Assembly (NCBI GenBank): GCA_016748015.1
Contig: JAAOMT010000494.1
Span: forward strand, 211,156 to 275,155
DNA length: 64,000 nucleotides
Origin: Geosiphon pyriformis uo1
Taxonomy: Eukaryota; Fungi; Glomeromycota
Direction of reading: 5' to 3'
Shown here: positions 1 through 64,000 of the stretch, piece after piece
How positions within the stretch are numbered: position 1 is the first letter of the stretch
Layout: each line of letters opens with the position of its first letter
The notes under the pieces: model-generated
What the model was told of the DNA's origin: nothing
The model's input: only the letters and a program-made list of their open reading frames with translations
Databases searched by the model: none
Made by a program: the position numbers and the translations under genes

Positions 1-690
1 TGCCAAATTTTCACACGGTGCAGATTCATGAACATCCTGACGAAACCCTCAGCCCCCGGATTTAGTTGAGCTGGGATCCTACTTGAATCAACAATCCATT
101 CCTTAAAAACGAACCCTTTAACCAAATTAACATACAAATCCATCACCAAATCAGCGCATTCCACCAAATCGGGATACATCAACGAATGCAAACTTGGCAA
201 ATGCTAGACCGAATCCAAGGTCTCATAAGAACATCTCCCAAACTCCGAACTTTCGCGTGATATATCAACTCTAGTGTCTCTATCAGAACAGTAGACGATT
301 CCACCTCACCGCACTTCACTATCATAAACTTTTTCTCTCAGCAACTAGTAAAAGGCTGTGTAAAGTCATCATAGCGTATGTATGGAAACCAGCCGTTATT
401 CGACTCGTCGTTCCCGATTTCAGATGCGAATCTTGATGCCATACTGCTGTCGTACTTTCCCAATCGATTCCCATACATGATTACCATGTCGAGCCTCTTG
501 TGCGCCTGGTCCACCCCCTTCTCCGTACACATTTGAGCGCGTCATAAATGCCACGAACGTACTGCCTAGCGATGTGCGAAATTTGTACACCGAAAGTGTT
601 GACTAAAATATTTCTCGAGAGATTGTGAGGTAGGGTTCTATCACAAGTGCCAGATTCCCCAGCTAACCTATTTGCCTTGTCATTGCCCAC
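1..690 (-). mobile_element. Degenerate non-LTR retrotransposon (LINE) ORF2 3' fragment: end of RNase H plus C-terminal Zn-finger region; runs off the window edge
   Basis: Minus-strand frames give GNDKANRLA (RNase H GNExADxLA motif), then across frameshifts HTYAMMTLHSLLLVAERK, KCGEVESS, LYVNLVKGFVFKEWIVDS and HRVKIW, which resemble LINE ORF2 C-termini. There is an abrupt switch to AT-rich DNA at about 700. Confidence 0.7.
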
Positions 691-3600
691 ATCTCCTAAA
701 TGGTTTGTATTTGAATTTGTAACTTATTCAACACTTTTATTTTTAATTAAAAAGTTATAAATTAAAATTCAATCTTTATTATTTTAGTATAAGGTTTTTA
801 AAATTGTTAATAATAATAAGAAAGTTTGTCGAAATACAAATAATATTTATTATTAAAACCTTTGTTTTCTGATAGTCAAATATTTAATATTAAAATAATA
901 AAATCTTTTATTTATAATAAAAGTTTCTAAATGCTTTGATAAAATTAATTTAATGAAGATATTGAAAAAAACCTTTGAAATAATATAATGCGAAATCAAT
1001 TTGTAGAAGTTATTAAAGACCAAATAAATTTATGTGGGAGTCTTGACTTTTCTGACCCTTTAATAAATGCGATGTCATTATAAAATTTTCAATCATGATT
1101 TCCAACTTATTGAGATCTTGGTAATTGTAGCTGAAATAAAAAATATACATGAACAAAAAATGCCCATGCACATCCCTTAAACACCATAATTTTTAGTTTA
1201 AGAAAGTTTCAATTTTAGTTTTTTAAATCAATTTCTCTTTTTCTAAACCAGTGTTTTTGCTTTTTAATTTATATTAATATTTTGCGAGCATTATTAATTA
1301 CCATAAAGTCTCTAAAGTAGACAACACTTTTTCTTCAATTTTAAAAGTTGAATAAGTAACTTTTAAAAATTAATATTGTCAGATAAAAAATATATTTTAT
1401 ATTCATTTTCTAATTCTAATTCTTTAACATACTATCTTCTTTCAAATAAATCTTAAATTTCATCTCTTTTATTAATTTCTGAACCAGAAATATATAATAA
1501 ACTATTTTCAATTTTGTTTACATTTTTTAAATTATTTAACAATGATTTTTACAAGATATTCTTCTATATCTCTAAAATTCATAGACAAATCAAATTATAA
1601 TCCGATTTTGTAAATTTTTATCTTTATTTAATTGAAATTCTTTATTACTCATTTATACATACCATATTTCTTCCAATTTATCTTTGAATATCTTAAAATG
1701 ATTATTATATATATTTACTAGCATTGTATTTTGACATATTAATTTAGTTTTGTGTTCCTTAAATAATTTATAAATAATATATTTTATTATATGTTATCAT
1801 AACAAAAATATTATATCATTTAAAAACCAATAACACAAAAAATTTAATTATCAGTATTGATATTCATTGTAATATTATTAATTAATAAATATAAAAAGAT
1901 TATATTATATTCAAAATATTAATTTGTTTAACTTCATAAATAAAAATAAAATAGTAAATATTTCAAATAAGCATTAGAAAAACTTTAATTCACTGTGTTT
2001 ATATAATTTGAAATTGCAATTATATAACAATTAACATCAATTTATTGAAATATAATTTTATTTACAAATATTTTATACAAATATTTTAATTTTGGATACT
2101 TGGTTATTAATATTGACAAATTATTAATTATTTTTATATTAATAAAAAAGATAAAAAACACTTACATAAAATAAACAATAAAATGTAAAAAGGCAATTAA
2201 AATTTGATTTTGGAAATTTGATTTTTTAAAATAATTAAAATTAATTAAAATCATAAATCATAAGTTTGCAAGAATAATTATAAACTAAAAATCGTTAATT
2301 TGTATTCTACTTTTAAAGTTAAGAAACATGTTTTAGTAAATATATATATAGATATTAAAAAAAATGTGAATGCAAGCACCAAAAGTAATTTCGATTGATT
2401 CAAATCCAATTACATGTTTTTTAAATAAATAATTTTATATTAATTGGAAAAACTACTTAAGCATTCATTAATATGCATAGTTAAAAAATGACTTGAACAT
2501 GATGCATCTGGATGAAAATTTAAATTCTCTCATTACTTTTTACTTTTTTTTTATAAGCTTATTTTACTTCCCAAGTAATTTTCAAAATTTTAATTTATGC
2601 AATAATCTACAACCATATTTTCACTTACTAAAAAGATTCTTTTAGGTAAAAAAATTAATCAAATTAACACTCTTTCCGTTCGCCTGACCAAGTAAGAAAA
2701 AAAATTTCGCAGAGTTTTCTCTCCTTAATTCAAACTACAATAGCAATTAAATTTTTTTTGATCCAAATTAAAATTTTTTAAAATCCAACTAGAAACACTT
2801 GAATTTCTTAAGCTTGGCAATTTTTATACTCTTTCGAACATACTTTAAACATTTTTGAGACTAGATTTAGGGTTTTCCAAACCTTTCTGGAATCCTATTA
2901 TAAATTTGTTTAACCAATCCTTAAAATTTTATGCGATTAAAAATTCTCTTGGTAATTTCAACACATTTTATTGTTATATTAAAAAAATGCTAGTCCAATT
3001 AACTGAAATTTTATGATAAACCTTGAAGTGTATCTCGTTGCCATATTTTCTTTAGGATAGAAAAATTCTTTGTTGAAATTTTTATTTGCAGCTTCCAAAA
3101 CCGATTGGAGTTCAAATTTAAAGGAATTCTTTTGAATTTACCAAAAAATTTTTGAAAATTAACAATTGAAAAAGTCACTATAGCAAGTTTATTTTTTAAT
3201 TGACCACATGTTTTGCTTTTTGAAGCATTTTTATGAACAAGGCTCTTCGAGAACAATAAAATTTTCTTTCAATTTAAATTATTTTAATATATTTTTTTTA
3301 ACTTTATTTATTCAACACGTTCAAGAACCAATCTAAATCACAAATTTTTTAATCACAAATTTGATTAATATTTAACATTTTAGGTTTTACTATCATAATC
3401 TTTTAAATTCACTGCATTTGTTAAGATTCCTAATAGCCACATCCAATTATATAGGATAATTTTTAAAATTGTACCCACATGTCTCAATTTAATATACAGC
3501 ATGCAGGGGTGTGCCTATAATACGCAGTGTAAAGATCACTTTGCGGACGATGTTTTAATAACATGGCTACCATTTTCTTTCGTCTCTCCCATTTTTGATG

Positions 3601-5454
3601 ATGAGAATTGGAATTCATATCATTTTTGTGTGATACATAAGTGGTTACAATCATAAAAAATTTCCTTAGCGACATAAATGGTTAACAATCTCAATCATTA
3701 CTAACATTGATAAGATTTCTATTTCGCTTCTATAGTGTGAAACATTTTCATAATTGCTCAATGACAATTAAAATTTGAATGAAATTAAAAATTAAAATTA
3801 ATTACTTTAATATCCCTAATTATAAATAAAATTTGGAAGTTTTCAACTCTTAATAAGTCATATTAGGAAAACATCAAACAAATCCCTTTTGTGATTCTGA
3901 TGATTCAATAAAATCTTTTTTACTTTTATTGAATGAAAATCTCATATCTCTAATGATACATAAAACCTTTATTAAATTTAATCATTGACAATTAGAAGTA
4001 TGAAATTAGTCTTTTTAACTTAATAAATATTCTTGATTAGCATTAAAAAATATATATACATATTTCAATTACTTTCATTTTTTTTTTTCTAGGACTTGCC
4101 TAATTAAGCTGTTTGCCCGAAATTTGAAACTAATAACCCCGTAAAAATGAGTCTGCAACCCGAAAATCTTTATTAAATATTAATTGGATCAAAAAAATCT
4201 CATTTAATTAATTATTTTCATTAATAAAATCAAATATCCATTTATTTTCAAACAACAACAACAACAATTTTTAAAATTTCAAATTAAGGTTGAGATTCAT
4301 TACACTTTAAATGACCAGAAATTATTGAATAAAAAACGTTTTTTGCCATTTTTCTTTTATAAACACTAATTTACCACATTCAAAATACAACCTTGACTGG
4401 ACTTTGTTGTCTCAAAACAATCCATTGATTATATCTCAAATTCTATTCTTTATAATTGGAGAAATTTTTCAAAAATAACAATGTCATCATATCTTGTCAT
4501 GTTGGTGAGAATGAGCTCAGATTCCCGTTTCTTTCCTTTTGTGGCTATCTTGCTTTAGGTTCTAAAGTAATGATCTCAATTTTTATACATTTCTTTTGTG
4601 AAATTAGTAAAAATACTTTTTGAGAACAATGATTATGTTTTTGAATATGAATTTTTTTATATTCTTCGCTCTTGACCCCATAATTTCTTGTTTCATAAAA
4701 ATTCTCAAAGTATTATACCACGCTGATTGTTTATGAAGAAAAACCTCTATGGTAAGGAGAAAAATATTGATAATAATTTTTATATATATGTCGGCTATAG
4801 CTACTATTCTAAATGTACAAATAAACCAAAATCCCTTCATGTCGAATTATCATTTTTGTTGTACAATATTTATCGAAACACAAAACTTTCTCGACGTATT
4901 CTCTCTAGCTAATGTTTCACTGAAAAAAAAAAGCCTTTCTCTCAATAAATGCATGAATACATTTATAAAAAATTTCCGAAATTGGAAGTAAAGTTGGAAA
5001 AATGGTTGAAAAATGTAAAAAAGAATTTGTGGTATAAAATTATAGAGTCTTGGCATTATCATAAATTTAATTGTGTGTGCAAATTACAATTTTTAATTCG
5101 ATCAATTTGGACTGCACATGGAATGCTACATATGACGCTTTTTGAAAGAAAATTCTATCCTTTACATGATTATCACTACGAGCTTATCCAATTTATCGAA
5201 TCACCAATCAATATTTTTGTCTCGAAATTAAGGTTACATGCTACACGCCTAATTAATTGAAAAGAATAAATGCCTCCTCGGATGCCATTTTGAATATTTT
5301 TTTTCATGTCCCTAATCCGAAGATTTTTCTCTCGTTCAGTGGTTGTAACCAACGGTCGTCCTTTCTTTCCTTAATTTTTGCCTCTAGTTTACACTTTATT
5401 GTGTTAGGCTTCCTTGTCAAATTCCTCACCTTCCCTAACTTCCAACTTTCTAAA

Positions 5455-8071
5455 ATGGTTTCAAAAAAGAATCCTATCCTCTCAACGCTTCTTCTTCTCC
5501 TTTTCTCAACAACACTTCCCTCCATTGTTCAGGCTGGCTACAGTATCTCCCAACCATCATCAGGGCAAGTCTGGAAAAAAGGAGACGCCGTAAAAGTAAA
5601 ATGGTCAATTGACGGTCAAGCAGACACTCTAGTAGATGTACTTCTTGTCTCCGGGAAACAAGATAACTTGCAGCTTTTTACAAAGTTATGTACTGGATTG
5701 AATCCCAGTGTGGGTGTATGTGACTACACAGTTGCTGCAAATATCCCCTCAGGTTTGAATTATGCCATTGAAGTTGGAAATTCGAATAATGGAAATAATT
5801 ATGGATACTCTAGTTATTGTAAGTATTTGAATGATGCATAAATTTAATTTTTGATGGCCATTTTACAATAGAAAAGAAAACTTGCATTACTTTGAAATTT
5901 TTATCAATTTGCCAAGTCCTCCAAGTAAAACCAAATTTTCAAAAAAATTTCCCAATTAATTTTTATGAACGTTTGCAAAGAAAATACAAAAGTCAATTCC
6001 TATTAAGAGACGCAAAAATAAAAATATTATGATTCTTCTAACCATAAAAATCTTCTTTTTGATAATAGTTACAATCGAGTCACAAGGACCATTACCCGAA
6101 AGTAAAGGATGTCCCAATATGGTAATTTTAACTTTTTAGATTCAATTGATTTATTTTCACCAATTGAACGACCTTAATAAATTTTAAAAATTTTAGGGTG
6201 GCAACGATTGCTCAGAATCACTACCTTGCTGTAGTGCCTCCGGCTATTGTGGTAAAACTAAGGACTATTGTGGGGAAGGCTGTCAAGCAAAATATAGTTT
6301 CAATGGTGTATGTGTTTTGCCGGGTCAAGTTAAATCGACATCTAGCAGCACAACCACTTCCTCAACCACCACATCAACATCCAGCAGCACGACCACTTCC
6401 CCAACCACCACATCAACATCCAGTAGCACAACCCTTTCCCTAACCATCAGTACTACGACCACTTCTTCGACCACAACATCAAAATCCAGCAGCACGACCA
6501 CTTCCCTAACCACCCCTATGACTACTTTTCCAACCACCACATCAACATCCAGTAGCACAACCCTTTCCCTAACCACCCCTATGACTACTTTTCCAACCAC
6601 CACATCAACTTCCAGCAGCACGACCACTTACTCGACCACATCAAAGTATTCGTCAACCACCACTTCACCCTCAACTACTACTACTACTACATCATCCTCA
6701 ACCACATCAAATTTATCGTTAACTGGTATTCCTTCGCTGACACTTATTCCAACCTCAACCACTACCACACCCTCATCATTGACTACCAAATCGTCTTCAA
6801 CAAGTACTTTATCATCAACCGCTACCTCATTGACCAGCTTAACTATAACATCATTGTCCACTGATCCTTCCTCATCATTCACCACCACTAAATATTCAAC
6901 CTTATTATCATCTTCTTCCTCAACCACTACTTCCGTATCAACCCCAACAAATGACCCGACCAAATGTGGTGCGGTAAAATGCACTGAAGGAAGTCCATGT
7001 TGTAGTGAATTTAATTACTGTGGCTCTACTCAAGAACATTGCAACGTTCGTTGTCAGCCTGGAAAGTCATTCGCTGGAAAATGCTTTGTTGATGGAATCT
7101 CTAAATCAACTTCATATTCAATTATCACATCATCATCAACATCTATCAAATCCTCAACTGTAATCCCGTCGTCAACAACTACCTCAACATCAACCCCAGT
7201 TAGCGATCCTACTAAATGTGGTGCGGTAAAATGCACTGAGGGAAGTCCATGTTGTAGTGAATTTAATTATTGCGGCTCTACTCAGGAATATTGCAACGTT
7301 CGTTGTCAGCCTGGAAAGTCATTCGCTGGAAAATGCTTTGTTGATGGAATCTCTAAATCAACTCCATACTCAATTATCACATCATCATCAACATCATCAA
7401 CATCTATCAAATCCTCAACTGTTATCCCGTCGTCAATAACTACCTCAACATCAACCCCCGTTAGCGATCCTACTAAATGTGGTGCAGTAAAATGTACCAA
7501 GAAAAGCCCATGTTGCAGTCAATATAACTATTGTGGCTCTACTAAAGAGTATTGCAACGCTGGTTGCCAGCCTGGAAAGTCATTCGCTGGAAAATGCTTT
7601 GTTAGTGGAATCTCTAAATCAACTCCATACTCAATTATCACATCATCATCAACATCATCTATCAAGTCCTCAACTGTTATCCCATCGTCAACGACTAACT
7701 CTACATCAACCCCAGTTAGCGATCCTACTAAATGTGGTGCAGTAAAATGTACCAAGAAAAGCCCATGTTGCAGTCAATATAACTATTGTGGCTCTACTAA
7801 AGAGTATTGCAACGCTGGTTGCCAGCCTGGAAAGTCATTCGCTGGAAAATGCTTTGTTAGTAAAGTTTCTAAAGCATCTCACATTCCTAAATTACCAAAA
7901 CTTCCTCATGGTGTCATTAAATGCGGCAAAGTTTATTGCACAGCAAAAAAACCTTACTGCAACCAAAATAACAAGTGCACTAAATCTCTTAAAGGTTCTA
8001 AAAAATGTCAACCAAAGAAGAGTTTCATGGGTGTTTGTGACAAAAAAGCTCCGATCTTCCAACACTATTAG
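5455..8071 (+). CDS. Secreted protein: signal peptide + Kre9/KNH-like N-terminal Ig-like domain + 5 CBM18 (hevein/chitin-binding type 1) modules + 1 degenerate Lys-rich module, with Ser/Thr-rich linkers
   Basis: ATG at 5455 (MVSKKNPILSTLLLLLF...VQA signal). Exons 5455-5818, 6069-6121 and 6197-8071 joined by GT-AG introns keep frame. The SISQPSSGQVWKKG..VKW...YSSYFTI pattern is Kre9-N-like. The C-x5-CCS-xx-[GN]-YCG-x4-C-x3-CQ pattern repeats five times. Confidence 0.88.
6953..7860 (+). repeat. Intragenic tandem array of four CBM18+linker units
   Basis: Units start at 6953, 7205, 7466 and 7721 (spacing 252/261/255 bp) with near-identical DNA. There is also a ~60-bp tandem duplication at about 6500-6620 in the Thr/Ser linker. 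Confidence 0.92.
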
Positions 8072-11000
8072 ATAAAGTATTAAATGAGTTTAGTTATTTA
8101 TTTTAAGTTTTTAATATTATATAAATACCATGTAGAAAATACTGTCACGATGTACTTTTAGATTATATTGATTAGGGTCTCGCTATATTAGAGTTAAAGA
8201 GCAGCAAGAACATTTACAGAAACTTCTTGGCTAGCTAGTAACTAATATTGCTGTGTGTGAGTAAAATAAATTTTGGGATATGATTGAAAAAACTACATCA
8301 ATAGACATAAAAAATTTGGGGTTTTTGTAAACTTCTCCCAAATGAAAAAATATTTAAGTGTTTTTACTTTAATTTTTATTTTGAAAATAGGTTTTTTGAA
8401 ATAAAATGTCTAAAAAGTTTAACAAAAAAAATCTCAAACCTTTCCCGGTTTTCATATTTTTAGTACTTCTATCAAATTGATTGAGAAGGGTTATTATTTA
8501 TAATATTACATGATTAATTATTTAGCATTACAATTTTTATATTATTATAATTTATAAAATTAAAAAACCAGAGCCTTTGAAATTCTGCCATTCAAGTACA
8601 GTTAAAATTTTCAAAAGCTTTTAAAAAATTTAAACTAAAAAATCTTGAGATTGTTTGTCAAATTTGTCAATAATTATTACAGAAAAAATTAAGAATTAAA
8701 TAGAAGAAATCTTTAGAAATTATTAAAATTGTGAAAACTATATTAATATGTTTTATACCAAAGAAAATTATCAATCGTTTTTTAAAATTCATAGAATTTT
8801 AATGTTTGTACAATAGTTTAAATAAAAAATTAAACGTAAAGATTTTCTTAAAATGAATACTTTTTTTGAAACCAAATAAAAAAGAAAAAAAGAAAAAAGT
8901 GGATTATTTATTCAAAAAAAGCAAGCTAAATCACAAAATTCTGAACTCTGTGAATAAGTTTAAAAAGACTTGATAAACTTTTCATTAGAAGTATTAATTG
9001 TGTAAATTTTTCCAGAAATTTATATAAATAAAACTGTCACCAAATAAAAAAAAAAGAAAATGCATTTTAAAATTAAGTAAAAAGGATATGAACAAGATGA
9101 ATAAATATATTTTGAATTTATCAAGTTAATTTTTGACTGAAAGTTGGTAGAAAAACAGGATAAATTTTCAAAAAATGTATTAAATTAATTCAATAAATTT
9201 AAAATGCTACATTAATTATTAATTTTTTTTCAATAAATCTAAAAAATAGTTGTAAAAAATGGTATAGAAATATTATAATTACAACTTAAAGTATTGCAAT
9301 TGGATATAAAAATATTAACCATAATGAAAAGTTGGTATTTTTTTGTAATTTTTTTTTTTAAAGAAAACATTTTTTTGAGCGATACTGTATTACCTGGTTC
9401 TCAAATTGCTATACAAAAAAAAACTTTACAACTTAAATAACTTTTATAGTTGCTATAGCTCGAGAATAAGGCATTTGCTTTTCAAATGATTTGTTTCAAC
9501 ATTGTTATAAATTTTCATTTTAAAAAAGTCATATTTTGAATTTATATTCAAGAATTTGTTAAAATCTCTTTTTTTTGCAATAAATTAAATACAATAAACA
9601 CTAATTTCATTTTTTTGCCAAAATGGCTCTTGAAATTTAAAACCATTTTTTTGAAGCAGATCATATTCTTAAACTTGTTTATTTGAAAGAATAATAAGTC
9701 AAAAACAATTTTTTAAATTTTCATAAAGAAATTAACGAAATTCTATTCAATAATGCAATTAAATTTACAAAAAAAATTTTCAACAAAGTAATTTCTGCTC
9801 TATAGATAAAAATTTAACAAAATCAAACTTTAAAATTGTTAGAATATGGATTGAAGCAGTTAATATAAAAAAAATATTATCATACTTGTTAATTCTAAAA
9901 ATCATAAAATCCCAAAAATCTTTTTTTTCCATTGCAAGATTAATTTTTTTTTTCTTTTACTCAGTCTTGGTGAAAATTTTAAGCTTGTTTTTTTAAAATT
10001 TAAACATTGGACTTAACAAAACATACTTGATATCTGTTATCTTTTTTTCATTGAAAAATTAAGATTGAGTTTGCAACAATGCAAGATTTGATTTATTTTC
10101 TAAACTGCCCTTTTCCTTTTTCTAAATTCATTGTTAATAATCGTGATCAAAAAATTAAACCAAGACAGGAAAATTGATTTGTATTCACATTTCAATTTTA
10201 AGCAATCAAGTTTTTATGTAGTATATGAACTAGAAAAAATCTCAAGTAATTTTCTAAAACGAAATTTAAAATCCTTCAAAAAAAATTTATATCATTAAGA
10301 ACATGATTTTTCTTGGAGATTTCGAGACAAATTATATTCATAAAAGTTAACCCAAAGCAGAATTATTGAGCTCTCAAAATATTGATGAAATGAAGAAGAG
10401 CTATATAAGTTTATATTTACTTGAAATTTTATTTTAAACTTACAATTACAACAGCTTAATAAAGAATACTCCAAATTTTTAATTAAAGTATTTTTTTGAC
10501 ATTCAAAGACTTTATATATCTGTATAATTCTGAAAATGACCAGCGGATTTCACAATATTTTGAGTTGGTAATTAAATTATATAAATATTTGCTCTTTGAT
10601 TAAAGTCAAATCTTTTAAAGAATGTATTGAAAAACGAAAATTTGACAATTGAAAGCTTTCTTTGATGATGAGTGATACAGAAAATTGCAATCTCTCAAAA
10701 AAAAAAAAAAAAAATTGCAAGACAAATGAAAAAAAGGGTCATTTCAAAATAGAATTCATTATTTCAATTGTAACAATAGTTAAAAAGAAAGATAATTTTA
10801 CAGAAATTGTTATTATGTTTGATTTTAAAATTGGTTTATCAGATCAAAAAAAACTTTAAAGTCTTGGCATTTAAAAAATTGTAAAATAAACATTTTCCAA
10901 ATTTGACTAAAGATCATTGCGAAAAAAATTGATCTTCAAACAACTTATCTTGTTTCACAAATATTTTATATGAAAAAAAAAATTATTTACAATTTTATTT

Positions 11001-11891
11001 TTCCCAAGAAAAATTTTCCTGCTTACAGATCGGATTTAATCTTCAATGCAGTTCTTTAACAAAACATATGTTAGTTTCATTTGTTTGTAAAGTTCTATTA
11101 ATGAAATGCGTGATGTTGAATATCAATTTTATATGTTTATAAATTAACCCTGAAAAAATATAATTTGTACAAACATTTGAATTAATCTTTTTATACTCTT
11201 TTGGACAGAATTACAAATATTTATTGATTCAATTTCTGAAATGATCTTCTAGCGGGATATTTTAACCGATTTCAGAATTCCATATTCCGAATTTTTTCCG
11301 TTTTAGGTTAAAGATCGAAAATTAAATTTAAAGTTTTTTGAATATAATACAAATCTCTTCCTTGGCGAATTTTTATTGAATCATCTTCTAGTATGGATCG
11401 TATAGTACACCAATGCTGACTAACTTGTGCAAAACTATCCGAATTAGTCAATTTTAATCGTAGATTGTGAAGGATTGTAGATGTTTATCGATTATTTAGC
11501 CGATGGTTTTACCGATATTTTTAAGGTATTTTGAATATCACCACAAGGGCATTCATACGTATAAATTAAGGTGAATCAAAGTATATTTTTGAGCTTCTCT
11601 CATTTTATTACTTAATTCCTGCTCGTTAGTTATTAATTTGTAAATTAAGAATGAATAAAATATATTTTTAAAAAACCTTTTTTCATTACGAAGGATTAAA
11701 TTATTTTTATAAAAATCTTGAAAGACCTTACTTCTCGAGGCCAAGACAAGATTTTCACGTTTTTACAAAGCGTATTTTGGTTAAAAAAAATTTTGATTCG
11801 AAGAGCAAAAAAAATCGCTTTTTCAATTCAAACTCATAGAGAAAAAACCAAATTTTCAAGTTAAAATTAAATATTAGCAAATTTCTAATAA

Positions 11892-14089
11892 ATGGCATCT
11901 AAAATTGATTCAAATAAATCCGAATCCGAATCGGATAACGGAAAACCAACTTCTAACACGACGACAATTATAACTGAAGGAAATACTGATCTCAATGACC
12001 CGATTGATTCTACTCTACCTTCAACAGTTTCAAGTACGGCTGAAAAGACATATTCAGAAAAATCAATCGATCCAAATAACGATATAATCTCAGAGAGCAA
12101 TCCGAATAAAGATCAGGATTTAGAGAAAGGAGAAAAAGAATTGACACGAGAAATTTCTTTTGATAATGGAGTGGTTCAATTAGGAAAAGGACAATTTACT
12201 CTTGTTTTGATTGGGTAAACATTTTAATGTTTTCATTTGACTGGGATATTATTAATTTTTTAGTTTATCAAAGATAATAATTCTCTTCTCAAATTCCTAA
12301 TTTTCTAGTCTCGCATTTGGTGTTTTTCTGGCAGCGCTAGATCTAACCATCGTTGCAACTGCTTTACCAAAAATCGCTTCAGACTTTAATTCATTAAATC
12401 AAATTGCGTGGGTAGTTACTGCATATCTTCTCACAACGGTAGTTATTTTATTTATTTATTTTATTTCCTAGAAAAAAAGTTTTCGGCATATTCTAAATTT
12501 TCATGTAAAAATTTGGATATATATTTCATTTTCTATCACAAAGACTGCCTTCCAACCAACCTACGGAAAAATGTCTGATATTTTTGGTCGAAAAGCTGCC
12601 TTCTTATTTGCCATTCTCACATTTGAACTCGGGAGTTTGCTATGTGGTATCGCCCCAAACATCATTTCAATGATTTTATTTCGTGCAATTGCTGGTATTG
12701 GAGGCGGTGGAATTTTTTCCATGACGATGATCATAATATCTGACATTGTGTCCTTAAAAGATCGTGGGAAATATCAAGGAATTATTGGTGCATGTTTTGG
12801 AATTGCTTCATTAGTTGGACCGTTGGCTGGTGGTGCTTTCACTGATCATCTTACTTGGAGGTTGGTCATGAATGATATGCCTTTTTGTTTTTATTTTTTT
12901 CTAGTTGTTCTACTAATGACCAAAAATTATTGATTACAGATGGTGCTTCTTTATCAATTTACCATTCGGAGTCATCACAGTATTGACAGTAGTTTTCGTG
13001 CTTAAACTCCCGAAACCTCAAGGTTCCCTCAAAGAAAAACTAAAGCGTATCGATTGGTGGGGAACTATCACAGTCATCCTTGCAACCGTTACTCTTCTTC
13101 TTCCTCTAAACTGGGGTGGTGATGAATATGCTTGGGACAGTCCAATAATAATAGCTCTCCTAATCCTCGGTGGTTTTTTTTTTATTCTTTTCGGATACAT
13201 CGAAGGTTGGATAGCAATTGAACCGGTTGCATCACCACGTTTATTCAAAAATAGAACTGTAGTCGCGTGTTTCGCAGTAAACCTCTTCCAAGGAATGGCA
13301 TTTTTTTCTCTAGTTTACTACATCCCAATTTATTTCCAAGTCATTAAGGGTGAAACGGCCACCATCTCGGGATTAGAATTATTACCATTTGTACTGGGAG
13401 TCGTAATTGCGTCAATCTCTTCGGGCCAATTTATTTCTCGAGCCAAAAATGCCAGTAAACAAATACTTTGTTTATTTGGTGCTGCGTTTATTACTATCGG
13501 TTCTGGATTGATTAGCACGTTGAATGAAGATTCAAATCGTGAAAAACAGATTGGATACCTAATGATTGCTGGACTTGGCGTGGGTTTGATTATGCAGACT
13601 ACTTTGTTGGCTGGACAGGCGGCTGTAATGTACAAAGACGTTGCTGCTGTGACTTCGATGTTAAACTTTTTCCGTTCGAGTACGTGTTGGCTCCGATTAG
13701 AAATTTTTTTAAATCGAATATTGTATACTGATATATAAATACTTTTTTTATTCTATATTACTTTCCTGACAGTCGGGTCAGTATTTGGCGTAGCAATTAT
13801 CGGAACAATTTTCAAAAACGAGCTCGTCAAAAATCTCAAAGCTTTAAATAACGGAATTCCCATCGAAGCGATAAAAAAATCTTCAACCTTTATCAAAAAT
13901 ATTGACAATCCATCTGTAAAAGCTGATATTATACATGCTTATGTTCAAGCTTTGGATGCCGCATTTCGGGTAGTTATTATTCTCGGTGCTCTTTGTTTTA
14001 TTTCGGCATTAGCTGTTGGTAAGAATAAAAGTCGGCAAGCGGAACATGATAAAATGGCGGTTATTATTGAAGGTAACAAAGAATTATAA
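11892..14089 (+). CDS. MFS drug:H+ antiporter, DHA2 (14-TMS, EmrB/QacA-like) family; 5 exons
   Basis: Spliced motifs [28 protein letters not shown] (motif A), [17 protein letters not shown]...[10 protein letters not shown] and IDWWG. Four GT-AG introns; the last exon ends TAA at 14089. Confidence 0.93.
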
Positions 14090-15465
14090 TAATTAGTCTA
14101 AAGAACGTACTCGAATAAAAAAAGTGTATCATAAAATTTTAGATAAGGCACTTCAAATGTATTATATATAATACATCAAAAAAAAATTTTGTACCGTCCA
14201 GAGTAGAGATTTCAAAATCAACCATTTTTTGGCTACTGCTGTATATCTTCCTTTGGAGTGCCAATAATAGTAATGAAAAGAAAAGTATGATACGAAATTT
14301 AGAGATTGGAAAATAATCTTAATATTTAGATCTAGATATTACGAATCTGAATACTTTAATAAAACAAGGATAAAGTGAATAGTTTTTATGAATATTAAAT
14401 TTAATGAAAATCAAATAGGCTATTGCGATAAGGTTTACCAAAAGAGTTTTAATCAACTTATTATATGATGAAACAATGATTTCCGAAATGATAGAATTAA
14501 TACTTAAAAACATGTAATTTTTGATGATTTATATCTGATTTTGAATGATAACAAATTACACTATTTGAGTACTTTTTCAATAAAACTTTTAATTGGGAAT
14601 TATATAGCTTTTGATATTTGAAAAAGAATTCTGAATGTATTTTAATTTGAATCATTTTTGTGTCTACCTCTTTGTATTGGTAATTTACAATAAACTTTAT
14701 AAGAGATTTTAATTCCTTGCTGTTGAACCAATTTATATATTCCTTTATCAATTTCTCAAAAAATCAAACTTGTGAGAAAAAAAATTTCACTTGACAAAAT
14801 TCAGTAATCGAGAACTCAAAGTTTTTAATTAATAAAGTTGATTACAGCAGCACCATTTATTGAATTCGAAGAAAAGGGTAATGGGATATTGATTTTAATT
14901 ACTTAAAATTGAATAAAGAGCGAAAGTTATTTGCAAAATAATTTGTAAATAATCTTTGTAGATTCAATAAAATGTTTTCATAGAAGGTAATATTCCATAG
15001 CCAATTTTGTAATTTTGTAATTTTCTAACAAAATATAATAATTAATATGTACAAATTTTTACATTATATTATTTTAATAAGTTTAAACTCAATTTCTCAA
15101 TTTTTTTTATTTTTTTTTACACTTTTTGTAAATACCATAAAAATTTTCTTTGAATTTAGAAATTCTATGAAATATTCATAATTGGTATTAAAATTTTACC
15201 TCGTTATATTGAAGAAGGTTTGAAATTTATATCAAGCACTTGAGATCGAAAAAGTAATGCAAGAATGAATTCTGTTTTATTTTTGCACATCCCTAAGTCA
15301 ACGTAAAAAAAAAAATGAAAGTTATTCTCTTTCATTTAAACTTGCAAAATGTATCAAAAAACCGAAATCATTATATACAATGTTTGTACTTGGATAAATG
15401 TGGGAAAAAAGAAAAAAATATATGATCACAAAAAGCTGATCCAAAGATTTTTATCATCTGAAAGA

Positions 15466-16452
15466 TCAAGGCGTGTTTCGAGCGCAAAGGTGAAAAAAGA
15501 ACAGATCGAAGCATTTTTGGGGTATTAATGTCTTTGAAGAATCTCCTTGATATGTTGGTTCGGTGGTTGCTGAAATAACGATTTCTGTATCGCAAATCCT
15601 TGGTGAAGACAATTCTGACAAATTTATAAGTTGAGCATACTCCGTTTCTTTCACCGCGTAGAACCCAAGAAATAAAACGAAAAATAAACATATAATAATA
15701 ACTGTGAAGAATAAAGTATACTCTTTTCTAGTGAAAATATGAAAATTGTCTGGACTCAAAGGAATTTGTGGATTTTTAAGGATTTGTGACTCTAAATATT
15801 CTGAATTATCAGTAAACAAATAAGTTGTCTTCCTTTTTAGCGAGTTGTATTCCCTTAGAAGTATATCATATTTCGTCTCAATATCATCATATTGTTCCAA
15901 AACTTGATGAATATCTTCAATTGGTTCTTCAACGAAACTACTATTTTCTTTTTGCCATCGATCTATATCCCCCATTAGTTGATTGAAAATGTTATCAATG
16001 TTACCATAATATTCGAATGGTGATGGTCCATTTCGGCATGAGCATTGATTAAAAATATCATCATCAATAGATTCAACAAATTTATGGTTATCGTCATCAC
16101 AAATTTGGGGATCAAGATCGAATCGTATTTTTTTGGTTTTTGTTGGCATCTTTGACAATTTTACTTGATAAACTTCATTTGTAGAAATTTGTGTTTCTTC
16201 TTTTGGAAGAAACCTAGTAGTAGATGTAGTGGTTGTGGTAGTGGTAAAAGGATAATTTTCCCCTTCTATTTTGTTTTGATGAAAAGTAGCCAAAAATTGT
16301 TCTTTTGTCTCAAAATTCTTTCTTTTACCCCTGGCATCAAAATTTCCTAGGGCAAGCACGTCAATAGAATGCTTTTTTTCTTCAAATCTTTCATTTCTAG
16401 TGTTTTCAACCGGCCAAGCTTCCTTAACTATTCCAATCTCGAAGGCATTCAT
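15466..16452 (-). CDS. Hypothetical single-pass membrane protein (coiled coil before a C-proximal TM helix)
   Basis: A ~328-codon uninterrupted ORF from ATG 16452 (MNAFEIG...), unlikely by chance in AT-rich DNA. Heptad-like LEQYDDIETKYDILLREYNSLK; TM YTLFFTVIIICLFFVLFLGFYAV. No family recognised. Confidence 0.6.
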   Translation of the reverse strand: MNAFEIGIVKEAWPVENTRNERFEEKKHSIDVLALGNFDARGKRKNFETKEQFLATFHQNKIEGENYPFTTTTTTTSTTRFLPKEETQISTNEVYQVKLSKMPTKTKKIRFDLDPQICDDDNHKFVESIDDDIFNQCSCRNGPSPFEYYGNIDNIFNQLMGDIDRWQKENSSFVEEPIEDIHQVLEQYDDIETKYDILLREYNSLKRKTTYLFTDNSEYLESQILKNPQIPLSPDNFHIFTRKEYTLFFTVIIICLFFVLFLGFYAVKETEYAQLINLSELSSPRICDTEIVISATTEPTYQGDSSKTLIPQKCFDLFFFHLCARNTP

Positions 16453-19400
16453 AATGATAAAATGGAAAAGAAAGATATTAAGAATTACTTTGGTTGTTGA
16501 TCGTCTTTTATAGAGACCTAATTTTAATATGTCCAGGGTTAGATGTGGCATGATGCGAGCGATCGATGCCACCTGATTGGCATTCATCCCACACAAATAA
16601 ATTTCTCTGCCACGATTGCAACATTCCTGTCTCTAGATGGGGAATGTAGAAAAAACAATTGTACAAGGCTTAACTATATAAACCCATCTCAATTGGTTCC
16701 AACCTGTCATAAGGTTACACAATTGTAATATCAAAGTCCATAATAGCTAAGATGATTAGGAAATTTGAGACAAGATCTCATGAACGGCGAAATGACGAAT
16801 AAAAACGTGGTATTTCCCCAATGTGTCGAAAGTACATTTTACTTTCATCTCATGGAATTCGTTGAATTCCTTTTGATTGGAACCAATTACATCATCTGCA
16901 GGTATTCTGTCTCTGAAATGAACTTGTGAATTAAATTTCGAGGCCCAAAACTTTACAAGGCCGCTGTCGTTCTGTGCATTAATCAAGAAAAGTGTTTTTC
17001 AAAATGATTAATCCATTCATATATTGAACGATAAATAAGTACTTTATTTAACCTATTCTTTTGTAGAGATTACAAGTTTTTCAAATATATTTTCACAGTT
17101 TTATAGAACATTGGTCAAATTTGGTAATTGCATTATATTTTAATTTTGGGGAAAATTTTGTATATAAACCTAAAAGTGGTCGTTAATTAAAACAATTGAT
17201 ATTGTTCAGCAAGAAAATATTTTTCAAACTTTGATAAATATATCATTTTCTCGGTTATTTTTGTTTGAAATAATTTATGATTAAAAAGAAAACTTCAAAT
17301 AAATATTTCATTGGTAAAAATTTAAAAATAATTAATATTCATATTTAAATTAGTACCTCTTGATATTAAAATTATAATCAAGTTAATTGAAATGATTCCT
17401 ATTTTTATTTATATATATTTTTTTAAATCGAATTAAATTGCATCAAAATTTTTTTAAAATTTATTTCTTAAAATATCACACTTTAATTTTCAAATAATGG
17501 TTTATTTAAATATGTAAATAACTATATTATTTGAAATATAACTTAAAAAGCTTTAAATTTTGGTTAATTAATTAATCACAATATAATTAATTTTATTATC
17601 ATAATTTATATTTGGTTTGCTATTATTTTTAAGATTTTTTAAGATTTTTTAATTTTATTTTATTAACATAAAGCAATTGACAAATTTTTTTATATGTAAA
17701 AATTATCAATAAATACTTTTATTTTTATAATAAATTTTAAAATATATTACAAATTATAACAATTTTTATTAATTTTAAAAATAAAATATAATTCTTATAA
17801 TTTTAATTGAATATAAAATAAAATAATGCTATACAAATATATCTTTTACAAAACAAGTTAAAGTAAAAATTGAATTTAATACTATTTTTTTTAATAAAGC
17901 TTTTTATTGATATTGTAAATATTTTTATAATATTTTCAAAACTGATTTCAATTTTTGTTTAAATAAAAATATTCACATTACCAAAAATTAATTTGTGGTT
18001 ATTTTAATAAACTACCTTTTTGTTTCTGTTGTCTAAATTAAAAACATATTATTATTTATACTTGAATTAAAACTAATTGCTATTTTAATAGCTAATAAAA
18101 CAAATTAATAAAAAATCTAAAAACAACTTTTTTTTAAAAAAAAAGAAAAACAAGTTAAAAGCAATAATTACAGAATTAAAAACCTTTTTCCGAAAATTTG
18201 TTGTTTTTATAATTTTTAATTGTTTTTTGGTTGTTTTATTTTTTGAGTAATAATAATAATAATAGTTATTATAAAAGTTTTTTAATAGTAAAAATATTAA
18301 AATTTTTTTTAATGTGTTTTTTTTTTTTGAAAAAACTTCAACTAAAGAAAACCCGTAATTTAAAACAGAAAAAATATTTTGTTTAACTGTTTTTACTATC
18401 AAGAAAACGTTTTTAATTACAGTTTTTCAATTATAACAAAACTTATAAATTTTTTTTAATTTAATAATGTTTTATAAAAATAAATTTGTAAAAATAGATA
18501 TTTAATTTTAATTTTTCTTATTTTTTTTTTGCTTTGACAAAGTATAATCTTTTTATTATTTATGTTAAATATATCAAAAATAACTATAAATTTAATTTAT
18601 GCGATTTTAACACTTAACCAGTAAATTATTTTTGCAAAAAAAAAAAATTTATTTAATAAATTTGTTATTAATTTTATTATTTTTAGTTTTTATTTCTAAT
18701 TATAATTTTTTTTTTTATGTTTAAATTTTGGTTTGGTTTTTTAAAAACTTTATTATTATTTGTTAATTTATTTGTAATTTTTAATTCAAGATAAATAAAT
18801 TTTTACAAAAATATTTAAATATAATAATTTAATTAGAAATGCTTTAACAAAAACTTAATAACAATAATATAAAATAAAAAACAGAAATTAAATAAATTAT
18901 TTAAATTTGTTTAAAATATTTTTCTTTATCAAATATTTTTTTTTTAAAAAATTAATATTTTTTGCAAAACAATAATACTTAATTTTAATTTATAATTAAA
19001 TTTAAAATTTTAAACAAACAAGATAATTATTAAAAAAAGCAATTCATAATTATTTAATTTAAAAACTGATAAAAACTTAAAAAAACTTTTTATATATAGT
19101 ATAGTTTTAATGTTTTTTTTGTATTAAAACAAAAAAAAATATATTTTATATATGAATATTTTTTGATTTATTTTTATTTAATAATAAAAATACAATTATT
19201 AAAAATACAACAAAAATTTTATTAATTAATCTGTTTTTAAAAAATTTATTTATTAATTCTAATAAACTTATTTAAATTCAATTATTAATTCAGTTCAAAT
19301 TTTTGACAATTCTAAATTAGCAAAATTTCAAGTTTAAAAATATTTATTAACTTATATTTAATAATCAAAAAATAAAACCGCAATTTTAATTCTGTTATTA

Positions 19401-19835
19401 AAATTTTTAATCTAAAAATTGCAATAAAATAAAAAACAAATAATATATTGTTAAAATTTATCAGTATCATCATGTTATATTTAATATTATATACTTAAAT
19501 TTTATTTAACATTATGCATATTTATTGTATATATGTATTGTGTAAATATTATATAATGTTATAATAATATGGTATTACACATTTGCTAACATATTTATAT
19601 AATAGTAAAAATAATTTTTTTTTAAATATTGACAGTCAAAATCTGATAATATTTCGCTTGATCAGTACTCACTTAGTCATATGATTTATAGTTTTTAGAC
19701 TAGGGTTGATCTTTGGTTTTTTAAACAGAAGCCAAAAAAATCAAAATAGCAAATGATTTAATTAATCTAACACTATACCCTCTTAATATAATTAAATCTA
19801 AATCTTAATTTTATTACCCAACATAGAGTTTTCAA

Positions 19836-20665
19836 TTAGATAAATGTTCTACCAACCCCACGACACCTTAAACATATCCCAGTACTGAAAAATGATGAAG
19901 ATTGACCAGAACCTGAGTAAAAGAAATAAAAATTGTGAATTAGAATATTTGCAATTAATCCTTTAAAAGTGGTGATAAACACAAACCTTGACAGGTAGCA
20001 CATAATAAACCACCAATTGAGGCATCACCAGGTTTCACTAGGATCACATTATTCCTAGAATTGTTAAGCACTGTAGAGCTTCCTCCAGGGTATAATTGTA
20101 AGGAGATACCGTCAGTATTGTTATAACAAGGCCTGACACTCTGGGCTGGATGTCGCGTATGTGGTCGACTGTGTTGATTATGACTCACCGATGAACAATA
20201 ATAATTAGAATGGCCACCACCCCGATATAATTGTAACGTTGATGCAGGGCCAAATAACTCCCAACACTTTCGACAGGGTTTCCCAGGTTTTTTATACCCT
20301 GAATTCTGACATTTAGAGCATATGTACCCAGAGGGGTATCGTAATTGAGTTGCTAAAAAGCTATTAGGCATTTGCGAATTATAAGAAGCTGCATGACCGT
20401 GATAATATGGTTGATGCAGAGGGGTGGGTTGTGGATTTTGATGATAATACATTGATTGAGGGGTATTTGGGCGTTGTTGTGTTTGTTGTGAAACTTCCCC
20501 GAGTTGTTGTTGTGAGCGACCCCAAGGGCGTTGCGGTCCAAAACCTATAGATTGCTCACCTTGTGTTGGATATGGACTGTAAGCTGGCGATGGTTCTTCA
20601 TTGATTATGTCTTGAACTAAATTGCTTGTTCGTGAGCCCGAGTCTGTTGCGATTGGCACTTGCAT
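19836..20665 (-). CDS. HUA1: Proline-rich protein Hua1-like with DnaJ-type CxxCxGxG zinc fingers; 2 exons
   Basis: YPSGYICSKCQNSGYK..PCRKCWELF and VKPGDASIGGLLCATCQG; exon 2 adds SG...ICLRCRGVGRTFI* (stop at 19836). This matches the fungal Hua1 pattern. Confidence 0.85.
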
Positions 20666-20818
20666 AGATTGAAGAAGTATTCAAGTATATATTATTAGGG
20701 TTTATATTTATTGTTGTTAGTCAAAACTGCAATTGGGGTTTTTGAAAGAGGCTTCCAATGCGATACATTAGGTTATACTGCAGGCTGGCACAATGTTAAT
20801 TTATACATTTATGCAATT

Positions 20819-20826
20819 TCACGTGA
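20819..20826. promoter_or_regulatory. Palindromic E-box TCACGTGA (bHLH/Cbf1-type site) ~155 bp upstream of the HUA1 ATG
   Basis: Exact 8-bp palindrome in the putative promoter; function is inferred only. Confidence 0.3.
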
Positions 20827-21488
20827 TAGACTAAAGTTAGGATTTAGCTTTTAAGGAGTCACATGTATAAATGATAACAGACATAAAAAGATGTTGATAT
20901 TATTATAATAATTGGTCCAAAAAGATATTACTTCAGTCAATAAATCAATCAATGAATCGCTTTCAGATAAAGGATTGTTTATTGTACAAAGTGTTTCTAT
21001 GCTACAGATATGCTTGGTTAACAGCCATAGACTAGCTCATCCTTTAGCGGGCGCTAAAAATTTGGTAATATTTCAAAAGGTCAGTGCCGATCTTCAATTT
21101 GGCAATGCGCTTTTTCCCATGGTTTCCTGGGATTTACTCTGTGATAAATTAAGTCACCCAACATCACACCACCAATTTCCACCCCCTCATTACTCTCAAT
21201 GAAAAAATCTAAGCAAAAAAACTAATATCACCTGAGAGAAATCTACACCCACCGATCAACTTCCTTAGCTAAAAAGCAAATTCTTGGACACAATAAAGAG
21301 CGAGGCAAGATAAATGCCTCCCAAATTCGTCAACCAATCGCTTTCCGCTGTTGCTCGAAAAGAGTAGAGAGAATTAAAAATGCAAGGCTCCACATTTTTG
21401 ATGCCAAAATTGTTCGTTGGATATAAATGATAATATAACCAAAAAAATTTTGGTCTTTAAAAGTGATAACCTGCTGTCGAGCCTTCAT

Positions 21489-22799
21489 TCAGCTATCATC
21501 TTGAATAAACGTGGAGAGTTGCCAACTCGCGAACACCTGGAGAAAGTTTTGATCGCAACACACGAATGTTTGATGATTGCTTCTGGGGATATAAGAATTA
21601 GGAGCCTGTGCAATCATGTTGGATATACCTTGTTGCCTGTTCGCTTGTTGAGCGATGCGTCATCCTGTAAATAGTCACGAACTACAGTTGCTTGCCGGAC
21701 AATTCGTTCGATTCCTGACTCACTCGGAAGACTATAAAAATCTTGTAATTTTTTTTTTAAATTTAATGTCTTTTACGACTTTTAATTCTAAAACACTTCT
21801 GTTTTTTTCAATATAGGTACTTACATAGTATAGCACTGTTGATTTCATCTGCCAATCTATCCCGATGATCCTGTGCTAGAAAAGCACCGACTGGAGAAGT
21901 TTCAGGTTCAAGATATGCGATCAAAGCAGCTATTTCTTCGATTTCTTTGAGGTATTTCTGTTCATTGAGCTTGTCTTTTAATGGAAACTCGGTTAGAACT
22001 GATTGGGCGAAAGTTAATGCTTCATTAGCGTCTCCTCCACGGATAAACTCCACAAATTGTTGGCATTGAAGTTTAAAACACATCTCAATTGATCTTGGTG
22101 TTGTTATATCATCATCCAGATCTGCGGAAATGACGCGTGGAAAAGTCGCTTGGCATAGTAATATCGCACCATGTATATCTCCTGATATTATGAGGTCGCG
22201 GATTTCTGAATCGCATAATAAAAAAGGTCTAGCTTAGTAAATATTGAAAAGACCCTTTTTCCATTTAAAAATAAAAAAGATGCATCATTTCTCAAGATTT
22301 TTGTGATCAAGATAGAAAGTAGAAATTTTAACGCACGTTTCCTCGCGTCCAAACTTTTTAGGGCAATCGATGTCGCGTCATAAACAATGGCATCAGATTC
22401 CTTACTACCAAGTATTTTTAGTGAACTTGCTGCCTTGCTATCACCATTGGTCAAGGGACAGTCAACATGCATTGGATCATCACCGTTCAAGTCAACCATT
22501 TCTGAATCACCTTCTACGTCTATTTCGTCGGACATTTCCATAGGAATCGCTGAGGTGACAAAACCATTGCCATTATGTGACCCATTGGTTTTTGTACCAT
22601 TTTTACTAATACCATTTGTAGGGTTCGGTGTTGTATCTATGTTTTTGTTGAGCAACTCTTCACGGTCTTTCAAGAAAGCTTTTGCGGTTTCACCATAACA
22701 ATTGTAAACCAAATAGTCAAGAACCAAATGACACACCGTTGAGTCATCAGGAGTATCTGCACCTGGGTAAACTTCCGCATGGGCATCCATGGGTGGCAT
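21489..22799 (-). CDS. LisH-CTLH-CRA domain protein (GID/CTLH E3 ligase subunit-like; Gid8/TWA1 or RanBPM C-terminus-like)
   Basis: LisH HLVLDYLVYNCYGETAKAF; CTLH FKLQCQQFVEFIR; CRA EALTFAQ..IAALIAY..PETSPV..RDRLADEINSAIL..LPSESGIERIVRQ. The last exon is probably VFASWQLSTFIQDDS*, but its acceptor is ambiguous. Confidence 0.85.
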
Positions 22800-23088
22800 A
22801 AGGGAATCAAATAAAAAGACGAACTTTTGTTTATAAAGGTGGATTTTGTGTTTTGATAGGAATAAATGGGAACTACTCTTTCAGGTGAAAGTGTAAATAA
22901 AGTTGGAATGTTGGATGTCAATCTAAGTGCACTTGTGTAACTTCCCAACTTGAGAAAGATATCATATGTCAAATCTCACTTGATCACACCAATGACGTAT
23001 TATGTCTAAATACTATGTCCCTATTATTAACCTTTATATTTTTCCATTCCCAAGTTAGTGATTGAAACGCTTGGGAATCTAATAAAAC

Positions 23089-25261
23089 ATGAATATGGAC
23101 GTACCTTTGAAAAAAACCCCAGCTACAATTCCGGACCGTGACCAGCTCGAAAAACTCATAAAAGAAACAAAACAATTAAAACAAAAAGTTGACGCGTTAG
23201 AAAAAGAAAACATGTTACTCAAGAAATCCATTCATGATTTATCGGTTACCTATAGTGTAGCACACCATCAAAAATTAAGCCCCTTTATGCTTGATTTCGA
23301 GGAACCACTTCAAGAAAATGACAACGTAGGAGGGGGAGGCTCTATTGGGAATAGTAACGGGGTAGCCGGAAAAGAAATTAATTTGGAAAATTCTTCAAGT
23401 ATGATGTGCCAAAACATCGTGGATTTCATTATTTGACCAATTAAGTCTGATTGGTGTTTCTCGTGGCCTTATTTTAGGTAATAATACACGTGATAAGCAT
23501 CGTGAAGGGCGAACCTTTCACCTAAAATCAGAATTCAAGGTTAGGTATATTGATTGTGAACCTGATCTTTTTTGTGTCTTTATATTCCTTTGGTATTTAC
23601 CATTTTATCTAATACCCAGGGTCATGTAGGAGCTGTATACGCAGTACATTTTTCACCATGCGGGAAAATGCTCGCATCAGGATCTTTCGATAAAACCGTC
23701 CGGATATGGGATACCATAGCTTTACAAAAAGAGGTTTCGTATGATTCTTTAAATCCTTATTCCAATTAGGTATTACTTACTATGATAAATATTAATTCTT
23801 AGACTGCTTGCTTGAAAGGCCATTCCCTTAACGTCTCGGATGTCTGTTGGTCCAATGATTCTACTGCTTTACTATCAGGCGCATATGACCAGACTTGTAA
23901 AGTTTGGGATATAGAATCGAATAAGTACTCATGTTCTTTTGAAATTGAAGGATTCGTTCAGTGTGTCATGTTTGATCCTCAAGGTATTGGGAGTTGAAAT
24001 TTGAAATTTGAATTGTATAGCCTCATCAAACTGCAATTAATTAATAGATAATAATATATTTGCGAGTGGTACTTCACGCAAAGTATTGGCTATTTTCGAT
24101 ATTCGGAGTCAGGATGCCACCTTGATAATAAAAAATTATGGAATGATCAATTCCCTTTATGTTTGTGGCGATGGACAAACTATTATTACGGGTGATTCGT
24201 TGGGCTATATAAAAACATGGGATATCAGAGCGGGTATGAGGTTTGATTTCAATTGATGAGTTATATTATCTCATCGAAACCTCGTTGTTTTTAAACGGAA
24301 TTTCTGACCTTAGGAAATTCATTTCAGTCTAATTCTAACGAGCCAACTAAAAAGCCAATATCCCATATATCGGTCACTCGGAAAAGTCCAAGTAATGAAA
24401 TTTTGGAGATTTTGTACATCCAATTACAATTCTGACTAACAAACCATACTACTTGAATTGCATAAATTTAACATAGATGGGGATGAAGAACCTCGGCATA
24501 TGGCGGTGAATAGCTATGATAATGGCATGTTATATGTTTGACTAGACTTTGAAATATAAGCATCGCTAACTCTTATAATATTCCTCAAATAGTAATACGT
24601 GTATATGATCGCGGGTTTCAACCCCCCAAAACGCCGCTGCGTTTACAGCATGCCCTAAAAGGCTACAAAAATAAAGGCTGGCCTATTAAAAGTTCTTTTT
24701 TCCTGGGAAAAGAATGTTAGTCTAATTTACAGGACGAATAATTGAAATCCATATCTTTTACCTAAAATATTTGACTCCCAATAGATGAAATTTCAACGGG
24801 CCGTCGTTCGACCCACCATAAAGAAATATATGAAAATGGCGAATCGCGAGCAGACGTCGATGATACAGCCATGTGAGCATGTTTAAAATTTTCTTCATGA
24901 CCTTTTACTAGTTTCACTAATCCTCATCTGCGTTTCCTCCAAAAAATAAGCTTGGAGAAAGACAAACCACTTGAAGAAAATTTATTGCTAGCTACTGGCA
25001 GTGCCGATCCATATGCTTATCTATATAATGTTGGGGGGCCAGAGGTAATAATGATTTCGCTCTAGAATATTGTTGAGCTTATATTTAATATGTTGCTTTA
25101 TTCTGCAGGGTACGGGTGAGTTGATACAGAGGCTTGAAGGCCATACTGATTTTGTATACGCTGTTGACTTTCATCCCATCGAGCCGATCTTGGCGACTTG
25201 TTCGGCTGATTGTACAATAAAAATTTGGGCGCCAAATGGACGTGGGAAGAAGAAAAATTAA
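23089..25261 (+). CDS. WD40-repeat protein with N-terminal coiled coil; multi-exon
   Basis: [54 protein letters not shown] and [24 protein letters not shown]-terminal heptads [22 protein letters not shown]. Confidence 0.9.
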
Positions 25262-25385
25262 TCAATGTGATGAAATGCCAAGAGGTTGCCGCGATCCTTG
25301 TGTTTTATATTGCGCTTCTTTATGTGCATAAAGTATGCATCTCTGTTGAATCACGTGGCTACACCTTTCAACCTTGAAATATATA

Positions 25386-26668
25386 CAGTTGCTCACAGAA
25401 GAAACTGAACACGAAAAAATGGGAGATTCGAATATCTCGTCATTGAAAAATTGTAAGTGGCAAAAAGTGAATAAAATACATTCGTTAAAATGATAAATAT
25501 CTTTTAATGCAGTTTTTATTTCCGCTATTATTTAAATAAAAATTTTGACCAATTTGGAAAATAATATTTCAAGACGAGTTTCTTATTAAATAAGTGTCAG
25601 AAAGACAGATTACATATTACAAAATTAAGACTTATGATCTGTATTTCCACCTCTTGCTTCTATCACCTTCCTAACCCTTTTTGGCATCGAGTCGATTAAC
25701 CTTTCACGAAAATTGATTTCGATCTAATTTTCGCGAAACCAAATTTTCGGTTTTTCTGGAAAAAATTTTGGCCCTTCTCCAGCATTGTCTCTAAGAGCAA
25801 ATCTAATAGATTTTCATTGAATATATCAACACAGTCATGCCCATTCACTTTGCCGTCAATTTTTCAGAACCACCACCAAATTTTACAGTTGGCAATCTCA
25901 CCGACAGTTTCGTCCATCTTACCCGAATAACTGGTACTTGGTTTCATCGACCAGACTCATCGCCAGTAATCAACCATAAAATTTCGGTATTTTTTTGCCC
26001 AAGCGAGTTTGTGTTTTTTGTGCGTAGGTGTGAGCCGTGGTTTTTTGCGTTTAATTCTGGGACATAATCAATGCTCTCGGAATATACACTGCGCGCGTTC
26101 CACTGATAAATGGACTCTTAGGTAAATTTAGAGTTGGTGTTGGACTTGAACAGTGGTGGAACATTTTCCGGATGTTATTAATCAAACGACATTTCGTTTA
26201 TAACGATTCGAAAGAGTGGATGGGTGACCAGGTTTTGGTTTGTCATTAAAGCTTCCAGTTTCTTTTTTATTTTTGCAAATGTTTAAACCTGAAGATAGGG
26301 CTACCTGGTTTGATGCAGATTGTGCTTGTATCATTCTCGCAGCACATATATTCGAGAGCGGTTTTCTTGTGAAATACGAGGCATTGAAATAAAAAAAAAT
26401 TGGTTAAAAATCTTGGTGAGATGAAAAAATTTATTTTATTTACAGTTAGTGAACTTTTTAAAGCAGTTTTCTTCATTGACTGATTTGGTTATAATTAACT
26501 GAATGCAATAAAAATTTTCATTATTTTTATTTAAATAATAGCGAAGAATAAAACTGTATTAAATGATATTTTCATTTTAACGAATGTATTTTATTTACTT
26601 TGGCTGCGTAAAATTCTTCACTCGCGAGACATTCGAATTCGCCATTTTTTTTCGCGTTCAGTTTCACT
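25386..26668 (-). mobile_element. Decayed Tc1/mariner DNA transposon with long (~145 bp) terminal inverted repeats; transposase pseudogene at about 25625-26384
   Basis: About 25400-25543 is an imperfect reverse complement of about 26522-26665; the left end reads TA|CAGT. Minus-strand remnants KETGSFNDKPKPGHP, LAWAKKYRN..WSDETK..FG.DGR, PTVKFGGGS and LIDSMPKRVRKVIEARGG, with stops, frameshifts and an internal deletion. Confidence 0.88.
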
Positions 26669-26925
26669 GAATGAAATTTTCTGACGCAATTATCATGATA
26701 ATCATCATTTGATCTTTAGAACAATAGCCAAGAAACTTTAAACTGGATAATAATCTGAGAGCACTCAGTTTTTTTACGTTTTTAAAATAACACAACTCAA
26801 TTACAGAGGGTTGAATTATTGTTCATTGCAAAATTTATTTTTCGTTAATATGGATAGTTTTTTCAATTAGTAAAGCCCTTTTATAATTTTTCAAATTTAA
26901 AAATTTTGAACCACTTTTTACTGTA

Positions 26926-28044
26926 CAGGGGGGTATAAAAAATATTGGAAACTTTTATAATATGTTATATAAAAGAACTAACTTATGAATCGTTAATTTT
27001 TTATTATTATATTAAAATACATGTTAGTAGTTTGTTTGACCCCCATTTGCTTCAAGAATAGCTTGAACTCGACGTGGCTAGACTTGATCAAATTACGATA
27101 ATAATTTACAGGTATCGCATCCCATTCTTCCTTAACCCAATGTTCCAATTGTACAATATTTGAGGGTTGTGAATTATGTTGACGAATTTTAACTTCAATA
27201 TATGACCAAAGATTTTCTATTGGAGTAATATCAGGACTTTGTGGTGGCCAAGGAAGTAATTCAACATTTGAAGAGGTAAGAAAAGAACGCGCGACTTTTG
27301 ATGTGTGGATTGGTGCATTGTCTTCCTGAAAAAAAAAACTTTTTTTTAGTTTTTTTTGCTTGAAGTTTTACTGTAGAAATTGCATAATTAGCCAAGGTTT
27401 TNNNNNNNNNNNNNNNNNNNNNNNNNNNNNNNNNNNNNNNNNNNNNNNNNNNNNNNNNNNNNNNNNNNNNNNNNNNNNNNNNNNNNNNNNNNNNNNNNNN
27501 NNNNNNNNNNNNNNNNNNNNNNNNNNNNNNNNNNNNNNNNNNNNNNNNNNNNNNNNNNNNNNNNNNNNNNNNNNNNNNNNNNNNNNNNNNNNNNNNNNNN
27601 NNNNNNNNNNNNNNNNNNNNNNNNNNNNNNNNNNNNNNNNNNNNNNNNNNNNNNNNNNNNNNNNNNNNNNNNNNNNNNNNNNNNNNNNNNNNNNNNNNNN
27701 NNNNNNNNNNNNNNNNNNNNNNNNNNNNNNNNNNNNNNNNNNNNNNNNNNNNNNNNNNNNNNNNNNNNNNNNNNNGAAATAATCCCTCCTTTTTGGTATT
27801 CAGAAAGTTCTTTTCCAAGACACATTTGATGCGGTAAATTTTTTCACGACAAGAATGTTTGATATTTTATATATACGCGTATAATCCACTGTTGTGTTTT
27901 ACAAGGACGCGATTTATGTTGATTTGTAGATTATAACTATAAGTAATTATAAAAAAAATTATGGCTTAAATTGGTAATGGTATTACAATATATAGCCTTT
28001 TTTATATATTATATTAAGTGTCCAATACTTTTTATACCCCCCTG
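26926..28044 (-). mobile_element. Tc1 (DD34E) DNA transposon with 27-bp TIRs and TA target-site duplication; interior interrupted by an assembly gap
   Basis: Left CAGGGGGGTATAAAAAATATTGGAAAC versus right reverse complement CAGGGGGGTATAAAAAGTATTGGACAC, each flanked by TA. Transposase N-terminus GKELSEYQKGGII. C-terminus FQEDNAPIH-...-WPPQSPDITPIENLW has exactly 34 residues between D and E, then PRRVQAILEANGGQTNY* after a 1-bp frameshift. Confidence 0.95.
27402..27775. other. Assembly gap (N run) inside the Tc1 element
   Basis: Run of N bases. Confidence 1.
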
Positions 28045-31000
28045 TATATAGTAAGCAGTATTTTTTTTAAATAAATTAGAAATATATTTTGTTAATTAGA
28101 ACCTTGGAAAGAAATCTACAACAACTTTTAAATTTAGGTGTATTTTATATTAGATTCAAAAAAATAAAATCAAGTTTTTTGTTTTAAATAAATTCAATAG
28201 AATATCTATTTTTACAATTAATTATTTTATATTTGTTCAGCCTAAATATTTTTGAGTGTATTTTCTATCAAGGTTTTATACTTTCCTTATTCTTTTTCTT
28301 TCATCATTTCAAATCTTTGTATAAATAGATCTGAAACTTAAGAGAAGATACCGCTTTTTATTCGAGTAAATTGTTTTAAATAATTTTATTTGTAATTTTT
28401 TGATTTTTTTCTTATTTTTTAAAATTGTAAAATATAATTTATTAGGCTCAAAATCAAATAAATTCCAAGATGTAAACTTATTCCATATTTTTATTATTTA
28501 ATTCTTTGCTTTCAAAGTTAAAATATTGGGCCTTGTATATTGCAATTTTATTTACTTCAATGGTTTATTATAAGATATAGCTACTTGAGTTTATATTTTT
28601 TAAGAAAATACTCAATGCTAGATATATGGTTTTGTTTTCAAAAGAGAAACCTAAAAGAAACAAAAAAAATAATGATTTATTAAACCGTTATTTATTTTTA
28701 AACATAATTACTAAACTTTTGAACTTACTAACCACAGAACATATTATTTGAAATTTTTATGATAAATTAATAGCTTTGTGAGATTTTCAAATGAATTAAG
28801 TTTTGTCTTAAAAATTTAAAATATACTTTACTTATATATTAATTATTTGAACTGATTTAAGTTTTTTTAGCACTCTAATGTAAATATACTGGTGCTAAAA
28901 ATCTTCAAAATTTACTAAAGAAATTGTTTTTCTATAATTTAAATATCAAAAATGAAGAAATACCATTTTCTTATAAAAAAATTAGAAAAAAAAGAGCCTA
29001 AAAATTTGACAGAAAAGTCTTTAACATTAAAATAAAACTAGTTTTAATTATCGTGGTTTAAATAAAAGAGTTCAAATTGTTTTAAAATTTTAGAAAAAAG
29101 ATTTTGAATTTTTTAGTAAAGTACATAATAACCAAAATGGGTTTGGATAATAATAATTTGAATTATTCGGATGAAATAAATAGTTTCAATAATATTTTTT
29201 AAAGCATTTTTTTATTTTGTTGTTTTTTATCTCTGTTTTCAATAGTAAACTTTTGAAATTGAATTTAAATTTGAATATAATGTCTCTTTTTGAACAAAAA
29301 ATTTTATAAAATATTCTAATTCTGAATTTTGTTTTATAAAAATCAAATCTTAGCATAATAATAATAATAATAAAAATTGAATGTGATTTGTTGAAAATAA
29401 TTGGAACTTTTGGTTTTAAAAAAAATCATTTATCTTTTAACAAAATTCTAAACTATAAAAAATTCTACTTTTTGAAAGAACAGTTTAATAAACAAGCAAA
29501 ATTTTAATTTTATAAGGTTCACATACATTATTTGTCTAATGTTTTGCTTATTTGGAATTACAATTAAGTCTGTTTATATTAAATTTGAATGCACCAAACT
29601 TTAAGTATAGTAAACAAAAATTGCCTTGATCAAATTTTTATAATTAATAAATCTACTCATAATAAACTTTATTAATAAATCTGTTTATAATGAATTTGAA
29701 CTTATCTTATGAATTTTCATATTTAATTTGCTCTTCTTATAACGAATTTTCATATGAGCACATGTAATATTATATGTAATATAATGCAAAATTTCGTTTT
29801 TGATAATCATATTATATTTATTATTTATTATTTAGGATTAATAATATTATGTTATGGCTTTTTTGTAAAAAAAAATTATTATAAACACCTTTAATTTTAG
29901 GATAATTTAATATTAATTATATTTAACAATAGTAAAAAGCAAGTCTTTTTACTGTTTAAAAATGTGAAATTTGTAAAGTAAAAAAACAATTTAAGTTTAA
30001 GTCATATAAAGCTTGTCAACAATACAATATTAAAAAAATAATAATAATTGATATTTTAAAAAAAATATATTTGCTTGGCATTACAATTAAACAAGATGAT
30101 TTAAAAAAATTTTGAAAAACTGCAAATTTATTATCTGTTAAATATTAAAAATAAATATATTTTTATTATAAATATTTTTTTGTGCTTATAATTTTAAAAA
30201 TATTTAAATTACTAATAAAATTGGTATTTTTTGAAAAATAAAATCTTTATATGTTTTGATTTATATTAAACTATTAAATTACGATTTTTTGTACTACAAA
30301 TTTTTTGAGAACAGAAAAAAATAAAGCTTAGTCTTATTTACAAATATGAAAAATATTGAGCAATATAAAACTTATATTACTATTAAAATAAGACAGCTTA
30401 AATGTAAGTTAGTATTTTTAAAAAAAAAAAATTTATATTTAATAAAAATGTGAAAAAACAAAATAAAAATATTCTATTATTAATTGACAATAAACTAATA
30501 TATAATGCAAAAATTAAAATTTTCTACTAAATATTACAACTTTTTTGATACTAAATTACTTATTTTTTTTAAATGTAAATATAAGACTTTATTTATTTAA
30601 AATTAAATTAAAGCATATAAAAATTTTTAAAATAATGTTGTAATTCTTGTTAATTATAAAATATATAATGTTTTAATAAATACAGCAAAAAAACATAGTC
30701 TAAAATATTACAACAAATAATACATAACTGTTAATTTAAAACTGGTATTTTTAAAAAAGAACAATTATTGAATTTTTTAATATTAATGAAAATAAAATTT
30801 TTTTTTGGAAATGCTTCTTAAAAATTTACTAAATAGTAAAAATTTTTTAGTAAATAAATATTTAAACAGAATTTATTGATAAAAATATAAAAAAAGTAAT
30901 TAAAAGAAAGTTAAAACAGTGAAATAATAAGTAATATAGTAGTTAAAACATCAGTAAATATAGTTTTAAAGTATTTGTATTAGCAAAAATTAGAATTGGT

Positions 31001-32361
31001 AAGATTGATAAAGAAATAAAAATTTTAAAAAGATTAAATAGATAAATTGAGTTAGTCATTCAAACAAACTAATTTCAACTATTATTTTGAAAATAAAATA
31101 ATAAAGTAGTTTTAACAGTTTATTAATATTTATATCTGCATTTTATTATATTTGTTTTTATATTTTTATATTAATAAAAGTAATTCTTACAAGCTTTTTA
31201 TTAATAAATATAATAAAAATTTATTTTCTTTTAAAGTCATATCTCTTACTTATTTTAAACTTCTTAAATAAAATAAAACAATTGTTATTGTTATTTAATA
31301 AAGAAAATTTCACCAAAATTGAATAAATTATGTACGTTACCATTACATAATACATCTAGCTGGCTATAACAAACAAATGATAGGAGATTCTGTATAAATA
31401 GAGTCCATTATCTTACTGTAAGTCTTTTTGGAGATTTCAATTTCTTGATGATTTTTTTACATTCTAAAATATAAAAGAAAGGCATTTTCTAGCAGCAATC
31501 TTGTCCTGTGTGACAAGATGCAACTTCCAATTATTTGAGACTAAATGAGATAATATTATTTAATTAATTATTAATCATAACAAAGAATTGAAATAAATAT
31601 ATAAATAAATTATGTAAAGTTTATATGCAAATAAAAAAACATTCAAAATGATATTTGGCAAAACAAATTTAAACTGATTCAAATTTTTTAACCTTATTTT
31701 TTAAAAATGAACAAATTTTTGTCAATATTTCCAAGTTTTTTGATTTCGGTTTAGTTTTTTCATTTTAAAAATTGTTGTTTTTAGAGGAAAAAAATACAAT
31801 TAAAGTGTTTTTAATGTATTCTTTCAATTTAGCAGAATTTCGCAAGGTAGAATTGATTAACCATTTGTACAATCAATCGGTTATCATTACCAATTAACTT
31901 TGAATTAGGTAAGTTTTATCTTTCTATTTCTCCGATTCATAGATGCAACTCAAATTTTTACATATTTTTACAAAAAATATGGTTCATTCTTTTATTTGAA
32001 AATTGGAATTAAAAAAATTACATCCATTAAATAAATTATTTAAGTAGAAAAAATAGCTATTGAAATTACCTAAATTTATAAGGGAAGAGATATTTCCCCA
32101 TAACATCTCTTCTATTTAACGTCCCTTTTTATATTAAAAATTTTCCCGTTCAAAGTAGAACATATGTAATTTCTCAAATCATGCATGTATTTCTGAAATA
32201 AATGCCTGATACATAAATATAAAATATTGCATGATTAAAATTAATGAATTCCAATTATATTTATTCAAAAATTACATATGGCTATTTATCGACATAGAAC
32301 TTTGAAACAAATATAAATTGACCTGTAACCATTGTCCAATCATACACCTTCAAGGTGTTTA

Positions 32362-33204
32362 TTAATAACCTCCATGTGGGGGAGGAAGGGGGGGTTGTGA
32401 TCCAGGCACTAGTGAAAGTGGTAGAGAAAGCCGAGGTTGTGACCCAGGCACTTGTTGATTGTATGGTTGTGGCGATGGATGTCCTACCTGTTGATTGTAT
32501 GGTTGTGGCGATGGGTGTCCTACCTGTTGATTGTATTGTTGTGGCAATGGATGTCCTGCCTGTTGATTGTATGGTTGATAGTATAGAGTTTCTAAACCGG
32601 TAATCTTACTATCTGATGGATATGTTATTGGATGCTGATATTCGGGATCGGGAGTGTAATTTTGAGATGATAATTCAGGGGGTAATGATGCATAGAATTG
32701 ACCGGAAGGTGGTGCACCTGGGGTTTGGGCATAGTGAGGGTATGAGTAACTTGATTGTAGAAAGTTGTAATCCGGTTGATGGCCACCGTTGTCATTATAA
32801 TCGCTTAGTGGAGGAGGTGAACTTAGATATGGAGAAGGTTTTAATTTATATTCCATTTGTCCACCCGGAATCAATTCATTATTAGTTTCAGATGAAGTTG
32901 GCGGAATCGTCTTTACTTTTTTGTGTCTTTTATAAATTTTCCAAAATAGCAACGCAGCAAAAATTGCTACTCCGACACCAACTACAACCCCTATTATTAT
33001 GGTCTTCGAAGAACCTTTTGTACCAACTGGTGGAGTAACAGTTTCTGTTTGAGTATAATAAACTGTGGATGTTCTTGTTGGAGTTAAAGTATTTTTTTTA
33101 GTTGCTGTTGGAATTTGAGCAAGGACACCAAAATCACCAGAACTAATTATACAAAATCCAGCCAACAATATAAAGGCTGATAATCTTGTCAATTTATTCA
33201 TCAT
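32362..33204 (-). CDS. Type I single-pass membrane protein: signal peptide, short Thr-rich ectodomain, TM, Pro/Gln/Tyr-rich repetitive cytoplasmic tail
   Basis: 280-aa intronless ORF with a hydrophobic N-terminus; TM IIIGVVVGVGVAIFAALLFW followed by KIYKRHKK; tail carries QPYNQQVGHPSP repeats. Confidence 0.85.
   Translation of the reverse strand: MMNKLTRLSAFILLAGFCIISSGDFGVLAQIPTATKKNTLTPTRTSTVYYTQTETVTPPVGTKGSSKTIIIGVVVGVGVAIFAALLFWKIYKRHKKVKTIPPTSSETNNELIPGGQMEYKLKPSPYLSSPPPLSDYNDNGGHQPDYNFLQSSYSYPHYAQTPGAPPSGQFYASLPPELSSQNYTPDPEYQHPITYPSDSKITGLETLYYQPYNQQAGHPLPQQYNQQVGHPSPQPYNQQVGHPSPQPYNQQVPGSQPRLSLPLSLVPGSQPPLPPPHGGY
32453..32578 (-). repeat. 36-bp coding tandem repeat (~3.5 copies; 12-aa unit QPYNQQVGHPSP)
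   Basis: TGTTGATTGTATGGTTGTGGCGATGGRTGTCCTACC repeated on the + strand with few substitutions. Confidence 0.9.
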
Positions 33205-35443
33205 GTTATTTCGTCAATAGCCACACATGAAATATGCAAGCTCCAATTATTTTAAAAAAAATGCTAAATTTTCCCTTGCTTGAAGTATGCAAAGGATGGG
33301 GTATAATAGCAAAAGCCAATAAGCTAGTTATTTAAAGTTTTTTAGAGGAATTGGTTTGACAATTTTTCTTCAATGGGTGTCACGTAATACCTAGGTCATT
33401 ATTGAGAAGGGCGTCTACTTAAAAGGTAAAATGACAGGGGTTTAGTAAGAATGCAGCATTTAGTTAATGAAACATGGGCAGGATTTTTGGTTGTGGATCA
33501 CAAATAAAATGCAAAACGCTGAAAATCATCTAATTCGTCGTCGAACCTGTTTTTATTCAGGGTTCCTTGTTAAACGAGATACGAATTTCCAAATAAATTA
33601 AAAGCCACAATCAATTAAGTTTGATAAGCACAATAATGTTGTGTAACTTTATCAAATCAGAAATGGTGGCTTATTTCTATAAACTTTATATAAAATTATA
33701 ATATAAAAATAGTTTATTTAAAAAAAAATTTCATGAACTTTAAAGTTACTATTACCAATAATTAAATTTTAATTTTAAGGTTTTATTTTAAGGTTATTTT
33801 CAAGACTATTTGATTTGATAAATTTAATATTAATTATTAAAATTTTGTTGTTAAAACTGTAAAATTTGAAATAAATAAATAAATATTTTATTTTTTAATT
33901 GGAGTTTTTTTTAAAAAGATTATTAAAAATATTGAATTTATAATAATTTTAATTAATTTACAATTTTTGATTTTTGAAAATTACTTTAAATAATAATATA
34001 AAAACAATCTTAAAAATATTTTTATTCTTAATTATATATTTGAATTTTTCTATTTGTAAAATAAATAAAACAATAAAATTATTGGTTTTTAATATATATA
34101 TATATATATAATATGTGTAATAGATTAATTATTATTTTTTAAATATTTTAAATATTTAGTTATTTTATTATTGTGCTACAATTTTCAAATATTTTGAATT
34201 GAAAAGTTGAAAAAAAAGTTGAAAAAAATAATAATTAATTTATATATTTTTACAATTTAATTGCATTAAAATGTTTTTTGAAATAAAAAAAATTTAAATA
34301 TATTATAAATAAAAGTCTAAACTAAATCGCTAATTCAATAATATTAAATACCAAATATTTCATAATATTAAAATCTATTAACAATTCTTTAATAATTAAA
34401 CACATAAATAAATAAATAAATAAGAAAGGAAATTTACCAAAACAATTATTCTTAATAAACAGGTTTCAGTAGTTATAGTGCACAAAGACCCCTCAAACAA
34501 ATGTCACTATTACATGTATTTGGTACACGAAGAAACTTATTGTGTAAGCATCTATACTAACTGCTATTAATTTAAAGGTATTTTTCTAAACGGTATTTGA
34601 TAAATATCAAGCCTATTATTATTTATCTTGAAAATAATTGCTTAGATAATTTTGCATTTGTTCTTGTAATTTGCAAAAACTCACAACTTTGATTTATTTC
34701 TTAAATACTTATTCCGTCAGAAAATTCTCCTATTTCTAGCTACTTTTTCATAGCAAATTTAAGGAATGGGATTAAATCAAACTGGTTTCATTCTATTAAT
34801 TTTCTTTAATTTTATTCCTTTACCTCCTAATCGGTAAGAAACTATTACCGTGAAAGTGCAAATTAATTAATTAATTAATTAATTTAATCTTTTATTTATT
34901 TATATTTTTAAAAAATATTACCAATTTCGTTTACATTAAGCTATTTTTTTAATTATTTAATGAAAAAAACTGAATAAACAAAATCAAATTAAATAAATTG
35001 ATTAATTCTATTAAACTTAAATTCGATCTAACGGCAAAATTTGTTAGCAAATTTGTGTAAAAAGAAGGATACCATAATTAGTTTTAAAGATAAATTCTTT
35101 TTCATGAAAACTTTTTGAATGCAAAATCTATTTTCTTAAACCAGAAGTTACAAATTCAAGTTGAAATTAAAACAGCAAAAAGATGTGATTATGAGAGATA
35201 ATACCAGAAACCCTTGATTGAAATTTCTTAGGACTATTAAGAAGTTCACAAAAATTCTTAGTATATGTTCCAGTTAATTAATAGAAAAATTTCCTATAAT
35301 GGTTAATGATTTCAATTGTCAAATATATATATATATATATATTTAGTTTAATTTTATTAGAAGAAAACTATGAAGGGTTATCTTAAATAATAGTTCAAAT
35401 TTTCAAACTTTATAGAACTCTAAACTAGATCCTACCTTCCCTC

Positions 35444-36491
35444 TTAGTCGGAATATTCATCCTCACTTAATGAAGCAGTCTTAAGATTTTTTCCATAAAT
35501 TGTTTTGCGTGCGAATGTCTCTTCCTTTTTCGAGGATCTTGTAGGATTTTCAATTGCACCAAGTGAACCCAAAAAGGATTCAAGACCTTTTATGTGAATA
35601 ATATAAATTTATTCAAAATGTACTTAAAAAAATCGAGTTTATGAAAAAGGTAATTGATCGTATACCTTCTAAGGTCATTCCCATCCCGCCAAATCTTTCT
35701 GCTCCAACTACCTGTTCTTTGATATCTCCCTCGCCGTATATCAATAATGTAGGTAGATTTCGATCAGGATAATTTGGAATACATTGGTCACCAATGATTT
35801 TGATGAATTTTGTCAACCGATGTTTTGCCGCAAGACTAGTTAAATGTGTATTCAACAATTTACAGACTGGAACTCTAAAATGAATGAATTTGAGTAATGA
35901 TTACATAATCTTTGAACATGGCGATGATTTACTTACGAGTCTTTGAATAAATGTACAACAACCCAATCCACCTTACTAGCCTCTGTAACCTCCCTGATAA
36001 AATCAGGTTTCGAGATCTGTATCAACTGACCATACTTTGCACATTCGGATTCAGCTTTCATTTCGGCAATCCGTCTTTTCCTAAAAATCATGAAATAACC
36101 GAAATTAAATACAGTTCTTAAAAAAATTTATTGTATGGGTTCAATCTTGACTAAAAACTAACAAAAATTCACATACCTATATTCAAACAGCACTCGATCA
36201 TCCTCTTCATCCTCTAACTCATCTAATTCGTCAAGGGTTCTTTCCTCTAAACCTTTTTCATTTCGAGCGGCAATGACCTCGTCCATTGCCTCCAAGATCT
36301 CATCTTCTGTTGGACCTTCCTTTTTAGGGAGAATTCCATGTGCACGAAGAATATCGTTCCTATTCATGCCCGATCAAATGATCAAAGAGTACCATTATAG
36401 TTTTTTGCTTATAAGTCAGATTTTGGAATTCTCTTTTATTTTTACAAATGAAAACCATTACATACCATTCAGTGTCTGCATTTGGATCCAT
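35444..36491 (-). CDS. PLP2: Phosducin-like protein 2 (PDCL3/VIAF family; CCT co-chaperone); 5 exons
   Basis: MDPNADTEW|NDILRAHGILPKK, ISKPDFIREVTEAS..WVVVHLF and KFIKIIGDQCIPNYPDRNLPTLLIY, with an acidic C-terminus. Confidence 0.93.
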
Positions 36492-37695
36492 GGTTGTTCA
36501 ATTAAATTTTCAAAATTAGATTTAATCTCAAATCCTGTCAAAAAAAAAAAAAAAAAAGAGTTTATATACAAATAACCAAGCATTTAGATATATTGGTCTG
36601 CGCAGAAAACAAGAATAAACACTGGGCGAGTTAAAAACAAAAGCTGTCAGCCAAGTATTTCTAAATTAGCAATAACGAAACTAGCCAAGAATCCAAGATT
36701 TTAAAAATTTGAAACTTGACCAACATGTTACAACAGGACTAGGCAATCTATCAATTGAGTTCGTTTTAAAGATAGAAATTCAAAGTAACTAACTGTCACT
36801 TATCTAGTTCGGAAATTAGAATCTGCATTGAAGTGATCAAACTCCTGAGTTGGGTATTTATATATATATATATATATATATACCATACTTTTTCATGGGA
36901 AAATTAGGTTAGAGCCAAATACAATGCATGATTATCCTTTATGTTAAATAAATTCCCAGTTTTAAAAGTTTCCTGATTGAAATATTTTTTCTTTTGGAGG
37001 ATTAATATTTCTTAATCATCAATCATATGACCCAACCCAAAAATCATCCATTTCCTTTGGTATCTCAACTTTAATTAGACATCAATACGTACCAAAACGT
37101 TGTGTATAAAATTAAGGTTAAGAAATTAAATAAATCTTTAACCGTTGGTCGAAAAATCGAATTCCCTCAAAACCAGTTAACAAATTTGTAATCAAAGGAA
37201 TTTTTTACTTAATCCTTATTAAGTTATAATAATGTTAAATATAATTTAAATTTGAAAAAGAAAATTGCAAACGTGTTACCAAGAAAGATTAAATGTTCCA
37301 TTATGTAACCCATGTGCTCTTAGCAGAAAATCGCATCTTACCGAATAAATTTCCTTTTCGCTCGATCACAAACAAAAAAATCGACAATTTGTTCTTGAAT
37401 CACACCAATGCTTTAATTTTTCAAAAGCTCAGATCCTTTTAAAGTATCCATCGGAATTAAGTTGTGAAAAAAAAAAGTATACAACATGACTTCATCAATA
37501 ATAAAATCATACATAATGCGAAGCAATAATAGGTTTAATTCTCATTACCTAATAACTTTTCTCCTAACAGCGTGGATATGAAACCAAACTATATCAAAAA
37601 AAAAAACAAAAAAACTCAAGAGTGCATATCAGACTCTTGTAAAAACTATAAAGGTCAACCCATTTCAACCTGATAAATAAATATACATCATCACT

Positions 37696-39640
37696 ATGTC
37701 TATTTCTGAATCATTGTTTCGTAAGTCCGCTCCAAATGACCGTGCGTACAAAGCAATTTGTCGTGCTAATGAATTCTACGTGTCAAAAAATTATCGCCGT
37801 GCCATAGGTTTGTTGAGAATTAATGTGAATATAATAAAATTACATAATGATAATTATTTTGACTTTGTTATTTTCGCACTCCTTATTCTTGTTAGTTTTT
37901 TTCCAACTTAAAAGATGAATACTCAAAAGCATTAAGGCTATCTCAACCCAACATGGATCCTAAAAAGGCGTCAGACTTTTCAGCATTATTATTCGGTAAT
38001 CGTAGTGCGTGTTATTTTGAGAAGAAACTTTACCAGGATGCCGAGAAAGATGCCGCTCAAATGATTCGTATGCGGCCAGAGTGGGGGAAGGTACGTTGAA
38101 CAAATTTTTAGTAGTGAATAAATTTTGAAAATTCAATTTTGCGAAACTTTTCACTCTTTCCTTTCTAATTTAAATTTAAAAAAAGAACCTTATTGGCAAG
38201 ATTTTATTATGCCTTCAATATTTAATAATGATGGTTTAAGTGAAGGGAGAAAAGCAATTGTCCCGTTTTTTGTAATTTTAAACTATTCCTCACATTTATC
38301 CAATTATGAAATTAATCTTTGGTTAGGGATATTACAGACGAGCAGAAGCACTCATAGAACTCCAACAATTTGACGAAGCAATTGAATATTACCAAGAGTC
38401 ACAGCGACTGGTAAGTAAAACATTAAAAGGAACTCATTAAAAGTTTCCTTAATTTTGTGGTTGCCTCAATGATTCTTTTAGGAACTATCTCATAAAGTTC
38501 CAAAAATCTTACATTTAGGACTCACAGAACCCAAAAATTCCTCTCCGAATTGCACATTCGCTAATCCTAAAGGATAATCACGAAATGGGTAAGTCTCGAT
38601 TGTCAGATGACTTTGTTGCATTTCCCCGATTTGTCACTGCACGTTATTTTAATTTCCGATGTCCACTATAGATATTTATTGACAAAATCCTATTGTTACT
38701 TTTTCCTCTTTTTACGAAGGAATCGCCATATGCCCGCTTGTGCCCGGAAGAGATATATGCCTCCGAAAAACTGCCGTATCGAATCCAGTCCAAGCAAAGA
38801 TTTTTAAATTCGCGATTGAAATGAAAAATATGATTTATGTGATTGTTGACTTGGAGAGCCGAAAATGTTTGGTAGTCGATGCGGTAAGAAACGAGTTTCA
38901 AGGTTTAGATATTAAAAATAATAAAACGGTGCTGGTTGTTTAAATTCAAGATCTCAATGGTATTTATTCATTCAAGAAGTTGTTTTCGACAATTAGTGCT
39001 GGGACGTGAACGGAATTCTCAAATTTATCAAATCCAAAAAATGGAAATTAGTGGGAGCTATTGTAACACATTATCATTTCGACCATGTTGGAGGTAAATT
39101 GAATGTAACTGAAATCCTGTTTTGAATTATTTCTCAGTTAAATTTATTCTCCATCCAGGGAGACCCCCACCGCCATACGATCAATTTTTAATACAAGTCC
39201 CGGGACTTGCCACCCTTTTAAAACGGTTTTCTTCATTGAAGGCATATGTGCATCCTCTCGATCTTCCATATCTCCTTGAGGCGAACCCCGGCCTCGCAAA
39301 TTACAAAAATAAATTTGTAGAGACAACAGGGCAGCATATAGAAACTTTGGGAACAAAGGTGAAACTTCGATTTATTCATGTCCCAGGACATACCGAAGGT
39401 AGTCAAGCAATAATGGTGAATGAATGTCGTCTTTTGACAGGAGATACTTTAATGTGTGGTTGCATCGGTAGAGTTGACCTTCCAGGTGGTAACGCATGCG
39501 AAATTACAAAGACATTAAAGGAAAGATTGAGTCAATTGGAAGATGGGATAATTATATTACCCGGGCATGATTATGGTGGGGAGTGGACCACAATCGGAAT
39601 GGAGAGGGAACGTCAGATTGTCGGGAATATAGTGAAATGA
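37696..39640 (+). CDS. Fusion of a 3-TPR domain and a metallo-beta-lactamase-fold hydrolase (glyoxalase II/persulfide-dioxygenase-like); multi-exon
   Basis: TPR: ANEFYVSKNYRRAIDEYSKAL, LFGNRSACYF, RPEWGKGYYRRAEAL. MBL: THYHFDHVGG, PGHTEGS, TGDTL, GRVDL, PGHDY. Exons join in frame through GT-AG introns. Confidence 0.87.
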
Positions 39641-40371
39641 AAAAAGTGATAGAATAGTATTAAAAGATATTATTACTGTAAAATCGGTCGAATATTATTT
39701 AGACCAAAAATGTAATTGAGAAAATCAGAAATTAACCCCATTCAAACCTATAGCTAGCCCCAAATATTTCGATTCCTTTTCATTTGAATCGACTCCTTCA
39801 TTCCATCAGATGTTTGCCATGTGACCACTTCAATCCAATGAGTGAGCTATTTTTGAGAAAATCGGTTCAAATTATTATTGGTAACGGCAATCGATTGCTT
39901 TTTTAATCATATGAGAGAAAAATTTTCTTCGAGATGATTAAACGACGTACAATCAATGCTAATGAGCCAAAATCAATTCCTGGCCCATAGTTGTAATCCA
40001 TTCTTGGGTTGCGCAAGGCCTTATAAACTTTTTAGGCAGGATCTTAATTTCTGTTTTTCTCAGTAATTCGCATTCAGATACCAATCTATAGTAACTTTGG
40101 ATATGCAATTTGTGATCTCAACTTGAAATAAAATTAACACCAGTAAAATAGAATTACACCTTTCGTACAATGAATATCGCCCATATTTTGATTTTTCTTA
40201 TATGTGTTTCTATAAGATTTCTTAATTAATTCCATACAGAATCACAGGCGTCAATTATTATTTTATTTAAGGAAATCTCATGCTTCTGTCAACAGAAAGT
40301 CAGAAAAGACAGAATAATAATTTTCACCATTGATATATTAGGTTTTCTTGAAGCCATATAATCGATTTCCT

Positions 40372-40920
40372 TCATGATGTTTGAAAAGATTCTTCTGATG
40401 GCAAAGGATCTTTGGGATGTTTGGCCTTAAAGTATAGTTGAATCAGCAAAAAAAGATTATTGGTATGGGGTTAAAAGCATATGTGAACTGGTACCTCCAT
40501 ATGCTGAACTACAACTTTATAGTTTGCTGCTGGAATCTGTAAACCCGGGATTTCTCTCAATACGTTAGGAGCTTCATCATCATTCAATTAATGGTAAAAG
40601 ATCAAAGCTTGCCTTACAAACGGGGCATTTAAACTGTAACCCAGCTGCACGAGCGTTTAGCTGAGATTTGCCACCTGCCTTGGCATCAGCTTGTTTTTGA
40701 GCTTTCTCCCTTAAGATAGAATTAAAAAATACTGAGGCGATTATCACTTGAAAAATATTTAGAAATTCGGGTTCCTATAACCTACCTGGCTTGTTCCTAG
40801 AGAAAAGAATTTAGAAAAATGATAGATATTTCATGAAAAGAAAGAACAAGCGTTAATCTTTTTGCAATATGTCGGTTTATGAAAAAGTATTAATCAAACC
40901 TTTTGCTTTCCTCTAGCCAT
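40372..40920 (-). CDS. ZNF706: ~74-aa SERF/4F5 + C2H2 zinc-finger microprotein (ZNF706-like); 5 exons; not in the ORF track
   Basis: Spliced product MARGKQK|EQAR|EKAQKQADAKAGGKSQLNARAAGLQFKCPVCK|IPAANYKVVVQHME|AKHPKDPLPSEESFQTS*. It has the MARGxQK start and CxxC...HxxxKHP finger. Confidence 0.88.
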
Positions 40921-41098
40921 ATTCAACCAACAAAAGTTTGTCGGAAAGAAAAATAATTTAGAACAAAGGGCGTGCCAGATCCCATTTTGCATTCAAATTT
41001 CTATTTATGGATGCCGAGATTGGATTTGACCAATTTCAGATTACCTGCGTGACGCCTAATTTTTAAATAGATAAATTTATCCTTTCCAGACACGTCCA

Positions 41099-44000
41099 AT
41101 GGAGATCCTCAAAGACAACTTTCAAGAGCTTTTGCCCACTATTGAAAAGGCCATCAAAGAAGCCGATTTCATAGCTTTGGATACAGAACTTACGGGTAGC
41201 TAGAATTATAACTCTTAAAGATAAGGGCTGTTTTTAGCTTTATCTGATAAACTTCTCTCTCCAGGTTTAAATGACCGCATTGAACAAATAAAGATTTTCG
41301 ATGATCCTCAATCCAGATTCACTAAGGTCAGAACAGGGGCAACAAAGGCAAGCAACATTTATTAATGCATCAACGTTGTGAAGATACGTGTCTACCCAAA
41401 CAAATCCTAATTGTGAGTTATTCATGTGCATTTTTGCCAATTTATAGTTCCTCATCATTCAATTTGGTCTGTGTACCTTCACATACTCGGAGGCAGATAA
41501 TACATTTGTTGCGCGACCCTTCAATTTTTACATCTTTCCGGCTAATGCTGATCGGAAAGACTTTAACGATTTATGCTTCCTATGCAGCGGTTCTAGTCTG
41601 CAATTTCTCTCAAAATGTGGCTTTGATTTCAATAAGCTTATCAAGAAAGGTAAAAATGATTATCTAGAAGCGAAGACTGAACTCATCTGGCCTTATAACT
41701 TATAATTATGATTGTAATTATTATGAATCAGGAATTCCATGGTTAAATCGGACCAATGAGCGAAAGCTCACAATACGCAGAGAAAACTTTGCCCAGCGAC
41801 AAATTGGTGACTGTCATCTTTATTTGGTGGCACAAAAAACAAAAAACAAATTAAAACTAATATCATGAGAATCCTTATTTTCAGATAATCCACTCGATGA
41901 AGAAACAAAACTACATGTTGATAACGCCTTGTGAGTTTAGTTTTTTTGTGAGATCAATTTCATAATTGTACTAATTAAAACATCTAAATTGAAGAAAACT
42001 AGTCGAAGCTTGGGTAGAAAATCCACTAGCCGAAGAACTTGTAATAGAAACACCTAGCATTCGTCAAAAACGGTTGCTATTGCAAGAAACACGGGAAAGG
42101 TAAGGAATTACTCATTTTGCTTTGGGTGACTCCTCAAATTGAGTAAACATCATTTTTGTAATTAGATTCGATGGATTCATAGTTGGTGACAGTCGTCAAA
42201 AGAGCGTTATGTTTAGACAAATTAGTCAGGAAGAAAGACAAAAGCGTATAGATGAGGCTGCTGAAGAGGTAAGAGGACATTTCTTGCTTTTTTACATTTG
42301 TAACTTTAAGATTAAGTACATTATACCATGGCCTTAAACTTACGATTAATTGGATGATGGGCAAAGGCTGCCACTTCCCTAATCAATTTCCGTGTAGTTA
42401 TCGAATTGATGGTAGCAGCAAAGAAACCAGTAGTAGGACATAATTGTTTTTTAGACTTTTGCCAGTTTATTAATCAGTTTTGGGAGGAGATACCTGAGCG
42501 GATACGAGACTGGAAACAAATGGTCCATGAGATGTTTGAAATGTGTGTAGCTACTTTTTCACCCGTGTCTATTCCGAACAACAATTGACCCTCTTCTTCT
42601 TTCCCCGTCATATTTGATCTGATTGTAAAGAGTTATAGACACAAAACATATTGCCAGTAGCCATAGAAAATTACAGGTATGCTTTTAAATCATTTCTCAT
42701 TTACTTTCCTCCTCTGATATCGCTCATTCCTCTGTTTTCTTAATAGAAAATATTACCTAAAACCGGTGTCCAAGACATATTGCAAGCTGTCGAGAAATCC
42801 CCGTTCACTGAACATACCCCTAAAATTGGTATTTATTAAATCCTTGACTGAGAGGATAACCCTGTTTCATGGAATCCTTTTTATTTAAAATTTGCCTCAT
42901 TAGTTTTGGATCCGGCATTCAACAGATACACATTCAACGATGAAACCTACCTTCATGAGGCTGGATATGACGCCTATATCACGGGACACATCTTTATTTC
43001 ACTTACTGCCTTCATGTTACACCAAAGCGGTATGTAATTACAGCATTTAAAATAATAGTCCTCCCCTAAATTTATCTAAGGTTTTTTATTTTAGAGGAAA
43101 AGATCGACGCGTATTCTTCAGTTTTCGATGATAGCTTAGCAACACCAGAAATAATAGAGGAGGCCTCAACAATTTTGGTCGAGTCTAATTTTTTAGAATT
43201 ATTAATGACGTCTGAAAAGCTTACCAACCATTATAACAAGTTACATTTAATGAGATCCGATTTCAAGTATATTAATTTGGTTGGACTGGATGGAAGTAAG
43301 TACGAATGTATAGTAACTACCAGATACATGGACTTATTTACTATGCAATAGACTGATCTTAATTTTCCATTTGGAAAAAAATTCCATCCAAGTGCCACAA
43401 GCGAAACCAAACTCATTCCTGCTCTCCAACATTCCGCCGATGACAAAGCAGCAAACATTGTTTACTATTTTTGAAGAATTTGGTAGCATATTTTTTTCTT
43501 GGATAGATGATACGCATTGTTGGCTGACTGTGAGAGATGACCAAAAGCGTGCTAAATTAGTGGAAGGCAGTTTGAAAAAATCCAAATATTTCGCTAAATA
43601 CATGGAGGGTGGGTCAAAGCATGAAAAAGGCAAAGATAAATGTATCACAGTCGCAACTGGCAACATTATAGTAAAATCATGGAACACCTGGATCAAAGAA
43701 ATTACAAATGAGGATGAAAAGAATATTTCAGAAGAAATTCCCGTAGATGGTAGGAAGAACACCTACCAATATATTGATTTCTTTTTTGCCGCTTATGTCA
43801 GAATTCTTACTTTAAAACTTTCTGTTGAAATAGGGGAAATCATCAAAGTAGACAAAGAAATCCAAACCGAAGTATCGATTGAAGGAATGTCTGAAATAGC
43901 ATTTTCGCTCGTCGAGCCAGAACTTTTACCTTCATCTTGGTCATATCCACCTGTTGAAAATGAATGGCCACCTAATTCTGCAAAGTTTCAAAGTTGGTCA

Positions 44001-44186
44001 AAAGATGGCACTGATGATAATTGGGTAAAAAATGAATCCGAGGCTGATAAAGAAGCAGGAACAGATGAAACCACAAATTCAGCTGTCGAAAAACGTAGAT
44101 TATCTCTACCAGATACTAATTCCGCATCCAACAAGGATGAAGATCAAGAAGATGACAACATTGCTAAAAGAGCCAAAATGCGGTAA
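41099..44186 (+). CDS. PARN: Poly(A)-specific ribonuclease PARN (CAF1/DEDD nuclease, R3H-like insert, RRM); multi-exon
   Basis: ADFIALDTELTG, IQFGLCTF, RPFNFYIFP, FDFNK, VGHNCFLD, IDTKHIA and HEAGYDAY; RRM FGSIFFSWIDDT; basic C-terminus. Confidence 0.92.
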
Positions 44187-45601
44187 GGTTGTAAAAATTA
44201 ATTTTGCATATTAAGTGCACGCGCACGTCCATTTTTAGCAAATTTACATCATAGCCGAAATCAATTCCTCGACATAGCATTTGTCGTTACACGACTTAAC
44301 TAAACGAATAATAATCTATAATTTTTTGATTCAATGCGCAAAATGCTTACTCCTTTATAGGGCCCTGCGAATTCTCCGTTCAGTTTTTCCTTAAGCATAT
44401 GTTTCTCAGTTTGTGTATATCTATATCCGTGCATGTTGATTGGCTCACTTTTTAATATCACAATCTTGTATTTAAAGCGCATTGGCGCTAAAAACACGCC
44501 ATAGCCTTTGGTCATCCCCCGTTTGCGCTTTTTTTTTTCAGACTCTTGGATAAGCTTATTGACGCCAAATGTTTCTTTACTGTTCAGTATTTACTCACAA
44601 ATTTATTTTATATAATCAACGACCTAACCCAAAATGGAGCGCATTAAATGGAATGGCGTGGTTTTTATGTTTCAGGGTTATGGGTTTCTGATCCAAATAA
44701 ACTTTTATAATGCTATTTTTGGTCGACTATCTATAACACCACGTAATTTTTGCCATTACTGCGATCTGTAATAGTTGAGCTGCTGTTTTAAATTAGCTCG
44801 ATCTTGTTTCCTTGTAACAAAAAGAGCTTTAGAAGAGTAAGATTTTTTTGTGATTTGAACACAAACTGAAAATTCCTTATTTGCCCACTCGACGTCGCCT
44901 CTATACTTACTAGAAAACAAAAAACTGCAAGAAACTTATTGAAAGAAATAACAGAGATCAACCACTAACTCCTGGTCGCTTTGAACTTCATGTTAGAAAG
45001 GGTTAGCTTTTAAATTTCCCCTTCTTTTAGCCTACCTCCACAGCTCACCTGACTTTACCTTATTTGTTAAAACTCACTATTACCCCTTTTTTCACGTTCC
45101 TCTTGCATCTGGTACTGTTTGAAAGGCCGATACGATTTTTCATATAAAATCAAGTGCTATCGGGCACGTTTCCTCGCTAATTAAATTTTTCGAGTAGTCT
45201 ATGTATCATATACATAAGTTTTTCCTGGACACCTTTCACGCGCAAAGGCTAATATTGACACCTATATAAAAGCTTGTGAATAGTGAGTTCAAATTCATAT
45301 AAACCTTATCAATAATTCAGAAAATCTGCTATCCTGTAAAGTTTTTTCTGATAGAGATTCGTCGCCATATTGGTATTATCTTTGTTCAAAGTTTACGAAA
45401 CATTCCTCGCAAGTTGCCTTTGGTAGCTGATCCAACGCTTGGCGATTCTTTTTTTAGAAAAAATTAGCCGATCCTTCCGTTCTAAAGGTCCCGGGTTTCT
45501 CCATTTTTGGAGAATCCATTAATTAGACTTGATTAATCAAATTATCTTGCTGCAACACTCAAAACCAAAAATTAATTAGCCATTCAAACGAGTTGTTCGA
45601 A

Positions 45602-48342
45602 ATGCAGCAACAATTAGACACAACTGCAAGTCTTGCATCGTCCCTATCTCAATCACCTTTATCAGCCTCCGCAACAACTGCTACTACCACAACCAATAAA
45701 CCTAAACCAAAAAAAACTTTTAGTCTTAGTTTCGATAAACTACTAAATTTCATGGCAGCTCCTCTTTCACCCTCCAACTCTGAGCCAGGTGGTTTAGGTA
45801 ATGGTGGTAACATAGGACATTGTACCTGTAGTTGTAATGCGTGTCTTTGTGCTCGAAAGTTTCGTGGCAGCGGTGGATTTTTCTCATCCTCATATCATGG
45901 CCAAATCAATCAATCAGGATGTGCATCAGGCTCTTCATTGGTTGATCTTGATGAATCATGCCTGATTTCAATCAATACACCTCTTGATATCTATGGCCTT
46001 CGATATTTATTGTCCTTAGATAGATATGCGCGTCAAGATGATTTTCGTGAATCCTTACAGTTGCACACCCATTTGCTTGGTATCGCATTGGCCGCTCGTG
46101 TCTATTATTCTTTGGACCAGGTATATGCACATCTCCATGATATGTTCAAACATGAGCAAAGAGCGGAATTTGCAGCATCATATAATTATTTGCAGGATAC
46201 TCAAGATGCGATACTCGAGTACGCTCTTGCTGCGCCACAACCGAGGTCTAGCTTCTTAGATTATATAAGTTTCAAATGTAGCAAGACTATATTAGAGTTT
46301 CTAATGTTTGTGAGGCAAACCCCCGATATTGTGGCTACAGCATTTCAACAAATGCATTCACAAGATCTCGACACCCTGTTGACCACGGAAAAGGTCACTC
46401 TCTACACGAATGGCAGTATAAATAATCGCGAAGCATTGCTTAATAATTTGCCTAGCATTAATCGATTCGATATTGTGGATATTTTGTTAAAAGGAATTTT
46501 CGGGCCATCGAGTTTTCTACAAGAGGATAGATTACGGATGCGAATGTGGGCAGAAATTTTTGCAAGATTGATCGCAAAAAAAAAAGGCGAAAGATTTCTG
46601 TTGGATGTTTTGGACCGATATGCATTTTTATCTCCATGGACAGCAAAGAAATCATTTGAGCTGCAATTAATGAAAATTTTACAGCGTGGTGACACTTTAT
46701 TGGAAAATGTGACTGATGAAGAAGTCCCCAAAGATGCCCCATACTCTGCATTTTCATTGCCCTTTTTGGGAATAATTGGTAATGGAATCGGAGTGACGAA
46801 CAATGGTGTTCCAAAACCATCGAACATTTCTATCCCTCTATCATCAACCTTTGAAGAATTAGGCCAAGAATTTACATCTTCTGAGCAAGAGTCTCAAGAA
46901 AAATCACAAGAAGATGAAAAACCAACAGAAATGGAGTTATTCCTTGATCGCGCCTGTTTAGAGTTACTTTTGGTGCTAGATCGGGATGATGTCATTCCGG
47001 CTCGTATTTTAAGTTTATCACGGGCTATATTAAAACAGGTTCCAGAGCAATTTCGCCATCATGCAACCGTATTTTTGATTGTTCAATGGTTTTTCCATAG
47101 GTTTCTAGGAAGAGCAATTACATATCCAGAGGTTTGTTAGTTCACCAAAATGAAAAATTTGATTATTCCCAGATCTTTTGACCATAAATTTTATTAGCAT
47201 TACGGGATGTTTGAGGAGTATTACATTTCTGATGAACAAAGGCAAAAAATATTGTTCATGATTCATCAACGTCTTTATCGTTACGTGACTGGAATCACTG
47301 ACGCTGTACCGGAATGGTATTTAGCTTCGCAATTCCAACGCTCATTTCATTCGAAATATTATTTATCTTATTTTTTACTCTTCGAAGGGCCCGACAAAAA
47401 ATTTTTGTTGATGAGAATATAAAAATGTTGGTTTACAAGATGGTGGCGAGGTTTTCTGAAGAATCAAATCACCCCGAAATCAATCATGAACTATTATCTT
47501 CCTCAAGTGAGTTCAAAAAATGCAAGGAAATTTTATCGAGCAATGTAATCGTACTGAACCTGACATAATCAGCTATTCATTCACACACAGTACCACAGAT
47601 GGCAACCCCAGCGTTGAAATCAGCGGCTGGGAGCCCTTATCCTTCAACCTCCCAATACCCTCCTACAATAACCCCAACCTTGTTAATTTGCCCTTCGGAC
47701 CTCACTACCTTATTTCACTTTTTGTGCCCGCGATATCGCCCACAACGTCTACGACAAAATATGTCACCTAGAAGTAGCAAATGGAATTCTGGAAGTACAT
47801 ATCACTCGCGAACAAATTCACCACGACCGTCATCAATATTGAGCTTAACGCTGGATGAGAAACTTTCAGCCGCTTCTTCTCTCTTTTTTCCCAGTAATAG
47901 TGACACTAGTTCAATATCATCTGCATCGAGTGTTGATTCAGGTGTGATTGATGGGCAGGTACATACAACAACACTTAAAGACATTAATCATGGTGCAGAG
48001 CATCATAATTTTCATAATCATCATCGGAATGGACATTCGCGTTCAACATCGACCTTTGCCGAAGATGAGCCCTTACCCCAAATCTATGAAGATGTGAAAA
48101 AGGCCATTGATGAAATTAATCGTCACTCAGGTTCTTCATCACAAAATAGCAGTCCTCATCCGATCTCGGAACCCTGGGCATTACTTTATGTGTCGCGTGA
48201 TGGCAAAGAAGTCGTTATGTCAGCTCCGTCAATAGCAGTGGATACATCGCAAACTAATCCATTATTTGTGACGACACCGATTCTTAGGGGTGCAAACGGG
48301 AGTAATGGTGGTTTACCCGAGTTAGAATTGGATATGCCTTTA

Positions 48343-48378
<36 letters not shown>

Positions 48379-51300
48379 TTGAATGAATTATTAACTGAAG
48401 AGGTCAGAACTATAGGCAGAGCTTTATTTCGAATCTTGAGAGAGTATGACTTTATAGGTGCTTTTGACGATTTAGACGTGGATGTAAACGAGTCTGTTTT
48501 GAATAGTGAGTCTACTGATGGATCGAAGCCAAAACGACAAGAAGAATCAGCCGCTTCTTCAATCAATAAACAAACTAAAGCTTCACGATCGGCCCAAAAG
48601 ACTAAACATCCCCCAACGACTATTACTATTTCTTCCCTTCTTTCAAAAGCCATCCAAACCGCACAAGCACATAAAGATTTTGCAGCTGCCCTTTTATATC
48701 ATCAAGCTTTGACATTATTATTGCATCAGCCAGTTCACCTTACCCATAATAATGCCGCTGGTCTTATTACTCTTCTTGCCAAACCTTTGCGTCGTGCCCA
48801 ACATCGTCGAATCGAAAGACACCAAAAGCGTCGTCACTGGTCTGTTTATGCTCATGAAGTACATCTTCGATTAGTTCAGTGCTTATCCCAAAAACGTGAT
48901 ATGATATCTTCATTAAGATTGCGTATGTGGTATGCCTCCGAAATCCGTACTTCAAAGGTTCTGGAAAAGTCAAAGAACTTTTTAAATGATTTAGTCTCAT
49001 ACACAAAGCAAATCTCCCACAAGAATACACCCAAAACGAAAAATAATATTTCAATTAATACGACGAGTAAGACTTCATTGCATAAAGATCCCCATAATCC
49101 AAATACAACGTCTAAAACATTTGAACCCGAATGGCCACCACCATTATCTGAACATGATTCCGAAATTGTTTCACGATGGTTGCATAATTCAGATGTTTAT
49201 AACTTTTTGCCTTGTGAAGAAAGATTTCATCGTTACTGCATAGAGATTGATTCAATACGTAGGAATGTAATGCAAACAATGCTTTGGACTAGTGATCTAT
49301 TTCGGAAAGAGGCAATGATATTCAAGATGGGATATTTTATTGATCGAGAAGAACGAGAAAGGAATAAAAAGTACAGTGGATTACATCATCAACTCCTTAA
49401 CAGTTATCAGAATCAACGTACTTGGCCTGCCACCGGAGAAATACGACGACATAATAGCTTAGCTGATGTATTTAGTGAAAAGTCTACCAATAAACGAGAG
49501 CGTCGTGGTAGTGCTTCAATAATTGGGAGTGCCCCAACTAATGCCGGCTCCAATATCCTATCAAATGGTGGTCGACCAAGACGTGGTAGTAGCAGTAGCA
49601 GTCTTGGTTTAAGCAGTTCAAATTTAGCGGCTAACTTATGCCATGTGATCGAAGATGAAATCATTGATCCAGTGGCAATAAAAAATCTAGAACCTAGTAA
49701 AAAGGGTGTCGGATGTTTTGGAGGAATTCAGGAACAATTGCTTTCAAATGGTAGATTCGATGAAATAATACCACCCTATGAACTTTACACCCCTCCAATG
49801 CCATTTCCACCATCATTTCTAATTGGGGCAAAAAGAAATCACGGGACGTCAATTAACTCTGGAAGGTCTTCATTTGGCTCTCCAATCACAAGCATGGATG
49901 AATTCAAGTTGCAAACCCAAATGAAGTTGACCGGACTTTTGTTGAGTGATTTTGGAAGAGGTTGGCAGAATGGCTGTGAAACTGATGCATGGTTTGAAGA
50001 GTTTGTAGGTGACATTCGTGTGCCAAAAGAACTCGATTTAAATTTTTTCAAACTTGAAAACCCACGCGACGAAAATGGAGAAAATGGGAACGAAGATTTG
50101 AATATTAGCTCTCTGATAGGAAAGGGAATAGCCATTCCAAAGCCACCTGTCAAAGATTTAGAGGTTATAGTATCACAGATGCCATCACTCAATCTATCTG
50201 ATCCCATAACTGTTCCTGAAAAAAAGTCGTTAGTTGATGGAGTTTCACTAGCAAATCTGGTTTCACCAATTGCGATTTCCGAAACAGAATCAGCTGAAGC
50301 CCAATTAGCTGAAGCTCTCGAAAGATCTCCATTCATTCCGCCTATAACCACTCTAAATAGTGAAAAAATACCTCCCTTAAATAATGAACTGAACAATAAA
50401 CCCTTTCACCACATGACTGAATATCCTTTCACAAAATGTTGCAAATATTTAATGGAAGAATTCTCGATTCAACCATCTCCCTATCAAAAGCTTCACGCTT
50501 TATTTGCGATTGAAATGTTGATTGTTGCTTCATTATCATTTGCGCCTCCATTGCCTCATCTAGCATCAGCTCTTTCCACACCTACCTCAGCTCCTTTATC
50601 TCCTGTGCTTATTGCATCGCCACTGGTCACCACCGTAACACCCGGGACTGATTCGATTGTTAATGAACTTGAAAGATTATTTCGCCAATCAAATCTTCGT
50701 CCGAAAAACTTGTTTCGTGATATGCAATTGGTGGCTACACTCATACCTAGCGTAATTCTTGATCTTCGAGACGAAGGAAAAGCTTTTTGGGACATGAGTC
50801 TAGCCGTATCAAGTCTTAAAAAAGAGGTGGTAGAAAAGGTAGTAGAACGTGGAGTTACTGTAATGGATGGGGGTATCATCGAACGTGATAATTCTATGCG
50901 CAAGGCTATAGAAAAAGAGGATGGAATGGGTGAGAAAAACGATTGGATAGAAGTTGATCAGGATTATGAAATGATAGCTGAAATGGAGGCTGTTCGATTA
51001 TTTACTATTGGTAAGTTTTTAATTCATATAAATTTCTAATTTATTCGAATTCAAATTTCACAAATTTAATTTTTATAAATTTTTTAATTCAGGTGCTAAA
51101 GAATCGAACCCTACTGCTCAAAGAGAACTTGCAATTCTTTATCTTTCCCTTCCATCACTTCCTCACTCCTCATCACCGCCACCTCCCCCATTTTATTATC
51201 AAACAAAGGCAACAAATGAGAAATTATCTCACAATAATATGTCAACCAATGGCAGTTTTGGGATATTTGGAAGTCTAAGTGCATTGTCCACCTCCACTCC

Positions 51301-51577
51301 GGCATTTACAATGTCACCATTTTCTAGCCAGATAAACTTAACATCGGATTTTTTCTCACCTAAAGGTAACAAGCAGAAGTATAATCCTTCAAATTTAACA
51401 GCAGCCATTCACTGGTTTCAATTAGCAGCACAGCAGGGAGATAAATTTGCTAAACGTTGGCTAAATCATCGAGACGGTAAATTGGTTGGTGCATTGGCGG
51501 GAAAACCATTCTTATTGGAAAGCGAGGATGAAGAAGATGAGGATGTTGAGGAAATTCGTGGGTATGCCAGTCCATAG
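45602..51577 (+). CDS. ~1800-aa conserved fungal-type protein; putative RasGAP-like + VPS9-like + Sel1-like architecture (GAPVD1-like)
   Basis: Long ORFs 45602-47131 and 47590-51010, two short middle exons and a last exon to 51577 join through GT-AG introns. The gene itself is solid; the domain calls rest on motif resemblance (see findings). Confidence 0.85.
48343..48377 (+). repeat. (GAT)n microsatellite encoding poly-Asp
   Basis: GATGATGAT run in frame within the large ORF. Confidence 0.9.
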
Positions 51578-53980
51578 ACATAATGGGAGCTACGATTTTT
51601 TGATCAAGTTGGAACATTTTATGTATAAAATTGTAAAAACATTAATTATTATTTTCTATACTTTTTATTGTGTTTGTTTAAATTATTTATATTATTTTCT
51701 TTTTTTGAATGATTAATCATTTATTTTGAGAATTTTGCATTGGACACATCATTTAGTAATAGACCATAGCTTTTACTATTTCTTTAAAAAATGACATTGA
51801 TTGCAAAAACAAAAAGGATCAAAATAAATTTAAAGGTTCTGGGAATTCATGATTAATTTTATCATAAACTAGGAGGAAAGCTAAAAATTTTTTGAATTCA
51901 TCTAAAATTTATGATTTCAAATTGAACAGTTTTTACAAAGAAATTTAAATCTCTTGTTTATCGAAACTTGTTGAAAGCCTCCGGATAAATACCATTTAAC
52001 TTAAGGATTCCAAAAAATAAGCTCCATAGAAATTTACTATCGGGAATGAAAGTATTCTAGAAATTTGCTAATCATAACGTGTAAAATTTTCATGCTGTTA
52101 TGATGGTATTCAATTCGGAGTTTTTTTTTTCTTTGAAATCTATCTCAGAATTCTGAATTGAGCAATTTTAAAGCGCCCCCAAGTTGAAATTTGAATATAT
52201 TGAGCGTTACATTTGGCAAATATTCTTTTTAAAAAATTTTTAAAAATTTTTAAATTCCATAAAATAATGTAAAAATTTAGTTTTGAAAATCCAAACTGAA
52301 AAAAATGTATTTAAAATAATACATGTTTAGAATACGCCTCTTTCATCTTGAAAAATACTATGAGCTAATTATCAGATCAAAAAAGTGCATAAACTTTAGT
52401 TATTGTTTTTTTTTTTATTACTAAAACAAAGAATACTCATTGAACCAAATAGTGTAAAATTTGAATTCTTTTAAGACCTGTGATAATTCATGGTAAAATA
52501 AAATCTTTAAAGAAATTTGTATTTAAAATTCAAAATTTTGAGATCAAAAGAACAAATAATATTTTAAACTTTTATTTTGAAAATAAAAAAATTAATTTTT
52601 AAATTTCAATTCTTTGTTTTAAAGATTAGTTTTAATCTGGAAATAACTTTACAACAAAACAACCTTTTCTATAAGGAGTTCAATACTAAATTTTTTTTAA
52701 AAAAAAAAAAGTTCTCAAGAATTTATAAAAGCAATAAAATATATTTCATTACGAAAAACTATTCATTTAACTTAATTTCATAAATATTCTCCTATTTTTG
52801 TCAGCATTTTTTCATAGTAATCATCATATAATTAAAAAAATTTTAATTAAATAATTAAAAAGACTGCGCAAAGTTTTTTGGGAGAGATACATAATTTCAA
52901 TGCGGTGGAAGGGGAAATCATTATGACAAAAAAATGAGTGGCATAACATCTGTCTCTCCATCACACAAAACATAAATAATTTTGTCAAAAACCTTGTTAA
53001 ACATGTCAAATAAAATGTTTTATGTTTATAATCTTTTTTACATCAATCGTTAGCTGGTCTTTTTTAATCAACAACTCTTCATACAAATAGAAATGTAAAA
53101 AAATCTCGATATTTTTTTTATCGGTTAATCCTGATTTCATACTATGATATAATTCCCCAGCAAATCAATAAATCTATTTTTAAAATTCAAATATTCGAGA
53201 ATATTCTGAATTTAATAAATTTTAATGGTCAACAATTAAGATAAATAAAAAGTTTTTAACTCGTTTCTCAGTTCATAAACTCATTATTTTGCAAATGGTA
53301 TATCTTTCTTAAACGAAGAATTGGCACATATATACAAATTGCTCAGCATCGCGCAAAAATTTATACGCGCCCAACATTTGGAGGTAATTACAGAATCAAT
53401 AAAAATGCAGAGTTACCCAAATACTTTCCCTTTCCGTTTCCAGTAGGTTCGACAAAACAGGGGTAGATTTTCGATTGACTTTTACCAATTTTTAGGGACT
53501 ATCTGACATGATATCAACCTTTAATTTGTTTCTAATCAGCAAATATTTTTTATATAGCCATTATAAATTTTTATACTCTCCTTTCTCTATGATGTTTTCA
53601 GCAATGTGGAGTCTCAACTTTATTATTATCTAAAATCTGGTTCCTTATATTAGGCGTTTATTTATCGCGCACAAAATTAACAATAATGTGAATTTATGTA
53701 ACTGCTCCAATTGAAATTATTCAAAACACTTCATTGATCTCTTTCCCCAATTTATGAATCCAAACAGGCGCAGCTTTTTCGCTTTAGATTAATGCGAGAT
53801 GGGAGAAGATAGTGTCAATATAAATACAGACACTTGTACGCTAGTACTTGAGTGTTTTTCTTCAAATTACTTTGAAAAATTGAATCGTTTTTAAAACAGA
53901 TAAAACTTTTAGAATTAAAACAGATAAAACAAAACAAACAAAACAAAACAAAAAAAAGGACAACGAAATAGAAATCCAAT

Positions 53981-56144
53981 ATGGGAGCAATAGTTACCAA
54001 AAAAGTAACAGTCACGAACATTGATCCAAAAGATCCAGCTGAAACCAATTCAATACACGTTATCACACAAAATGGTATAGAAGGTTATTACGAGAAACCT
54101 GGAAAAGGGTTGAATCAACGAAAAAAGCTAAAGAAATTACAGAAACCTGATCCGATCGAGAGGGTGAGGCAAGAGTTGGATTTGGAAAAGACAAACACAT
54201 TTGAATCAATTGCAAGTTGGACGAGTCAGAAAGCTGAAATTGAAAAACCATCAGAGTTGGCGATTGTTTTAATAGGGTAAGCAATGGTTGGTCCTAGTTG
54301 AAAAAATGAGATACGGAAAATATTCCTTCTTGATTTCTTTTTCGTTTACAAATCATCTCTAATCATAGGCTTGGGCTGGGACATTTCTTGTCAGCTCTTG
54401 ATCGATTGATTGTGGCAACGGCATTACCTCGAATTGCTTCAGATTACCATGCATTAAGTCAAATCTCTTGGGTTACAACTTCCTATTTACTCACCACGGT
54501 ACTTAACAATTTTAAATGCTATCACCTCTTATTTCACGATATCTACGTCATTTTATTATTCCCTTTTACCACTCACTTCTGTAATTAATCAATTTTTATC
54601 TGGCTTCAATAATTAGACGGCATTTCAACCAACCTACGGCAAAATTTCGGACATTTTTGGTAGAAAGCAAACATTTTTGTTTGCCATAAGTAATTTTCTG
54701 ATTGGAAGCCTATTATGCGCAATCGCTCCAAACATGGAATCTATGATAGCATTTCGAGCCTTTCAAGGGATTGGTGGAGGTGGTATTGTAAGTTTGGTCA
54801 TGATCATTATTTCGGATATCGTTCCCCTGAGAAATCGACCCAATATTCAAGGTCTTTTTGGGGCTGTCTATGGAATGGCTTCGCTTATTGGCCCTCTCGT
54901 GGGTGGTGCTTTAACTGATCATGCTACTTGGAGGTAATTCTCAAGCTTAACATGAAGTCTTTTTGAACCATCTAAATTTCTAGTAAACCTGAACTTTTTC
55001 ATTCCACTTTTTATCGGATAGAATGTGTTTTTACCTAAATTTGCCAATAGGAGCTCTAGCAATTGGAGCAGTTTTCTTCTTGCTTCGTTTACCCCAGCGA
55101 GAAGGATCTTTTATCGAGAAACTGAACAGGATCGATTGGCTCGGAACTTCGATACTTGTTTTAGCAACTGTTTCACTTTTGCTCCCATTAAGTTGGGGCG
55201 GTGATAGGTATCCATGGAACCATCCAATTATTATCAGTTTACTTTGTTCCGGGACAATTTTATTTATTTTATTCGGAGTTATTGAAGCGCATTATCCGAT
55301 TGAACCAATTTCACCTATTCATTTAATTCTCAATCCTGCAGTCCTCGCTTGTTATGGTGTCAGTATGTGCCATGGGATGATTTTCTTTTCGATGATTTAT
55401 TACATACCTCTTTATTTCCAAGTGGTTAAAGGTGAAACAGCCACAGTTTCTGGTCTGCAATTGTTACCATTTGTTTTAGCTGTTGGATTTGGTTCAATTG
55501 CCTCGTGTCAACTACTTGTACGAACTCAGAGGTTTAAAGCCCAGTATTGTGTTATTATTGGTAGCGCTTTCATGATGCTTGGTGCTGTGTTGGTTTCATT
55601 CTTGACTGAAAACTCGACCCGTGTAGAGCAATCTTTCTTTTTGATTGCTTCTGGTCTTGGTGTTGGATTCATCATGCAAACTATTTTTTTAGTTTCTGTG
55701 GCAGCTGTAGATGATGATGATGTAGCGATCTTAATTTCCCTTTTGAATTTTTTTAGATCAAGTAAGTAGTGAAAATAGAAATAGAAATCTTCATACGCGA
55801 TCATTTGAACCAATATTCTGACTAATTTCATTTATTGCGTTACAGTTGGTGCAATTTTTGGTATCTCAATCGTTGGTACGGTATTCAGAAACGGTCTAAC
55901 AAAACGTATCGTTGAACTCGGGATCAATCTACCTATTCAATCGTTGAAAACTTCAACTACTTTTGTAAAGTCACTTGATAAAAATCAACACAGTTTAGTT
56001 ATACATGCCTATGTTCTCTCTTTACAAACTGCTTTTCGAATATTAATACCATTCGCGGGACTTTGTATACTATGTTCATTGGGACTTTTGAGAACTAAAC
56101 GAGTGCATAAAGATGTTACCCTTGTTAATAATACTATAACGTAA
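53981..56144 (+). CDS. MFS drug:H+ antiporter, DHA2 family; paralogue of 11892-14089; 5 exons
   Basis: LSALDRLIVATALP, QPTYGKISDIFGRK, RAFQGIGGGG, GPLVGG..TWR and YYIPLYFQVVKGETAT, with the same four intron positions as the first MFS gene. Confidence 0.93.
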
Positions 56145-59100
56145 ATATAGAAAAGGAAACATTTAATTTTAAAATTCCCACATTATCATTGTACAACAAA
56201 TTAACAAACATTCAGTGCAAGTTAAGAATGTAAAAGGCTGATGCCAATTTTACCCAATTTTATTTTTTTAAATAGATAATCTCAGCATTTTTTATGTTTG
56301 AGCATAGAAGCCGATTTTTCACCGTTAAATGTAGTTGACAACGTGTTTTAGAGAGTAAATTTTTGAAGGGTTCTAACTTTGTTAGGACTTGCATAAACGC
56401 ATTTACCAAATAGAGTGTTAGACCATGTTTAGATATCAATTCATTCGTAATCATTTATCATCGCCGAAAGGATAATCATCATACATGTACCTGAGAGTAA
56501 GACAATAATAAGTATCAAAAGGTTTTTTCCTTTTTAGATTCTTTAAAAAAAATTTTTCTTGTTTTCCTCATTAATAGCTAAAATGTAAAGATGGTACAAT
56601 AGAATGCATGTGAAAAGTTTGAATTATTGAACTTTTTTATTTTCTTAACCTAATTATTTATTTTAGATCAGGGGAAAAGGAATGGTGTCAAAAATCCTTT
56701 GAAACAAAATTAAGTCTTAAAAAGATGACGTTAAAAATATGATACTTGAGATATATAGATAACAAAGAAAAGATTTGGCTCTTTTCTCTCTTCTTCTCCA
56801 ATTATTTGAAAGAAAAGAAATGATTTAATAATTTGTCATAAAATAGTAAACTTTATTTAGCTGTTTAATTAATGAGAAATAGGAAATAAAATTATGATTT
56901 TTTTTTTTTTTTTCATTTTTTTGAAAATCATAATTTTCTTGAGAATTTCTTTTGATGACAAATTTTTTATTTATCATCAGTTACAATAATTTTTAAGATT
57001 TAAAAAATTTTTATGTTTTTATTAAAAGTTTTAATTATGTTAATTTGATTTTTGTTGATGACTGAATAAAAATTAATTTAAAAAATGAATCGAGATGGCA
57101 ATTGTAAATATTAGATTAATTGTTGCTCTATTTGGTCCTTTTTTTAATATTCACTTAAAAAATTGATTAGTAAAAAAATTAAAAAAAAAAGAAAAAGTTC
57201 TTTTTATCATCTAATGGAACAAATGAATATGAAAAGATCAAAATTAAAAGTGGGAACCGTATTTTTTTTTTCAGTATGGTAAGATCCATCATAAAAAAAT
57301 CGAGAAACTTGAACGAAATTAGGATAGCAAAAATATGGACAGTGGTACGCAAAATTAAAATAGCTTACTTTTAAGGAGTGTCATTACAATATTTACTTTC
57401 AATAATCGAAAAGAATGTAGTTGCCCAAAGTATAAAAATATTGTCTAATTAATTTCTAGCTTGATCGACTGCGTAATTTCTATTTTGAAATTAGACATTT
57501 TGGAAATCGGCTAGACTTTAAAACTTGGAGATCTCTGTAACAAGCCATGCACCAATTGAGCTTATTGTAATTTTGACAAATCGAATAAATTTTTTCTTGA
57601 TATAAATATTGGATTTTTATTTTATTTTTTTTTGCCGAAAGTGTAATAGAATTTAAAGTAAAAAAATAAAATAAAATTTTAATCGATATTTTCTTTTAGC
57701 ATCAGCTTATCGTCAATTTTTTTTTTTAAAATGTTCATTATCTATCAGATTAGTACCCCAATTTCTTCTATAACTCTTTTTTCAACAATTTCCCTTAAAA
57801 CAAAGTTCTTTGCTCTAAATGACTTATCTAACAATATCCCATCTCAGATAACGCCTTTGATTCTGGATGGCTGTGTAAACTAACCCATTATGATTAATAG
57901 AGCTATTTTTGCCATAGTTTTTACTAATTAATAACAGACTACCAAATTTACTTTTGAATTCTAATCTCAACATGTTAAATGAAAAGAACAGATTAAAAAA
58001 TGGTTAATAGTTTTTCATATTAACTCTTTTGTTGCACAAAATCAGAAAAATAAAAATATTGACCATTTATACCTATAATAATATTTTTGCAATAACAGAT
58101 TTATTCACCGTTGTTAATTTGGACAGTTTCTCGAGAAATAAAAGTTGTCATTTTTTGGAATTTTGTTTCGCAGGTTTTATGGATAAAAGATTCGAGTCAC
58201 AAGATCAGGTAAAAATGAAGGTTAAAAATTTTGCAAATTTAAAAAATTAAAATCAATTAAATATATATCTATTTATTTATTTTGAGTTATATTTTTTTAA
58301 TAATCAAGTTTAAATTTAATTATTAAAAATAATTAATAAATTAAATCAATATTTTGGAAAATATGAACTTAACATAAAATGTTTTTCGTTTAACCTAATT
58401 CAAATTTGATTTATTTAACATGTCTCAAAAAATTAATAGAAAACTAAATAATCAAGTCTTTTTTTGTTTGTTTTTTTTGTGCTAATTTTTTTATAAAATA
58501 TATTAAAATATTGTTCCAAAATAAACCTAAAATTAACTTGAACTAAATATCATCAGATTACATAATTTATTAATTAATTTTATTTTAAGTTTCTATATAT
58601 ATATATAAATTATACATATAATATGTGTATTTCTAAAATTACAAAAAACATTTTTACCTAATCTTTTTATAAAAAATAATAATTTAAATAATTTATTTTA
58701 TATATAAATTAAAATTTAAAGTGTACATAGTTATATTTTTTATAAATTCCACCTTTTTATAATTTATTATTAAACAATAGTTTTTAACAGTTTATGTAAA
58801 TAATTTTTTTTTATTTCAAAAACACCAATTTAATTTGTTATTATATAAAAATTTTATTAAAAATAAATTAATAGAATTTGGACTGCACTCGTTAAATAAA
58901 AAAATAATAATAATAATAAAAAATAGAATTTTGGTTAATAACAAAAATTAATACGTTTAAAAATAAGCAAAACTAAATAAATAATAATTAAATAAAAAAA
59001 TTTATTAATAATAATAATAAATTTGTATATATAACGCAATAGTAAATTATTGTAATATAACGTGTTGTAAAAATAATGTAAATAGTTAAAAGAGTAAATA

Positions 59101-59245
59101 ATTAAAATAATAATAATTTAAAAGATAGTTAATTATAAAATAATTTTAATTTATTGATAAAAATTATTAGTTTAATAAACTAAAAAAACTCTTTTTTTTC
59201 TTATTTTTCATAAATCATAATTAGAACAAAGAATAAAGAAAAGTA

Positions 59246-59331
<86 letters not shown>

Positions 59332-59333
59332 TA
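59246..59333. repeat. (ATT)n microsatellite, roughly 27-29 units
   Basis: Nearly perfect TAT/ATT run. Confidence 0.95.
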
Positions 59334-59661
59334 TAGTTTTTTAAAATATTATTAAAAGGTCTTTTTAATTATAAAAACAATTAAACAAACTATTATAAAA
59401 ATACTTTTTTAAAATATTTCTTGTAATTTATTGTTTTTTACAATTATTTTTTATTATTATTACTATCTAAATAATCAAAAAAGTCAAAACAACAAAAAAA
59501 TCTATTTTTTTTTATTTTTTTTTATTACTATTATAAATTAAGAAAACATGCTAATAAATAACAAATAATACAGATATTATATTATAATAAAAATAATAAT
59601 AAAAATTTTATTAAAATAAATGAATTGAATTGAATAAATAAATAATTTAAAAAAAATAAAA

Positions 59662-62600
59662 CTTCTTTCTCTCCTATATCCCAAATTCCCCAAAGAACAC
59701 ATTTTTAAAAGTAGTTTTTTTGTTTTTTGTTTTTTTTACTTGCTATATTTCACTATTTCTCTTACAAATAATCCATTTATTGTGGACCTGGAAGCTGCTC
59801 CTGGCAGTAGTATGTTGAATAAGAAAGCTCCTGTTGGTGCTTTTTCTGGTTCTACTGATGGCCCTTCCTCTCAAAAGAAAAGGATTTCCCTTCGCCATAT
59901 GAATCAGTCTGGTGATAAGAAAAAAGCTGCTTTGGCCAAACCTCATTCTAAAGAAAGTCAATACTCAGATATGAAAAGTGATTCTGGTAACAGTGTTGCT
60001 GGTGACATATTGGTTGGTGGTGGTGATGGTTCTCTCTTCGGCTCAGCTGCAACGACTTCTAAGGCAAAGAGAGTTAAGAATAATTTGGACTGTGGTTCCT
60101 CTTTTGGTTCCTTAGATTATAACATAGACAATAATGATGGTGGTCCCCTCTCTTCTCCTCTTGGTATTTCTCTGGACAGGATTTGATTAGACCCTAAAAT
60201 TATTAAGACTCAAGTTGAAGTAGTGGTTAAGAAATCATTTGCTTTGGATATCAATATATCAAATGTGGAAGACAAATCGGTGATGGTGAAGACTCAGCTC
60301 ATAAGAAAAATTTTCTCAAAAATCAATGGTTTTGGGGGGGCCACTACCCTCTCAAAATTTGAAGGGATCATTAGATCTATGTTCACGTCAGAAGAAAGCA
60401 TGAAAAAAGCTGCATCATTGGCTGGAGAAAATGGGATTATCATAAACACCGATCTCAAGAGACAAGAAGTGTATTTAGATTGGGCTGTGGTTATAAAAGA
60501 GATTCCCATGAACACGCCAAAAGAGATGATTGTCACTGCAGTATCCGAGTATGGTCAGATTGTGTCTATAAAAATTCAGTTAATTGGGCTGTGGCAGAAG
60601 ACTGTGGTGGAGTTTGCCGAATCTAGCCAGGCTGATCTGTTAGCATCAAAATGGTTGTTTCTAATTGGGAAGAATTCTGTGCATGTGGCCAAGGCTGTGA
60701 GAGATCGTAAGACATTGGCTTTTAGAGATCAATTCAGGATGCTTCTGTTCACATTGCCAGTGAGAATGACAGCTCATAATTTTGGAACTCTTTTGGAAGG
60801 AGCCGGTGGGAAAACTTGTGTCATCAATTGTTCATTGGAGACTGGCAATAAAACTTGCTGTGCTGTAGTCTGTTTTGAATCTGATAAAGCTATGGAATCA
60901 GCTTTTTGTATAGAGCCAATCTTTGGTAGTATGAAACTCTCATGGACTAGGTTGGATTTAGTTCGCTGTGAACGGTATGGGAAATTTGGTCATTCTGCCT
61001 TGGAATGTGATGTTGAGGTTGCGTCAGCTTCTCAGTCACCTAAGTCATTTAAAAAGCCTGCTAACTTGGATATTCGTCTCCAGTTGGCCAAATTATATGC
61101 TAAAAAAAGATTCCAATCTCTCGTCCTGTTACTTTTGGAGGCAAATCCTGGGCCCAAGTGGTCTCAGTTGCTTCAGTCTTTCATGGTTCTCGTGATGGCT
61201 CTGGTTCTGGTTCTCTGCCCTTTGGTGCTTCAAGTTCTGGCAGTATTCCTCCCCCTCTTTCTGTGGTCAATCCCTCCTTAGATATATGTTTGACACATCT
61301 GGAATGCTCTGTAGAGCTCTTATCTAATCAAATTTCGAACATTCTTCTTTGTCTTGACAATCTCAGTTTGGTGCCTTCAGCTCCTTCTTCTAGTGTAATT
61401 CCTTCTGTGAGTACTCCTCATCTATCCATTTCTGGTTTTCTTATGGTAGCTGACTCTGACTTGGGTTCCAACATGGTGTTAAATGTTCCTTTGATTCAGT
61501 CTATTTCTCTCTCTTCTGGCAATGACAATTCTCAATTGGGTCTAAGCAGTTCCAAGATGCTGACTTTTAAAATTGGCATTTTAGAGTCGAAGTTGGTTGC
61601 CTTTGATGCCTCCATTGGCTCAATTTTGGTGAAGTTAGAGCAGATGTGTGCTGGTTCAGGTCCTCTGGTCCTCTTCTCGTCTCAATGACTGGTTATATTT
61701 GAAAAATTACTATGTGTAATGTTAGGAGAATGAACAATCCTGCAAAACAGGAGGATATTATTTGTTGACATAAAGAAAGGAACAATATTATTTCAATTGT
61801 TACTGAGACTAAGTTGAAAGATGGGATTTGCTCTTGGATCATGAACAAGTTTATTGGCATTTAGGTTTTTACTTCTGGTTTGAATTCTGGTCACATGGGT
61901 TCTGGGGTCGCAATCATTATAAACAATTTTTTGGCTCAGCATGTGTGTAAGGTTTTGGACATTCCTGGCTGGTTTCTTTCTATTAAGCTTCTCTTCAAAA
62001 ATAAACTGTCTGTGTCAGTTTTGGGGCTGTATGCTGGATCATCTTTGGTGGTATGTTTCTTTTAGGCAGATGATATCAATTTTTTGATTGCAAAGGCAGT
62101 AAATGAGTCTTCCTTCATTATCTTGGGTAGTGATTTCAATGAAGATGGTTCTCACAAAAGTGCCAGCTTCAGAAAATGTTTTGATTTGGGTTTGGTCAAC
62201 TCCTTGGGTGGAAGCTTGTCTGGAAAGGAAGCTACGTGGGCCAATTCTCATAAAGTGGCTAAAATTATTGATTACGTGTTTGTGTCGTCAAGTCTAGTTA
62301 ATGCAATTCTGGATTGTGATGTGTCTGGTGTTGAAGAGTATTTTGATACTGATCATAAAGCTGTTTCTGTTTCCATGGGTCTTGGTGGTTTGCTGGATGC
62401 GCAGTTGACCTTATTGTGCAAACAAGTGAATAAAGATCGTTGGAAGTACAATTTTGTAGATGCTGGTGATACTGAATGGATCAAGTTTAAAGAGGATATG
62501 TCAGCAAATGCTGCCATGTTTCATGATGAATTTTATGCTGCCAAGATGAGTTTGGACCTGGACACAATGTGAAATCACCTTCGTCAAGTGGTGTGTTTGT

Positions 62601-64000
62601 TGGCTGAGAATGTTTTCAAAAAAAAATGGTTTAAGGGTTTTGATAGTGTCTATAATAAAGTATCATCCAGATTTCACAAATTAGAACTTTTGGTGTCGAA
62701 GATTGTCAAAGCCTCTCATCTGGTCGCTCAAGAGGAGTTTGTTTCTCTACTTGATACATGGAAAGAAATTGATCCTGCTAGCTTCTGTTGTGGATTCTCT
62801 GTTTCTTTTGGGTTCTCATTTTGATACCATTCATTCAGCTTTGGCCAAGATCAGGAAATCCTACCATTCATCTAAGTTGTCCGAATTAAACCGTGCCAAA
62901 GAATCTCAGATCAAATTGGCAATTGACAAAAGAATGGAGAGTTTTGAGTTGAACAAAGGTCATACTGTACGTAGTGTTTTGGAGCGACCCTTTTGCAAAG
63001 TGGTTTTGGACTATTTGGTGGTGGGAGATGAGCTGGTGTTGAATCCTGCTCCAGTAAAGTCCAAGGTGGATGAAATTATGGAAGGTTGGACTAGAAAGTA
63101 AAGGGTGGTGCTCAACATTAATGATGAGTGGTCTCACCAGTATCATTCTTTAGGTTATGTTTTCGATGAAGCTTTTTTTGGTGTGATGGGTTTGATCAAC
63201 TTTGACAAACTGTTTGGGGTTGTTTCCAACCTGCCGGATGGCAAAGCTGCTGGCCTTTTAGGTATCTCAAATGAGCTTTGGAAACATTGCAATATTTTGG
63301 TCCTTAATATGCTCTTGGTGCTTTTGAACTCTTGTTTATCTGAGGAATCTGTTCCTGGCTCCTGGAGGAAAGCTTGGGTTTCAATAATTCCCAAACCATA
63401 TGAATGGGAGGGTGTTTTTACAAATACTCATCCTATTGCACTGATTGAGACGGCTCACAAGATTCTCTTCAAAATACTCTTAAACAGGATTTCTTCAGCA
63501 TGCAGCATTCATAATGTCCTTTGCAGTAACAATTTTTTGGTTTTGAAAGATACAATGACACAGTCTCCCATTTTTGCAGTTGGTTTGGTTATTGAGAATG
63601 CTCTGAAAAAGACCCGAGAACTTTAGCTGGTCTTGTAGGATATAAAGAAAGCATATAATTCAGTTGGCTGGGAGCATTTGGAGAAATGTCTGGTCAGAAT
63701 TAAAATGTGCAACAAGTTCATTTGGTTTTTTGGTGGCATTCACAAAGGTCACATTAATTGAGTCATGACAAATTTTGGTTTGACAGATGGTTATCAGGTC
63801 CATAATAGTTTAGATCAAAGAGAGGTCTTTTCCCTTTTTCTGTGGCGCATTTTTTATGGTCCCTTTTTGTGCGAAGTTAAGTGTCAAAAGAGTATGTATG
63901 AATACAAGCTGATTTTTTATTTCATTTCCAAGAGTGGTTGTGTCGAGTCGCAGGCTGGGCTTTCTTCCTGTTTTGCTGCTGGCATCTTTGTTGATGATAC
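59662..64000 (+). mobile_element. Non-LTR retrotransposon (LINE), decayed: ORF1 (RRM-like + CCHC knuckle) and ORF2 (APE endonuclease + reverse transcriptase); truncated by the window edge
   Basis: ORF1 spans about 59800-61688 (VVIKEIP..., CxxYGKFGHSALEC) with a stop and a frameshift. ORF2 starts at ATG 61685 with APE motifs CNVR.MN, TETKL, GSDFN, IDYVF and TDHKAV; RT motifs KAAG..GISNELWK, IIPKP, [R>H]PIALIE, DIKKAYNSV and FVDD at the window end. Many premature stops. The 5' boundary is approximate. Confidence 0.95.

Follow-up and report, generated by a model that had tools for sequence, protein, structure and literature searches.

Besides Vps9, fungal proteins with a VPS9-type domain include yeast Muk1 and Vrl1, neither of which is known to have a RasGAP-fold domain. 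In GAPVD1, Gapex-5 and RME-6, a long low-complexity stretch separates an N-terminal RasGAP-type domain from a C-terminal VPS9-type domain. Amoebozoa, Holozoa and Fonticula alba possess GAPVD1, which has been reported as lost in Fungi (PMC6032885). A gene of Geosiphon pyriformis uo1 (Glomeromycota) is predicted to share this architecture, and its product has a comparable size (1000–2500 residues) and retains the acidic Asp-finger residue. It differs from these proteins in a sequence divergence that hides both of its domains from Pfam, in the two Sel1/TPR-like repeats that follow the VPS9 fold (we know of no Sel1 repeats in GAPVD1), and in a variable insert within that fold.

Gene structure, expression and family

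The gene is located in assembly GCA_016748015.1, contig JAAOMT010000494.1, positions 211,156–275,155 of the forward strand; this entire stretch of 64,000 nucleotides is the window, on which gene coordinates are given. Positions 45602–51577 (+) hold one gene of five exons and four introns, which is expressed and spliced. All four introns are GT..AG and are removed in contigs of public run X1.

45602..51577 (+): coding region, ATG to stop; 0 internal stops in the frame check, 1890 aa product, transcript-supported
45602..47131 (+): exon 1, residues 1–510; low-complexity N-terminus, long N-terminal helices, most of the RasGAP-fold domain
47132..47197 (+): intron 1, GT..AG; sequence and X1, consistent with P0001
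47198..47316 (+): exon 2 (HYGM...ISDEQRQKIL...); sequence, P0001, X1
47317..47387 (+): intron 2, 71 nt, GT..AG; X1 contig joint 47315>47387 (cut +1)
47388..47506 (+): exon 3; sequence, P0001, X1
47507..47590 (+): intron 3, 84 nt, GT..AG; X1 contig joint 47506>47591
47591..51010 (+): exon 4; end of the RasGAP fold, low-complexity linker, conserved middle, VPS9-fold domain, start of the TPR/Sel1-like tail
51011..51092 (+): intron 4, 82 nt, GT..AG; X1 contig joint 51009>51092 (cut +1)
51093..51577 (+): exon 5; Sel1-like repeats, acidic tail, stop
51365..51427 (+): 21 codons cut as an intron in database model P0001, retained in the transcript contig

Exon 1 is supported by its ORF, by the splice donor read in the sequence and by the loose end of X1 contig 2, which corresponds to the last exon 1 letters; exon 4 is supported by its ORF, the sequence, P0001 and X1. 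The gene matches P0001 (Geosiphon pyriformis hypothetical protein G9A89_008097, 1869 aa) at 100%. Exon 5 is unbroken in the transcript, as X1 contig 5 spans 51092–51542 with no gap. In the second Sel1-like repeat, the 21 codons cut from P0001 make up the first half; they lie inside the Sel1 match, and the homologue consensus retains "NPxNxAxAxHWFxLAAxQGD" there.

All of the motifs on which the initial annotation was built were found, each in its place, in the translation of the + strand:

46289-46336 (+): ILEFLMFVRQTPDIVA
46484-46534 (+): LLKGIFGPSSFLQEDRL
46994-47029 (+): IPARILSLSRAI
47093-47131 (+): FHRFLGRAITYPE; HYGM continues across the intron
47225-47254 (+): ISDEQRQKIL
47680-47724 (+): LLICPSDLTTLFHFL
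50473-50502 (+): PSPYQKLHAL
50521-50544 (+): IVASLSFA
50641-50661 (+): PGTDSIV
50698-50733 (+): RPKNLFRDMQLV
50773-50820 (+): EGKAFWDMSLAVSSLK

A family of about 330 clusters (50% identity) has these motifs among its conserved columns; they are therefore not due to chance. All named members are fungal; they come from most of the early-diverging fungal phyla sampled, and none from Saccharomycotina. In a representative search, 317 of the 337 matches had E ≤ 1e-10, and the family is therefore an isolated one. As stated in the initial annotation, relatives are annotated only as hypothetical in their database records. Judged from its sequences, the family is fungus-wide and unannotated.

Predicted RasGAP and VPS9 folds

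AlphaFold2 (AF2) models of both domains were built on shallow family alignments (17–28 sequences), and both folds are predictions, not solved structures.

46193..47748 (+): RasGAP-fold domain, P0001 residues ~198–642, model mfae2247f44a9; crosses introns 1–3
46535..46537 (+): R312 codon, candidate arginine finger; conserved Arg, Pfam register
47093..47131 (+): FLR-like motif FHRFLGRAITYPE (plus HYGM, exon 2), counterpart of the RasGAP FLRFxxPAIxxP motif
50413..50826 (+): VPS9-fold domain, P0001 residues 1531–1668, model mdf87f65beb90, core pLDDT above 90
50545..50640 (+): disordered insert in the VPS9-fold domain, residues ~1575–1606, pLDDT below 50
50650..50652 (+): D1610 codon (PGTD), Asp-finger position in the Pfam VPS9 register of insert-less relatives
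50779..50790 (+): K1653-A-F-W1656 codons; Lys and Trp at the Rabex-5 Tyr354 and Thr357 positions (Pfam register)

A RasGAP fold had been expected at about 46290–47720, and AF2 with Foldseek and VIA placed it at about 46193–47748, with a disordered insert at residues ~372–438. In the wide VIA comparison, the best eight of 48,161 PDB chains were all RasGAP-fold (Z 9.8–13.6), and the best unrelated chain reached 8.0; the matches include SynGAP (Z 13.6, 281 aa), p120GAP (13.4), NF1 (12.7), IQGAP2 (12.0) and plexin B1 (11.8), and Foldseek probabilities for the fold were 0.87–0.99. Pfam RasGAP aligns to residues 315–529 with E 8e-4 and 19.8 bits, below the cut-off of 28.3. Ten lineages were tested, and in 8 the same family is the top sub-threshold match; Basidiobolus, at 28.0 bits, falls just short of the 28.3 cut-off. 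Comparison of ESM features with RasGAP clusters gives a score of 0.92. The models thus support a RasGAP fold in the N-terminal region.

With IQGAP, p120GAP, NF1, SynGAP and plexin, the domain shares the all-helical fold (Z 11.4–13.6) and an FLR-like motif followed by invariant P-E..G. The family profile (HMM) aligns the FHRFLGRAITYPE motif with SynGAP "FLRFLCPAIMSPSLFGL"; P509, E510 and G513 are invariant, and Arg at 500 is found in only 47% of members. Unlike in those proteins and in GAPVD1, the finger loop is non-canonical: the FRxN(S/T) arginine-finger motif is absent from the domain, and the finger position chosen by eye (301) holds Arg in no aligned member. Position 312 is R in 57 and K in 8 of the 70 aligned members (basic in 93%), and lies at Pfam profile position 22, one off finger position 21. 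In the model, R312 is predicted to lie inside a helix.

The VPS9 fold, expected at about 50400–50830, was located by AF2 with Foldseek and VIA at 50413–50826. In VIA, all seven VPS9 entries occupy ranks 1–7 (Z 9.2–13.7, rmsd 2.0–2.7 Å), after which the scores drop. Rabex-5 gives Z 11.2–13.7 (rmsd 2.0–2.2 Å, 105–108 residues), AtVps9a Z 9.2–9.4 and Legionella Lpg0393 Z 8.2. These three are all within the top 5 of an unbiased structure search, and Foldseek probability is 0.97–1.00 for each VPS9 entry. The VPS9 fold of the C-terminal domain is thus supported by the model.

The expected Pfam VPS9 (PF02204) match was not obtained with the Geosiphon protein itself, whereas in its insert-less relatives this family is the top match in 7 of 10 members, in one constant register (best E 2.9e-4). 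Profile-to-sequence searches did not link canonical VPS9 domains to the C-terminal domain; the family HMM gave no signal against the exons of Geosiphon's own Vps9 (HMMER), PDB profile searches with the family were blank, and the ESM Atlas shape search found no VPS9 cluster. The insert that had been marked between IVASLSFA and PGTD is real; its length depends on the lineage, and it is missing in Zoopagomycota members.

The Pfam register in insert-less relatives places the PGTD Asp exactly at the catalytic Asp-finger position, as proposed. The equivalent motif of Syncephalis P0206 maps without gaps to profile position 47, occupied by the GAD Asp in Geosiphon's own Vps9, by the Asp that D185N changes in AtVps9a (2efh) and by the first Asp of Rabex-5 ADD. 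Among about 203 members, this position is D in 170, E in 11 and N in 7 (D or E, 89%). Profile Pro62 and Gln70 are likewise matched, by invariant P1627 and Q1635.

Compared with Rabex-5, Vps9 and AtVps9a, the canonical Rab5 GEFs with which it shares the core fold, the Geosiphon protein has no CUE or A20 ubiquitin-binding parts and carries other residues in place of the GADxxLP Pro and the GYY..T/S motif. In about 204 members, the Rabex-5 Tyr354 position is K in 175 and the Thr357 position W in 185; the Pro position is Asn in Geosiphon and Asn, Asp or Glu across the family. Lys, Trp and Asn at these positions are nearly invariant in the family. Tyr354 is important for Rabex-5 activity (PMC3563681). 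Together with the absent FRxN(S/T) finger, these substitutions argue against a simple "Rab5 GEF" reading.

Relation to GAPVD1 and proposed role

On the simplest reading, the gene is probably a very divergent fungal counterpart of GAPVD1/Gapex-5/RME-6 and a regulator of small GTPases. We infer orthology from architecture and phyletic logic; a divergent orthologue that escaped detection would explain the absence reported for Fungi. Both folds were found in the proposed order, RasGAP then VPS9, which is exactly that of GAPVD1 and speaks against a separate joining of the two folds in early fungi, outside GAPVD1 descent. Such a convergent fusion is a less probable alternative: among VPS9 proteins the same partner domains, e.g., ankyrin, have been acquired repeatedly by convergence (PMC6032885), the family has a conserved middle region as well as additional Sel1-like repeats, the ESM feature search did not single out the RasGAP+VPS9 cluster (rank 21, score 0.85), and the family sequence searches yielded no sequence-level link to GAPVD1. 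The family's presence in most early-diverging phyla sampled weighs against it. As GAPVD1 is found in F. alba, whose lineage is sister to Fungi, in Holozoa and in Amoebozoa (PMC6032885), inheritance with divergence requires fewer events than loss and re-invention.

It is rather improbable that both folds are retained as a scaffold without catalysis, binding GTPases in an IQGAP-like manner and other partners via the Sel1/TPR repeats. The missing arginine-finger motif, the poorly conserved FLR Arg, the substituted Tyr354, Thr357 and Pro positions and the interruption of the VPS9 fold by a disordered insert would fit such a protein, and among RasGAP-domain proteins the IQGAPs are listed as lacking GAP activity (PMC11139668). 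However, the acidic Asp-finger position and the basic position 312 argue for selection on catalytic-type residues, and the Y354A mutation alone lowers but does not abolish Rabex-5 GEF activity (PMC3563681). That neither fold is present, the matches reflecting a generic helical-bundle resemblance of the models, is very improbable. Foldseek E-values are weak (0.13–1.8), helical models can score Z ~13 by chance according to the structure-comparison tool's own warning, and the shallow alignments and the ESM Atlas result point the same way. Against this, all solved VPS9 entries, and only those, lead the list at rmsd ~2 Å across the domain, the best eight N-terminal matches are all RasGAP-fold, independent sub-threshold Pfam matches name the same two families in consistent registers over many lineages, the HMM aligns the SynGAP FLR motif, and ESM features point to RasGAP independently.

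As a GAPVD1 counterpart, the ~1890-residue product would be a cytosolic multidomain regulator of small GTPases. Its VPS9-fold domain may bind a Rab5-family GTPase (Ypt51/52/53 or a Rab21/22-like protein), from which D1610 would promote GDP release; the Rab-contact surface is altered by Lys and Trp, and therefore specificity or efficiency is probably unlike that of Vps9 or Rabex-5. The RasGAP-fold domain may bind a Ras-type GTPase, either as a non-canonical GAP acting via R312 or as a module which, like IQGAP, binds GTPases without activating them. Docking of a partner protein would fall to the Sel1/TPR repeats.

Middle region and C-terminal repeats

From N to C terminus, the protein comprises the RasGAP fold, a long disordered linker that includes the conserved, helical middle region, the VPS9 fold and two Sel1/TPR-like repeats.

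48610..49332 (+): conserved middle region, residues ~930–1170, helical by sequence pattern
50827..51175 (+): long helix and first TPR/Sel1-like repeat (EAVRLFTIGAKESNPTAQRELAILYLS); crosses intron 4

The middle region matched no Pfam family, and has conserved and invariant columns in alignment A1 (e.g., L981, R1032, Y1037). The C-terminal Sel1/TPR-like repeats were absent from the initial annotation. The long helix and first repeat (model residues 152–243) match the TPR proteins IFIT1 (Z 8.5), Ctr9, BamD and Scc4 and have conserved columns in alignment A2, and Sel1 (PF08238) matches the window at 51095–51574 with E 0.001.

Gene model, surroundings and relatives

The segment 45602-51577 (+) of the window, which is from Geosiphon pyriformis (Glomeromycota), is the precise ATG-to-stop extent of a single five-exon gene, and translation of the plus strand contained every motif listed in the initial annotation, in the same order and at the same places. 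The largest exon is a 100% match to the database protein P0001 ('hypothetical protein G9A89_008097', 1869 aa). The contigs of a public sequencing run (X1) carry the spliced form, and thus the gene is expressed and spliced: introns 47317-47387, 47507-47590 and 51011-51092 are seen in these contigs as GT..AG joints, while for intron 47132-47197 an X1 contig has a loose end with the final letters of exon 1. The last intron of the P0001 model (51365-51427), by which 21 codons are cut, is unused in the X1 transcript; an X1 contig runs without a break across 51092-51542. The same segment is retained by homologues (consensus 'NPxNxAxAxHWFxLAAxQGD') and makes up the first half of a putative Sel1-like repeat. 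The database annotation is probably wrong at 51365-51427, and the true product is probably about 1890 aa long. A frame check of the joined exons gave a transcript-supported product of 1890 aa with 0 internal stops; this joined model was used for the frame check, and the queries of the homology searches were single exons or the stored record P0001.

An RNA-binding-like exon is located upstream of the gene, and an MFS transporter downstream. As the neighbours are unrelated eukaryotic genes, an operon-style context was ruled out.

Features in the vicinity of the gene
39122-39637, +, weak metallo-beta-lactamase-fold match (E 7e-4)
43371-44183, +, weak RNA_bind PF08675 match (E 3e-4)
45602-51577, +, gene under study
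55023-55766, +, MFS/TRI12-type transporter exon (E 4e-11)

Word search and exhaustive profile search assembled a family of about 330 clusters at 50% identity. The family is sharply bounded, since 317 of the 337 matches in the profile search have E<=1e-10, and all named members are fungi. In line with what the initial annotation says of similar fungal proteins, the relatives are named 'hypothetical' or 'uncharacterized', the exceptions being a few names that UniRef assigned automatically, e.g., 'Ras-GAP domain-containing', and no description of a fungal RasGAP-VPS9 protein was found in the literature searched.

Family members by lineage (drawn from named matches, which are a subset of all matches and say nothing firm on absence elsewhere)
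Glomeromycota: Ambispora
Mucoromycota: Endogone, Calcarisporiella
Mortierellaceae: members present
Zoopagomycota: Syncephalis, Thamnocephalis
Entomophthoromycotina: Basidiobolus, Conidiobolus, Neoconidiobolus, Entomophthora
Pezizomycotina: Orbiliomycetes, Pezizomycetes, Sordariomycetes, Dothideomycetes, one lichen fungus
Pucciniomycotina: single species

Among the Mortierellaceae, many records with a length of about 1500-1900 aa, including P0006, P0009, P0012, P0021 and P0026, are without the N-terminal RasGAP-fold part, which is present in P0043, P0045, P0200 and P0201 from the same group (about 2460-2530 aa; Pfam RasGAP E 0.003-0.03). The short records appear to stem from gene models that were truncated or split, and not from genuine domain loss.

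The N-terminal domain

Pfam analysis of single exons gave neither a RasGAP nor a VPS9 match. In the full record P0001, RasGAP (PF00616) was the sole Pfam family (residues 315-529; E 8e-4), and its score of 19.8 bits falls below the gathering cut-off of 28.3 bits. RasGAP was the top sub-threshold family for the same region in 8 of the 10 lineages tested, with Basidiobolus P0024 as the best relative (28.0 bits). Searches of PDB sequences by phmmer and profiles were blank or returned merely a non-significant match to the FLR motif of SynGAP. The exon-wise whole-genome scan with PF00616 detected canonical genes and gave no signal at the 45602-51577 locus, and hhalign comparisons of family profiles to single exons of the true Vps9 and RasGAP genes of Geosiphon were non-significant, with wrong or trivial alignments.

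The AlphaFold2 model of residues 125-700, based on an alignment of 17 sequences, has an ordered core with pLDDT of about 85-96. In a comparison of this model with 48,161 PDB representatives, run with no prefiltering by Foldseek, the best eight chains were all RasGAP-fold proteins (Z 9.8-13.6).

Structural comparison of the N-domain model with PDB chains
SynGAP: Z 13.6, 281 residues aligned
p120GAP: Z 13.4 and 11.4
NF1: Z 12.7 and 12.2
IQGAP2: Z 12.0
plexin B1: Z 11.8
Toxoplasma chain: Z 9.8
Best unrelated chain: Z 8.0

Foldseek assigned RasGAP-fold probabilities of 0.87-0.99 to the same model, and RasGAP clusters were retrieved at 0.92 by a language-model (ESM) feature search. The modelled N-domain has the all-helical RasGAP fold, spanning residues ~198-642, as the initial annotation had expected AlphaFold and Foldseek to reveal.

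The exons of Geosiphon's own RasGAP genes place the arginine finger at position 21 of the PF00616 profile, and the alignments of the family to this profile begin at position 24-25. The residue R312 corresponds to position 22 by the extrapolated Pfam register, and to position 21 by gapless offset from G329-x-x-[FY]-L. It lies within a helix in the AlphaFold2 model, and its column is occupied by Arg in 57 and by Lys in 8 of 70 members (R or K, 93%). The canonical FRxN(S/T) finger context is absent, and no family member aligned has Arg at residue position 301. The family block 'FFxRFLxxAIxYPExYGM' was aligned by the family profile to the SynGAP FLR motif. The FLR Arg, which in RasGAPs supports the finger loop, is present in the Geosiphon protein as R500, and in only about 47% of the family (33/~73).

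In an IQGAP-like RasGAP locus of Geosiphon (L017, contig C705), the block TLFGYAQNAREEFLLLKLF upstream of the finger resembles, without gaps, the GIFGPSSFLQEDRLRMRMW of the family. Judged by this likeness, the N-domain may be closer to IQGAP-type GRDs, or the likeness may be due to chance.

The C-terminal domain, tail and middle region

The Pfam VPS9 profile (PF02204; gathering cut-off, 27 bits) had zero matches in P0001. The AlphaFold2 model of residues 1515-1760 (28 sequences) has a core with pLDDT >90 and an internal insert with pLDDT <50, and its unbiased structural search ranked Rabex-5 highest.

VPS9 entries in the unbiased search with the C-domain model
Rank 1: Rabex-5, Z 11.2, rmsd 2.1 Å over 108 residues, chain 260-369
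Rank 2: AtVps9a, Z 9.2
Rank 5: Legionella VPS9-like GEF Lpg0393, Z 8.2

In a second comparison, ranks 1-7 were taken by all seven VPS9 entries in the list (Z 9.2-13.7, rmsd 2.0-2.7 Å). Overall, the Rabex-5 entries matched with Z 11.2-13.7 and rmsd 2.0-2.2 Å over 105-108 aa, and AtVps9a with Z 9.2-9.4. The VPS9 domain proposed in the initial annotation is thus borne out in the model, where residues 1531-1668 form the VPS9 core fold of six helices (aV1-aV6).

The family HMM produced no signal against six-frame pieces of the Geosiphon VPS9-domain loci L001 (C638) and L002 (C661), the representative search with the C-domain profile returned the family alone among the matches listed, with no bridge to canonical VPS9 proteins, and a true Geosiphon VPS9 exon, used as a word-search query to seed a VPS9 profile, yielded zero candidates. 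ESM Atlas shape and feature searches for the C-domain were uninformative.

A disordered insert (residues ~1575-1606; 50545-50640) sits between helices of the VPS9 fold, and it is because of this insert that Pfam is blind to the domain. The insert is about 30 aa long in Glomeromycota and 70-100 aa in Pezizomycotina, and there is none in Zoopagomycota and Entomophthoromycotina. In the 130-residue domains of these insert-less relatives, PF02204 outranked every other family in 7 of 10 cases, with one register throughout and scores of 12.4-21.6 bits, which are under the 27-bit cut-off; the best E-values (2.9e-4 and 4.7e-4) were those of Syncephalis.

The 'GAD' Asp of the true Geosiphon Vps9 occupies position 47 of the PF02204 profile. 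PDB alignments equate it with the residue that is altered in the D185N mutant of AtVps9a (2efh) and with the first Asp in the 'ADD' of Rabex-5, the Asp-finger residues being D185 and D313, respectively. Syncephalis P0206 has a gapless PF02204 match (profile 40-80) that puts its 'PGTD' Asp at the same position 47, and therefore the assignment of the PGTD Asp as the VPS9 Asp finger, made in the initial annotation, holds. In the column of this residue (D1610), Asp is found in 170, Glu in 11 and Asn in 7 of ~203 members, and the invariant P1627 and Q1635 correspond to Pro62 and Gln70 of the profile.

Other positions differ from those of Rabex-5. The Pro of GADxxLP (profile 51) is N1614 in the Geosiphon protein and Asn, Asp or Glu in the family; Tyr354 (profile 87) is replaced by K1653, with Lys in 175/204 members; and the Ser/Thr of profile position 90 (Thr357) is replaced by W1656, with Trp in 185/204 members. 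Delprato et al. are said to have found, in 2004, that the GADxxLP Pro and Thr357 are important for Rab5 exchange. These remodelled Rab-contact residues are strongly conserved in their new form across the family. Asp313 and Tyr354 of Rabex-5 are both important, as kcat/KM is lowered ~28-fold and 17-fold in the respective single mutants (PMC3563681). Since Lys/Trp/Asn-type residues replace those important in Rabex-5, the Rab-binding surface is remodelled.

The VPS9 fold is followed by a long helix and two candidate Sel1/TPR-like repeats. Of 10 family tails, 7 have sub-threshold matches to Sel1 (PF08238; cut-off, 30.7 bits), with E 2.4e-4 to 0.07. The modelled tail matched TPR proteins with Z 7-8.5, values that helical models can attain by chance; the Sel1/TPR nature of the tail is suggestive only. 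The middle region is conserved at residues ~930-1170 and ~1360-1400, where Pfam recognised no family.

Relationship to GAPVD1 and the canonical Geosiphon genes

One spliced transcript carries the modelled RasGAP fold and VPS9 fold, in N-to-C order, so that at the level of predicted folds the Geosiphon protein has the GAPVD1-type architecture. An N-terminal RasGAP domain together with a VPS9 domain near the C-terminus of one polypeptide is, among known proteins, the hallmark of GAPVD1/Gapex-5/RME-6. A survey of VPS9 proteins finds GAPVD1 in Holozoa, Amoebozoa and Fonticula alba, and concludes that Fungi lost it after the divergence of Fonticula (PMC6032885). The survey rested on sequence-detectable VPS9 domains (PMC6032885), and the family would have escaped it because neither domain reaches the Pfam cut-offs.

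The reading that needs fewer events is inheritance from GAPVD1 followed by strong divergence, and on the basis of architecture and phyletic distribution we lean somewhat towards it. The main rival, independent fusion of RasGAP-fold and VPS9-fold domains, is less likely; in its favour, none of the searches returned a GAPVD1 sequence, and a word search with the full-length family profile, aimed at GAPVD1 at E<=10, returned family members alone. The sole lead toward GAPVD1, a weak one, is an Atlas cluster combining RasGAP and VPS9, found at rank 21 with a score of 0.85 in the ESM feature search.

The VPS9-fold domain would probably act as a Rab5-family GEF or binder of altered specificity. It would be coupled to an N-domain that may bind a Ras-type GTPase in the manner of IQGAP or may be a non-canonical GAP, and the tail might provide TPR-type docking. 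It is conceivable, at somewhat less than an even chance, that Fungi never lost the GAPVD1 lineage: it would live on as a cryptic family, with Sel1/TPR repeats gained, in Glomeromycota, Mortierellomycota, Mucoromycota, Zoopagomycota, Entomophthoromycotina and Pezizomycotina, and would supply an extra Rab5-family GEF together with a Ras-type GTPase-binding/GAP module. Such persistence would imply an unrecognised link between Ras signalling and the early endosome in filamentous and symbiotic fungi. A fungal GAPVD1 would alter the view of how Rab5 activation evolved in opisthokonts. It would also offer a candidate extra Rab5-family regulator, hidden from yeast models, in filamentous fungi, plant pathogens and mycorrhizal relatives among them; its natural Tyr354->Lys and Thr357->Trp replacements would test the requirements of the VPS9 domain. 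The family is also a clear example of domain identity recovered by structure prediction once the sequence signal had faded.

Exon-wise scans with PF02204 and PF00616 revealed two canonical VPS9-domain loci and four RasGAP loci in the Geosiphon genome, and thus the 45602-51577 gene is additional to the standard set. The PF02204 scan gave a signal at the two true VPS9-domain genes only (C638 and C661), and none at 45602-51577. The gene on C638 (L001) is a canonical Vps9 with a C-terminal CUE-like exon, and the second VPS9 gene, on C661 (L002), has a long low-complexity insert. Weak partial PF02204 matches were seen on contigs C727 (L005) and C532 (L006).
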